Shown here: positions 1 through 64,000 of the stretch, piece after piece
How the letters are laid out: each line of letters starts with the position of its first letter
How positions within the stretch are numbered: the first letter of the stretch is position 1
Origin: Blastocladiella emersonii ATCC 22665
Lineage: Eukaryota > Fungi > Blastocladiomycota
Assembly: GCA_025594325.1 (NCBI GenBank)
Contig: JANHCV010000005.1
Span: forward strand, 620,001 to 684,000
Length of the DNA stretch: 64,000 bases
Direction of reading: 5' to 3'
Notes under the pieces: model-generated
What the model saw: the letters and a program-made list of their open reading frames with translations, nothing else
Databases searched by the model: none
What the model was told of the DNA's origin: nothing
Position numbers and translations under genes: made by a program

Positions 1-1256
1 TCCGAGAAATCCTCCTTCTCCTTGGCCGTCAGGTCCTCGTAGTCCTCGGCGAAGCGCATCTGGCGGATCAGGATCCCGAGCAGGCGCTGGTACGCGGACA
101 CGATGGGCGTCGAGTCGAACAGCTGGTCCTCGTGGACTGCGATGGTCAGCATGTTCCAGAAGTCGAAGGTCTGGTTGAGCACGTCGAGGTGCGGGAACGC
201 CATGACGGAGACGGCGAGGTCGAGGAGCGGCGCAAAGTCGACGGGCCGCTCGGCGATGGGCCCGAGGCACGCGACGCCCGCGGCGGTGACGAGGCGGACC
301 ATGGACCGCGCCGAGTCCTCGTCGTCGGCAGCCTCGTGGATAAGCGGGGCCGCGGCGATGAGGCGCGGCAGGGCGACCTGGACGACGGCGGTGCCGGCGG
401 CGGACTGGTGGGTGATATCGGGCTCGGCGAGGTCGAAGACGGCGGACAGGATGGATGCGGCGCTCTCGGCGACGTCGCTGGAGGCGAGGGCGTCGAAGGA
501 CATGGCGATGATCTGCGACTGGACGATATCGTTGAGCGGGATGGCGTGGGTGTCCATCCACGACTCGACGCAGGCGAACAGCTTGGTGTGGAGGCGCGGG
601 TCGGCGGCGTGCAGCATGCCCTGGAGCGAGGTGACGAGCGAGCGGAACACCTGGGCGGCGTTGGCCTCGACGAGCGACGCCATGCGCTCGGCGTACTCGG
701 CGCGGGTCATGACGCGCTCGGCGGCCGCGAGCTCCTGCGGGAGCACCGTGAGGAACTCGAGGAAGACGGGGAACAGGTCGGCGCGCTGGCCGAGCGCCTG
801 GGTGACCTCGGACACGGGCGCGGTCCACGCCGGGACGTGGATGGCCATGTCGGCGAGCGCGCAGCACAGCTGGGTCACGGCGCGCGCGTCCAGCAGCGCA
901 GGCGTCGACAGCATCTGCACGATGCCCGACCGCAGCTGCGTGACGTGGTCGTTACTCAGCTTGTACAGGTCGCGCGCAACCTTGTGGCGCAGCACCTGCG
1001 ACGCGAAGATGCGCGCCGGCGCGTTAGCGTCGCCGTTCGGGCCGCCTGGTGGCGCCGAGAGGACCGCGGTGGCGACGCCCCAGGCATCGTCCTGGACGAG
1101 GTTAGGGTGTGGGCGTGAGTGATCCGCGGCGGGGACTCGATGTGGGGAACGTACCGTGAGCTCAAAGTCCTGCAGCCACTTCTCAGCGGCCTTGCGGGCG
1201 GTCTGGTCCGTGGCGCCGTAGAGCGTGGAGACGGCGTTGAAGTACTCGGCCGACAT
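1..1256 (-). CDS. MTR10: Importin-beta family nuclear import receptor, Mtr10/transportin-3-like (5' part; gene runs off the left edge)
   Basis: Manual minus-strand translation: ATG at 1256, MSAEYFNAVSTLYGATDQTARKAAEKWLQDFELT, then a GT-AG intron (1092-1154), then DDAWGVA...RIFASQVLRHKV...QLCCALADMAIH...FLTVLPQE...FDFWNML. This fits the IBN_N/Xpo1 pattern of the Mtr10/TNPO3/importin-13 family. It is not in the ORF track because it stays open to the window edge. Confidence 0.8.
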   Translation of the reverse strand, partial: MSAEYFNAVSTLYGATDQTARKAAEKWLQDFELTVRSPHRVPAADHSRPHPNLVQDDAWGVATAVLSAPPGGPNGDANAPARIFASQVLRHKVARDLYKLSNDHVTQLRSGIVQMLSTPALLDARAVTQLCCALADMAIHVPAWTAPVSEVTQALGQRADLFPVFLEFLTVLPQELAAAERVMTRAEYAERMASLVEANAAQVFRSLVTSLQGMLHAADPRLHTKLFACVESWMDTHAIPLNDIVQSQIIAMSFDALASSDVAESAASILSAVFDLAEPDITHQSAAGTAVVQVALPRLIAAAPLIHEAADDEDSARSMVRLVTAAGVACLGPIAERPVDFAPLLDLAVSVMAFPHLDVLNQTFDFWNMLTIAVHEDQLFDSTPIVSAYQRLLGILIRQMRFAEDYEDLTAKEKEDFS

Positions 1257-1816
1257 TGGTGGAGGTGATCCGACGCGGGTGCGAGTAGAGTGTGTGGGCG
1301 GGGCGGGGCGGGGCGGTGGGGCCGAGTGGTCGGGCGGCACAAGAGTCGAACGAGAGACCGACGCGAACGGGAGAGGATCACCAACGCGAGTGCAAAGTGA
1401 CGATGATGATGGCGTGCACGGGCAACGAGTGGGTAGCGGGCGGCAGCGGTGTGGCGGGGCTGTGGACAGTGGACGGCGGGCCGAGGGACTAGGAGGCGCC
1501 GGGTGTCGTCGTTGCGTTGCGTAGCGTTGCGTCGGTGCGTGTTACGGCTGCGTCGCGACAAGTCGAGCAAGAGGGGGCCGCGGGCAGCAGGCAGGCGAGG
1601 CGGCGTCGGCCACGGCCGCGGTCGGCGGGCGCGAACAGGGGTGCTGGCGCGAAGTGCGCTGCGATCAGCCCGCCTCACCTGACGCGCTCTTGCTCGCAAG
1701 GCCGCCCTGCCAAAGCCCTCGCGCGGCCCCGCTCCCCCTCCCCCTCCCGCCCTGCCCATAGCGATCCGCGCGAATCCCATGCAACCTCACCTGCTGCACA
1801 CGGTGCAGTGCCGCCC

Positions 1817-3622
1817 ATGACCGCGGACCCGACCATCTCGACCTCTGCCCCGCCACCCGACCTACCACTTGCCATGCCACCAACAACCTCCGACGCTTCG
1901 ACCGATGGCGGCGTGCCCGAACAGTCCACGGACTCGCTTGCGACAACCGCACCGAGCTCGGCGGCCTCATCGATGGCCGACCTCGACCACGCCGCGCCAC
2001 CCTCGGCCGATTCTTCCGACGCGCCGAATCCGCGGCCCTCGAAGCGGAAGAAGGTTTGCTTCTATACCCTTAGTCATTGCACTGGGCTCCGACTGACATC
2101 TCATGACACCTAGGCCGTCCGCGCGTGCAACCACTGCCAGCGCGCGCACCTGACGTGCGACGATGGTCCGTCCTCCATCGCACACCCCTCTCACCGTGAT
2201 CTCACCCCCTGCCTCCCCTTCATCTAGCCCGCCCGTGCGGCCGGTGCGTGAAACGCAAGCTCGACGCGACGTGCACCGACGGCGTGCGCAAGCGAGCCAA
2301 GTACCTGCAGGATACCCCGAGTGAGTGTACCGTGTCCGCGCTGCTCTGCCCGCTGCTGCGACCGACGCCGTGACGGATGAGGCTAACCGTCGCCTGCTCG
2401 CTACCCCGCGCGCCGCGTGCGTGTAGTGCTCAACCCCGTTGCCTTTTCCGGTACGTTTTATGGGGGAAGAGTTCACGTTCCATGCGCGACGACTGACACT
2501 AGTACGCGTTTAGGCACCCCATCCAGCCTCCCGATCCAGCCGGCGATGCCCGCCATGGACCCAACGCAGCCGATGCTGTCGCTCCCACTCAACGTGGTCC
2601 AGGGCGGTGCCGCCGCCGCCGCGGCTGCCGCTGCTGCAGCTGCCGCGACCGGCACGCCGCTGTCGCTCCCGCTCGCGGCCGCGTTCCCGTCCGAGGCCGT
2701 CAACCTCGAGTATGCGTTCCTGTCCAACATGATGGCGGGGCCCGACCACGCCTCGGCGGCCGCCGCGGCAGGCATGTTCTCTCCCGGCGGCGCCGCTGCC
2801 GCCGCCGCTGCCGCGCAGCAGGGTCTGCTCGACCCGTCGTCGCCGCACCACCCGGCGGTGCAGGCGTGGAACTCGCACGCGATGCAGCTGCTGGGCCAGT
2901 CGCCGTCGATCGGGCCGGTGCGCCGGCTCAACTCGCCGCACGCCGTGTACGCGGCCGTCAACCAGCCGTTCAATTACACGGAGGGGTTTCATTACCTCAT
3001 CAACTACATCAAGGCGACGTTCGTGACTTTGCGATTGTGTGTGCTCCGCGCGTCGAGACTAACCCGCCCGCGTGTAGGATGGGCAAGGACGAGATCCTGC
3101 GCATCTGCCGCGCGATGTATGCGTTCCGGCCGTCGTTCATCGCGCTGATCATGAACCTGACCGAGGAGGATCTGGTGTTCATGGAAAAGTGTTTCCAGCG
3201 CACGCTGCTCGAGTACGAGAAGCTGATCAGCTTCTCGGGCACGCCGACCGTCGTGTGGCGGCGCACCGGCGAAATCGCCCTTGTCGGCAAGGAGTTTTCG
3301 CTGCTCACGCAGTGGACCCGCGACCAGATCTTCTCCAAGCAGACGTACATCTTCGAGCTCATGAACAACGAGTCGGCCGTCACGTACTGGGAAATGTTTG
3401 CCGCGATTGCGTTCGATAACGCGCAGTCGTCGGTCCTCTCCACCTGCACGCTCCTGTCGCCCACGCGCACGCCGATCCCGTGCGCGTTCTGCTTTACCAT
3501 CAAGAAGGATATCTTTGATATCCCGCTCGCCATCGTCGGCAACGTGCGTTTCGTGTCGTGGCGCTCATGGGCCGTGGCTGACTATGTGCGGCGGCGTGTA
3601 GTTCCTCCCGATCCTGAGCTAG
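1817..3622 (+). CDS. Zn(II)2Cys6 transcription factor with C-terminal PAS-like domain, Ert1/Rds2/AcuK family (multi-exon)
   Basis: Spliced zinc cluster [41 protein letters not shown] (2113-2310). C-terminal FRPSFIAL...[28 protein letters not shown]...[20 protein letters not shown] is typical of the gluconeogenic Ert1/AcuK regulators. Confidence 0.88.
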
Positions 3623-3790
3623 CCGGCGCGCGAGCAACGCGCTGCGCCACACCGACCACTCAACCGTGTACCGCGGTCTCCTCCCTCCCCTCTCTTCCTG
3701 TCCCCTTCCCTTCCCTCCGTTTTGATCCCGCCTCCTTCGAATAACAAAAAAAAGTGCGAAATTATTCAACTACCTCTCAATCCTCGTAAT

Positions 3791-6700
3791 CTACCCCTGC
3801 ACCGCCTCGAGCACCATCTGCGCGACCTCGGTCACCCCGGCGCGGACCGCGATCTCCATGGCCGTCACACTGGCCGCGGTCGCGGCAAGCCGGACGCGCG
3901 CGAGAACGGGAACCCCGCCCAGGAACACGCCAGCGAGGACCAGGACGTGCGTGGTGCGGTCCTTGGGGACGGCCGCGGACCCCTCGAGCGGCTGCATGCC
4001 GAGGAGCGTGACGACGTCGCTGACGGCCTTGGGCAGGGCCACGGGCACCTGGAACGTCTGCACGAGCTCGGCTGGGAGCGTGGTCCACGCGGCGGAGAAG
4101 TCGGGGACGGCGGTCGGCAGCATGTAGTCGGCGAGCGTCAGGTGCACCTCCTCGAGCTACACGGGCGGCGGGTGAGTGACCGGTCTCCCACGCGCAAGAA
4201 CAACGAGAAAACGTACGCTGTACTCGTCCTCGTACCCCTCCGCCGAATCCGGCTTCTGGGTAACCGGGTCACAGTCACGCACGAGGTACTTGAGCGCGGT
4301 ACTGAACGACACGACAGGCGCGGACCCTGGCGCGCGCTGGAACGCAACAAACACACGCGCGGGCTGCTCGGCGCCACACGTGAGCTTGGCCGCGGGCACC
4401 ACGAGCATCTGGCGCATCACGTGGTCGATGGGCGTGTCGGGCTGCATCGCGACGGCGACATTCTCGAGGAACACGTCGGCCACCGTGTTGACGACCACGT
4501 ACTCGAACACGAGCCACTCGGCGAACACGTGCTTGACGACCCCGACCACGTACTCCATCTCCTTGTCGGTGAGCGGGACCGGGCCGGACGACTTGAAGTG
4601 CGAGGGGAGAAGCGGCTCGAGCTCGGGCAACTTGCCGAGCGTGTCGGCGGGGTTGATCCCAGCGGCGGCGGTGGAAGTCGAGGCACCCGTCGCGCCCGTC
4701 GCCGCAGTCGCGGCAGCGGCACCCGCGGCGCGCGCAGCGGGGGACCCGGGGCGGCCGCCGGCGAGTGGCGACTGGAGCGCCCCACCGCGCGTGGGCGACG
4801 CGGCGCGGACGCGCGACTGTTCGCGGGCGAGCTCCTCGCGCTTGTCGACGCGGGGCACGGCGGCGAGGTCGGGCGGGGACGCAAAGTCGGCGGCCTGGGC
4901 GTAGTAGGCGAGTTTGGCCTGGAGCGCGGGGAGGGCGTGGGTGGTCGGGTTGCGGAGGTACGCGGCGCGCAGGCGGTCCGAGTCGAGGACGCGCAGGTAG
5001 AAGGTGGCGCGGTCGCGGACCTCGTCGTCGGGGTCGTCGGTGCACCGCGCCAAGAGGACGCGGACGGTGGCGCGGACGGCGTCGACGTTGGCGCCGAACG
5101 AGGCGAGCGCCGTGACTGCGGCGGCGCGGACGTTCGAGTTCTCGAGGATCACGCGGTTGTAGATGTAGCGGAGGTACTTTGCGGGGTCCTTGGTCTTGGG
5201 CCCCTCGGCGCCGAGCAGGTGCAGGATGCGGACCGCGAGCTTGGTGAACTCGCAGTCCTCGATGAACTCGCACAGGTGCGCGAGCGCCGACTCGAGGCAC
5301 TCGGGCATGCGCTGCACGAGGTCGAAGATGGCCTCGACCACCGACTTCTTGTACTCGTAGCCGCCCTCGTCGCGCAGCACGCCCGACAGGAAAGAGAGCA
5401 TCACCGACTGCTTGCTCGGGAACTTGACGGCGAGCACGCGGATCGCGTCGATGACAATCACCTTGAACTCGTCCGAGATCTCGCTCATGAACGACGCGAT
5501 CTGCTTCATGAGCCGGTCGACGCTGCCCTCGGTGCCCGTCTTGAGCAGCGTGGTGATAGCGAACGTCGCAATCGACCGGTTGCTGTCGCCGACGAGCTGC
5601 TCCATGTCGAGGTTGCACGCGGCGACGAGCGCCGGGTTGATCTGGGCGAGCTGGTTGAGCGTGCGCAGGGCGGCGAACTTGAGCGTCGGTTTCGGCGACG
5701 CCAGCAGCTGCTGGAGCGCCTGGACCGCGGGCTGGACCTGCGACGCCGTGAGCGAGGTGGCGTCGGCCGTGACCATGGAGCACAGGGCGCGCGCGGCCTC
5801 GAGCATGACCATGTCGTTGTTGTTGCACAGGGCCTTGAGGAACTCGTACATGCCGGCCGACAGGGAGCCGTCGGTGCCGACCATGGATTTCCCGCCGTAA
5901 CTCGCGGCCTCGTCCTCGCAGCACTTGACGGCGAACCGGACCAGCATGCACTGGGCCCACTGGCTGCGCACGGCGCCCGACCGCGCGAGCCCCTGGACCA
6001 GCTTGGCCACGGCCATGCGGTCGTGCTGGCGGATCTGGTACAGCAGGCCGAGCGCGTGGTACTGCACAATGTAGCACGTCTGCGAGTAGCCCGAGCCCGC
6101 CGGGTTGGCCGTCTTGGGCGAGGTGAAGGCCTCCTGGACCTCGTTGGCCCACCGGCGCACCACGTCGCGCGCGACGCCCGACAGGTGGTACGACGAGACG
6201 AGCGCGGCCGACGACACGGCGGCCTGCTGGTCGACAATGGCCTGCTTGAGGAAGCGCTCGATGGCGGCGAGCATGGACGGGTCCGTGACGCGGCACAGGG
6301 CGCGGATCGCGTTGGCGCGGTGGCTGACGTTGGTGCCGATGATGCCGCCGGGCCCGGCGCCCGCGCCGAGGGCGGCGGTCGCGGTGCCGAGCGAGGTGGT
6401 AGCACTGGACGAGGAGGACGACCCGAAGCGGAAGCCGAACGAGGCGGCGGCCGACGACAGCAGGCCGCCGGACGAGGCGAGGTCGTCGGGCTTGGCGTTG
6501 ATGTCCTTGGTCAGCGAGGACGTGACCATGAGCACGTCGTCGGCCTTGTCGGACAGCTCCTTGATCATCAGGTAGATGACCTGGCGCAGGCCCGGGTCCT
6601 TTCCCTGGAACAGCTTGGTCACGGCAAAGAACAGGTCGGTGGCCTCCTTGCGCGACAGGGCCTCGCCCGTGTACAGCAGCGCAAACACCTTGCCGATCAG

Positions 6701-6889
6701 CAGCCGCGACTTGCGCGGGTTCAGCGGCGACTCGTTGAACAGCCGCGTCTCCTGCAGGATCTGCGTCTTGTCGAACGGCGCGCCGCGCGCGTCTACACAC
6801 GATGGGTGCGTGTGAGCGCTTTGTCGTTGTTGGAGAGGGGCAGGGGAGCGCAACGGACCGGCATCTTCGTCCTTTTTCGAGTAGTTCAT
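3791..6889 (-). CDS. SEC21: Coatomer (COPI) gamma subunit (multi-exon)
   Basis: MNYSKKDED, then an intron, then DKTQILQETRLFNESPLNPRK...LFFAVTKLFQ...RANAIRALC...EGGYEYKKSVVEAI...HLCEFIEDCEF...YIYNRVILEN...DDEVRDRA, and a C-terminal appendage (GYEDEY; VLARVRLA). Confidence 0.95.
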
Positions 6890-7223
6890 GGCGGCGGCGG
6901 CAGCGGGTGGGCGGGGCGGCCGCGCGATCCGTGGGGTCAGTTGGCGGGGCGGCGGACAACTGCGTGCGGGATGCTGCGTGGGGCGGTCTACCCTCGGCGG
7001 GACGGGTGCGTAACGCGTCGCTGGCGGGCGGGAGGACGAGAGCGACGCGTGGTGGGCGGACCGGTGGCGGAGCGGGCGGCGGCGCGGCGGCGAGGCGTGG
7101 CAAGTTCGCCGCCGCGCGCGCGTGCGCCCACCTGACTGGCGCGCCACGCGTCGGGCTCTTGCTTCGCGCGCTTCTCGCCGTCGCTCTCACGCTCCTCCAG
7201 CACCCGACCGACCCCATGCATGC

Positions 7224-8254
7224 ATGACCGACCGCCCAAAGATGAATGGCGTCGAGGACTACCAGTACATTGAAAAGGTTGGCGAGGGCACCTACGGCGT
7301 CGTGTACAAGGCGCGCGACGCCGCGTCCGGCCGCATCGTCGCCCTCAAGAAGATCCGCTTCGAGAACGAGGACGACGGCGTCCCCGCCACGGCGCTGCGC
7401 GAGGTCGCCCTGCTGCTAGACCTGCACCACCCCAACATCGTCAAGTGCGTTCGTGCGTTCCCACGCACCCCGGACAACCGCTCACACCCCCGCCTCATAG
7501 ACTGGAGCAGGTGACCTACCTCACCAAGCAGCTGTACCTGGTCTTCGAGTTCCTCGACCAGGACCTCAAGGCGTACATGGACGCGCGCAAGAGCGCGCCG
7601 CTGCCCGAGGACCTGACGCGCAGCTTCACGTGCCAGCTGCTGCGCGCGCTCGAGTTCTGCCACACGCACCGCGTGCTGCACCGCGACCTCAAGCCGCAGA
7701 ACATCCTCATCGACGCCCACAACAACCTCAAGCTCGCCGACTTTGGGCTAGCGCGCGCCTTCAACCTGCCGATGCGCGTCTACACGCACGAGGTCGTGAC
7801 CCTGTGGTACCGCCCGCCCGAGATTTTGCTGGGATCGAAAAACTACTCGTTCGGCGTCGACATCTGGAGCGCCGGGTGCATCTTCCTCGAGATGATGGTC
7901 GGCAAGGCCGTGTTCCCCGGCGACTCGGAGATCGACCAGCTGTTCAAGATCTTCCAGATCCGCGGAACGCCCGACCGACACGTCTGGCGTAACATCGAGG
8001 ACCTCCCCGACTTTGCCGTCGAGTTCCCCAAGTGGCGGCCGCGCCCGCTCCAGGCGCTCGTGCCCGACGCGCCCGTCTACTCGCTGCACCTCGTCGAGGT
8101 ACTTTGATCTGCTTTTCGCTGATGAGAGTGGCTCTGACCTTCTGCTTGAGTGTAGAATATGCTCGCGTACGACCCGAACCTGCGCTACACGGCCCGCTTC
8201 GCCCTCAACCACCCCTTCTTTGACGGCGTCAAGGTCCCCTACTACGAGGGCTGA
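7224..8254 (+). CDS. Cyclin-dependent kinase, CDK1/2-like, with non-canonical PATALRE helix (multi-exon; start 7224 or 7242)
   Basis: [83 protein letters not shown]. Introns near 7445-7501 and 8100-8156; stop TGA at 8252-8254. Confidence 0.92.
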
Positions 8255-8429
8255 CCCCATCCATTCTCGCACTCCTCCTGTATATAATGCACACGATCCC
8301 ATCCCACCCACTCTTGCGAGTTCAACCAAACGCGTGGCTCACGGTAGCGTGACCGCGCGTCGCTCATCCCCACCGCCGCTCTCACCCTCAACGCCCCCTG
8401 CACATGAAGCACCAACCACACTCCTTGCA

Positions 8430-10850
8430 ATGAAACTCCCGCGATGGATAGAGATCCTCCTGGTCCTCGCCGGCGCCTGGTTCACGGCGCACCGCGCGCG
8501 CAGCCTGTGGCTCGAGGCCAACGCGTACCAGCACGCGATCGCGGCTGAGCCCGTGGTCGCGCACTCGGCCAACGCTTCCATGACTTCTTTGAGTGAGGAG
8601 GAGGATGAGATCAAGGCGTTCCACTTTGTTCAGGTACCACAGTTCGGTGGACTCCATGTAGCGACGGCGCTGACGGCCACGGCTTGTAGATCTCGGGTAC
8701 GCTTTGAGCCCAGCGACCTCTCCACGCTCACCTCACGGTCCGCAACCAGACCTCCACATCAGCCGCTACAACGCGCGCGGCGGGCACCTGCACTTCCTCG
8801 ACTTTCTCAAGTCGGCGCTGCCCATCCTTGACCCCAAGGCCGTGTTCGTGACGGGCGACCTGACTGACGCCAAGGACCGGCAGAAGCTTCGAGTACGTAC
8901 GCTCTCTTGCCCTTCCACATCTCACACTCACCCACCGCAAAACAACAGTCTAGCCAGTACCCCGACGAGTGGCAAGCGTACCACGCGGCTCTCGCCGCCG
9001 CGCACCTCCTGCCGTCGGACCGCCCGGGCTTCTGGTGGGACCTTCGCGGGAACCACGACGCTTTTGACGTGCGCGACTGGTCGAGCACCACAAACCTGTA
9101 CGCGGACCACAGCGCGACGCGCGGCGCCGGGTTCTCCCTACACCTGACCCTCCCCTTCGGCAACTACCTGTTCCTCGGCCTCGACGGCGTTCCACGGCGG
9201 GGCATGTCGCGCCCGTTCAACTTTTTCGGGGTCTTTGAACGCGACGACCTCGACGCCGTCGAGACCGCGTACGCCGCGCACCCGAACGCCAACCACACGT
9301 TCTGGTTCGCGCACTACCCGCTCGGCACCGTGCACGCGACGGCGGTTTCGTCGCGCGGCAACTCGATCGACACCCTCGCGCGGCGCGCGACTGCGTACAT
9401 GTGCGGGCACCTGCACCGGTTCAAGTGGGGGCTCGGCGACGGCGGCATGTACGGCGTGCAGCGGCCGAGCGGGATGCTCGAGCTCGAGCTCGCGGACGTC
9501 AAGCACCACTCGGCGATGCGCGTCGTGGTCGTGGATCGGGATGTCGTCGCGTTTACGGACACGGAGGTGCGCGGCCCTGGGGGAGGTGTCGTGCCGATGG
9601 ACGCGACGGATGACGATGTGGGCGCGCAAACGCGCGCGACGTACGCGGCGCACCCGCGCACGCCGCAGCCGCCGGTCGTCGTGGTCACGCACCCGAAAGA
9701 CGCGCGGTTCGTGGTCGCGCACCGCGAGCCCGCGGCTGAGCGCCGCGTGCGCGCCGACAGGCCCATGCGGTTCTTCGTCTGGACCGAGCACGCCGACCCG
9801 GCCGCGGCCCTGCGCGTCTCCGTGTCCGTTAACGGCGTCCCGGTCCCCTCCGCGCCCATATTCCGCGGAAAACCGGGCGGGATGCCGCTTTGGACGTGCG
9901 CGTGGCCTGCGTCTCTCTTCGCGTCCCCCGATCCCGCGTCGCCGGTCCTCGTGCACACCCTGCGCGTCGCGGTAACCGACACGCGGACGAACCTGACCTC
10001 GGTCCGAACCTCGCGGTTCCGGCTCGACGGGCGGCGCATCGCGCTCGACTCGCGCTCCCCGGGACAGTGGATCATCGCGACCGACTTTGACTCGCTGATC
10101 CTCGCCGCGTTCCTCGTCGCGTACCTGCCGCTGTGCGCGGTCCTTATCGCGACCAAGGTCCAGACGCTCGCCATGCCGCCCGCCGGCTACGCGGCGTGGT
10201 ACGCGCGCGTCGCAAGGCAGCTCGTGGCGGACGACGCGCGCGCGGTGGCCGGCCTCGCGAGCCCGCTCGTCGCCCCGTTCGCGTCCGCGTGGTGGGCCGT
10301 CCGCGCCGGCTGGCTCAGGCAGTGCGAGGTCGCACGGCGGCCGTCCGTCTGGTACCCGCTCGCGGCCGCGACGGCGATGCTGGCGACGGCGCCGCTGCTC
10401 GTCGGCGATTTTCTGCCCCGCTCCCCCGGCAGCGCCAGCGCCACGCACGCCCTGTACTTCGCGGGCATGTACCTCGAGGACTCGTGGCACCCGGTCGCGG
10501 ACGCGTGGCTGTTCGGGACGTTCAAGGTGTGGCAGGTGTACGTCCCCTTCGCCATGTTCACGGGGTTCGCGGCCGTCCCGCCCGCGCACCTGTACGCGGC
10601 GGGGAATGTGCGGCGCGAGCGGCCGATCCACGCGTGGCGCGTGGTAAGGGTCGCGGTCGTCGTGATCGCGGCGTTCCACGCGTATAACTGGGCGATGCTC
10701 GGGGTCTTTTACGGGTGGACCGCGCCCGTCAGGTCGCCGCTCGCGGGCGCCTACGCGTGGATGGCGTGGACCCTGTGGCGCGTCATGGCGCGCAAGTGGC
10801 GGCCGGGACCGCCGCTCGCGAGCGTCGTGGTGGTGGGGCGAGACGAATGA
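8430..10850 (+). CDS. TMEM62-like calcineurin-type metallophosphoesterase with C-terminal transmembrane helices (multi-exon)
   Basis: N-terminal anchor; FHFVQ/ISDLHIS, VFVTGDLTD, WWDLRGNHD, WFAHYP, YMCGHLH, LELELAD. Hydrophobic C-terminal segments. Confidence 0.8.
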
Positions 10851-10905
10851 TGTATTCCTCGTTGATGGGTACAAGTACAGACTGGCATGATTCTCATTTC
10901 TGTGG

Positions 10906-12054
10906 TTACTCTTCGACCTTGGCCTTGCGGTCCGCCGCGGGCGCCGGGCTCTTGCCCCGCTTCTCCTGCTGCGAGGACACGGAGCGGAGGACGAGCTTGC
11001 ACGCGAAATTGGCGGCCGAGAAGATGGGGAGGCGGGGCACGGCGACGTACGCGCGCTCGACGTTGGGCGGGTTGCCGATCTCGCCCAAGTTGAGGCTGCG
11101 CGTTCCCGCGACGAGCACGGGCGCGCGGCCGCCGGCGGGCGGCGGGGTGGTCATGGTCGCAGTGATGATGTAGAGCGGGAACAGGAGCGCAAAGACGGCG
11201 CCCGTGACGATCGGGTTGCCGTAGAAGGTGAGGGCCGTGGTGGGCAGGCCGAACCCGAGGTAGTACGGCCAGCGCTCCTCCATGTGTCTGAGCCGCGCCT
11301 CGAGCGACCAGCCCTGGCTCGCCCACTTGTACTCGAAGCTGTACATGGCGTACATCCACGACGTGAGGGCGAAACTGAGCACGGGCCCGAGCGCCGGCGC
11401 GAAATACGCGACCATGGCGACCGACAGGTGCACGACGCTCAGCAGGCCGCGGTACAGCTCGTCGACAATGTTCTGGGTCCACTTCTTGCGCACGCGCGGC
11501 GACGCCGGCGGGGCGTCGGCGTTCCCGCGGCCCAGCGTGCGGAGTTGCGCCTGGCGGATGTCGAGCGACCGCCGCGCAATGTCCGTGTACCACATCGAGT
11601 TGAGGACGAACGACAGCGCGTACACCGGGTACACCCAGAACACGTGGTACAGGATGTGCACCGCCGTGTCGACGACGGCGAAGGCGGTGCTGCCCGCGAG
11701 CGGGTCCTCCCCCGCGACCGCGGGTTCGGGTAGCGTCCACGCGAACAGCAGCGCGAGTAGCTGCTTGACGACCAGGTGGTAGAAGACGAGGCTGCCGAGC
11801 AGCAGCACGCCGTTCAGCAGGAAGCACTTGAGCGCGGCGCGCTGGATCTGCGTCGACGAGTACGCCACGACCAGCGCCGTCGGAACGTGCACCGTGGCGT
11901 CCTTGACCCCGAGCACCAGCTGGTCCTTGATCACGGCAAGCGACTCGAGCGGCGCGAACCGAGCGCGGGTGCTGCTCTCACGGGCCACAGGCGAGGGCAC
12001 CGCGGAGGGGATGGCGGCAGCGGTGGCGGCGGAGGTCTCGGCCACGGATGCCAT
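10906..12054 (-). CDS. EI24 (etoposide-induced 2.4)/autophagy-associated multi-pass membrane protein
   Basis: Intronless 382-aa ORF: KCFLLNGVLLLGS, FWVYPVYALSFVLNSMWYTDIA, YSFEYKW...WSLEARLRHMEERWPYYLGFGLP. Confidence 0.8.
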   Translation of the reverse strand: MASVAETSAATAAAIPSAVPSPVARESSTRARFAPLESLAVIKDQLVLGVKDATVHVPTALVVAYSSTQIQRAALKCFLLNGVLLLGSLVFYHLVVKQLLALLFAWTLPEPAVAGEDPLAGSTAFAVVDTAVHILYHVFWVYPVYALSFVLNSMWYTDIARRSLDIRQAQLRTLGRGNADAPPASPRVRKKWTQNIVDELYRGLLSVVHLSVAMVAYFAPALGPVLSFALTSWMYAMYSFEYKWASQGWSLEARLRHMEERWPYYLGFGLPTTALTFYGNPIVTGAVFALLFPLYIITATMTTPPPAGGRAPVLVAGTRSLNLGEIGNPPNVERAYVAVPRLPIFSAANFACKLVLRSVSSQQEKRGKSPAPAADRKAKVEE

Positions 12055-12249
12055 GGTTGATAGTGGTGGTTGTTGATGCGTGGTGTCGATGCGTGTTGCT
12101 TACAGTTGCGGGTCGGTTCTCATGCGTGCGGGAGAGAGAGCGAGAGCGACCAGCGAAGACGAAGACGAGCTCCTCATCGGGCGACCTGAAACGCGACGCG
12201 TGGGGCCACTCTGCTCACTTCGCTCACTCACCGTTTATTCACCCCTTCT

Positions 12250-14471
12250 TCACACGATCCCAGCCTCGACCAGCAACCGCTCCGCCCACCCGCCCGCAAA
12301 CCCGCCAGCCGCCGTCGCCGCCTGTCCGACGCGCACGGCGAGCGCGGGCGTCCACGCAACGTCGACCTTGAGCGCGTCAGCCGCCGCAGGCTCGAGGACC
12401 GTCGCCGCGAGCGCGCGGACGTGCGCGACGACCTCGTCGGCGACGTGGTGCTGGACGAGCTGGCGGAGCTGGCGCGGGTCGGCCGCGACCACCACGTGCC
12501 GCCCGCTCTGCGGGACGCGCACCGTCACCGTCGATGGCGGCTGCAGCGCCATCTCGAACGGCGGCGCGCGCGTGCCGAGCGTCACGCGGACCAGCAGGCC
12601 GTCGGGGTCCTCCGAGTCTTCGGCGTCGGGGGTTTCGGGGGTAGGGCGGGGCGAGGTGGAGGCGAGCTCGATGTGCATGCGCACCGCGTCCGGGTCGGGG
12701 AGGCAGTACCGCACCGACTGCACGATCTGGTGCACCTGCGCCAGCACGTCGCGCGCGAAGACGCGGAACTGCACCCAGTCGACGAACCGGCCCAGCGCCA
12801 CGCCCTGGTTGAGCAGCAGCTCCTCGACAGCGAGCGGGCCCGCCGCCGCCACATCGACTGACTGCGGCGCCCGTGTTGGTGGGGGCGGGGTGCCCGCCGC
12901 GTCGCGCCGCCGCTTGCGCTTGCCGCCCTTGGCCTTGCCACCCGCGTCGCGCTCGTTGTCGTCGACTTCATCCTCGTCCTCCTCCTCAAGCGACACGTGC
13001 AGCTCGCCGTGGTGCCCGAGCGGGATGATGACGCGCTCGTCGCGCAGCGTGGCCGCCGCGGGCCCGCCCGCCGCCGCGACGCTGCTGCAGATCTCGGCAA
13101 ACCGCGCCTGCGCGAGGTAGTTTTCCTGCGCCCGCCGCAGCCGCGCGTCGAGCGGGTGTTCCAGCGCTGTCCGCACGCGGTGCGGGCGAGCGAGCGGTGC
13201 GACCGCCGGCGCCACCGTTGCCTTGGCCTCCGCATCCCCCGCAGCCGCGCTCGTTGTCTTGCGCGGGGCGTACGTAGCGCGGATCCGGCGCGTGGGCCCG
13301 CCGCCGAGCCCGAACGCGAGCCGGAGCGAGGGGGAGATCTCGACGACCTCGATGTTGCTGTCGAACGGCGTGAACTGGCCGGGGAGCACGCGCAGGATCT
13401 CGGCCTTGGCGAACGGCGTCGGGTACTCGGACAGCGCGTAGTCGACGTACATGCCGCCGCCGCCGCTCGCCGCTCCGCCGAGGTGGACCGGGCGCACGTG
13501 CAGCATCCAGTTGCGGTTGCGCAGCGCGACCGCGTGGTTGGCGAAGAAATGATCCTCGCTGTGCACGCCCTGCTGCAGGTCCTGCGCGCCCTTGCGTAGC
13601 GCGGCTGCGGCGGTCGAGAGCGCGCGGCGTTTCCGAGCGGCGACGAGCGCGAGGTCGTTGAGCTGGCGCGTCACGGGGAGCGGGGGTTTTGGGAGGGGGA
13701 CCGGGTGGATCGTCTTGAAGAAAACAGGGTCGTACTCGACGTCGGCCGGGAAGTCGGGCGGCGGCGGCGGGTTCTCCACCAGCATGTACACGAGCTGGCG
13801 CATGATCCCGAGCTCGTGCGTCGCTTGGCTACAGCCGGGGCGGTGGTGGGTAAGTGGACGATGCCGTCAGTGGTGAGCAGGAACACGCACTCGAGCTGCA
13901 TGCTGACCTGCCCGTGCAGCATCGCAATCTCCTCGGACGTCATGGACGACATGGGCGCGGGCGGCGTCGACTCCTTGGCCGCCGCGCCCGGCGGCTTGAC
14001 GGTGGACATGTCGTCGTCGTCCTCGTCGCTGCTGCTCTCGTCGTCGTCGCTGCTGCTGCTACCACTCTCCTCGTCCTCCTCGTCGTCTCCATCCGCCTTG
14101 GCATCACCCACCGCAGACGCAGGCAGCAGCCCGGGCACCTCGCCGTCAGCGTCCGGGTCGTCGAGCGTGTCGAAGAACACCTGCCGCTTGCGCTTCAGCG
14201 CGGCCCAGTCGAGCTTCTGGATGTTGGCGATCAGCTGCTGCGCGGGCGTCTCCTTGCTACAAGCGATGACGCGTCAGCCGCGCCCGACTATGTCGCAAGT
14301 CGAGAAGCCGTACGGAACAATGACATGGAACCCGTTGTGCGGGAAAATGTCCTGCACGATCGGCGCCGACTCGAACAGCGACGCCGCGGCCGCGGGAGGT
14401 GGAGCGCTGGGCGCGGCGGCGTTGTTGTTGCCGCCTGCGCCGCCGCCGTGTGGTGGGTCTGGATGGTTCAT
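12250..14471 (-). CDS. Probable Mediator subunit Med17 (Srb4)-like protein (multi-exon)
   Basis: Spliced ORF with an acidic tract, then QLE/QATHELGIMRQLV, RKRRALSTAAAALRKGAQDL..SEDHFF..LRNRNWML and MYVDYALS..F.KAEILR, recalling the Med17 N-terminal pattern. Family assignment is by recall only. Confidence 0.5.
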
Positions 14472-15039
14472 TTGCGTTGCATAGAGTCTCCGCTCGGGGA
14501 GAGGCAGTGGTTTGAAAACGCGTGGGTGAGAAGAGAAAGGTCGCGGCGACGGGCGTGGCGCGCGGGTCACGGCGATCGTGTCTCGCATCGCTCACGTGAT
14601 TGTTCGATGCGTCCACGGCCGCGAGTGGCAGGGTTTTCGAGGCAGCCGAGCCCTCCAGCCCTGTTGAGAGCCTTAAGGTTGGACCGCCGGCCAAGACCGG
14701 GTCGAGATCGAGGCCTCAACGCGTGCTCAAGGATTGCTTGCGTTGCGTGACGGGTCGCCAGCGTGTACCGCATTGGCACCGCGCTTTGACGGGCAGAGTG
14801 CTTGCATCGTGTTAACGGTTGGCTGAAACAATTATATATTGGCCACAAAAGGCCGGTGAGGCAACGAAAGAAAATCAATACTGCAACGAGCAACCAATGG
14901 ACAACGAGCAACAATGACGCGGCCTACCGGTAATACCAATCATCGCGAAGGTCGTCGATCTCCCAGTACTCGAGTCCACGGTACTCGCGCGGGAAATGGT
15001 CGTCCGGGTCGTCGGCTGGGTCACGGGGGAATTTCCACT

Positions 15040-15950
15040 TGGGTCCAGTCTTATCGCCCTGGCCTACCCAGCTGCGCGGCGCCCGTCCCGCACAAAGTCA
15101 GCGTGATGGGCAGCCGGTTAGCGAGCACACGCATGAAGTCTTCATCCGCGCAATTGCAGGTTACACGCGTCAGCGACTGCGGGAGCGGGTACCGCGCGAG
15201 CGCCCAGAGACCGCGACGTTTGACGGTCCACTTGGAGACGTCTAGGGTCTCGAGGCGAAGAGTCGAGGTTGAGGGCTTGCAGCCCGGTTGGGAGAGCAGC
15301 ATTGAGGGCTTGAACGGCGCCGTTCCTGAGGTCGTTATACGCAAAGTCCAGCGATTCGAGCGTGGCGGGGAACGGGCTGATCTCGAAAAGCGGCACCAGC
15401 GTCTGCTCGGGCCCCGCGATGGAACGGCGAGTCAAGGTGACCAAGTCGGAGGAAGCCAGTTGCCGATTTCGAAGGCGGTGTCGTCGATTGACTCAATTTG
15501 CGACTCGATGTCCTGGTTATGCTGGATGCGCTTGTTATATTGCGGATGGCAACGTCCGTTGCAGTTTTTTGGGTTACCCCTGTGAAGGCGATTGCAATCC
15601 CGGCTGTGCACTCCCTACAAAATTCTGCGCTTCAACATCTGGGCATCCGTCGCGCCCAGCGGATTTCGAGAGAGATTGAGATGCAGGACCGAGCCAGGAA
15701 GCTGGAGGAGGCGAACGCGGGCAAGGTCAAGGCCGCTGTCAACGAGCGAAACGCGCGTGACGCGCTGCAAGCGGCTGCCAAAGGCCGACACAAGACGGCG
15801 AGCGCCCCAATCGGTAATGTATCGCGAGTGAACCTCGATCGGGGTGACTTGGCCAGACACGATTGCGGGAGCGAGTAACGGCATGCCAAAGTTGCTAAGC
15901 TTGACATTCTCGGGCGTGCTCACCACCGCAGCGCCCCATCGCCTCAATTT
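15040..15950 (-). pseudogene. Degenerate leucine-rich-repeat (RNI-like LRR) gene
   Basis: LRR units in different minus-strand frames: LPGSVLHLNLSRNPLG, FPATLESLDFAYNDLRNGAVQALNAALPTGLQALNL, RLETLDVSK, LPQSLTRV. They are interrupted by stops and frameshifts. Confidence 0.7.
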
Positions 15951-16336
15951 ATCGTGCGTATAAGGCTTGCAGTCGGGCCCCAGAATACACTTGGCGGCGA
16001 GTCGACAAGTGTCGGGGATGAGAGCTCGCGGCAGGACGCGCAGGTACTCGCGCGAGCGACACGGCCAAGGAGAAGACGGTGTCGATCAAGTGCGGTATCT
16101 TAAAGGATGTTTTGATTGCAATACATGGAGTGGAGAAGAGCTGAGGAGAGAGGAAGAGCGGCGGGTGTGATCGCAAAAAATCACGGCGAGCAACGGTCAG
16201 GTGGGAGAACTCAATACACGTGTGTGGCGCAACGCGCTTACTCGTCGCCCACCTGTAGGAATTCGACGGCTGCGGGAGACTCAACGAGTCAAAAATCATA
16301 ACAGAAAACTCTTGCATTGAACACAACTCATCCAGT

Positions 16337-17536
16337 TTAGTTGACGAAAACCAGCTTGTTGGGAGTACCCTTGGTGCCCGTAATCTTGTTGGGCGTGGCC
16401 TTGCTGAGCAGCTGCGACACGACCTGCGACACCGTGAACGATGGGTTGGCGCCGAGAATTAGGCTGGCCGCGCCGGCGACGTGCGGCGACGCCATGGACG
16501 TGCCCGAGATGGTGTTGGTTGCGCCGTTGTTCCACGTCGACGTAATGGCGACGCCTGGCGCGATGATGTCGACGCACCCGCTGCCGTAGTTGGAAGAGGA
16601 CGCCAGCGCGTCCGTCTTGGTCGACGAGGCGACCGTCACGGCCGACGGCTCCGAGGCCGGCGACACGTTGCACGCGTCCTGCGACTCGTTGCCCGCGGCC
16701 ACGACTGCCACAACGCCCGGGTTGACGAGCGACTTGATGGCCGCGTTCACGGCGGCCGATTTTCCGCCACCGAGCGACATGTTGGCCACCGCCGTCTTGC
16801 CCGCGGCCTTGGCCTGCGCCGCGACCCAGTTGATGCCCGCGATCACGCCCGAGTTGGTGCCGCTGCCGTCATCGCCCAGGACCTTGACTGCGACGATCGA
16901 AGCAGCCTTGGCGACGCCGTACTTCTTGGACGCAATGGTCCCTGCGACGTGCGTGCCGTGCCCGTTGCCGTCGCCGTCGGACCACGACGCGTCGGCCTTG
17001 AACCCGAAGGTGGCGCGGCCCTCGAGCTCTGGGTGCGACACCAGCACGCCCGTGTCGATGACGTAGGCCGTGACGCCCGCGCCCGCCGAGTCCGGGTACG
17101 TGTAGCCCGCCGCCAGGTTGAGGTCGCGCTGGCCGACGCGCGTCAGGCCCCACGAGCCAGCAGGCGTCTGCGTCGCCGTCGCGTACACGGTTGCGTCGGC
17201 CTCGACCGCCGCCACCTTGCCGTTGGCCTGCAGCCGCTTGATGAGCCCCGGCGCAAAGGTGCCGGCGTAGCCCTTGAAGTCACCCAAGGTGTCAAACTCG
17301 TGGTCGATCTTGGAGATGACGCCACTATTCCCGGCCTCGCGCGCGTTCTCGGCAGCGACCTCGGCCTTGAGGGCGCGCGAGAAGGCCTTGAGGTCCGTCT
17401 CGCCCTTGAGCGTCACAATGTAGCGGTCCTTGAGCGACACGGGCGCGCGGACAGCGGGCGCTGGTGCCGCCTCAGTCGAAGTCGACGCCGTCGCGAGGAC
17501 GAGCGCGAGCGCGGCGATGAGGGCTAGGATCTGCAT
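16337..17536 (-). CDS. Secreted subtilisin-like serine protease (S8A, proteinase K type) with I9 prodomain
   Basis: Signal peptide; prodomain (YIVTLK...GYAG...VEADATV); catalytic triad motifs AYVIDTG, GHGTHVAGT, GTSMASPHVAG; oxyanion AAGN. Confidence 0.96.
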   Translation of the reverse strand: MQILALIAALALVLATASTSTEAAPAPAVRAPVSLKDRYIVTLKGETDLKAFSRALKAEVAAENAREAGNSGVISKIDHEFDTLGDFKGYAGTFAPGLIKRLQANGKVAAVEADATVYATATQTPAGSWGLTRVGQRDLNLAAGYTYPDSAGAGVTAYVIDTGVLVSHPELEGRATFGFKADASWSDGDGNGHGTHVAGTIASKKYGVAKAASIVAVKVLGDDGSGTNSGVIAGINWVAAQAKAAGKTAVANMSLGGGKSAAVNAAIKSLVNPGVVAVVAAGNESQDACNVSPASEPSAVTVASSTKTDALASSSNYGSGCVDIIAPGVAITSTWNNGATNTISGTSMASPHVAGAASLILGANPSFTVSQVVSQLLSKATPNKITGTKGTPNKLVFVN

Positions 17537-18047
17537 GGTGTAGTAGTGGGTAGTCGATTCAGTGCGTCTAGCGGCGAAGCTCTTTGGATGTCTTGCTGTC
17601 CTGCTAAATTTTTGTTCAGGGGATCTGGCCGGTATTTATCGAGCGAGCGGGGCGGGCGATTGACAATACTAATGCCGCGTTCGGTTCGCGACGAGACGGC
17701 TGCAGATCATTTTCGCGTGATTTTTTCGACTCATTTTTCGTGGGAATCGGGATCATGTCAAGAGACCAGTCTGCTGATCGCAGTTACGGTGGTGGCGGTC
17801 GCATGGAACAAGATCCCACGAGTCCATGGGGCAGTGAAGTCGCGTGCATCTGTGCACCGAATGCGCGCAATCATCGTCGGATCGGATGGCAAAGCCCTTT
17901 TGGTAGCTCGCGAGGGATGTTCAAATCGCCATGGTTCGGACCACGCCAATTGCAGCCCGCCGCGAGGATGCGCGACTCGCGCGGATTCGAAGGAGGCGTT
18001 GGCACGCACGTCGCGTCATCACCAAATCGTGCCCCAGACATTTGAAG

Positions 18048-18304
18048 TGGATCCACCCTGGATCCAGCCGTGGACTGGATGGACCTCGGGGGAATGTGGA
18101 TCCCGATATTACTTTTCTGGATCAAGCGTGGATCCAGCTTGGGCGAGCTGGATCCACCCGCAAACCGTGCGGACCTCTCAGATGGATCCAGCTTTTGGTC
18201 AAGGTGGATCTCGAGCTTGATCCAGCAATGAATTCGCCTCGCCTCGGCGTGGATCAGGCCAGGGACCAAGGCGTCGCTCACGGCTCAATATATCCGGATC
18301 CAGG
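18048..18304. repeat. Array of ~11 palindromic TGGATCCA-like motifs (left subterminal)
   Basis: tggatcca at 18048, 18059, 18129, 18149 and 18183, plus variants (tggatccc, tggatcaa, tggatctc, ttgatcca, tggatcag, cggatcca). Confidence 0.9.
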
Positions 18305-20266
18305 TCGCGGCCCATCGATGATTCCAGCTCTCAAACCGCGCGATTTATCCGCGAATCGAGTGCGATACAGGTAGACCGTTGGCGGGGAAGAGGATGAGGG
18401 AGGATGAGAGAGGTAACCCTGTGCCGGTGATCCTCGCGGCCAGCTTGATGACGAGCGAGCGGAATGTAACCGCATATGGCCTACGATGCGGAGGAGAGAT
18501 CATTGTGAGCGCAGAGTCGGTCATCAGCGAGGCAATGAACGCGTACCGTGACGCCTCGAGTGCACCTTGGACCCGTCCTCGAACCCGCAGCAGCTGGCGC
18601 CTTTGGCCACGACGGCAGGTTCGTGAGCTTGCTCGCCATGAACTAGACAGGAGGGAATCATCTGCGTAAGTCGGAGACCGTGATGGGCGAGGACGAGTCG
18701 CGTACCTCGATCATGAACGAGTACGCCGTCGGGTGCGTGCTTGAGAGCAACGCCGACCAGTTGATGGGCGAGCGCCGCAGCAGCTTGTCGCGGTAGACCG
18801 AGGCTACGGGTCGCGTAGCGGAGACGAGTGAGCAGAGGGTCAGGCGAAGAGTACAGTCACGCGAGCGCGTGGGCTGCGTCACAGAGACCCGGGCCGACGA
18901 CACAAGCGAGAATGCTTGGGGATTCGAAGCTCGGCGGTGCCCGCACGCAGCGCGAGTCGCACCGACAACGCGAAAGAGAAGCACCGTACCGCGTGGACTT
19001 GAGCGTGCCGTAGGCGTGGGAACGCGGCGTGAACATCGAGTGCGGCGGGCGCGAGTCCCGTCGATGTGTGCAGGGCGTGTCGACGGACTTGATGCATGAC
19101 TCCGGATGCACGTCGCGTGGGAAGAGCGGCCGAGAAGAAGCGGAGAGACGCGTACCGTAGGGGCCACCGTGCGGCGCGGGCCTGTGGTGGCGCCGGGCGG
19201 ATACGCGTCGACGCGAGATGCATGGAGGCCGAGGGATGACGGTGCAAGCGGTTGCACGAGGTCGCGAGTGTCGAGTGGGTCGATAGCATGGTTGTTGGTG
19301 GTGGGGCGAGGGAGCGCGAGCCGCCGCGGCGCAGAGTCCGCTAAAGCGAACGCGGCCGAAACGAGCAACGCGCTCACACGTGACGTTAGTTTCAACGCGT
19401 TTTGCTCCTCCCTTCGCTGCGGCGGCGCTCTCTCCTCCCGGCGACACGACTGCGACGTCGCACTCTATGATTAATCCATGAATTACTTGCTGCAAGCATT
19501 TGGCCGTGCCGTGAGCGTTCGAACTTGGTCGATGGGACCTTGTCGGCGGGCAAGCCAAGTCGCAACGCTACCCTCGCGAAGAAGGTCGTTACGGCGGTCG
19601 CAAGGACTCTCGCATCTTGAAGCTTTATGAGTCGCATGTGAGGTGTTGAGCGCGCCGTTGCCCTCCGTTGCGCTTGGTCGAGCGCAAACCGCGCACCTGG
19701 CTCGTCGACCTGGAGTTGGACGGACAGCATTCGGCTTGATATCACAGCTCTCAAGCAGTTTCACCTCTGCTAGACGGGGCCTCGCGTAGTTGTGCCGGGT
19801 CTCTACGCCGCGCAGACGCTAGCTCTCCGCCCTACGTGCGAGTTCCACAGCGTGCCCGTTTGGCCGTATCGGCCTTCCTTCACGTCGCGCCGAACGGGAA
19901 CCGGCCATCGTCGGCGCACCAGGGCGGGTACGCCGAGTACCTCATCAACGCGCACGAGACGCTGCGAGCCTCACGCTGCTCATGATGCCGCAGCTCGCCA
20001 ATTCGCTCGACTTTGTGGACCACCGCGAACACGACGTTTGGTGACGGGCTCAAGCTCACCTTGCAGCAGCACGAACACGTCTAGTTGCGTTCGGCTCCCT
20101 AAAATGCTTTGCTGGGTCGTTGAGACCATTTCGATACATTTTCGCATGAGTTCCTTCATCACCATGGTCACCGTTGATCAGCTCCTGGTTTCGCCTGCGC
20201 ACGAGTTGGATTTAGACGTTGATCAACGCGTAGAACTACTTTTACAACAAGTTGACCCAGGGCGCG

Positions 20267-20467
20267 TGGATCAAGGTGTGGGTCCACATTGTTGAAAGTG
20301 GATCAATGTCTCGATCCAGGTCGCCGCCAAGCTCATTCGAGCTCATCTCAGTCAAGGCTGGATCCACCTTTCATGATGGTGGATCCAGTCTGCAAAACCT
20401 GGATCCAGCGCTAGATTAATGCTGGATCCAGCGCTGGAAGGCTCGAGGTGGATCCACCCTGGATCCA
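20267..20467. repeat. Array of ~10 palindromic TGGATCCA-like motifs (right subterminal)
   Basis: tggatcca at about 20359, 20380, 20400, 20423, 20449 and 20460, plus variants. The 20-mer gtggatccaccctggatcca is shared with the left array. Confidence 0.9.
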
Positions 20468-21730
20468 TGGGGCCTCAGCAGGCGCGGTTTGGTGATGGTG
20501 GGATCAGATCCCCATCACGAGTGCGTTCCTGGAGCGTGCTGGCGGGCGCCAAGTTCGAGTGCTCGCAACTTGTGCGTGATCCCGCAGTGCTCAAATGACC
20601 GTCCAGCTTGTGAGGTCGAGGCCGAACGTGAGACATCAAGTTGAACGGCCCACCCAATGCTTACCGTTGTCACGCGGTGGTGCGGGTGTGGCGCAGCGCG
20701 TCCTGCTCAGCACCAAGTCTGAGCCCTATTACTAACTCCCACGAACACACATTTTCAGTTGCAGTTGCTCAACATATTTCCGAGGAAGTTGAGCTGACCG
20801 CGGGTATTGGATGCAGCTCAATGAGCACACGATCGATGGCTGGCCGGGGATCGCTCAAAACGTGCTGTAGACTGGGATTCGCAGGAATGTGGCCTCAAGG
20901 GCGTCCCTCTCCTCAGTTGCGAGCGTTGTGTCACGGGAAGTGATCTCATCAAGATAAGCGCCTTCATGCTCATGCGCTAAGGGTACCGTTTCCGGACCGT
21001 CAGGTACAAGCTGCCCTCGCGTCAGGGGTGGCTCGCCATTCAAGACAAGTTCAAGTACCGCCCAGCGACGGGGCGAATGCGAAAGTCAAGCGGGACGCGG
21101 ACAGCCCGAGAGTCCCGAGTGCGATTGCTGGGGCTGTGTGAAAGGTCGTGATTGTGTTCGGCTCTCCGTCCTCGAGCCTTGCATCCGATGCAGCCAAAGC
21201 CGACGAAAACTCGAGTCAGAGGTGCTCCGCGATGCGTGGCGTCCGTCAGAGGGACCCGGCCGCATCAGCGAGCCGAACCTCGGTTCGAATAGATGCCGCA
21301 GGTTTCGGGACTTGAGCACGCACTCTCTATCGCAGCAGGTCCAAGGATTTGAGAGAAGTGGAGCGGGAGGCTGCACCGGGCCTGTGCGTGGCGCGTCTCG
21401 GGACCCGGGGCGAAGCATGGTGTACATTCGGCACAGGTGTCCTGGCTGCCCACGGCGACCAGCGCATGGTGAGGGTCCGAAAAGCATAATGCAGCAAGTG
21501 GTGGTTGTGCTTCAAGGGATTCGTTCGCGGTGGAGCGGCGAGAGGGGGAGCGAGGACCGCCGGCTCGACGCGGCGTTCATGGCGACGTCGGGCTCGGCAC
21601 TCCACGCTGTGAGGGCCGTTGGCAGCACTCTGGCTGAGCAACAGGCACCGCTGACATGGCGCACAGAAGAACAAGGGCGAAGATCGCGTGAGTTAACCCG
21701 GCGGGGGGCCGATGTTCGCGGCCATCTCAC

Positions 21731-21758
21731 GCGACGCGACGCGACGCGACGCGACGCG
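21731..21758. repeat. (GCGAC)5 pentanucleotide microsatellite
   Basis: gcgacgcgacgcgacgcgacgcgacgcg read directly. Confidence 0.9.
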
Positions 21759-24700
21759 TCGAGAGGAAACGGCGTGCGCGTTGCATCGGAAGGCGTCCGT
21801 GGACGTCGTTGAGCAGTTGCAACGCTCGTCGGATCAAGTTCTCTCCCTTGAAGTCATGCAGCAAAATGTAAGGCTTCCACCGTCGGACCCGCCGACGATG
21901 AGGTGGGGTCGCGAGGCGAGCGACATGCGGCAGGGCGGGATGGGCGGGGAGCCGCGAGATGGATCGAGTTGTTGTGCTCGCGACTGAGCGGCATGAAGTC
22001 GATGTGGACATGAAGCGGATCCGAGCAGCGCTGCGAGTGCAGAGAGCGGTGGCGATCGTGCCCGTTGGATGCGCACAGGGGGCGTTTCGTGGCGTCCACT
22101 CGGGGCCCGATCTCCTCGCTCGGCCGTGTCAGGGCGTCCCAAAGAGCGTCACGCAGAGTTACGACCGCCGATCGAGTCCCGCGCGGCGACCCGAACCGAC
22201 ACACAGTGTCCCGCGCGTGCAGAGGCGGCAGGCGGTAAGGGCGGCCGCGGGGGCGCCGTTGCGGGCAGTCGCGGAGGTTTATTGCGGTCCATGGCACCCT
22301 CAGACGCCTGTGAACGCGCCGGCGAGGGAGAGACGGAGGGCGGGACGGCCGCTGTCGTCAGCGTGGGTGAGAAGCGCGGTGACGCCACGGCGTGTCCCGT
22401 GCGGCTGTGGCGCAACGCGCTCACCCGCGCGCATCGTGGAACAACTCGACGGGTCCACGGCCGTGCCAGTGCACGCGATGAGCTCCCGTGTCAGCATGAG
22501 CGACTTGGTGGAGCCTCGTTTGGTGATCCTGAGGTCGACGCGAGGCGAAAGTCGCTCTGCATGACGGTCACCGGGAGTCAGGTGCGCGCGCAAAATTGTC
22601 TCGCAGCTGTCGGATACGCGTCGGAGAGACGCGCCACCCGCGCTTGTATCCAGAGACGCGTCGCGCCGACGCGTCGGAAAACTTGTTCTCTCGTCACAAC
22701 CCGTCGACTCCTTGCAATGCCATCAACCCTTCCCCTTCCGCACGCGTGTCCCTGCAACATCACCCACAACTACTCGTCGTGCTCGCGACCCGCGCCCCAC
22801 GTCGCACAACGCGCGAGATCACTCTCTTCGCAAGACCGCGTACTCGGACGCGGTCGGCCGTTCCATGGACGGGTACGCGAGTAGTCGCACCAGTCCCGCG
22901 CCGTCGATACTGACCCGCTCGTCCGTCCGTGTGTGCTGATCGGGCGTGGCCACATGACTACCGTATCACGATCCCTGCCTCCCCGCCAGCGACAATCTTC
23001 GAGTTCGCGGTCATGTTCGGCGGCGGCACCTTTGCTACATCTGGTACGAAAAGGGCACGCTTAGCGGCGTCTGCTGATGCGGCGCACATCGTTCTAAGCA
23101 GGCATCCACGCTCCTCCTCCTCACCGTCCAGCTGGTACATGCTCCGACTCGCGGCGCTGTCATCGAACCGCGTCGCCGTCTGGGATCGATGCGTCAAGAT
23201 GCAGGTCAAGCTCGACGCGGATCGCGTACGTTCAGTAGCGACTGCTGATCGGTTCCGGTGCGCGTGTGCTCACGACATCCATCGCTCGGCTTGTCACTGA
23301 CCTGGGTCGGCGGCTTCCGCGTAGCAGCGACAACTTCGAGCTCGCACTCGGGCGTACTGGCTGCGGCGATGACGGGCTGTTCCGCGATCATCAACTGCTC
23401 CTCGTGTTTCTCGCCCAGTTCTCGCAGCGAGGCCGCTTCCTCTCGACGTTTGCCTCTCAAGCAGAGCGACGGTACGAGTTTTCATGGTCTCGTAGTGGCC
23501 GCCATGCACTCATCGCGTACCCATGTCCGATCCTGTAGTATCCGTTGCGCGGCTGCCCGCGGCGGGAGTTGTGCGCGCAAGTTCGAGGGACCGACTCGCT
23601 CGGCTACTACTGCGGCAACAACACGCTACGCCGACGCCGCAAGTCGGCCGCGCTCGACGCTCACGTTCCACGTACGGCATGACGCTCCTCGAACGACCGT
23701 GTGGCGCAAGTCCAAGACGGCGGGCGGCGTACATTGCCCTGAATGAATGGTACGTGTCGTCGCTTCGCTTAGGTCGACGCGAAAAGTATCACTGATGAGC
23801 ACTCACATCTCGCTGATGCTGCATTTCTTCTCCAGATCCTCGCCGTGACTCTCGATTCCGGCGACTCGTGCTCCTCAGCAACACACGGCGACCCGAGCAC
23901 CAGTATGCGCGCGTTCAAGGCCAGCAGCAGCAGCATCCGGCGTAGGCAAGCTCGCGCTCATCGAGAAGCTCGACACTCGCGCAGGGACTCGCTCGCTGAT
24001 CGGGATCCAGCGCGCGGCCACGGCCATGGCCATGGTGACTCGGGCCGCGGGTCGTCCAGCAAGGAGCAGCAGCAGCAGCAGTCCAAACTGACCATCGTCG
24101 TCCATCGCCGAGACCACTCCACGCTTCCGATTTGGCCCTTGACTATGGATTGCCGTGACTCGGCACACCACCAAGAGTTTGCCTGCTACTTTCTATGACT
24201 TCCGAAGCGCTCGCTCAACGATCAAATCGAGTCCGCTTTCGCTAGTCTCACTGCTTCCTCTCGTATTTTTGCCTGGGCGTACTCGCAAGCTTGGTCGCCG
24301 ATTCCTTGCCTTTCCCGCTCAGTCGGAGATGGCGCATTGCGCTGCTCATGCTCCATGCTGCGACCCGCGCGTCCTTGAGTTTTTCTCATCAGTGGTGGGC
24401 TCTGAGCCAAGGCCCAACGACGAGCTTCCAGATTGATTTTTCGCCATCACTTGTCATAAAGTCAACAGGAACAGATGCTACGCCCGCGCTCCTCGTCAGC
24501 GGATGAACAAGCTGACGCTGCGAGCAAGTAAAATGATCGGTAAACCATCGTAAGCCGCAACAGATCGTTGATTTTTTCTTCAACAATGTTGTGCTCGTCG
24601 CTGAATTTAAGACTTGTGATGCGCGGAGCGTGCGACGCGTGACGCGCTGCGCCACAGCTGCGCCACGGCGTGACCACGGCGTGCTCTGAGTGGTCGCGGT

Positions 24701-24911
24701 CTGCACTGCTCATCATCGCGTCTCGCATGTCTCGCACTGCGCCCACGGCTCCGTCAGTCGGTCCTGTGCCCCCTTCGTTGCACTCGCGGAGTCCTCGCCG
24801 CATGCGTGTCACCTCCGATCGTATAAATCCGGGCTGTACCCCGCTCTCCCACCGCTTGTTTAACACGCTTGCATACCTTGCTCACGTATCCGACGAACCT
24901 AATATCAAAGA

Positions 24912-26022
24912 ATGGGTCGCACTTAGCTCCACTCTGCCCAGCGCCAGGCCGTGCACCAGCACCAGGCCCAGGAGCAACAACAACAACGCGCCCACTGCGA
25001 AGCAGCAGCAGCAGCTCAAGGCCGCGGCGCCTGCTCAGCCGCAGCAGCAGCAGACCCGTGTCCATCCGCCGCAGCTCAAGCAGGCTGCCCCCGCCGCCGC
25101 CGCTCAGCAGCAGAAGCAGGCCCTGCAGCAGGCCCGCGCGCAGTCGGCTCAGCCCAAGCAGGCCGCTGCGTCCATTGCTCCTCAGCAGCAGCTCAAGGCC
25201 GCGGCGCCCGCTAAGCAGCAGCCGCAGGCTCGCGCTCAGCCTCCGCAGCTCAAGCAGCAGCAGCAGGCTGGCACCCAGTCGGCGGCCGCCGCGCAGGTGT
25301 ACCGCGCCACGCCCGTCCGCGAGCATCCCGACGACGCGTTCCTCTCGGGCGCGTGGATGTTTGACGAGGCCCGCGTCCCGCAGTGGATGGCGCCGCAGCT
25401 GCCCAAGGCCCAGCAGCAGCAGCAGGCCCGCGCCGCTCAGCCCACCGCTGCTGCTCGCGCCCAGTCGCCTCAGCAGCAGCAGCGCAAGCAGGCCGCTCCC
25501 GCTGCCGCCGCCACGCCTGCGAAGCAGCAGCAGGCCGCCCGCGCTTAACTCCCGCGCAACACCGCTGCCGTGATCCCCGTTGGCGCGGTGCGCGCCAAGA
25601 ACGCGTCGGCCGACGACGCCTTCTTCTCGGGCTCGTGGCTCTTTGACTCGGCCGCCGCGCCGCAGTGGTTCCAGTCGCAGCTGCCCGCTCCCAAGGCCCA
25701 GCAGGCGCAGCCCCAGCCCCAGCAGCTGCCTCAGCAGCTCAAGCAGCAGGCCACCGCTCCTCGCGCGCAGTCGGCTCAGATCAAGCAGGCTGCCTCCCCG
25801 ACTCAGCAGCAGCAGCAGACCCGTGTCCAGTCGCCGCAGCTCAAGCAGGCTACCCCCGCCGCCGCCGCTCAGCAGCAGAAGCAGGCCCCGCAGCAGGCCC
25901 GCGCGCAGTCGCCGCAGCTCAAGCAGGCCGCCCCTGCTCCGCAGCAGCAGAAGCATCAGACCCAGAAGCAGCAGGACCAGCGCCGCCCACAGTCGCCGAC
26001 CCGCGGCAACAAGCGCGCGTAG
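24912..26022 (+). pseudogene. Gln/Ala-rich repeat protein gene with two DDAF.SG.W.FD...PQW..QLP motifs, disrupted
   Basis: ATG 24912 MGRT*(TAG 24924)LHSAQRQAVHQHQAQEQQQQ, a frameshift in the (CAA)n run, a Q/A repeat ORF to an in-frame TAA (25546-25548), then continuation in the same frame to 26022. Confidence 0.7.
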
Positions 26023-27220
26023 CGGCCTCAACGCGTAACGATACCCTTGGCACGCATCGCGAGGAGCGAAATCGGCTCTCCACGATGATTGTGCTATCAA
26101 TAAATGCTTTCTCTAACCTTTCACGTATCGGAGAATCGGTGGACGCGTCGCGATATCATGTGGCGGCCAAGTGACGCGGCGGAGACAGTTTCGTTCGCGC
26201 CGCGAAGCGACCATCGTCGTCGGCTGCCTTGACCGTTCCTCTCACCGCTCACCACCACTCGCCATGAATCCGATGAACGAATCGATGCCATGTAATCACG
26301 CGATGACGTTGACTTGCTGCATTATGGCTCTCGCGCGTCCAAGTTCTTCTCGGCCGAACCGCACTGCACTGCACCCGCTCGAACGAAGCAAGCGGGCGGG
26401 GCCTCGTGCCAGGTCGACCCTCTCCAATGGTCGACTCGAATATAATCGACCCGACGGCGATGAGTTGCCCTTGAACCAGAAAGATGTGCGTCTCGAACGA
26501 CCGACTTGGTGCTTGGTGCCGTTGCCGCCCCAGAACGATCATCAAACACACTTTGCCGGTGATCCTAGTGAGTCTTGAAGTTGTTTCCAAACTGCGTTTC
26601 TCGAACTGCAGCCGTGATTGCGACAAGGGGGATGGAAACCTAGAGGATCTGTCTCAATTAGCGCGCTGTCCGTGCTGATGTGCTTGCATCAGCTGGTGTC
26701 GCCACCCTTGGTGCACAGTTGTCGGTGATCCCCGAGGTACGGGCGGGGCGGCAGCCTGCGCGGAATCATCGTCCAAGCGTGCCTGGCCATGCTTTGGCCG
26801 CGACCCGGCCCGCGGCGCGGACCAAGCAGCGGTTAGTGAATACGACCGCAGGCAGGTTGTATGCAGCCCAGTTGGCCGGGTCACGCACGGGTGGTCACCT
26901 TGCCAAGCGCGTGGATCAGGAACTAGTGCCCGCGTTCGACGACTCTGTAGGCGCCCGGGTTGTATCGCGTTGTGCGCGTTACCTGGCACCCGCGTAGGCC
27001 GGCCTGGTATTAGCGAAGCGACTTTTCATGCGATATTTGGGAGCTCTCAATTCAAGTTCAAGCCTGGCTCGACGCGACGCGCCACTCGCGTGATGTGGCG
27101 CCGCCACAGCGAAGGTCTGAGTGCGCTCACACGAGATCGGCAGAAACTTACTATAGTGGCACAAGTTTTAACCTCTGATAGTTAGGTCGTATACCATCAT
27201 GTGAACGAATGATGTGACAT

Positions 27221-28003
27221 TCACAGATCAAGTGAAACGAACTTGGATAGCTGCGGTGCCGCGCGTGTAAGTTCCTGGCGAGCCCACTCTGGGAGGACCA
27301 CTTGGTCAGTTCCCTTGAAAAGGTCGCGGACGAGATGTTGGAGTTCATCAACACTTTTAATCTTGTCCAGCGCGCCGTTGGGCACAATTGTCAGGACGGC
27401 AGGAGGTAGAGAACCTCTCCCCACCTTGTCCCGGAGACAGCGAAACGTTTCGCGCGAGTCGATTTGGACGAAGATGCGGAGAACGAGACGTGCTGATTCC
27501 AGATACTTGCACGTAGGATGATTGTTTGGGTGTTCGCCGCCGACTCCAAAAAGCGAGCAAAGTCGTGACCAGGTATTGCGATCAGGGGTGATGTAGTACT
27601 CGGGGTGCGATGCCTTGCACATTTTCCACAGCACAAGGACGAGGTCACGCCAGACTCGCTGCGTCATTATTGGACACTCGCGGCAAATCGTTTTGCTCGA
27701 GTCGCCAAAGTAGTGGAAGCGCTGCGTTGCGCCTGCGGCCAGCTCGAGTTGACCAAGGGCCTGGATCACAACATCAAGGAAGAGGTATTCCTTCCCAGAC
27801 GCCGAAATGTTACGTAAAAGCTCCTGTTTGGCGGAGGGTGTCGCGAAAGCACTCGTAAGAAGCCACATCACGTCGATTGCAGTCGTGGGGCAGTCGAGCA
27901 GGTCCTCAGGAACCATGAGATCGCCTTCGTTGAAGAGAAAGTCTGACTGCCACTTGTCAGGTCTCGGTGCGACATTTTGGCGAAACGCATTGATGAAATC
28001 GTA
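27221..28003 (-). pseudogene. 5'-truncated member of uncharacterised 'family X' (paralog of the Fanzor N-terminal domain)
   Basis: Open frame from just after TAA (28004-28006): YDFINAF...MVPEDLL...CRECP...W..LC..F...EH...C...KVGRGSLPPAVLTIVPNGALD...EWA. This aligns by eye to the region upstream of the Fanzor nuclease domain. It could be expressed from the internal ATG at 27916. Confidence 0.6.
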
Positions 28004-28210
28004 TTAATCAACTATGACTAAAAAAACCTACGATAATCCCTACCAGACAATGGTTCGGGGACAGACTTCGATGGCCCAGCACAGGTGCAGCCTGGTTGGG
28101 ACCACCACCTTGAGGGGCTCCGCGGACCAAGTCCTTGGAGGCGAGCGTGCAAAGTACCAATCAGTGCACACCCGCACAAACCCCCCACACTGGCGGATAG
28201 TGAAGCCCGT
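28004..28210 (-). ncRNA. Candidate Fanzor omega-RNA scaffold (structured noncoding tract 3' of the nuclease ORF)
   Basis: Three hairpins on the minus strand: GCGGGTGTGCA/TGCACGCTCGC (11 bp with 2 G-U; 28141-28175), CTCC-AA-GGAC-TTG-GTCC-GC-GGAG (28118-28140) and CCCAACCAGG/CCTGTGCTGGG (28075-28100). A T7 tract lies at 28020-28026. The position matches known TnpB/Fanzor RNAs. Function is inferred. Confidence 0.5.
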
Positions 28211-30463
28211 CTACACCGTAGAAGGAGCGGCGGCAGGATCGTCGACGAGCACCAGCTTGTCGAGGTTCATGCACAGGATGTTGAGCGCCGCGTTGGTGTC
28301 GCGCTGGCGCTGGTCGCGGCACGCCGACGCGCACATGAGCGTCGCGTGCGGGGCCGACGGCGGGTGGACCATGTCGCAGTCGCCGTTCTTGGCCTCGTTG
28401 GGGCGCGCGAACGCGCACACGGCGCACCGTTTCGACGAGTAGTTCTCGTTGACGAGGTACACGTCGACTCGGCGCCGGCGGAGGTTCTTGACCATCTCGA
28501 CGATGGGCCCACGCGGCCCAGCCGAGATGATGCCGAAGTTGCCAAAGTTGCGGCCAACGAGCACGACCGCGTCCTTGAGCTCGAGGGCGAGGTCGTCCCA
28601 CCACTGGCGGCGAGAACACTCGGCGAAGAACTTGAGGCGTGCCACGCGACGGTCGAGCGCGTAGTCCAGGTACCGAGGCAGCACCTTGGTCATGACTGAC
28701 GTGTAGTTGCCGAGGTCACCCGACGCGCGCGCCCGCGAGAGCGCCGCGTCGAGCGCGGGAAGTCCACGTCTTGCGCGCCACATCTTCGTGCGTCGAGTCA
28801 GCAGGTAGGTCCGCACCTCGTGGTGGAAGTGACGGCTGCTGCACGAGCGGAAGAGAGCGCGCGACTTGGCGAGGAGGTGCACCCGTTGGCGCACGTACTC
28901 GGCCACGTCGGTCTTGTACTGCGGGTCGTTGATCGTGAGCGAGAACTCGACGAGCGACTTGAGGTACTTGAGGGCCTCGATGATCTTGGTGGTGGCGATG
29001 AAGGCGACGTACTGGTTCTTGACGCCGGGGTCCATGACAACGACAAGCTGGCCAACGCGGACCTCGATCAGGCCCAGGTGGATCTTCATGCCGGCGTCAG
29101 GGCCGTCGGGCGGGGCGGGCTCGGTGGCGAGCGGCTGCATGAGCGGGTCGAAGGCGACGTAGTCTGGGTCGGTCTCGAGCGGGACGCGCTTCTTGGCCGT
29201 CGCGCGAGGGCGGCCCGTGGCGACACCCTGGGTCTTGGGGCGGATGCCGTTGAGGTAGTCGGTGACGCGGACCGCGTACCCGTCCGTCTTGATCTCGCCA
29301 TTGAACTTGTTGACGAGCGACCCGTCGGGCACCTTGCGGTAGACGACCTTCTGCTTGAGCACCTCGGACGCCGACCACAGGATGCGGTCCCACGTCTCCT
29401 TGGCCACCTCGGCCTTCCCGAGGTTCTTGAACTTGCGCCGGCCGTCAACGTCGACGAACACCTTCTCGGCCGACCCTGGCGACTTGCGCGCGAGCTCGAC
29501 GCCGTGGTACTTGAGCAGGTAGTGGAGCCCGATCATGCTCACGGGGACGAAGCGGCGGTGCAGGTCGAGGACGGGGGCGAGCTGGACCTCGGGGAAGTTG
29601 GGCGACACCAGACCGCGCTCCTTGTACGACTTGAGCAGGTCGCGCATGCGGAGCAGGTTCGTGTACACGTTGGCCGTGAACGAGACGCGGGCCTCGTCGC
29701 GGATGCAGTACACGATGTCCCAGTACAGGGCCTTGCGGAACGACTTGGAGATCTTGTACTTGGACCCGTTGAGGATGGCGTCGTCAAGGAACTTGGCCGT
29801 CTTCTCGAGCCGCTCGCGGCGCTTGGCCTCGGTCTTGGCGTGCTTCTTGACGCGGCGGCTTGGTCTCGGCGTGCGCCCGGGGGTGGTCGGGGCGCCACAC
29901 GCACTGTTGGGGTTGCCGGTCGACGAGGTGCTGGTGCTTGTGGCCGGCGTCGGCGAGGTCGGTGCACAGGCAGGGCGAGGAGGAGCAGGGACGACACCGG
30001 TGATGTCGCCGTGGAACAGGATCGCCCAGTCCGAGTTCTTCGCGTCGCTCGGCCCAGCGCGGAGCTTGGAGATAAGATCTGCGAGCACCGCTGGTTCAGC
30101 AGGCCCATCCAGAGCGCCATCGGGGATCATTTGCGTGACGGCTCGCGGGAGGCCACTTGAGCTAACCTTGAGCTGGAACGCATCAAACACTCTCTGAGGA
30201 TCGCTCTCCAGGAGCAGACGCACGACGGGACGAGAGGAAGCAAACCGGCTGCACCGACGACCGTGAATGTGCTCGTGTCTGTCGATGAAGTACTTGCATA
30301 GTTTCTTCCATGGCTTCTCAACGGGTGGAAGTAGCCCGCTCAAGGGCGCGGGCGCACATTTCGTCCGCAATGCCTTGAGAAGCGAAGTCCAGAGATCTCG
30401 AAATGCGAGTGGACAATCAGTGCAGAGCGTCCCATGACGCTGCGAAGAGAAACGCAAGAGCAT
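28211..30463 (-). CDS. Fanzor1-type (TnpB-like) RNA-guided RuvC endonuclease with an extra N-terminal domain
   Basis: FNGEIKTDGYAVRV motif; RuvC-I VVVMDPG (D at 29030-29032); VLVGRNFG followed by relocated RuvC-II VYLVNENYSSK (E at 28445-28447); Zn finger CAVC...CASAC; RuvC-III RDTNAALNI (D at 28298-28300). The first in-frame ATG is at 30463 (750 aa). Confidence 0.88.
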   Translation of the reverse strand: MLLRFSSQRHGTLCTDCPLAFRDLWTSLLKALRTKCAPAPLSGLLPPVEKPWKKLCKYFIDRHEHIHGRRCSRFASSRPVVRLLLESDPQRVFDAFQLKVSSSGLPRAVTQMIPDGALDGPAEPAVLADLISKLRAGPSDAKNSDWAILFHGDITGVVPAPPRPACAPTSPTPATSTSTSSTGNPNSACGAPTTPGRTPRPSRRVKKHAKTEAKRRERLEKTAKFLDDAILNGSKYKISKSFRKALYWDIVYCIRDEARVSFTANVYTNLLRMRDLLKSYKERGLVSPNFPEVQLAPVLDLHRRFVPVSMIGLHYLLKYHGVELARKSPGSAEKVFVDVDGRRKFKNLGKAEVAKETWDRILWSASEVLKQKVVYRKVPDGSLVNKFNGEIKTDGYAVRVTDYLNGIRPKTQGVATGRPRATAKKRVPLETDPDYVAFDPLMQPLATEPAPPDGPDAGMKIHLGLIEVRVGQLVVVMDPGVKNQYVAFIATTKIIEALKYLKSLVEFSLTINDPQYKTDVAEYVRQRVHLLAKSRALFRSCSSRHFHHEVRTYLLTRRTKMWRARRGLPALDAALSRARASGDLGNYTSVMTKVLPRYLDYALDRRVARLKFFAECSRRQWWDDLALELKDAVVLVGRNFGNFGIISAGPRGPIVEMVKNLRRRRVDVYLVNENYSSKRCAVCAFARPNEAKNGDCDMVHPPSAPHATLMCASACRDQRQRDTNAALNILCMNLDKLVLVDDPAAAPSTV

Positions 30464-31417
30464 CGGCAAAGCGCGGCACGGGCTCGAACGCGCGCGCGTA
30501 ACTCTGGCGGTCAAATTCGAACGAATCTGCCGCGTCGCCGTTGAGGATCAAGTATCCCCAGTGCCTGCGGCGAAGTGGCATGTTGAGCTGCGGACGGCAA
30601 TGGAGCCGTTGCGGAATTCGGCCGTGGCCCGAATTTCGCGGCACGTGTCGCTAGCTGGCGTGAACACGCGACGCGTCGCCGCCGCCAGCTTGAGGGCTTG
30701 CCCGCGGCCTGCCACCCCTCTCGCTGCTCGCGCGATCCGGGCGACAGCGCAACCCCAGGCCCGAACTTTGAGGCCTCGTGTTGCGGTCGCGGCTGAAATG
30801 AGCGGGGTGTGACGGGCGTGGCAGGCCGCCGCCGTTGCAGCAAGTCAGCGGCGCCGCGCGTCTCGTGGACGCGCCAGCCAGCGACACGTGCCGCAGAATT
30901 CGGACCACGGCCGAATTCCGCAACGGCTCCAATGCGCGACGACGGCGTCGAGAAGCTGACGCGAAAGCTCCGTCCAGCAAGACGCGACGCTGCGGACGAT
31001 GAGGTGGACAAGCTTGACAGGATAGGTCGTATGCACGAGGTCATCTTCACCGTCACTGTCATCCTCACCGAACAGGTCACGCATTTCTGCATCCAAGTAC
31101 TGCGCCAGGCACCCGGGATCCGCGGCGCTGGTGCTAACGCGGCGGCACAGACCATTGATATACCCAAGCGGCAAAGTCGGCTGCTCGTTATTGAGTCGAT
31201 AAGCCAGCCGGTTGACACGGGAATGGGCCCAGACAAACTCGGCATGGTCGTCCCGGGCGAGCACGACGAGCGAAGTCGACGCTGCCGCGACCGCTGCGCG
31301 TGGAGTCGCGAGTTGAAGGACGACCGTCCCGACCTCGAGAGGAAGCCGATCAAGTCCATAATGCAGGCCGCCCGGATCGTTTTCATTAGATTGCATCGAG
31401 TTGAGCATTGTTTCCAT
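30417..31417 (-). pseudogene. N-terminal part of the family X-Fanzor fusion ORF, interrupted by the MITE and a 1-nt frameshift
   Basis: METMLNS (ATG 31417)...GYINGLCRRV...DLFGEDDSDGEDDL...LLDAVVAH|MITE|CRPQLNMPLRRRHWGYLILNG...LAFLFAASW. A +1 shift near the GGG at 30431-30433 joins it to TLCTDCP of the Fanzor ORF. Confidence 0.72.
30602..30930. mobile_element. MITE, 329 bp, ~75-bp TIRs starting GGAGCCGTTGCGGAATTCGG, 3-bp AAT target-site duplication
   Basis: Left arm 30602-30675 and right arm 30857-30930 are near-perfect reverse complements. AAT lies at 30599-30601 and 30931-30933. An inner inverted pair is cggcctgccac/gtggcaggccg. Excision restores a reading frame. Confidence 0.9.
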
Positions 31418-31634
31418 TGAGAGTGAACGTGTCCTCTCGGCAGGGAGGAGAGAAGCGGTGGTGCCAGTTGTCGGATCACGGTGGCCTCCGAAACTCAAGG
31501 CAACTTTCTCGTGTCCGAAGACGCGCCTCGTCCTTCGTATCCCGTCTTACGTCTCGTCCCGTACGTGGTTGGTACTATCGAGGAATGTACTGTATTACGC
31601 GTCGATCCGCCGTATCACAAGGAAGCAACTCGGT

Positions 31635-33345
31635 CTACTCCTCCTTGGCGCGGTACAGGAGCAGGTACGCGATGTGGCCGTCGGCCGAGGAGCCCGAGTT
31701 CTTGAGCACGTCGGCCTCGGTGACGGGCGACACCTTGTCGTCGTCGAACTTGAACCAGTCCTTGCCGTCCTTGGCCCACTACACGCGCAGCAGTCAAGGC
31801 GCAGGTCAGTTCGGGGTCGCGTTCGAGCTCGGCACCGCGGCACGAACACGTACGGCAATGTAGTGTCCGCTGTCCGACGACGCGCCGATATGGGTGAGCA
31901 CGGCGCACAGCTCGTAGACGCCCGACTTGTTGCACGTGGCGTCGGCCGCGAGGTCCGGGTGCGCGTTGCCGCCGTCGCGCTTGGCGCGGAGCTTGTCCTG
32001 GAGCTCGGGCGTGCAGTACTTGTACATGTCGAGCTCGGTCGAGTACGCCACGTTCTACACATCGTCCATCAGTCAGTCTTCGCCAACCACACCCGCCACT
32101 CCCAAAGCAACGTACACGGCGGATCTTGACACGCTGCTTGATATCGGCGCGCCAGAAGAAGCGGGCAAAGTGGATGGTGAGGTACTTTGGGAGCCGCGCG
32201 ACCTGCGCCTTGACCGTGTACGAGGCGGTGCGGCCAAGGGCGGCCGAGTTCTTCTCGAGCTTCTGCACGAGCGACTCGGCAATCGACTGCTGCACGTTGT
32301 TGACCTGGGCCGAGATGTGGCAGGTCATGCGGAGGTCCGAGGTCGCCGTGGTCGTCTCCATTTCGCCGGCCGCCGCCGCCGCCGGGTCGTCGCACGTCGT
32401 CGTGTTGGTGAACTCGACGCCCATGAGCTTTTCGAGCGAGGAGGACGAGTCCGCGGACGCCGCATCGCCAGCCTTGGGCGGTGCAACACCGGCCTTGACC
32501 GCCGTCAAGAGCTGGTTCCACGCCTCCTCGGCGTCCTGCTGCGCGTACTGCCCGGAGCGGGGCTCCTGCTGGGCGAACTGCGGGTAGGCGGTGCGGAAGG
32601 CGGCGAGAAAGGCGAGCGGGGGCACGGCGTCGTCGGTCGGGACGGGGGCGTTGAGCTGCTTGTAGAGGTCGCGCAAGGCGACGGCGACGTTGCCGATCGT
32701 GTCCTGCGAGTACTTGCGGTTGGCGTCGGCCTCGAGCGCGGCCTGCATCTCGCGGACCTGGCGCAGGCACTGCAGCGTCGCGTTCATGTAGCACGTGTTG
32801 CCGAGGTTGGTGAGGCCGACGGGCGCGCGCGTCAGGGTCGCCGACTGGCCCGGCTTCAGGTCCTCGATGAACGTCGGCTTGGTCTCGGGCGCCTTGGGCA
32901 GCTCGCCCACGGTGCCCATCATGAGGAACGACGCGCCCTACACACGAGTTGTATCAGCCGCTGGTCGCGCGTGTGCGTGCGTGAGAGCGCGAGTGGGGAC
33001 GTACATCCTTGAGCCCCTTGAACTTGGTCCACTCGTCGTCGTCCTTGACCTGCACGCCCTTGAGCAGCAGCTTCTGGCGGTCGGGCGACACGCCCGAGAG
33101 CGAGTACAGGACCGTCTTGAACACGATCGGCGGCTGCGACTCTGTGGGATGACTGGCGCGTCAGCGGGCGCCCTTCGTGTCGGGAGAACGAGGGCGTGCG
33201 TGCGTACCGTCGAGCTCGACGTCGTACTTTTGCGTCGTCCACTTGACAGAGACTACGGGGTGACGCGGTGGGTGGCGTGGTCGGTCAGCACCGTGGTCGC
33301 GATCGGCGTCGTTGCATGGTGAAGCGCTGCATGGTTACCCTTCAT
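31635..33345 (-). CDS. UBP6: Proteasome-associated deubiquitinase Ubp6/USP14 (multi-exon)
   Basis: Spliced UBL MKVSVKWTTQKYDVELD...FKTVLYSLSGVSPDRQKLLLKG; Cys box GLTNLGNTCYMNATLQCL; QQDAEE; His box THIGASSDSGHYIA; WFKFDDDKVS; HIAYLLLY. Confidence 0.95.
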
Positions 33346-33564
33346 GATGATTGCGTGGTGTAGGATCGCTTTCCGGAAGGGGGAGAGAGCGAGGCCAAGT
33401 CAGCGAGCTCGAGGGATCAGCGCGGCGTGAGAATCGAGTCGAAGGCGGGCGAACGGAGACAGACGCGTCACTCACGGCGCGCCACCACGTTGCGCTGCGC
33501 TGCGTTACGAAAAGGAACAGTGCATGTTTTTGCCTCTATAAAATCTCCCCAACCCTCATCACTA

Positions 33565-35268
33565 CTACGCCTCCTCCTCGACCTCGTCAGAACCGCAGAA
33601 CACCATGGCCGTTGGCGCCTTGGCCCGCGCGACCGCCGCGTCGTGCGCCTCGATCGCGTCGAGCGACGGGACGTGCGGGAGGTGCGGGTGCAGGTGGTGG
33701 TGGTGGACGAGCCCGAGCCCGCCGCGCGGCTTCTCCTGACCGTGCCGGTGGTTCCCGAGCGCGTGGCGGTGCAGGCGGCTCGCCGTCGCCGTCTTGGACG
33801 GGCGGCGGTCACACCCACGCGGCACGGGCACCGCCTCGGCCTCGCTGTCGGGCTCGGTATCCGCATCTCCTCCGCCGCCCAGCGCGATCACGGTCACGAG
33901 GTCGCCGCACCCGCACACCTGGTGCGACGTGATCCCAGTCGCCGGTCCGAGGCCGGGCCCGACGAGCGCGGCGGCTGCGGCGGCGAGGACCGCGGGGACG
34001 TCGGGTTGCACGAGTATGGCGTGGGCCATGGCGTGCTGTCGGCGCATGAGCGAGCGGAGCTCGAGGAGGTCGGCGACGTCGCGGTACGTCATGCGGCCCG
34101 GGTTGACGGCGTCGCGGTCGTACTCGTCGTCGGCGGTGCCGATGATGATGGGCGGGTGCGGGGAGATGACGACGGCGCGGCGCGCGGGGCGGGACCGGTA
34201 AGGGCGCGGCCGCGTGGGGCTGCCCTCGGCGGATGCCGCGAGGAGCGGCGGGAGCGATGGCGGCGGGCTCGCGTGCGCCGAGTCGATGGTGGACGGGGCA
34301 CGAGCGGCGGAAGGCGAGGGCGACGCGCCGCGGTCGAACCCCTCGTCGAAATCGGTGCCGTCCCAGTCGTCGTACATGTCCTCGACGTCCGTGTCGTTGC
34401 CGTCGTCGCTGTGCACGGGCACCTCCTCGTCCTCGGGGTCGCAGCAGAACCGCGGCGGGCTCGGCGTCGCCGCCCCGGTGCGGTCCTTGGCGAGCAGCAT
34501 GGCTGTTGGCGGGGACTGCGGCCGGTACGGCGGCAGCGGCGGCACGGCGGGCGGGCCCGACAGCGACGAGTTGCGGCGCACGGCCGCCTGCGTGAGACTG
34601 CTGCTGTTGGTGCTGAGCGCCGACTCGATATCGGTCTCGAGGTCGAGCTCGGTCTCGGTGCCCTCCGTGTCGGTCGCTCCCGGCGCCGCGGGCGCCGCAG
34701 GGTACCGCGGGATGAGCAGCGGCGCGAGCGACGAGTGCCGCGGGTTGCCCGTCACCGTCCTCGTCTTGGCGTCGCTCACGGACGCGGCGCGGCGGACCGC
34801 GGTCGCGCCCGCGGGGTTGTCGAGCTCGTCGACGACGCGGCGGCGGTGGCGCGGGCCCGCGGGCGAGAAGGTGATGGTCGAGGCGAACGCGGCGCGGTGG
34901 TGATGGCCAGCACCGCCGGCGGTGCCGCCGAACCCGCCAAAGCTCGGCGGCGGCGCACCGCTCGTCGGCGAAGACGTCGCCGAGTGGTGGTGGTGGTGCG
35001 GGTGCACGGGGCTTACGGGCGATGCGAGCGGCGAGGGCACGCCGCCGAGGGCGCCCGGGTACGACGACGGGACAATGGGCTCGAGCTCGCGGAGCAGGCG
35101 CACGGCGCTCGGCAGGTCCGTGGGCGAGGTGAGTGCCGACGAGGGCGAGGCGACGGTGGAGGTCGGGCTCGATGGCTGGTACGCCGATGAGGATGATGAC
35201 GGCGACATGAGCGAGTGGGCGCGGCGCGGCGGGATGGTGACCCGCGGACGGGCGGGCGGAGACGACAT
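33565..35268 (-). CDS. Hypothetical Ser/Pro-rich low-complexity protein
   Basis: High-GC3 frame from MSSPPARP (ATG 35268) to the stop at 33565. The upstream extension in the ORF track looks non-coding. No recognisable domain. Confidence 0.65.
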   Translation of the reverse strand: MSSPPARPRVTIPPRRAHSLMSPSSSSSAYQPSSPTSTVASPSSALTSPTDLPSAVRLLRELEPIVPSSYPGALGGVPSPLASPVSPVHPHHHHHSATSSPTSGAPPPSFGGFGGTAGGAGHHHRAAFASTITFSPAGPRHRRRVVDELDNPAGATAVRRAASVSDAKTRTVTGNPRHSSLAPLLIPRYPAAPAAPGATDTEGTETELDLETDIESALSTNSSSLTQAAVRRNSSLSGPPAVPPLPPYRPQSPPTAMLLAKDRTGAATPSPPRFCCDPEDEEVPVHSDDGNDTDVEDMYDDWDGTDFDEGFDRGASPSPSAARAPSTIDSAHASPPPSLPPLLAASAEGSPTRPRPYRSRPARRAVVISPHPPIIIGTADDEYDRDAVNPGRMTYRDVADLLELRSLMRRQHAMAHAILVQPDVPAVLAAAAAALVGPGLGPATGITSHQVCGCGDLVTVIALGGGGDADTEPDSEAEAVPVPRGCDRRPSKTATASRLHRHALGNHRHGQEKPRGGLGLVHHHHLHPHLPHVPSLDAIEAHDAAVARAKAPTAMVFCGSDEVEEEA

Positions 35269-35905
35269 GGTCGGTCGGGTGGTCCCTGAGCGAGGGAGAG
35301 CGCAAGGAGAGCAGAGGCGCAACGGGTGCAGCAAGGTTGCAGATGTGGCGGCGGCAGCGGCAGCGAGGTGGCGGCGCGGTGCAGGTCGACGATGGCGGCG
35401 AGACGGTGCAGGCGGGTCGGGTCGCGGGCGCTGGCTGGCCAAGTTACATGTAGTGCAGGGACGGTTTCCTGGTGCCGAAGCGGGCGGCGAGGGGGGAGAG
35501 GGAGAGCGACGAGGCCAAGAACCCGGGGGGTCGCAGCAGGTCGCAGCGAGCGAGCGAGGCCTCGGCCTCGGCCGTGAAAATGAGGCGGCGCCGCACCTTG
35601 CACCGGCGTGTTCGAACCTTGCCGGCGCCGCTTCCTTCACCAGACCGGTCGAAACGGGCCTTGAGTTCGCACAGTCCACCGCAGCTCGCCGGGCCCCATG
35701 GCCGCCGGCTTCGCTCTGATGAGAGCGGCCGAAGAAGAGACGAACGGACGAAGAACGCGTCGCGTCGGGCCACCCGCGAGTCGCGCGCCGCAGCGGACCG
35801 CAGCCGCTCGCCGCACGCCGCAACGATGGGAGCCGTTTCCACTCAGCAACCGCTGCCTTCGCGTTGGTGGCCGGTGTGCCTTGGCGAGCGCGAGGGCACC
35901 GAAAT

Positions 35906-35911
35906 ATAAAG
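35906..35911 (+). promoter_or_regulatory. Putative TATA box of the 35983 gene
   Basis: TATAAA in an otherwise very GC-rich context, followed by a pyrimidine/CAA-rich leader. Confidence 0.5.
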
Positions 35912-35982
35912 CGGAGCGGGCGCCCTCGTCCCCCTCTCCGCTCGCCGCCTCGAAGCAGCCTCTTCAACCAAACCAACCAACC

Positions 35983-36603
35983 ATGTCCGCATCCACCAGC
36001 ATGGCCATCACGCTCGAGGGTCTCGTGCAGCAGGCGTCTCAAGTCAAGGACGCGACGGACCTGGCCGGGCTCGCGCAGAACATGGCGGCGGCGGCGCACC
36101 AGCAGCACGCGTCCATGGACGGCGCGACGGCGGCGACAGCGGTGCACGACCCGGTGCTGGCCGAGTGCATCCCGATCGACGTGCAGGACGTGGACCCGTC
36201 GGTCGTCGATCACTTCTACAACGACTACGTGCAGTACCTGTACAGCGGCCACGACTCCTCGGCGCACGACGCGTTTGGCGCCGCCGCGGCCGCGGGCAAC
36301 CACGCCGCCGGCACGACGGTGACGGGCGCCGCGGACCCGAACATGGACATCTTCACACTGATGCGCACGCCGCCGGGCAACGGGCAAGGCGGCGACGTCG
36401 GCAGCGGCAGCAGCGGGCACGACGCGTTCGCGGCCTTGCCGATGCCCACGCCGCCGCCATCGGGGTCGGGCGACGGGCACAACGGCACGTGGCAGTCCAC
36501 GTCCACGTCGACGACGACGGGCAGCGACGGGCACGGGCAGACGACGACGGTGGCCGACGGGTCGCACCTCGACCACGCCGTCGTGACCAGCCACGCGTTC
36601 TGA
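35983..36603 (+). CDS. Hypothetical protein (206 aa)
   Basis: AACC-ATG start context, host-like GC3, and TATAAA ~75 nt upstream. No family recognised. Confidence 0.65.
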   Translation: MSASTSMAITLEGLVQQASQVKDATDLAGLAQNMAAAAHQQHASMDGATAATAVHDPVLAECIPIDVQDVDPSVVDHFYNDYVQYLYSGHDSSAHDAFGAAAAAGNHAAGTTVTGAADPNMDIFTLMRTPPGNGQGGDVGSGSSGHDAFAALPMPTPPPSGSGDGHNGTWQSTSTSTTTGSDGHGQTTTVADGSHLDHAVVTSHAF

Positions 36604-37676
36604 TGTGATGTCAATGATGTGTTGATGTACCTCGTACTCGTATGATTAATCGATACCCTGTCTTTGGCACCCCGTGTTCTGCTTCCTCCAGCGAAGGTGG
36701 CTTCCGCGATCGAGAAGCGCGCGAGCGGTCGGCGCACCGCTCACCGTTGTTGCGTCTTCGTGGATCAGCGCTGAGGAACGGTCGTTCCTTGCGGCCCCTC
36801 GAGGCCGCCATTGCGGTGCGGCGAGTGGCGAGCCACGACGCAGCCGCGCACACCGCCCAGGCATCGCCGACCCGAAGAAGCCATGAGCGACGCGTCCCGC
36901 TGCATGGCTCACGTGCGCCTACATGCGAGACGCGCGTGTCTCGCAGCCGCGATCGCGTCACCCCGGCCACGACACGCTGACGCGTGTGAAATTGTTATCG
37001 GGCTACCGTCCCCCACTTTCCAGAGCCGTCGCCGTCGCGTCTCCGTGGGCGTGGGAGCGCGGGCACGCAGCGGCGGGCGGTCGGCTTGCCAAGAGTGGCC
37101 GACGTGGCGACGTCCCTGTTCGCCTCCCCTCCTCGGCCCCGGGGCGCAGCGCGCGCGCACCTTCCTCTTCGGCGCATCGACCATGGAACGACACGCGTGT
37201 GTGCGCGCGCGAGTGAGCGTGTGCAGGCGGGCCCGCGCGTCAACGCTCTCAGGGCGGCGCCGGCGGTTAACAAGAAGCAACGCTGCTGCACCCGACGACG
37301 AGACTGACTCGAAGACTCCACCACCGCCATGTCTTGCACCGCCTCCTCCTCTGCATCGCCGGCGCCCGATCCGATGCGTGCGCGCGCCGCGCCGACTCCG
37401 GCCCGCTATGAAGCTTCTTCCTCCCCATCTCCCCATCGCGGCGGCGGCCACGACGGACCGCGGTGGCTGGCGGCGCCGCGCGACCCGCGGCAGCAAGGTT
37501 ATCCTCTCCCTCAAGCCGCCGCCCTCTCTGCCGCCCTCACCAACTCTGCTGCACCACCACGACCTGCACAAAGCGCGCGCCATGCCCCGCCCGCGGCCTG
37601 CGCTCCACGACCGAATTCGAGCTCGACGGCCCGCCACCGATCCGCCGCGCGCCGCAGCTCCAGCTCCAGCTCCACC

Positions 37677-38288
37677 ATGACGTCTACTACACTCCGACCC
37701 TCGACCGCCGCTGCCGCCGTCCTCGCGCTCGCCGTGGTCCTGCTCGCGGTCCTCGCGCCCGTGAATGCCGGTGTCGCGGCCCCGCCGCCCGCTGCAAGAC
37801 CGTGGATCTGGGACTCGGTCACGACGACTACGGCGGCTCGTGTCTCGCGATCCAGTACGCTCAGCCCTCTCTCTCTCCTCGTCGCTAGCGACCGGTCCCT
37901 CACCCTCGCTCCCCGCCGTGTAGCTCCGACCACCACCTCAACCTCGACCACCGTTGCCCACGCCACCCCGACCGCCGCGCCGCCAGAACCCGCGCACCTG
38001 GCCGGCCGGAGCGCAGAGCCTGCGCTCGCCGCGCCCGTGGTCGCCGCCGCCGCTGCCGCCGTCATGGGGGCCGCCGCGGGGGCGTGGGGCGACGTGCAGG
38101 TCCCGACGTACATGGCGCCGCTGGGGGACCGCGCCGTGCTGCTGGGCCACGCGACGGCGGGCGCCGGCGGGGTCGCGCTCGTCGCGCTCAGCTCGGCCGC
38201 CGTGACGCTCGGCGCCGTCGTGCACCGGCGCGTGCGGCGACGCGCGGACGGCGGGCTGCCCCTTGCCGTCTCGCCGCCATCCTTGTAG
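37677..38288 (+). CDS. Hypothetical secreted/single-pass membrane protein, Thr/Ala-rich
   Basis: Signal peptide (AAVLALAVVLLAVLAPVNAG), Thr-rich stalk, and C-terminal TM (GVALVALSSAAVTLGAVV) followed by HRRVRRR. A possible in-frame intron lies near 37855-37923. Confidence 0.65.
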   Translation: MTSTTLRPSTAAAAVLALAVVLLAVLAPVNAGVAAPPPAARPWIWDSVTTTTAARVSRSSTLSPLSLLVASDRSLTLAPRRVAPTTTSTSTTVAHATPTAAPPEPAHLAGRSAEPALAAPVVAAAAAAVMGAAAGAWGDVQVPTYMAPLGDRAVLLGHATAGAGGVALVALSSAAVTLGAVVHRRVRRRADGGLPLAVSPPSL

Positions 38289-38365
38289 CGGAGCGGGGCG
38301 GGGCAGGCGTGTACCATCAGCTTCTTCTTGGGGATATCTCTATATAAACCTTTCCTGCACACCAC

Positions 38366-39381
38366 TCAACCCTCGATCCGCCACGTCGCCTCGAACCCAC
38401 ACTCGCGCACGACATCGTTCCACGCCTCGCGCGCCTTCGCCAGATCCGTCGCGTGGGGCGGCTGCTTGTCGGCGGGCACGATGGACGGCGGGTTGCCCTC
38501 GACCATCACCAGTTCTTTCCCGTCAACCTCGACCGTCGCCGCGTGCCACACCCTTGCGACGCCGTCCTCGAGCGCCGTCGTGAACGGCAGCCACGGGAAC
38601 ACCCACTGCAGGACCGCGCGCTGCGCCCAGCCCGCGTGCCGGACGAGCCCCGTCGTCGGGATGAACCCGGGGCACAGCGTCGCGACCGTGACGCCGCGCG
38701 GGATCGAGGCGGCACCCGGGACGGGGTCGAGCCCGGCGACGACGCGCGCGAGGGACGTCGCGAACCACTGGTTGAACAGCTTCGACACCGCGTACGCCTT
38801 CATCCCGTCGTACTCGCCGCCCTCGCCCACCAGCGCGCGGCTCGCGTCGCGCACGCGTGGGACCGTCCCCGGGTGCCGCCGGTGCAGCGACGACCCGACG
38901 ACCACGATCCGCGCGCCTTCCGCGAGGTGCGGGAGCATCTGCAGCGCGAGCCGCGCGACGTGGACGTGGTTCTGGACCAGCGTGCGGTCGACTTCTCCCA
39001 AAAGCACCTGCCCGTCGCGCGACGCGAAGGATGCCGCCACGTTGAGCACCAGCACGTCCACGGGGCGCGGCGGCGGGACGAGCGCGTCGACTTGCGCGGC
39101 GTGGAGCAGGTCGCCGGAGACGCTGGACACGGCGTCGGCCGGGCACCCGGTCTCGCGCACGATGCGCGACACGGCGGCGGCGGCTGAGGTGGGGGTGCGC
39201 CCGTGCACGATGACGTGGTCGAAGCGTTCGCGGTGTTGGATGCTACGTGAGAGGAGCTGTGAGGACGGGGGAGGGCGCGGGCGCGAGCGCGAGCAGCGGC
39301 GTACAAGAGCTTGGCGGTCGCGAACCCGATCCCGCTCGTCGCGCCCGTGATGAGCGCCGTCTGTTTCGTTGCTGGAATCAT
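38366..39381 (-). CDS. Short-chain dehydrogenase/reductase (retinol dehydrogenase/WWOX-like), one intron
   Basis: TALITGATSGIG Rossmann motif, DVLVLN, RIVVVGSSLH, catalytic YAVSK, TLCPGFIPTT. Confidence 0.9.
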
Positions 39382-39747
39382 GACTTACGTGTTCAGAGAT
39401 ACATGTCTTTGTTGTTGAGAGGGAGCGAGGATCGACTGCGTGGCGCGACACGAAGATGAGCTGCGCCTCGACCCCGCGAGTTGGGGAGGAGGCTCACTCA
39501 CGAGGACAAGTGGGAAATATGATGGATGCAATGAATGAATTTGATAATTAGCGAGCAAGAAGAGCAAGGGACAAAAACGAGTGATGGGGGAGCCACTATC
39601 GCTTACAACGGGCCCGGCCCGGCCGAAGCGCAGCCAGCCGCGCGGCACCGCGAAGATACTACAGGGTTGCGAGTACACACACGCGCCGGGGGTGCGCTTG
39701 ACCAGTGACGGGCCCTTGGGGGAGGAGGAAGAAGAGTAACGACTTCT

Positions 39748-42707
39748 CTACTCCATCTTGGAGCCGAGGTCGAGGGCGCCCGACGACGCCTTGCCGCCGG
39801 ACTTGAAGGCGGCGATGACCTTGAACATGGGCATGAGGTCGCGGACCTTCTGCCAGTTGGCCTTGACGCGGAGCTTGCGCGCGTCGTCGACCTTGCGGAA
39901 CGCGAGCTTGTCGGTGCGCGACTTGACGGGCCACGCGCGCGCCGTGAACTCGAAGGACCAGTACTTGAAGATGAACACCTTGACGAGGTCGAGGAACGCC
40001 ATGAACGCGAGCGACACGCCCATGATGCCGAAGCCCCACGCCACGCCGATCGGCTCCGCGTCCATGTCGTGCCACCCGATGATCGACATGACCATGGCGA
40101 ACACCTGCGTGCCACCGACGGCCACCGTGAACAGGAGCGACGGGGGCGACTTCCAGAAGTAGGTGCCGACGCGCGTCGAGAAGATGACGAAGTGCGGGCA
40201 CGACGACACCTGGAGGTAGATGACCGTGTGCAGGTACCCGACGGCATCCTCGCGGTCACCGAAGTGCCACTTGGCCACGTAGTAGTGCGCGAGCGAGGCG
40301 CCCGTCAGCAGGACCGCGAGCACCGTCGACATGAAGATGAGCTGGCCGATGCGCCACTTGTCGGGGCGCTTCGAGATGCGCGCGTTGTCGACGGCGATGA
40401 CCAGGGTGGCCGCGTCGTTGAGCACGGCGATCAGGATGATGAGCTTGTTGGGCAGGGTGAAGTCGTAGAGCGAGATGGTGATGAAGAAGAAGATGAGGAA
40501 GTGGATGGTCGAGGCTGCGAAGGGGTGGAGTCGTTAGCGTCAAGGCCCGATACCACAGCACACGAGAAAGGAGAAACGTACTGATACGGTAGATGGCGTA
40601 CGAGCGCATGCGCTGGAAGATAGCGCGCGACGTCTTGATACCGTCGACGATCGTTCCGAGACCGGGGGCGAGCAGCACGATGTCGGCGGCCGAGCGGGCC
40701 GCGTCCGTGCAGCCCTCGACGGCGATCCCGACGTTGGCCTTCTTGAGGGCGGGCGCGTCGTTGACACCGTCGCCCGTCATGCCGACGAGGTAGCCCTTGC
40801 GCTGCAGGAGCTCGACGACACGGTACTTGTGCTCGGGGATGACCTGGCCGAACCCGTCCGACTTCTCGCACCGGCGCGTGAGCTCCTCCTCGTCGGCCTT
40901 GGGGTCGACGAGGCGCGACGCGTTGAGGATGCACCGCTGCATGCCGAGGCGGCGCGCCACCTCCTTGCCGATAATGACCTGGTCACCGGTGATCATCTTG
41001 ACCTCGACGCCGAGCTTGGCGCACTCGGCGATGGTCTGGGCCGAGTCGGGGCGGGGCGGGTCGAGCAGTGAGATGAGGCCGACGAGCTGGAACGAGCCGT
41101 CGGCGCGGGTGCGCGCGACGCCGAGGGCGCGGAGACCGCGCTGGGCGAAATCGATGACCTGGCGCTCGGCGGCCGCGTCGCCGCCCGACAGGCGGATGAC
41201 GACCTGGGGCGCGCCCTTGATGCACTCGAAGATCTCGCCCGTCTCGAGGTTCTGGACCTTGGCCTTGGTGAACTTGTCGTTGGGGTTGAAGGGCAGGAAC
41301 TTGAGGATCTTGTACCCGGGGATGACGTGCTCCTGGCCGGCGGGCAGGTTCTGCAGGATGTCGACGCGCTCCATGCCGGCGCCGCGGACCGCGAGCTCGA
41401 TGGCGTCCTTGGCACCGGCCTCGGACGCAAAGTAGGCGTTGAGCAGGATGTCGCGCTCCGTGAAGCCGGGCATCAGGAACGGGTCGTCGAACGACAGCTC
41501 GTTGAGCGTGAGCGTGCCGGTCTTGTCCGAGCACAGGATCGAGACCGAGGCAAACTCCTCGATGGCGGGCAGGCGCTTGACGATCACCTCCTTCTCGGCG
41601 AGCTGCTTGGCGCCGACGGCCATGGTGACCGACAGGACCGTGGGGAGACCGACGGGGATGGCGGCGATGGTGAGCACGACGACCTTGTCGAGGGCCTCGA
41701 GGAAGTCGTAGTCGCGGACGAAGATGAGGACCAGGAACAGGATCACGACAAAGACGATGGTCATGTAGATGAGGTAGTTGCCGATGGACCCGATGATCTT
41801 CTGGAAGTGGCCCTCCTCGTTGGTCATGGAGATGAGCGAGGCGGCGCGGCCGATGAACGTGTTGATACCGGTCTTGACGACGACGGCGAGCATCTGGCCC
41901 TGCTTGACGACCGACGACGAGTACACGATGTGGCCCTTGCCGCGGTTGACGGGGAGCGACTCGCCGGTGAGCGCGGCCTGGTCGATCATGAGGTCCTCGT
42001 CGACCTCCTGGTGGTTGGCGCCGAGGCCGAGCAGGCGGCAGTCGGCGGGGATGATGTCGCCGAGTCGGAGAATCAGGATGTCGCCGGGCACGAGCTCGCG
42101 CGTCGGGATCTCGATCAGGTTGGAGCCGCGGAAGACACGGGCGTTGGACGCCAGGTTGCTCTTGAGCGCCTCGAGCGCGTTCTCGGCCTTGGCCTCCTCC
42201 ATGTAGCCGATGACGGCGTTGACGATGAGCAGGCCGAGCAGGATACCGAAATCAGCCTGGAGAGGAGGGGGAGCGAAGCGGAGGGGGGTGAGCGACAAGC
42301 TCTTGAACGAAAGTGGCGCAGCAAACAGGGGAACGTACCCAGTGCTTGAGCACACCGGAGATGATGCAGGCCACCTCGATGAGGTACGAGATGGGGCCGA
42401 GGAAGTAGGAGACGAACTTCATGATCTTGGACTGCTTGACCTCGGGGATCTCGTTGTGGCCGAACTGGGCGAGGCGCTGCTGCACCTCGGCCGTGGTCAG
42501 GCCCGACGTGGTGTTGGTCTGGAGCAGGGCCTCGAGCTCGGGCGAGATGTCGTCGCCGACGTCGACGTGGTGGTCGTCGCCCGCATCCGCCTTCTTGGTG
42601 TCCTTGGCGGCAGCGGCCGAGGCCGCGGCGGCGCCGTGCGACGGCGCGATGTCGACCGTGGTCGAGTCCGACGCCAGCAGCGGCGAGGCAGAGGTGGTGT
42701 TGGTCAT
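39748..42707 (-). CDS. PMA1: Plasma-membrane H+-ATPase (P3A), multi-exon
   Basis: GLTTAEVQQRLAQFGHNEI, DQAALTGESLP, AAIPVGLP, CSDKTGTLT phosphorylation motif, KGAPQV, MITGD, MTGDGVNDAPALKKA, IAVLNDAATL, IFSTR. Confidence 0.96.
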
Positions 42708-44158
42708 GGTCGGGTGCGCAGATGGGGGAGGGAGGTTCGCAACGTCGGCATGCACTGCTTCCGGTAGGCTTCGAGAGGGAGCTGTTGGCGGGAGGGAAGG
42801 CAGGTGCACGGACGGGCAAGGGAGCGAGAGAGCGGGTCGGCGCGGGGGGAGGGCCGGTCTTTATAGTCCGGCGGGGGGCCCGGAGGGGATGACGGACGGA
42901 CCGGTCCGGCCGACCAGCAGCGGGCAGCCGCACACACACAAGGACGGGCTTGTGCCGACCCGAACGATGATCAGGTCTCGTGGCCCTCCGCGGGCGGGGC
43001 TTGCCTCCCTCGCCAGAATGGGTGGCTGGAGCGCCCGCTTGTGTTCCTCCCGTGTTCCGCGCGTGCCGCTTATTTCCTCTTGCCTCCACCATGTCGTAGC
43101 CAGCGTCGACGTCGTCGCCGTGGCCGCGGTGGTGGAGGTCGCCGCGGTGGAGCTGGTGGTGGCGGTGATCGCGCGCGCCGGTCGGTGGGCCCGAGCGACC
43201 GACCCGGCCACGCGGGCCCGCCGGGACCTCATGGCCATCGACATCGCTTCGCTCCCCTCCTCTCTCGCAACGACGTGATTTCGCCCTTATCGCACACGGT
43301 TACTCGCTGCACCTGACCCTTGCCGGCCGCGCGGGCCCGGAACCCGGACCGTGGTGTGATCAGCGCGTCTCGTCGCGCGCGCGCACGCCGTGCCGCCATG
43401 GCCGCAGCATCGCAGCAGCTCCGCTTCCGTTGCGGACGCGTCATGCATGAGCAGGAGGTGCAGAGCGAGGCAGGGGACCGTGGCGGCGGCGAGAGAAGAC
43501 GCGTGGAACACCGAGGGACAGCCGGCTGCAGCCGCAGCAGCAGGATCGCAACAAGGTTTTGCAGGAATCATGCACGTCCGGTGCGAAAAGTGATGCACCG
43601 GGCGGGCAGCGAGCGAGGGATCGCGCAACCCCAACGCCGACGACGAAAGCCGGCGGCAACGGCCGAAGGCGCGACGCGTCGCGACGAGCGACCATGGCTT
43701 TGTTGCCGCGGCGCAGCGACCTGAGATGCAGCAAACGGCGGAAGAAGAGCAGCGCGCGTCGCTGTTGCCCGGCTGACGAGTGTCCGCGCGCGAGGTGGAC
43801 CCACATGGGCCCGCCCAAGGTCCGCGGCCAGAGAACACTTCTCGAAGCGTCGCCGAAGCTCAGGGCAATGACCACGACGCGTCGCGCCGCGCCGCAGCTT
43901 AACGTCGACCACCGCACGCGCGAGGCAAGTCGCCGCGGCGCAGTCGACTTCGCGTCGCGTCGCGCGCGGTTCCGGAACACGCGGATTTAGCGACCGCGCG
44001 ACCCCGAGCCGGATTTACCACCCGCGGCGAACAACACGATTCTGAGACGCGCGACCCGGCGTTGAGCGGGTCCCGCGGATCTGACACACGCGCGGAGCGA
44101 CTTCTCCGCGGGTTCCGAGCAGCGACTGAGCAACAACACTAGTTTCATCACATCATCA

Positions 44159-46135
44159 TCAACAACCCGCTCCAGCGATCGACGCAGCACACGTCGCGCG
44201 GACGTGGTGCACCGTGACGTGCGACTCGGGGTACTCATTCACCATACCGCGCCGCGGCCGTGGTGCCGGGACCGGCTCCCCGCCGCTCGCGTCGAGCCGC
44301 CACGCGATGCACGTCGCGTCGTCGGCCGTCGACCGGAGCACCGCGAGCTGCACGACCGACGCCGCGAGCAGGTCGGCGTGGTCCGCTGGTGACAGGTCGC
44401 CCGTTGCGAGCCGGCCCATCCACAACGCCGCGAGCGACTTGGCCGCAGCCTCGCACTGCGCGTCGGGCGCCTGAAACGGCGCGAACGTGCGCGCGACGCG
44501 CTGCAGCGCGCCCGTGAGCCGCGACGCGCGCATCGAGCCGGCGCCGGACGCGCGGGCGGGCGAGACTGGCGGATCGGAAGCTGGTGGTGGTGGCGCGGTA
44601 GTCTCGTCCTCGGACTCGACATCCTCGTACCCGTCGTCGTCGTTGCCGTTGCCGTCGTCGCGGGCGCGGGACGGCGGCCGTTTCGCGTGCTTGGGCCGCC
44701 ACTTGCCGCCGTTGGTCGCCCACTGCACCAGCAGGTCGTGCGCCGCCGTGACCCCCTCGCGCAGCGCGGCCGAGATGCGCGCCAGGTCGTCGACTTGCGG
44801 GAGCACGTCGCGCACGCCGTCCGTCATCATGACGAGCGTGAGCGGCGCGGCCGCGGGCGGGTGCTCGGTCGGTGGCGATGGCAGGCTGGTCTGGCTGCCG
44901 CCGTCATCCGCGCTGGCGGACGCAGCCGCTGCCGCTGCCGCGAGGAGGTCGGGCACGGAGAACCGGTAGACGGTGGTGCGCGGGAGGAACACGGGGACGT
45001 GCGCGAGATTCGCGACCGAGTTGGTCATGCGCAGGAGGTGCGTGGTGCCGGGCGCCGACAGCACGTAGCTCCCGCGTCGCCGCTTGAGGTGCGGCTTCAG
45101 CGACTCGAAGTCGATGCGCGCGAGCGGCTGGGTCTGTCCCGGCCTTACCTCGCGCGGGAAGTGGCACACGGCGTCCTCGTACGACGTCGGCAATCCCATC
45201 TGCGGCGCGGCGAGGGCGTCGGGCGCGAGCGGGTGCGCAGCGAGCCGGGCCGCGTGCGTCGGACACGCCGGGTGCGTCAGGCACCGCGTCGACCACACGG
45301 GCAGCACCGACTCGCCGGGCCCCAGCAGCACCATGGACGAGTCGCCGACGTTGGCACACAGCAGCGTGTCGCCGAGGCGGACCGCCAGGCACAGCGTGCA
45401 CCCGGCGTCGGCCAGGTGCGGCGCCGCGGGCGTCTGCCGCAGCCGCGCGTTGAGCAGGTCGCGCAAGTGGTGCAGCGTGTGGTGCACCGCGTCGAGGTAC
45501 GCGTTCGGCGGGTCCCGCAAGGGCGGCGTGTCGTTGTCGCCGTCTACGTCCACGTCCACGTCCATGGCGCTGGCGGTCCGCGACCGCGGAAGCGGGTACC
45601 GCGCCGCGACGACTGCCGCCGCGGGCGGCGTTGGCCCGGCGAGTGCGTTGGCGATACACTCGAGCGTCGCCGTCTCGGCGCCGAGCACCTCAAAGTCGAG
45701 GTGCAGCAGGCGCGCGAGGAACGCCGGAAGCATGGCGAACAGGTGCGCGACGATCTGCGCGGCCACGGACGGCGCGTCGCCCGACCCGCGCGCCCCGTGG
45801 CCGTCGACGACGACCGCGACGGACGCATGCGTCGGGATCGGGGTCGTCGCGAAATCGGCGCCGACCGAGTGCTTGCCGAGGCCCCACAGGTGCGCGAGGT
45901 TCGCCCGCACGCGCGCCGCGTCGAGCGCGACTGACACGGAGCACGACCCGTCCTCGTCGTGCAGCACGTTGGCGTGTTTCCGGCCTGAGGCCGACGCGGC
46001 CGAGAGCACGGGCGGCGGCGGGACGAGAGCTGGGATCGAGAAGACCGTGGTCGCGGAGAACGGGACCGCGGCAGTGACAGCCGCGGCGGCAGCAGCAGCA
46101 GCGGCCTCGGCGCGGGTCGCAGAGCGCGTCTTCAT
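44159..46135 (-). CDS. PP2C/PPM-family protein phosphatase-like protein with low-complexity insertions
   Basis: VVVDGHG, GCTLCL, LLCANVGDSSMVL, LRMTNSV, LVMMTDGVRDVL and ADDATCI cover the metal-binding Asp motifs. ATG at 46135. Confidence 0.8.
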   Translation of the reverse strand: MKTRSATRAEAAAAAAAAAVTAAVPFSATTVFSIPALVPPPPVLSAASASGRKHANVLHDEDGSCSVSVALDAARVRANLAHLWGLGKHSVGADFATTPIPTHASVAVVVDGHGARGSGDAPSVAAQIVAHLFAMLPAFLARLLHLDFEVLGAETATLECIANALAGPTPPAAAVVAARYPLPRSRTASAMDVDVDVDGDNDTPPLRDPPNAYLDAVHHTLHHLRDLLNARLRQTPAAPHLADAGCTLCLAVRLGDTLLCANVGDSSMVLLGPGESVLPVWSTRCLTHPACPTHAARLAAHPLAPDALAAPQMGLPTSYEDAVCHFPREVRPGQTQPLARIDFESLKPHLKRRRGSYVLSAPGTTHLLRMTNSVANLAHVPVFLPRTTVYRFSVPDLLAAAAAAASASADDGGSQTSLPSPPTEHPPAAAPLTLVMMTDGVRDVLPQVDDLARISAALREGVTAAHDLLVQWATNGGKWRPKHAKRPPSRARDDGNGNDDDGYEDVESEDETTAPPPPASDPPVSPARASGAGSMRASRLTGALQRVARTFAPFQAPDAQCEAAAKSLAALWMGRLATGDLSPADHADLLAASVVQLAVLRSTADDATCIAWRLDASGGEPVPAPRPRRGMVNEYPESHVTVHHVRATCAASIAGAGC

Positions 46136-46517
46136 GGCAGAGAGTGGGGTGGCGCGGATCCGTTGGTTTGCATCGAGTGTGGCGTGGTGTAGAGCGCGCG
46201 CTTTATCACGGCGCGGCGTGCGGTGATGTGGAGGCTGCTCCCACGCGCTGAATTCGGTGCGACTCACTGCACCGCGGCAGGGGAGGCAAGGCGAGAGGAG
46301 ACAAGTCGCGACGCGGGTGGCCGCGGCGTCATGTGTAGCGGCGCAGCCACCTTTCGCTCCAGCCCCCCCGCGACCTGCCCCGCGACCCCGTGGCTCGCGC
46401 ATCGCCTTCGTCGCCGTCCGCTCGCCGTGTTCGCGCCCCCGCGTCCATCGCACCCATCGCACACGTCGCAGTCGCCGTCACAGATCACCCACAGCACACG
46501 CACGACACGCCGCAGCC

Positions 46518-47834
46518 ATGCACCCGCACCTCGACGAGGCCGCCGGCGGCGCGCTGCAGTTCGGCCGCGACTTTGCCCTCGCCCTGCCGTCCATCGCCGC
46601 GCCGTCTGCAGCCCCCACCGCCACGGTCACCGTGTACCCGCCGTCGCCGCGCGCCGTGTCGCCGCACATCACCATCACGCGCGCGCCGACCCCGCCGCCG
46701 CCCAGCTACACCGACCACGGCGAGCGGGTCCCGAGCCCATCATCCGCACTGCGCGCGCCCGCCTCGTCGCCCGTCCAACGTTCGAGCGGTGGCAGCGGGT
46801 TCCTGCGCCTGCCCGACCCAGCCGTGCTCCCGCCCAAGGCCTCGCCGTACTCGGCCACTGCCGACCTCGCGCAGATGCAGCTCGTGCACGTCCCGCGCGC
46901 GCGGTCCAAAGCGAGCGACGTGCCCGTCGCCGACCTGCTGCGCATCTTGTTCCCGCTCTCGGTCGCGTGTCGCTCGAACTCGTCTTCGTCGTCGTCGGCG
47001 CGCCGCCGCCGCGCCAGCTCGCCCACCCCGCCCATGAGTATGGCGCCTTCGAGCGCCATGGACGTCGAGATGGATACCATGCCGGACGCCGGCGGGTGGC
47101 GCGCGCGCCGGTCGTCGCCGCTCATCCTGCCGCGCTCCATCATCGCGGGCATCCCTACGTCGGCGGTGTCGACGCACGCGCCGCCCAACTCGCCCATGGC
47201 GCTGTCGCCGTGCCACGAGTGGCCCGTCTCGTTTGACGCCGTCATGGCCGATGGGGACGAGGGCGCGCCGCCGTCCATGGACCTCGACGATGAGTCGTCA
47301 ACGGCATCAGCGCCGCGGGGAGCGGGCCAGCTGCTCCCGTCCCCGCCGCCGTCGTACGCCGTGGCCCTCGCCGCGCACCCGCCGCCGCCCAAGTGGACCA
47401 GCCCCGTGCCGCCTGCCGCCGAGCCGTCCGTGTCGCACCGCCACCACCACAATGGATACGTCGAGCTGCCGGCCTCGCCGCCCGCGTCGCCGAGCTTCCT
47501 CTCGCTACGCCCGCCTCGCACTTCCATCTCGACTTCCTCCTCATCGTCGTCCTCGTCGGCGCTGACGATGCGCCGCAAGTCCGGGTTCGGCCGCGGCGCC
47601 GCCTCCTCGTCCTCGTCGGCAAGCTCGCCCAAGAGCGTGTCGCTGTCTCGGCGGCATCCCGCGTCGTCCAACAAGCCGCCGGGCGTGGTCGTGTCGTCGC
47701 GCACCAGCGTGTCCGTGGCCATCGGCAAGCGCAAGCCGTCCACGGCCACGGCTGCGGAGCGCGCAAAGTGCCAGCACCGTGTCCGGTCGGCCGTGCTGAG
47801 TCTCGCGCGCCAGCTTGATGCCCTCGACCTCTAA
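46518..47834 (+). CDS. Hypothetical Ser/Pro-rich protein
   Basis: GCC-ATG start and high GC3 up to a TAA next to an AT-richer 3' region. No domain recognised. Confidence 0.6.
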   Translation: MHPHLDEAAGGALQFGRDFALALPSIAAPSAAPTATVTVYPPSPRAVSPHITITRAPTPPPPSYTDHGERVPSPSSALRAPASSPVQRSSGGSGFLRLPDPAVLPPKASPYSATADLAQMQLVHVPRARSKASDVPVADLLRILFPLSVACRSNSSSSSSARRRRASSPTPPMSMAPSSAMDVEMDTMPDAGGWRARRSSPLILPRSIIAGIPTSAVSTHAPPNSPMALSPCHEWPVSFDAVMADGDEGAPPSMDLDDESSTASAPRGAGQLLPSPPPSYAVALAAHPPPPKWTSPVPPAAEPSVSHRHHHNGYVELPASPPASPSFLSLRPPRTSISTSSSSSSSSALTMRRKSGFGRGAASSSSSASSPKSVSLSRRHPASSNKPPGVVVSSRTSVSVAIGKRKPSTATAAERAKCQHRVRSAVLSLARQLDALDL

Positions 47835-47909
47835 ATCTTCTGGTTCTCTCCTCCTTGTGTACAGTTCATACCGCTCCCATCCACCACGCGCATATATTAT
47901 AAACACGTT

Positions 47910-49014
<1,105 letters not shown>

Positions 49015-49330
49015 CTATGCGTGCATGTGCGATGAGGGAGGTGCAGAGGGAGGAGCGCGGAGATGAAGCGAACACGACGAATGCGTCACCGCGCGCCACG
49101 TGAGGAAGGCGAGACGCGCGGCCGAAAAGTGTCTCCCGGGCGACGCGACGCGTCCTCGCCGACGCGCGCGCGCGCGCCACGCTGCTCCCACGCTGCCGCC
49201 GCTACGCAACGCGCCCATCTTGTTCTGTTGCTGCGCTTGATGAGCAGCCCCTCGCAACCATGGCCGCTCCCCGCTCTCCCAACGCCCGCTCTCCCAACGC
49301 CGACGCATCGACCCCACGGAACCGAACCGC

Positions 49331-51004
49331 ATGATCACACAGCACCCGTTCCCGCTCGGCGGCGGCGGCGCATCACCGTCGTCCTCGGCAGCAGCAGCCA
49401 GCGCGCCCGGCGCGTGGATGGGCGCGGCACCGCCGCACTTCCTCTACCAGCAGCACGGCGGTCCGCCGTCCTGGGCCGCGCCGCCACTCTCGCTCGCGCT
49501 GCCTTCACCACACGATGCGGCGGGCGACGCGCCGTGGTCGATCCCGCCGCCGGTCCCCGGCACCACCGGTATCTTCCACAACAACAGTAGTAGCAGCGTT
49601 ACGCCGCCGGCCGCCGCGTTCCCGCCCGTCCCCGGTGGCGGCGGCGGCGCGCCGTGGTTTCCCGCATGGGCGGCGAGCCCCGGCGGCGCACCCGCGCCGC
49701 TACACCATCAACCTCCCGATCACGCTGCGCCCGGCCTCCGCACCTCGCCTACCCCGCCAGCCACGACCGCGCCGACCACAACGGCGCCGGCCCCGACGAC
49801 GGGCACGGGCCTGCGTTCATGGGCGCGTGCCGCCCCCGCGCGCTCGCGCGACCGGCCGCGCGACCCTGCGCTGCGGCGGCGCACGTGGACGCGGTCCGAG
49901 GAGCTGGCGCTCGAGACGGCCATGGCCGAGTTCGGGTCGTCGTTCGCCATGATCCTCGACGTGTACGGGCGCAACGGGCTACGGTCGTCGGTCCTCGCCG
50001 ACTTTGACTACGACCAGCTCCGGTACAAGGCGCGCAACCTCGCGGCGCGCCGGCGTAAGCTCGGGCTCGACCCGGCGCCGTTCGACGCGCCGTCCAGGCC
50101 CGGCGCCGGGCGAGGCGCGCTGTCCAAGCACCGCAAGAGCCAGGTCTCGGAGCTCCACCAGATCACCGAGGCCGTGTGTCGCGCCGACGCCGAGGTCGAG
50201 GAGGCAAGGCGGGCGGCTGAGGAGGCCATGCGCGCCGCGATGCCGCCCCCGCCACCCCCGCCGCTGCCCGAGGTGCCCGCGACGGTCGGCGTCACGCTCC
50301 TGTCGCCCTTCACCGCCATGCTCGCCGCCAACGACAACTCGCCGTTGCTCTCGGACCTCGACGAGCTCAACTCGCTCGACGGCGCCCTCGTCGGGCTCGC
50401 GTCCGCCGACTCGGCGCTCGACCTGGACCTCAGTCCTGCGCCGGCTGCTGCCTCGGTTGATGGGTCCGCTGTGTCGTTCGTGGCGGCCGTCGATGACCCG
50501 CTCGCCGAGTTCACCCACATCGACTTTGACGACCTCGGCCTCGACCTGTCCTTCATGCCCGACCCGGCTTCCGCTACCTCCGCCGCCGCCGTGTCTTCTC
50601 CATCACCTCTCCCACCTCCACTGCCGGTCGCCGAACCCGCCGCGCCCGTCCCCGCCGTGTCGCCACACACCTTCCTCACGGTCCCACCGTCGCCCGCCAC
50701 CGACTCGCCCGCGCTGCGACACTCGCGCGCGTCCACCGCCGCGCTGCTCGCCGACCTCGACGCGGCGCTCTCGTCGCCCGCGCTCTCGCCACCGCTCACC
50801 GTCGACGACCCGCTCGCCTTCGCCTTCGCCATTTCTTCCTCTTCCGCGACGACGACGCCCGATGCGGCGGCCGCGGGCGCGTGGCAGATGCTCGGGCTCG
50901 AGTTCGAGATGCCCCCGCTGCCCGCGTTCCCGTTCGCGTTCCCGTTCGCGTGCGACGGCGGAGTCGGCGGGGGGCTGGATGATGAGGTCCTGGCGCTGCT
51001 TTGA
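49331..51004 (+). CDS. Myb/SANT telobox-type DNA-binding protein, Tbf1/TRF-like
   Basis: RRRTWTRSEELAL...F..IL..YG..G..S.VL.D....QLRYKARNL resembles the Tbf1 telobox (QLKDKARN). The rest is low complexity. Confidence 0.65.
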   Translation: MITQHPFPLGGGGASPSSSAAAASAPGAWMGAAPPHFLYQQHGGPPSWAAPPLSLALPSPHDAAGDAPWSIPPPVPGTTGIFHNNSSSSVTPPAAAFPPVPGGGGGAPWFPAWAASPGGAPAPLHHQPPDHAAPGLRTSPTPPATTAPTTTAPAPTTGTGLRSWARAAPARSRDRPRDPALRRRTWTRSEELALETAMAEFGSSFAMILDVYGRNGLRSSVLADFDYDQLRYKARNLAARRRKLGLDPAPFDAPSRPGAGRGALSKHRKSQVSELHQITEAVCRADAEVEEARRAAEEAMRAAMPPPPPPPLPEVPATVGVTLLSPFTAMLAANDNSPLLSDLDELNSLDGALVGLASADSALDLDLSPAPAAASVDGSAVSFVAAVDDPLAEFTHIDFDDLGLDLSFMPDPASATSAAAVSSPSPLPPPLPVAEPAAPVPAVSPHTFLTVPPSPATDSPALRHSRASTAALLADLDAALSSPALSPPLTVDDPLAFAFAISSSSATTTPDAAAAGAWQMLGLEFEMPPLPAFPFAFPFACDGGVGGGLDDEVLALL

Positions 51005-51070
51005 TTTTGTGATAACCCATACCCTGTGCGAGAGAGATCCCAATCTATTGTCACTTCTCACCTCATCGAT

Positions 51071-52815
51071 TCACGACGAATACTTGGCCGCTACGCCCGG
51101 GTACTCGCTCCCGTTTGGGACCGGGTACGAGATCGGGCCTGCCGGTTGCGCGGGAGGCGCCTGCGGCGGGGCCTGTGGCATCGGCGCGTAGTAGTACGCG
51201 GGCGGCGGGCTCTGCGGGCCCGGCGACATCGGGCCCGCGGCCGGCGGCGGCGGCGGAGCGTACCCGTACGGCACCTGCTGTGAGGAAGATGACGGGCCCG
51301 CGTAGTAGGCCTGTTGCTGCGACGGCGGGTAGCCCGGGTAGGCTTGCTGTTGCGGCGGTGGCGGGTAGCCCGGATACGCCTGCGGTTGCGGGTACGGCTG
51401 CTGAACCGGAACCGCGGCGTAGCCCGCGTACACGGCCGGCTGCGGCTGCTGAGCTTGCGGGTGCACATGTTGCGGCTGGCCCATCATGGACCCGATGGCC
51501 GCGGTCGCGAGCGGGACGATCTGCGCCGTCGACTGGTATGGCGGAGCCGGCTCTGCGGACACCTTGTTGGCCTCGGTGCGCCGGCGCCGGCGGAAGACCA
51601 GGCCGCACACGCAGCAGCTGATCAGGCCCACGATCACGATGCCTGGGATCAGGAGGCTGATGCCGATGGTCTGCTTTTGTTCCTACATGCGACCGAGATG
51701 TCAGCGAGCTGTGGAAGGGTATCGAGAGAGGAGGGACGTGCCATCGACAGGCCAAAGTAGTAGCTGCCCTGCGTGACCCGCGACGCGTACAGGATCGGGT
51801 CGTCGCTGTGCCGCACTTGCACGCGGATCGCGCTCGGCCGCGTCGAGCTGTACTGCGCCAGCCCGTAGCTCGGCAGCGCGGTGCCCGAGTACGTCGACTC
51901 GTAGTAGCACCCGGAGCTCGTCTCGCTGTGCGAAGCGTGCTCTCATCAGTCAGCGTTGCGCGGGGGGTGCGATGTCGTCACGTACATGGTGTTGGACGCG
52001 GGCGAGTACACGAAACACATGGACTTGACGTAGAGCGTCAGCGTGCACTGCGCCGTGCTCGAGTTCCACACGCCGTCGCGGCTCGAGCAAGCTACATCCG
52101 CTCGTGGTGAGCTCGCGTCCTCCCGAACACGCACAAATCGCGTACCGGTTGAGCACAGCGGCCTCCTATTGCACGCATCGCGGTCCGACTGGCTCGACTG
52201 CGTGCAGGTGCTGGTGCGGCAGTCGGGCAGCGTGATCGCGTACGTGCGCGACGGCGGGACCACGCTGGCCGAGATGGCGAACAAGTTGGTGCCCGAGCTG
52301 CCCCACGCCAGGATACTCGACCCGTTGACCCCGGGCACCGAGGCCTGCAGCCAGTTCAGCTTGCTCGGGAACGGCACCGCGGGCTCGGTAGAGGAGAGTT
52401 TGCCCTCCTCCTACACGCGCTGAGCGGTGAGCAGACGCCTAAGCGATGTTGTGCATCGAGTTGTACCTGTCCCATGGACGATGTCCTCGCCAGCGGATAC
52501 ACCGCGCTGCCGTACGCGTACGTCGCATTGAGCTGGCTCCACGACGACGTGTTACTCGCCCCCGACCCGCTCGCCCACTGCTGTGATACGTTGATGAACG
52601 ACGCGACAGCCGTCTCACGGGTCGGCGTGCCCGCAATCGACAGCATGTACGCGCCGCCAATGATCAGCCCCGGGCCGATCAGGCACGTCACCAGGATCAC
52701 ACCCAGGATGGCCTTGGAGATGTCCTACGGTCGACGCGGTCAGAGCGGGTCGCGCTGCGGTGCGAGGCGGTGGTGCGGTCGTGAGCACTTTGCATGTATT
52801 GGCTATGGACGACAT
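51071..52815 (-). CDS. Hypothetical two-TM protein with Cys-containing ectodomain and Pro/Tyr/Gln-rich tail (multi-exon)
   Basis: MSSIANTCK/DISKAILGVILVTCLIGPGLIIGG (TM1), several GT-AG introns, TM2 LIPGIVIVGLISCCVCGLVFRRRRR, and a tail with YPGYPP repeats. Confidence 0.65.
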
Positions 52816-53135
52816 GGTTTGTTTTGGTTGTATTCATCGCATGGATCGGAGAGCGAGCGCGCTCTGGAATGAGCTTTGATCGAAGTGGGCAAGATCCAAG
52901 CGTCGCGAAGGACGCGTCTAGAAATCACGTGTGGGGTGCGAGACATGCGAGACACGCTGCTCGAGCACGGAACGCGGCCTGGTGGGCCTGGAACGCGGCT
53001 CTCTTTTGAGTTAGAGAAATCTTGTGTTCCAGAAAGCGCATGTAACCTCACGCCATTCAGAGGGACGCTGACGCAGGCGGTTGTGTGGAACAAACGAGAC
53101 TATGTACATGAGGGGAACAACTGATAAGACAAAAT

Positions 53136-55618
53136 TTACAAGGACGCGCCCGCCGCCGGCTCGGGACCTGGCGCCGCGGACGCTTGTTCCGCCGCGGCAC
53201 CCTCCGCGCCCACCGCGTTGCCCGCTTCTTCCTCCGGCGGCGGCGACTCGCGGTGCGTCTTGAGGTGCCGGCGAGCCTGGTCAGGCCGCGAGAAGCCGCG
53301 GTCGCACACGGGGCAGCGGAAGGGGCGGTCCTTGGTGTGGGTGCGCGTGTGCTTGGTGAGGTTGGACGACTCAGCAAACGTCTTGGTGCACCCCTCGAAC
53401 TTGCACGCGAACGGGCGCTCGCCCGTGTGCGTGCGCCGGTGCACCGTCAGCGCGCCCATGATCGAGAAGTTCTTGGCGCAGCCCTCGAAGTCGCACGCGA
53501 ACGGTTTCTCGCCTACACGAACGAGGTGCGAAGTCAGAGCGGGGGGTGGAACAGAATCGTGAACGGGGAGCACGTACCCGAGTGCGTCCGCATATGACTC
53601 GCAAGGACCGTGTGCTCCGAGAACCGCTGCGAGCACGTCACGCACTGGTACGGCTTGAACCCGGTGTGCATCTGCAGGTGGCGCATCACCTTCTGCCGCT
53701 GCGTGAACGGGCGGCCCTGCCGGTCGCAGTCGCGCCACTCGCACACGTACGGCGGCCGGTTGAACCCAATGTGGTCCTCGGACACGTGCGTCGTCAGGTC
53801 CGCAAACGACGGGTAGTGCGCGCCGCAGCTCGTCCACAGGCACACGTGCAGGTCGTAGCTGTTGGTCGTCGACGCGGACGTCGCGGCGGCAGGGGCGGCG
53901 GCGGGTGGCGTGCGGGACGACGCTGATGCCTGATCGCCGGGCGCGACAGCGTCAGCGGGCGCCGAGGACGCAAGCTCGGCCGTCGGAGGCCCCTGAGCGT
54001 GCGCCGCGTCGCCCTCACCCGTTGCCCCGTGGGCGTGCTGGTGCCCGCTGCCACCATCACACTGGTGCGACTCGTCGAAGATAGCCTTGATGTGCTTCTC
54101 GAGCAGGTGGCCGACGAGCTCGTCGGTCGACTCGAACTTGTGGTCGCCAAGCTCGACGCACGCGGCGCCGCCCCACTTGCACGTGTTGGAGCGGTTGTGG
54201 TTGGCGGGGGTGTGCGCCGTCGACAGGTGCGGGACGAGCTCGGCCGCGTCCGAGAAGGTCGCCGAGCACGTGAACCACAGGCACCGCGCGAGGGGCTGGT
54301 CGCTGCCGCCCGTGGACGACGAAGAGGAGGTATCGTCGGCGCTCCGAGGCGCAGCACGGGCCGAGTTGGTGCGGGTGGGGAGCGAGGCGGGGCGGTCCGT
54401 TGGCGGTGCGGAAAGGCGGCGTGCGACGCGGGGACGGGGAGCGGTTGCTGAGGAGGATGGCGGTGCCGGTGCGACGAATGCGGGCGCCGTCGACTCGCGG
54501 CGTGGCGATGGCGGACTCGAGCGGGTCCCGGTAGCCGAAAGCCGGGCAGGCGCTTCGCTTGGGCGAGCGGGTCCGTCGACGCGCGCGCGTTTCGCCGCGC
54601 GCTGCACGAGCTCCTCGACCGCAGGCGCGAGCGAGGTTTCGGTCGGCGGCGCAGGCGCGATGCGCGGGTGCACCGTGTACAGCGTCGTCGAGGTGGTCAT
54701 GGTGGTCGACCCAGCAGCCGACGTGCGGGTGTGGGTGGTGCGGGTGATCTGGCGGCGCGTGGTCGGGCACTCGGTGGTGTTGGTGGTGACGTGCTCCTCG
54801 ACGCGCGGCGGGCCCTCGAGGGGCTCGACGGGCGGATCAAAGAGATGGCGAGGCGGTTCGGACGGCGGCGGGAGCGATGCGGGCCAGAGTGGTTGCTGCA
54901 GCGGCAGCATCGACTCGGGACCGAGAGAAGCGAAATTGGGGCCGGGCATGGATGAGAACTGGAACGACGAGCCCGTGGCCGCGGCCGCGGCGGGGTACAT
55001 GGAGCCCGAGTGCGCGAGCAGGTCGCCGTCCATGTTGGCGAGAAAGCCTAGCAGTTCCTGCGAGTTGCTGGCGGGCGGGCTGAGCATGGGGGCCGGGCTC
55101 GCGAGGTAATCGAAGGACTGCGGGAGGAGCGGCTGCATGGGCGACGCAGTGGCCAGCTGCTGAAACGGCGGGTACGAGGCGGCAGACTGAAGGTTGGCCG
55201 ACAATGGCTTAGCCGATCCCGCGACGGGCAGCTGCGGGAACAGCGCGGCGGGCATGGTCGCGGGCGATACGACGGTGTACGGTGCGGGCGACGAGAGGGT
55301 ATACGGTGCGGGTTGAGAGGCAAGCTGGAGCAGCTGCTGCGGGTGCTGCGCGGGTCCCGCCGCAAAAGTGGTATAGGGCTGCTGCTGCATCGGAAGGCCA
55401 AAGTTCGACGGCAGCGATTGCGGTGGCGGGAAGGCGTAGTAGGCGTCAAGAAAGTTGTTATTCATGGCGTCGGCAGCGACTTGATCGGCGAAACCGGTCC
55501 AGTTGGGCGCGTTGGCGGCGGCAAGCGGATCAGACGGCATGGCGGCGGCGTCGGGGCTCCGAAGCGGATCGCTTTGCTGAGCCGAAGTCGGATCTGATGC
55601 TGCCGGTGGTTGATACAT
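53136..55618 (-). CDS. C2H2 zinc-finger transcription factor, Zap1/ZafA (zinc-responsive)-like, one intron
   Basis: Eight fingers: a CWCH2-type pair (CLWFTC, CKWGGAAC), CLWTSC, CEWRDC..RQKVMRHLQMHTGFKPYQC, HMRTHS/GEKPF, ESSNLTKH. The RQK..RH..HTG.KPY and ESSNL.KH features match Zap1. Confidence 0.82.
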
Positions 55619-56255
55619 GGTGCCTAGGGCCGACGGGTGGCACGGTGACTCGGTCGGCGATGGGGGGAACAGGTCGGGCGAGCGCGAGTGTGGTGCGCAG
55701 CTGATGTTCAGTCGCTGCCGCAGAGTGACTAGCGGCGACAAAATGGATGCATGGAGTGTTCGTGCTTATCCGGCGACATCGCGTCGTTGCGGCGAGCGAG
55801 AAGGTCGGCAGACCGCGCGGGAACGGCGAGGAGGCGGCGGCGGGCAGCGTCAGGTGACGGCGGCCGCTGTGGCGCTGCGTGTGGCGCTTCGCGGTTCGTC
55901 AGTCGCTGCACCCTTTCGCACCGCAGCTGCCCTGATCCCTCCGCCTGCGCTCGATTGCCCATGTAACTGCTGCCGGGACTCCCCGCAGACGCTGTTCTAT
56001 ATCTTGCTATTCGACTTGGCAGGGACCAACGCCCCCCGGCCAGCTTGCCAAGACCCCCGATCGCCTGCGCCACGTTCTCTTGTCGCGGACCTGTGCGCTG
56101 CGGCCGCTCGCTGTACACTCGCCTGCTCGCCGTCTATTTTGCTCCTAGAGTCTGCTGCTTGAACTCCTTGGCATCGCCGCTGCGATCAATCTGTCAAAAG
56201 GGCGGCTATACCCTCCTCGAACCGTCTGCCTCGTGTCCATCATCAAACCGTCGTC

Positions 56256-58328
56256 ATGCCACTCTCTCGACGCCAGTTCATTGCCCTGTTCTGCTGCTGC
56301 CTCGCCGCCGCAGTGCTCTTCTTCAGTCCAGCGAGCGGCGACAAGTCCCCAAAGGGCTCCGCATCCGCCCCGCTCTCCAACAACGGCAAGGAGCGCGGCG
56401 AGAAATGGGTTCCACCGAAAGGACTCTTCCTCGACAAGTACGGGAGGGCCAACATGACCGTTGCGCGGTACGGTTCATCGACTCGACACCGCGTCGCGCC
56501 ACCCGGAGCGCCGTGAGTTCCACAGCTAACACGTACCCGTTCGACGTACCCTCTCTCAATCAGTGCCATGGTCAAGGAAATGTTCTTTCACGGCTGGAAC
56601 TCGTACCTCACGCACGCGTGGCCGCACGACGAGCTCGCCCCATTGACGTGTCGCGGCATCAAGGCCCAGGGCGAGTACTACCTCACGCTCATCGACGCCG
56701 CCGACACGCTGGCCGTGCTCGGCGAGTGGGGCTCCTTTTCGCACGCCGTCGACCTCATCTCCAACATCCCGCATTTCAACCTCAACATCAACGTGTCGCT
56801 GTTCGAGACCAACATCCGCATTCTCGGGTACGATTTCGCGTATCGGAGCTCGCTGCATCGCGATGGTGCACTAACATGTCCTTTGCGCGACCATCTAGCG
56901 GCCTCGTCTCGACGCACATCATTGCCGACCGCTACCTGCCCAGCTACAACGGCCGCCTCCTCAAGCTCGCCACCGATATCGGCGACCGCCTGCTCCCCGC
57001 CTTCGACACCAAGACGGGCATCCCGTACGGCACCGTCAACCTCATGCACGGCGTGCCGCCCAACGAGACCCCCGTCGTGTGCACCGCGTGCGCGACCAGT
57101 CTGTCGCTCGAGTTCGGCTACCTGTCGCACCTCACGGGCCGGCCCGTGTACGCCGTACGTCGCCAACTCGCTCATCGGCCTGGAGCGACGCACTGACCTT
57201 TCTCGAACGCGCAACTAGGCCAAGGCCAAGGAGGCCGTCCGCGCGCTGTGGGCTCGCCGAAGCGAGCTCGATCTCGTGGGCAACCACATTGACTCGGAGA
57301 CGGGCGCGTGGACCGCGACCGCCAGCGGCGTCGCCGGGTCGATCGACTCGTTCTACGAGTACATGTTCAAGACCTTCCTCGTGTTCCACGACTCGGACTA
57401 CTACCAGATCTTCGTCGACGCCTACCACGCCGTTGAAAAGTGGACCGCGCGCGACGGCTGGAACGTGGTACGTTGCTGCTGCTCGTCACCATCCCCTCGC
57501 TCCGAACTGACATGGGTCCCGTGTAGCTCGTCAACATGTACTCGGGCACGACCGCCGCGAGCACCTTCTCGTCGCTGCAGTGTTTCTGGGCCGGGCTGCA
57601 GGTCCTGAGCGGCGACCTCCACCGCGCCAACGCGTTCATGCAGAAGATGGGCAGCCTCATGGCCGTGATCCCGTTTCTGCCCGAGCTGCTCCAGATCAAC
57701 GGCTGGACGTTGACGGCGCACCGCGAGTGGCCGCAGCGGCCCGAGCTCATCGAGAGCATCCACGCCATGTACCAGGCCACGCGCGATCCCGGCCTGCAGA
57801 CGTTTGGCGTCGAGCTCGCGGTCCGCATCGACAAGTAGTACGTGTGTGCTTCGCGCGTCTGCTTCGTGCCTCGAAACTGACCGACCCCCTTGCAACTTTC
57901 GTAGCACGCGCACCGAGTGCGGGTTCGCGGGGATCCAGGACGTCGAGTCGCTGACGCTGCGGGACCAGCAGGAGTCCTTCTTCCTGTCCGAGACGCTGAA
58001 GTACCTGTACCTGCTGTTCGACCCGGACAACCTGTTCAACCAGCCCGAGTGGGTGTTCACGACCGAGGCGCACCCGCTGCCGATCCTGCCCAACACCAAG
58101 GCGCTGCGGCGCACCCAGCCGACGCCCAAACTCACGATGCGCACCGTCCGCGACCCCAAGGACCTGACCGACCTGCCCGACGCCGACCTCATGATGCTGC
58201 CGTCCGCGCAGCAGTGCAGCGCGTACGAGTGGCGGACCGTCAGCGACCTGCACTCGCTGTCGCCGCCGCGCAGCGGGACCAATTGGTTACGCAACCGCGG
58301 CGTGTTTGATAAGGTCCCTGACCTGTGA
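56256..58328 (+). CDS. GH47 ER degradation-enhancing alpha-1,2-mannosidase-like protein (EDEM/Htm1 type), multi-exon
   Basis: N-terminal anchor; [11 protein letters not shown]...[71 protein letters not shown]. Confidence 0.92.
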
Positions 58329-58578
58329 GTCTCTCGCACGCGCTTCTTTAATCGCGCTTCTTTAATAAACCTAGCTGAACTGTGTACATTTGTCCGCACC
58401 TGGATTCGGGAGACGGGGGTCGAGCGCGAACACGTCTGCATCGTGGCGCGCGACGCGTCGTTCGACGGACGCGTTGCTCATGTCCTCGCGTGCGTGCAAG
58501 ACCGAGCCTGGTGTGCTCGGGCTGCCGCCGATTCCGCTTGTCCTCTGCACCCACCACCCAGCGACTTGATGCAATCCC

Positions 58579-60490
58579 ATGGAGGGCTCTCACGACCAGC
58601 GAGATGTCGAGGGAGCAAATGACGTCTACCTCGACATGGCGCCTCCGCGGGTGCCGTTCAAGTACTGGTCCTTTGTGCGGTCGAGCGCGGCCATCGTGGC
58701 GACATGCACAGCCGTGGCGTTGATCAGCTTCATTGCCGGCGTCTACTCTTCGCCCGAGAACGCGGACCGGTTCGGCGAACCGACGCAGGCGTGGGTGTAC
58801 AACGTCTACGAGGCGCTGACGTGGTCGTGGATCGCGCGGCTGCTGCAGCGGCACTTCTCCATCGACTTCAAGCCCGTGGCCATGGACCGCGGGCTCAACG
58901 CCTCCTTCCTCGCGTTCCACGTGCTCGTGTACGGCGGGCTCGCCGCGGGCCCGTACTTTCCGACCCCCGAGCACTTCAAGCTGTACCGCGACATCCGCTT
59001 CGTGTACATTTCGCTCGTCGCGCTCGTCGTGCTGCGGTTCCGCGTGTTCGCGACCGCGCGCGAGCGGCCGGGGCTGCTCCCGCCGCAGGCACCGCAGCTC
59101 GCCGCGTTCGCGCTCATGTGGCTCGCCTTCTTCGCGTACTGGCTCAGCGACTTTGCCGACGCGCCGATGGCCCGGTGGGCGCTGCTCGGCGGGTGCGGGG
59201 TCACGATGATCGGGTCGTTTGCGACGGCCCTGGTCGCGGCGGGCCGCCGACCGGACCTCGTGCGCCGGTTCGATATCTGCGCCATCCTGTACGGCGGGTA
59301 CCACGTCACGCGCGTCCTCGGCTGCGCCCTGGCGATCGCGCTCGGCACGTCGTGGGGACGGCAGTACCTGCCCTGGATCGTCTTCACGTACCGCAGCCTG
59401 TACTCGGGGACTACGCTGTTCATCTACGACCTCATGATGAGCGCGTTCGGGGTCCCAATACTGTGGGGATCGTTTTGCCTGCGTGTACGCCCGCATGTTC
59501 TTGACTCACGACCCGCCACGCTGACCCTCTCCCCTTCCCGCCTAGCTCGCCGAAGGCCTGAGCACAATGCTCGCGACGCTCAACTTCACGACCAAGGCGG
59601 GCGATTGCGCGCTGTTCATGGTCGGCAACCTGCTGATCACGGCGTTCAAGGACTGCGGGTTCCCGGACGACCTGCGTTTCTTCCTGCGCCACCAGTTCTG
59701 CCTGCTGACGCCGCGCAACGAGACCGACCTCGACGGCGAGAGCTTCCGCAGATCGACCATGTCGCTCTTCACCCGCCCGCTGAGCCGCGCGCACACGGCC
59801 AACGCGTCGAGCCTGCCGATGCTGCCCGCGCGGTCCACTTCTACCTCGACGGCCGCTTCCAAGCCGCGGTCCATCAAGCACACCCTGTCGCGCCGCCTGA
59901 GCACGCTGGGCCGCAAGACGCTGCAGTGGTGGAAACCGTACGGCGTGCGCGAGTACGCTGCGCTGCAGAGCGACACATCGCAGCAGGTAGCGCGGAGCGA
60001 GCAGATGCTGGTCGTCCGCGTCACGTCCGTGGCCACGGCGGCGGCGTGCTACGCGGCGGCGTACGCCATGGGCGTGACGAACCCGACCAAACTCGTCCTG
60101 CACCGCGACCCGACGCTCGTCACGGTGCTCTTCTGCTCGTCGCTCGTCGAGGTCACCTTCTCGCGGCTCCTCGCCGTGCGCGTGCTGCGGTGGAAGCTCG
60201 CAAGGCTGCGCGCGGTGCGCCGGCAGCTGCTCGAGGAGATCGCGGCGCTCGACGCGTCGGTCGTGATCCACGAGCGCGGGACCGCGCACGCGACGCTCAG
60301 GATGGAGACGGGCGAGCGGCTCGATCCGACCACGGAGCTCGGGGCCATGGCCAAGCACCTCGAGCCCGCGGCCGAGCCGCTCGTGCGGATCTGGTCGGCG
60401 AGCTTGCCCGCCAACAAGGATTTCCGCAGCATGGTGGTCCTCGGGATCGTGTTCATTACGTCATTGCAATACGGGCCGTGGTCCGTCTAG
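58579..60490 (+). CDS. Uncharacterised multi-pass membrane protein, paralog A (intron 59485-59545)
   Basis: About 9-10 hydrophobic segments. The splice joins WGSFCLR/LAEGLSTMLATLN, matching WGSFFMRLADTLASTLATLN in the neighbour. Confidence 0.8.
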
Positions 60491-60639
60491 TCAAGTCTAG
60501 AGAGAGAAATAGAAATCACTTTTGGTGTGGGAGACACGGGTCGGCCGCGGATGGCCATGGAGGCGTCGCTTGTGCCCCGCTCGCTCGCTCCTCATGCAAC
60601 TCCACTACGCAATGAACCGCACATGAACTGCCAGGCTAC

Positions 60640-62427
60640 ATGTGGCAATCGACGCTCATCATGCTGGGCACGGCGGGCCTCGCGGCCGTGCTCGCGTTCG
60701 GCATCGGGATGGTCATGGACCCGCACACGCCCGAGTTTGCGGACCACGACAAGCAGCGCGTCCACTTTGTCTATGGCTGGGCGACCTGGGTGTTCATCGG
60801 CGTCCTCTTCGTCCTGCACTTCAGCGTCGAGTTTGGCGCCGCGATCCGGACCCGCGCGATGCGCGGGATGCTCGCCGTGTACTTTGTCGGCATGACGATT
60901 GGCTTCCTGTGCGTGATCGCGGCGGGCAACGCGTCGCTCGCGTGGTACTTTTACATTGCGCGGTACGGGTACCACTCGCTGGTGCTGGTGCTCGGGCTCA
61001 GGCTGTGCGTCGACCGCGTCGAGCGCAAGTCGCCGGGCCTGCTGCCCCCGCAGCTCCCGGACAAGTATATGTTCCCCATCATGTACCTGTCGTTCGTCGT
61101 GTCGTGGGCGAGCACACTCAACCTGCCGTCGCTGATCAACTCGCTGATCCTGGTCGTCACGGTACTGTCGGGCGTCGCGAGCTTCACTTTGGCGTTCATG
61201 CGGATCCGGCGCGACCCGGCGCTCGCGCGGCAGTTCGACTGGGCGGTCCTCTTCTACGGCGGGTACCACATGACGCGGGTGCTCGCGCGGCTCCTCCCGC
61301 TGCTGCTGGGGACGAGCTTCGGGTCGCAGTTCCCCGTCGTCGTCGTGTTCGCGTTCCGCGGCCTGTTCACCGTGTTCACGCTGTTCATCGACGACCTGCT
61401 GATCGGCGCGTACGGGAAGCCGCTGCTGTGGGGCTCCTTCTTCATGCGGCTCGCCGACACGCTGGCGTCGACGCTGGCCACGCTCAACTCGACCACGTCG
61501 TGGACGGACCTCGCCGTGTTCGCCGGCGGGAACCTCGTGCTCACGCTCGTCAAGGACGTTGGATTTCTCGACGACCTGTCGCTGCTCCACGAGCGCGGGT
61601 TCTCGCTTGTCATCAACCCGCCGAGCGTCGCCGCGGTCCCACGGCCGTCGCTTAAACGCGACACGGCGGTCTCGTCGCCCGTCGAGTCGGCCAAGTCCAG
61701 CACCTCGCTCCTCCTCCCGCGGCCCAAGAAACCCCGCGCCGTCGCGCTCGAGCGGTCGACGCTGCGCGCGCTCGCGATCCATTTGGCGCTGCAGATCGAG
61801 CGGTCCGAGCAGACCCTGATCGCGCGGATCGTCGCCACGGTCGCCGCCGTCATCTGCTACGCGACAGCCGTCGCAACGCGACGCACGTGCGGCGTCCGCT
61901 TGACGCTATACCCAGGAGCAGAGGTGATCGGGACCGCGGTCCTCGCCATCATCGTCGCCGAAATGGTCACGACCCGCGCGGCCGCGGTCGCCGCGTTCCG
62001 GTGGAAGATCCAGCGCGTCGAGCGCATGCGCACCGAGCTCCGGATGCACCGGCGCGCGACGGCGGTTGCTGAATCGGGTGGCGGCGCGGAGGGAGTGCCG
62101 GCGGCAGCGGCCCTGCCGCCCATCGCGCACACGGGCCGGCGCGGGTCGCTCATGGCGCACGCGTTCAGCATGAAGCTGGTCAAGACGGAGCTCAAGGACG
62201 CGACGCAAGGCGCGTCGCTCGCGAGCGTTCACACGGCCTCGGCCCTGGGCGAGGACGCGGCTGCGCCGCCATCGGCGGGTCCCGGCGCGACCGAGCGGCC
62301 CAACGGATGGCGCGCGGTGCAGGTCGGCACGACGCGGCTCCCGACCGACCGCGTGTTCCGGTGGCTCACGCTCGCCAGCGCCGTGTTCGTGTCGGCGTCC
62401 ATATTCGGGCCGCCGACCACGCAATAG
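60640..62427 (+). CDS. Uncharacterised multi-pass membrane protein, paralog B (intronless)
   Basis: 595-aa ORF with many TM segments; shares PGLLPPQ, YGGYH.TRVL, P.LWGSF, GNL.....KD.GF.DD and RSEQ with paralog A. Confidence 0.82.
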   Translation: MWQSTLIMLGTAGLAAVLAFGIGMVMDPHTPEFADHDKQRVHFVYGWATWVFIGVLFVLHFSVEFGAAIRTRAMRGMLAVYFVGMTIGFLCVIAAGNASLAWYFYIARYGYHSLVLVLGLRLCVDRVERKSPGLLPPQLPDKYMFPIMYLSFVVSWASTLNLPSLINSLILVVTVLSGVASFTLAFMRIRRDPALARQFDWAVLFYGGYHMTRVLARLLPLLLGTSFGSQFPVVVVFAFRGLFTVFTLFIDDLLIGAYGKPLLWGSFFMRLADTLASTLATLNSTTSWTDLAVFAGGNLVLTLVKDVGFLDDLSLLHERGFSLVINPPSVAAVPRPSLKRDTAVSSPVESAKSSTSLLLPRPKKPRAVALERSTLRALAIHLALQIERSEQTLIARIVATVAAVICYATAVATRRTCGVRLTLYPGAEVIGTAVLAIIVAEMVTTRAAAVAAFRWKIQRVERMRTELRMHRRATAVAESGGGAEGVPAAAALPPIAHTGRRGSLMAHAFSMKLVKTELKDATQGASLASVHTASALGEDAAAPPSAGPGATERPNGWRAVQVGTTRLPTDRVFRWLTLASAVFVSASIFGPPTTQ

Positions 62428-62913
62428 AACTAGAACAACACGTTTTTGTGCGCGCGCTGCGAGAGGTGCGATGCGACGCGACGCCAAGGAATTCACGCGC
62501 GCGCGCGTCACGTGCGGGTAGGTGTCGCGTGGTCAACGCGTTGCGCCAGAGCGGGCGAGTGATTCACACAGGTGCGGCTCCATTTCGGACCCGCGAACGA
62601 GAACGTGTCCGTCTGGGGCCGCGAGGCCGGTTCGAGTCACGCCGCGGGGCCGGCCGCGGCCGTGGGAGCCGGGATGCTGACGCATTCGTGACTGCGGTGC
62701 GCGCTTATATGAAGGGGCGCGGTCCCTGCTGTCACAAGTGGAGTGGACCCGTGCGTGTGTCCGCAACGCGTCGCGACGCGTCTCCAGTGTCTCACGCGCA
62801 CGTTTCCGCTTCCATCGGCCCTCGATACCCTCACCCTTGCCCTCGCTCTGGAAGATACCCACCCACCCTCGCACACTTGCTCTGAATTGCTCTACCACAC
62901 CGACGACACGACC

Positions 62914-63925
62914 ATGGGCATCGTGAAACGCTCGCTCGACAGATACCCCGACCTAGACGCTGCGGCTGCTGCTGCGCCACCACCCTCCTCGCGCGCGCTC
63001 TTCAGGCGCGCTGCAGCACAGGATCCGCCGTCGCTCCCGTGGGGCGGGATCGCGATCGGCATCGGCGCGCTGCTCGCCATCATCGTCGGGTGCTGCGTGC
63101 TCGGCCGGATCCGGCGGCGCGGGCGCAAGAGTGCGTTGTCTTCACCACGACTTGCTCGACTCGTGTTCTGATGGGACATTGTGGTGAGTAGACCAGGAAG
63201 CCGCCGAAGCCGCAAAAGCGCTCGCCGAAGCCCAGGCTGCGACCGCGGCGGCCGAGTCGGCGGCCGCCCAGCGCACCGCGGCCGTCGGGTCCAACGACTA
63301 CCTGCTGGGCCCCGGCCCCGGGTCCGCGCTCGGGTACAAACCGTCGCCCATGACGCGGTCGCACGAGTCGGTCCACCACTACCACCACCACCACACGGGC
63401 TCATCTTCATCGTCCGCCCCCGCCGCCACGAAACCTTCGCCTCTCCCGTCGACCGTGGTCCCGATGCCCATGCCGCCGCCGCCGCTCCCGCTCCCGCTGC
63501 AGACCACGGGCTACCTCCCGCCCGCGCTCCCTCCCTCGGCGCCCGCGTCGCCCGCCGTAACAACACGCCCGCCGCTCCCCGCCATGGCCGTCCCCGGCGA
63601 ACCCTGGACCGCGCTGTGGGACTACGCGCCGCAGGCCGCCGACGAGCTCGCGGTGCGCCGCGGCGACACGGTCGTGGTGCTCGAGGCGTTTGACGACGCG
63701 TGGGCGCGGTGCCGCCACGCGGCCACGGGGAACATCGGGTTCATCCCGCTCACGCTCATGGCGCGCGGCGGCGCGGGCGGCGGCGCGGGTGGTGCGATGC
63801 CGCAGGCCCCACGGCAGCAGCACGGGCCCGTTGGCGCGTACGGGAACATGTACCAGCACCAGAGGCCTGCGGGACCCGTGCCGAGTGTTGGCGCGCGGTT
63901 CGGGTCGATGCCGCGGCGCGCTTGA
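62914..63925 (+). CDS. Single-pass membrane protein with C-terminal SH3 domain (Fus1-like architecture), one intron
   Basis: TM WGGIAIGIGALLAIIVGCCVLG + RIRRR; intron ~63131-63190; SH3 ALWDYAPQAADELAVRRGDTVVVLEAFDDAWARC...GFIP. Confidence 0.85.
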
Positions 63926-64000
63926 GGTGAGGATGAAGGGTAAATGGATGAAGAAGAGAGGAATACATTGGACTGGCTCGCTCGACTGCATGTGCGATGG

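Follow-up and report, generated by a model that had tools for sequence, protein, structure and literature searches.

The question raised by one gene in the 64,000-nucleotide stretch of the Blastocladiella emersonii genome analysed here (the window) is whether it encodes a working RNA-guided nuclease and, if so, whether that nuclease still belongs to a transposon. B. emersonii is a water mould-like fungus. To our knowledge, no RNA-guided DNA endonucleases other than Fanzors are known from eukaryotes, and Fanzors are under development as compact genome editors. An initial annotation, made from the sequence alone, had described the gene as a catalytically intact Fanzor with no transposase nearby.

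The gene product is a Fanzor1-type protein, a eukaryotic relative of TnpB and a divergent member of a family already known in fungi. The Pfam zinc-finger domain of TnpB and Cas12f (PF07282) covers residues 679-746 with 28.5 bits against a cutoff of 26.3. Compared with solved structures, the family profile places SpuFz1, the Fanzor1 of Spizellomyces, first (E 7e-15), followed by weaker matches to PpFz1 (1e-4), TnpB (1e-4), ApmFz2 (2.5e-4) and Cas12f (1e-4 or weaker); with these Pfam and SpuFz1 scores, the match is not a chance one. The family profile was required for a structural match, since a search of the solved structures with the single protein sequence returned none. The NCBIfam TnpB model reached only 14 bits, far under its cutoff.

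The predicted structure bears out the proposed Fanzor identity, together with Pfam and the structure-profile search. The AF2 model has pLDDT above 90 over model residues 245-530, the RuvC and TNB zinc-finger part, and is poor in the N-terminal half, the WED/REC part. In the VIA superposition, the confident half of the model fits SpuFz1 (8gkh) best, with Z 13.8 over 225 residues at an rmsd of 3.5 Å, compared with Z of 11.1 for PpFz1, 9.7 for ApmFz2, 9.5 for TnpB, 9.2 for GtFz1 and 8-9 for Cas12f. The best 50 Foldseek matches to the predicted structure are all Fanzor, TnpB or Cas12, and the structural search therefore gave no non-TnpB RuvC or RNase H fold as a better identity. The predicted fold is that of a TnpB-type RuvC nuclease interrupted by a zinc-finger (TNB) domain. 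Judged by profile E values and Z scores rather than a reference tree, Fanzor1 is the nearest group to the protein, ahead of both Fanzor2 and prokaryotic TnpB. The SpuFz1 profile match, the AF2 model, the VIA Z scores and GC3 together place the Fanzor1 core at residues 226-767 (28214-29839, minus strand).

A hallmark of Fanzors is a Gly or Pro at the position of the canonical RuvC-II Glu, while another, conserved Glu follows some 45 residues further on (PMC10530073). In the Blastocladiella protein, the canonical position is Gly654 in VLVGRNFG (28553-28555, minus strand, as for all protein features below), which aligns to VVMGDWS of SpuFz1. The putative relocated catalytic glutamate, 36 residues further on, is E690 in VNENYSS (28445-28447), aligned to SpuFz1 E541 and near-invariant in the family. 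The RuvC-I aspartate is D495 in MDPG (29030-29032), aligned to D383 and kept in 14 of the 16 relatives that cover the site, and the RuvC-III aspartate D739 in RDTNAALNI (28298-28300), aligned to D606 and likewise near-invariant. D383, E541 and D606 are the catalytic residues of SpuFz1 (PMC10432273), and residue-by-residue alignment to them suggests that D495, E690 and D739 converge in one active site. By this alignment, the Fanzor-type rearranged site is complete, with Gly654 replacing the old glutamate.

The zinc finger is formed by C697, C700, C728 and C732 (28319-28426), within the PF07282 match. The SpuFz1 alignment, Pfam and the predicted structure thus confirm the layout read initially, namely D, Gly at RuvC-II, relocated E and D plus a zinc finger. 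The second zinc pair CASAC is present as described; however, its spacing is CX3C (C-ASA-C), whereas CX2C is the spacing in every one of the 17 relatives that possess the two cysteines. Additionally, a basic patch at residues 221-238, RRVKKHAKTEAKRRERLEK (29801-29854), looks like a nuclear localisation signal, and the gain of such signals has been reported for Fanzors (PMC10530073). CrFNuc-1, a Fanzor whose motifs are intact, showed no in vitro cleavage (PMC10530073), which counts against a functional reading of the Blastocladiella protein.

All of the motifs quoted in the initial annotation were found in a single minus-strand frame: FNGEIKTDGYAV at residues 404-415, MDPG at 494-497, VLVGRNFG at 651-658, VNENYSS at 688-694, CAVC at 697-700, CASAC at 728-732 and RDTNAALNI at 738-746. 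This frame runs uninterrupted over 28211-30514 and encodes 767 aa from a TTG start to a stop at 28211-28213, the first ATG being codon 18. The public gene model, P0001, is a single exon (28211-30130) of 639 aa that starts at M129, coordinate 30130. The extent of the frame is taken from the ORF list and this gene model, and short-read contigs agree with it; these independent contigs from the source sample match 28292-30630 with 0 differences. The interval assigned initially, 28211-29850, lies within the ORF but is too short, the true extent reaching 30514; its upper bound coincides with the rise of third-position GC to about 0.95. The open frame alone is weak evidence for a gene, because the opposite strand of the same stretch carries a chance ORF of 446 aa. 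The reality of the gene rests instead on conserved residues and codon periodicity.

GC3 is 0.88-0.97 over residues 201-767, compared with 0.90 in the neighbouring subtilase gene and about 0.4-0.65 in the flanks. The nuclease part shares its codon bias with host genes that are long resident and under selection, and GC3 confirms the earlier observation of host-like codons amid decayed surroundings. The gene neighbours encode a ubiquitin hydrolase, a subtilase and EI24, and the gene itself lies between that for the ubiquitin hydrolase and a Q/A-rich gene. By its relatives, neighbours, GC3 and basic patch, this Fanzor is encoded in a eukaryotic genome and adapted to its host.

The same codon usage bears on an explanation that we regard as unlikely, that the gene is a decaying relic whose frame is open only because extreme GC3 makes stops rare, and whose protein is no longer made or working. 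Long chance ORFs such as the 446-aa one are indeed common here, a stop and a miniature element (a MITE) bound the frame on its upstream side, and its first 200 codons have background-like GC3; however, GC3 in the nuclease, at 0.9-1.0, stands far above the neutral flank level of about 0.55, and loss of function would erode it. No other family member has a CX3C zinc pair, and among the sister paralogues there is visible breakage (P0010, truncated) or loss of catalytic residues (D, E and D in P0016, the first D in P0017), whereas the Blastocladiella protein keeps all family-invariant residues. Of 80 conserved columns, it matches the family consensus in 67, more than any other full-length member, in a test that is biased, because the relatives were chosen by similarity to this protein. 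Moreover, its terminal branch is not long (0.78 vs a median of 0.74).

Residues 29-164 (30023-30430) form an N-terminal extension, X, with a GC3 of only 0.6-0.7. The extension is paralogous to a 231-aa ORF downstream of the gene (27221-27916, minus strand), a diverged copy recognised from the ORF list and by similarity (28% identical, E 1e-16). In the databases searched, this ORF is not annotated as a protein, and it is the sole relative found for the extension; family X has no Pfam match, and the Atlas gave no useful lead to it. Upstream of the extension lies a stop and, just beyond it, the MITE (30599-30933), a multi-copy foldback element at 30602-30930 flanked by a 3-bp direct repeat. It sits 83 nt upstream of the Fanzor open frame, its 79-nt arms are 89% complementary, and its depth is 3-4x. 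A 957-aa fusion of the upstream ORF with the Fanzor frame was considered and rejected: precise removal of the MITE and one 3-bp repeat sets the upstream ORF in another frame than the Fanzor, one that meets a stop at 30417. Between the upstream ORF and residues 1-75 of the downstream X paralogue, no similarity was detectable.

The gene is not part of a recognisable transposon. No transposase domain was found in 10 ORFs between 14.9 and 23.7 kb or in the 3 ORFs beside the gene, so that the reported lack of a transposase nearby held in all 13 ORFs tested. This lack is unsurprising, because transposase-less loci are the rule reported for SpuFz1, GtFz1, NlovFz2 and MmeFz2 (PMC10432273). Terminal inverted repeats bounding the gene were not found, and for the left end no reverse-complement match to the putative right end occurs anywhere within the window. 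Short-read contigs hold no copies at least 80% identical over 28708-29075 or 30364-30547, and no copy of the gene exceeds 50% identity, the nearest paralogue being 42% identical. The features of a Fanzor-carrying transposon such as SPu-1, namely inverted repeats, a target-site duplication and near-identical copies, were not found. The initial annotation had suggested selection or recent activity; the host-like codons stand, but recent mobile-element activity is unsupported, because there is one copy of the gene, inverted repeats are lacking and the nearest paralogue is 42% identical.

The relatives are few. An exhaustive homologue search among 1.84 billion representative proteins returned 20, the window's own included, and 17 of these come from the B. 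emersonii ATCC 22665 assembly. The Blastocladiella Fanzor is a lone deep branch among its relatives. Scans of viral and metagenome sequences confirmed no relatives. The paralogues are deep and few-copy, and lie between housekeeping genes without transposases or inverted repeats. Some are mosaic: at two loci (L001 and L005), identity is 90% over 1 kb of 5' sequence but about 30% in the cores.

These features raise a further explanation, that the gene is domesticated, the B. emersonii Fanzor1 paralogues having been recruited by the host for some cellular task, for example genome defence or programmed DNA cutting, with guides supplied in trans from dispersed copies of the 3' segment. The setting of the paralogues and the host-like codon usage agree with it, as do about two further copies of a 242-nt 3' segment that lack the rest of the gene; however, partial 3' copies can also arise by plain segmental duplication, as in L007/L008. 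Domestication seems improbable, given that the relatives found include no orthologue from another species that would show conserved position or sequence, and that several paralogues are decaying, a better fit to selfish elements.

The copy count proposed initially gave a divided result: the core gene is single copy, and the only multi-copy part is this 242-nt 3' segment (28046-28287, minus strand), a candidate omega-RNA scaffold recognised by short-read contig depth. It consists of the final 77 nt of the ORF and 165 nt past the stop, and occurs in about 3 copies at 98% identity. The segment assembles as a separate short-read contig with 2-3x the flanking depth in 3 runs and 4 differences, and graph branch points bound it at 28045/28046 and 28287/28288. 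Guide RNAs of TnpB and Fanzor are encoded at the 3' end of the gene (PMC10432273). Past the branch point, a unique 19 nt (28027-28045) is followed by seven T (28020-28026); on reading the sequence against the graph boundary, these 26 positions (28020-28045, minus strand) are a candidate guide and a candidate terminator, respectively. No further copies of the segment occur in the window or in 9 paralogue loci, and a search for a common 3' RNA motif across 7 paralogue loci found coding-end similarity alone. At both gathering and permissive thresholds, Rfam has no matching family.

It is also possible, although we lean against it, that the 242-nt piece is no omega-RNA gene but a small repeat or gene-conversion tract that overlaps the ORF end by chance. 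Mosaic partial duplications are common among the paralogues (L001/L005), yet this segment, which begins right after RuvC-III and ends 165 nt past the stop, occupies the place at which guide RNAs of TnpB and Fanzor are encoded (PMC10432273). The z-score of its RNA fold, -1.6, shows no significant gain over shuffles; on the other side, all four differences between copies fall in predicted unpaired positions, in loops (p about 0.03).

The best explanation, and one that we hold to be rather likely, is that the gene encodes a functional Fanzor1 that takes its omega-RNA from its own 3' end and lies outside any recognisable transposon. The protein would bind an omega-RNA transcribed from roughly 28287 to 28046, with the guide extending into the unique sequence next to it, and the resulting complex would, like SpuFz1, cleave double-stranded DNA that matches. 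The gene no longer lies within a recognisable transposon. It is one of at least 17 paralogues in the genome, an old one present in a single copy, and for that reason active transposition is a less probable present role for it than retention or homing-type self-maintenance, or a function for the host. Counting against the functional Fanzor1 are the non-host codons of the N-terminal extension, the upstream stop and the MITE, as well as the unique CX3C zinc pair, the poor N-terminal model, the fold z-score and the absence of an Rfam match. Ghost omega-RNA loci and transposase-less Fanzor loci are both documented in S. punctatus (PMC10432273). A bolder proposal, which we consider a long shot, is that B. 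emersonii keeps a deep, host-adapted Fanzor1 family off transposons, of which this member is programmed in trans by "ghost" 3' RNA copies with different flanks. If true, a fungus would possess an RNA-directed nuclease system that uses several guides and is either domesticated or self-maintaining.

Among known systems, SpuFz1 of Spizellomyces punctatus (PDB 8GKH, 9CEU-9CEZ) is the best match by both profile and structure, including in the structure search against SpuFz1, TnpB and Cas12f that had been proposed. The two proteins have in common the rearranged RuvC site with aligned D/E/D, as well as FxGxIxTDG, a WED motif. Their hosts are both early-diverging fungi, a transposase is missing from each element, and in each genome the RNA-encoding end, a candidate one in Blastocladiella, recurs apart from the gene. 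However, identity in the superposed core is about 16%, and SpuFz1 has 19 full-length copies of about 82% identity with 30-nt inverted repeats, whereas the Blastocladiella gene is single copy with none detectable. Relative to SpuFz1, the Blastocladiella protein adds domain X and the CX3C second zinc pair.

Fanzor1 was already recorded in Blastocladiomycota, in the AMa families of Allomyces macrogynus (Bao and Jurka 2013, PMC3627910). The AMa elements belong to the same phylum and the same Fanzor1 group, a likeness of description rather than sequence. The 20 relatives include no Allomyces protein, so that a large distance between the AMa families and the B. emersonii clade is probable. The Fanzor1 fold is also that of PpFz1 (Parasitella parasitica) and GtFz1 (Guillardia theta), which are weaker matches than SpuFz1 and carry different REC insertions; like the Blastocladiella gene, GtFz1 sits at a locus with neither inverted repeats nor a transposase (PMC10432273).

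ApmFz2, a mimivirus Fanzor2 (PDB 9B0L), has the rearranged Glu and the same core fold, with a profile E of 2.5e-4 against 7e-15 for SpuFz1. Fanzor2 proteins are compact and linked to IS607-type elements. ISDra2 TnpB (PDB 8H1J, 8EXA) and Cas12f have the same RuvC and zinc-finger core and a 3'-encoded guide RNA; however, they keep Glu at the canonical RuvC-II position where the Blastocladiella protein has Gly654. These bacterial TnpB/Cas12f enzymes are much smaller and travel with a TnpA transposase.

Conceptually, the locus brings nothing new: Fanzor1 in fungi, loci that lack a transposase and ghost RNA loci are all on record. The gene nonetheless represents a very sparsely sampled Fanzor1 clade, nearly all of it from one fungus. 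Because the clade is sparse and its core is so far from SpuFz1 in sequence, the gene widens the range of known sequences and makes a sensible choice for biochemical tests. With its single copy, host-like codons, lack of transposon ends and repeated presumed RNA module, it bears on how Fanzors serve or affect their hosts after transposase loss.

The Fanzor gene lies in a 767-codon open frame on the minus strand, running from 30514 to 28211. Every motif quoted in the initial annotation was located within this one frame, which carries FNGEIKTDGYAV (residues 404–415), MDPG (494–497), VLVGRNFG (651–658), VNENYSS (688–694), CAVC (697–700), CASAC (728–732) and RDTNAALNI (738–746). The ORF was originally placed at 28211–29850; it is indeed uninterrupted, but its 5ʹ end reaches approximately 660 nt further. 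The public gene model (P0001) predicts a 639-aa, single-exon product starting at M129 (coordinate 30130). Three DNA runs of the source sample gave short-read contigs that match 28292–30630 with zero differences, so assembly error does not account for the open frame. Its openness by itself is weak evidence because the DNA is so GC-rich; the opposite strand of the frame carries a 446-aa ORF.

Profile and structural comparisons support the assignment of this gene to the Fanzor1 family, as a predicted nuclease with all catalytic residues in place. Pfam PF07282 (Cas12f1-like TNB domain) matches residues 679–746 at 28.5 bits, against a cutoff of 26.3 bits. When a profile of the 20 family relatives (A2) was compared with all solved structures, the best match was Spizellomyces punctatus Fanzor1 (SpuFz1; E 7e-15), with PpFz1, TnpB, Cas12f and mimivirus Fanzor2 each at E 1e-4 or weaker. 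An AlphaFold2 model of residues 226–767 is confident over the C-terminal 290 residues (pLDDT >90) and poor in its N-terminal half. All 50 of the best 50 Foldseek matches to this model are Fanzor, Cas12 or TnpB proteins; the outcome that had been set against a Fanzor identity, a non-TnpB RNase H fold as best match, was not seen. VIA-align superposes 225 residues on SpuFz1 residues 364–623 (Z 13.8, rmsd 3.5 Å), with lower Z scores for PpFz1 (11.1), mimivirus Fanzor2 (ApmFz2; 9.7) and TnpB (9.5). The protein is a very divergent, previously undescribed member of Fanzor1, not a novel class. Fanzor1 has been recorded before within this phylum, in Allomyces macrogynus (PMC3627910), and the literature searched yielded no mention of Blastocladiella together with Fanzor.

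In the HMMER alignment, where the SpuFz1 chain is an MBP fusion with numbering offset by 394 residues, D495, E690 and D739 correspond to SpuFz1 D383, E541 and D606, which cryo-EM shows coordinating the two magnesium ions (PMC10432273). Fanzors have Gly or Pro at the canonical RuvC-II position and use a glutamate that lies further downstream (PMC10530073). Here, G654 aligns with the glycine of SpuFz1 VVMGDWS at that position, and the relocated glutamate E690 follows 36 residues later. The layout of Asp, RuvC-II Gly, downstream Glu and Asp first described holds residue by residue in the alignment to SpuFz1. Across the family, little or no variation is seen at G654, E690, C697, C700, C728, D739 and N741. 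The second zinc pair, CASAC, is present as reported, but its CX3C spacing (C-ASA-C) makes this protein the odd one out, as all 17 relatives having both cysteines show CX2C.

Among 1.84 billion representative proteins, searched exhaustively with HMMER, only 20 family members reach E 0.001 or better. Seventeen, the window's own protein included, are "hypothetical proteins" of B. emersonii ATCC 22665 (GCA_025594325.1), where the window lies on a 2.21-Mb contig; metagenomes or unassigned assemblies supplied the remaining three. A maximum-likelihood tree separates the B. emersonii proteins from two metagenomic sequences and places the window Fanzor on a deep branch by itself, with a terminal length of 0.78; its closest paralogue is 42% identical. 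Two B. emersonii members have altered active sites: in P0016 (KAI9188441.1, 871 aa) all three catalytic residues are lost, replaced by N, A and G, despite retention of all four zinc cysteines, and in P0017 (KAI9183261.1) Leu replaces the RuvC-I Asp. These two may be pseudogenes or Fanzor derivatives that have lost nuclease activity. Another pair, P0002 and P0007, share approximately 1 kb of upstream and N-terminal coding sequence at 90% identity (L001:5648–6636 and L005:3990–5005), unlike their nuclease cores, which are only about 30% identical; judging from such alignments, family members seem to swap N-terminal modules. The eight paralogue loci examined are flanked by housekeeping genes (CTP synthase, CDC37, Lon, ribosomal L39 and cyclophilins). 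Ordinary host neighbours of the window Fanzor include genes for a ubiquitin C-terminal hydrolase (31615–32922), a subtilase (16337–17536) and an EI24-family protein (10906–12054). A Gln/Ala-rich repetitive, coding-like region with direct repeats of 62–155 nt occupies plus-strand frames at 24754–26100.

The host-like codons ascribed to the nuclease portion were confirmed: GC3 is 0.88–0.97 over residues 201–767, locally up to 1.0, compared with 0.90 in the subtilase gene and a third-position GC of approximately 0.4–0.65, without periodicity, in flanking DNA. Because high GC3 would decay in a dead gene, this points to constraint on the nuclease part, either ongoing or very recent, and to long residence in the genome. 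The family consensus is kept at 67 of 80 conserved columns, the highest among full-length members, in a test that is biased because the relatives were picked by likeness to the window Fanzor itself. Over the first 200 codons, GC3 is 0.63–0.70. The step is abrupt, falling at about 29870–30080 across a Ser/Thr/Pro-rich linker (GC3 approximately 0.6 ahead of residue 145 and at least 0.93 past residue 211), and suggests a chimeric origin or differing constraint on the two halves. Residues 29–164 (30023–30430, minus strand) are related to a 231-aa ORF just downstream (27221–27916, minus strand; 28% identity, E 1e-16), so that this extension domain, family X, exists in two copies, an in-frame fusion to Fanzor and a free-standing ORF. 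Both copies have low, background-like GC3, and the databases searched contained no further relative and no Pfam family for them. At its upstream end, the Fanzor frame meets a stop and then a foldback MITE (30599–30933; element 30602–30930). The MITE's 79-nt arms show 89% complementarity, a 3-bp direct repeat (minus-strand ATT) borders it on both sides, and its 3–4x depth in short-read contigs marks it as multi-copy. This MITE separates the frame from an upstream 217-aa ORF; a former joining of the two before its insertion was rejected, as its removal leaves them out of frame.

When short-read contigs were mapped on 26500–32000 at 80% likeness or more, 28046–28287 emerged as a separate 242-nt contig at two to three times the depth of flanking unique contigs in all three runs (83 versus 27–41 in X1, 329 versus 140 in X2 and 16.9 versus 4–9 in X3). 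Graph branch points derived from k-1 overlaps fall exactly at 28045/28046 and 28287/28288; the remainder of the Fanzor ORF is single copy, leaving this segment the sole multi-copy part of the locus. The contig differs from the window by four substitutions, and the simplest reading is that approximately two further copies of this piece alone, at about 98% identity, lie elsewhere in the genome; none was located in the window or the nine fetched loci. The segment begins directly behind RuvC-III and extends 165 nt beyond the stop; next come 19 unique nucleotides and a seven-T run. TnpB and Fanzor omega-RNAs are encoded at such a 3ʹ position (PMC10432273). All four substitutions fall at unpaired positions of the predicted fold (probability approximately 0.03 given 40% unpaired), and the variant is predicted to fold at least equally well. 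Fold stability relative to shuffles is not significant (z -1.6), and Rfam contains no matching family. Moreover, sharp-ended partial duplications occur commonly in the Fanzor family: L007:4042–4944 and L008:2974–3881 have 908 nt in common, ending exactly 119 nt past the stop before diverging abruptly. In this pair P0008 is a 5ʹ-truncated version of the P0006 gene (93% identity), which gives a second 3ʹ-anchored partial copy. Given the weak fold score, the lack of an Rfam match, the unlocated copies and these duplications, we treat the candidate omega-RNA as a lead, one we consider slightly better than an even chance. Raised depth and diverged copies were also seen at 26649–26747 and 27071–27107, which are probably small dispersed repeats.

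No inverted repeats bounding the Fanzor gene were found, and the window contains neither a second Fanzor copy nor any reverse-complement match to the putative right end. No transposase domain was detected in the ORFs tested, in keeping with the initial annotation. Its suggestion of recent activity, as a transposon, is left unsupported: these searches detected no ends, transposase or second copy, the nearest paralogue is 42% identical, and the tree position is deep. Among the nine loci, the only transposase-like neighbour is a weak Plavaka match (L003:301–1527), 2.5 kb upstream of paralogue P0004. SpuFz1 elements are already known without a transposase, and the GtFz1, NlovFz2 and MmeFz2 loci have neither inverted repeats nor transposases (PMC10432273). 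The window Fanzor resembles SpuFz1 in the former respect, among the ORFs tested, and the other three in both, within the searches made.
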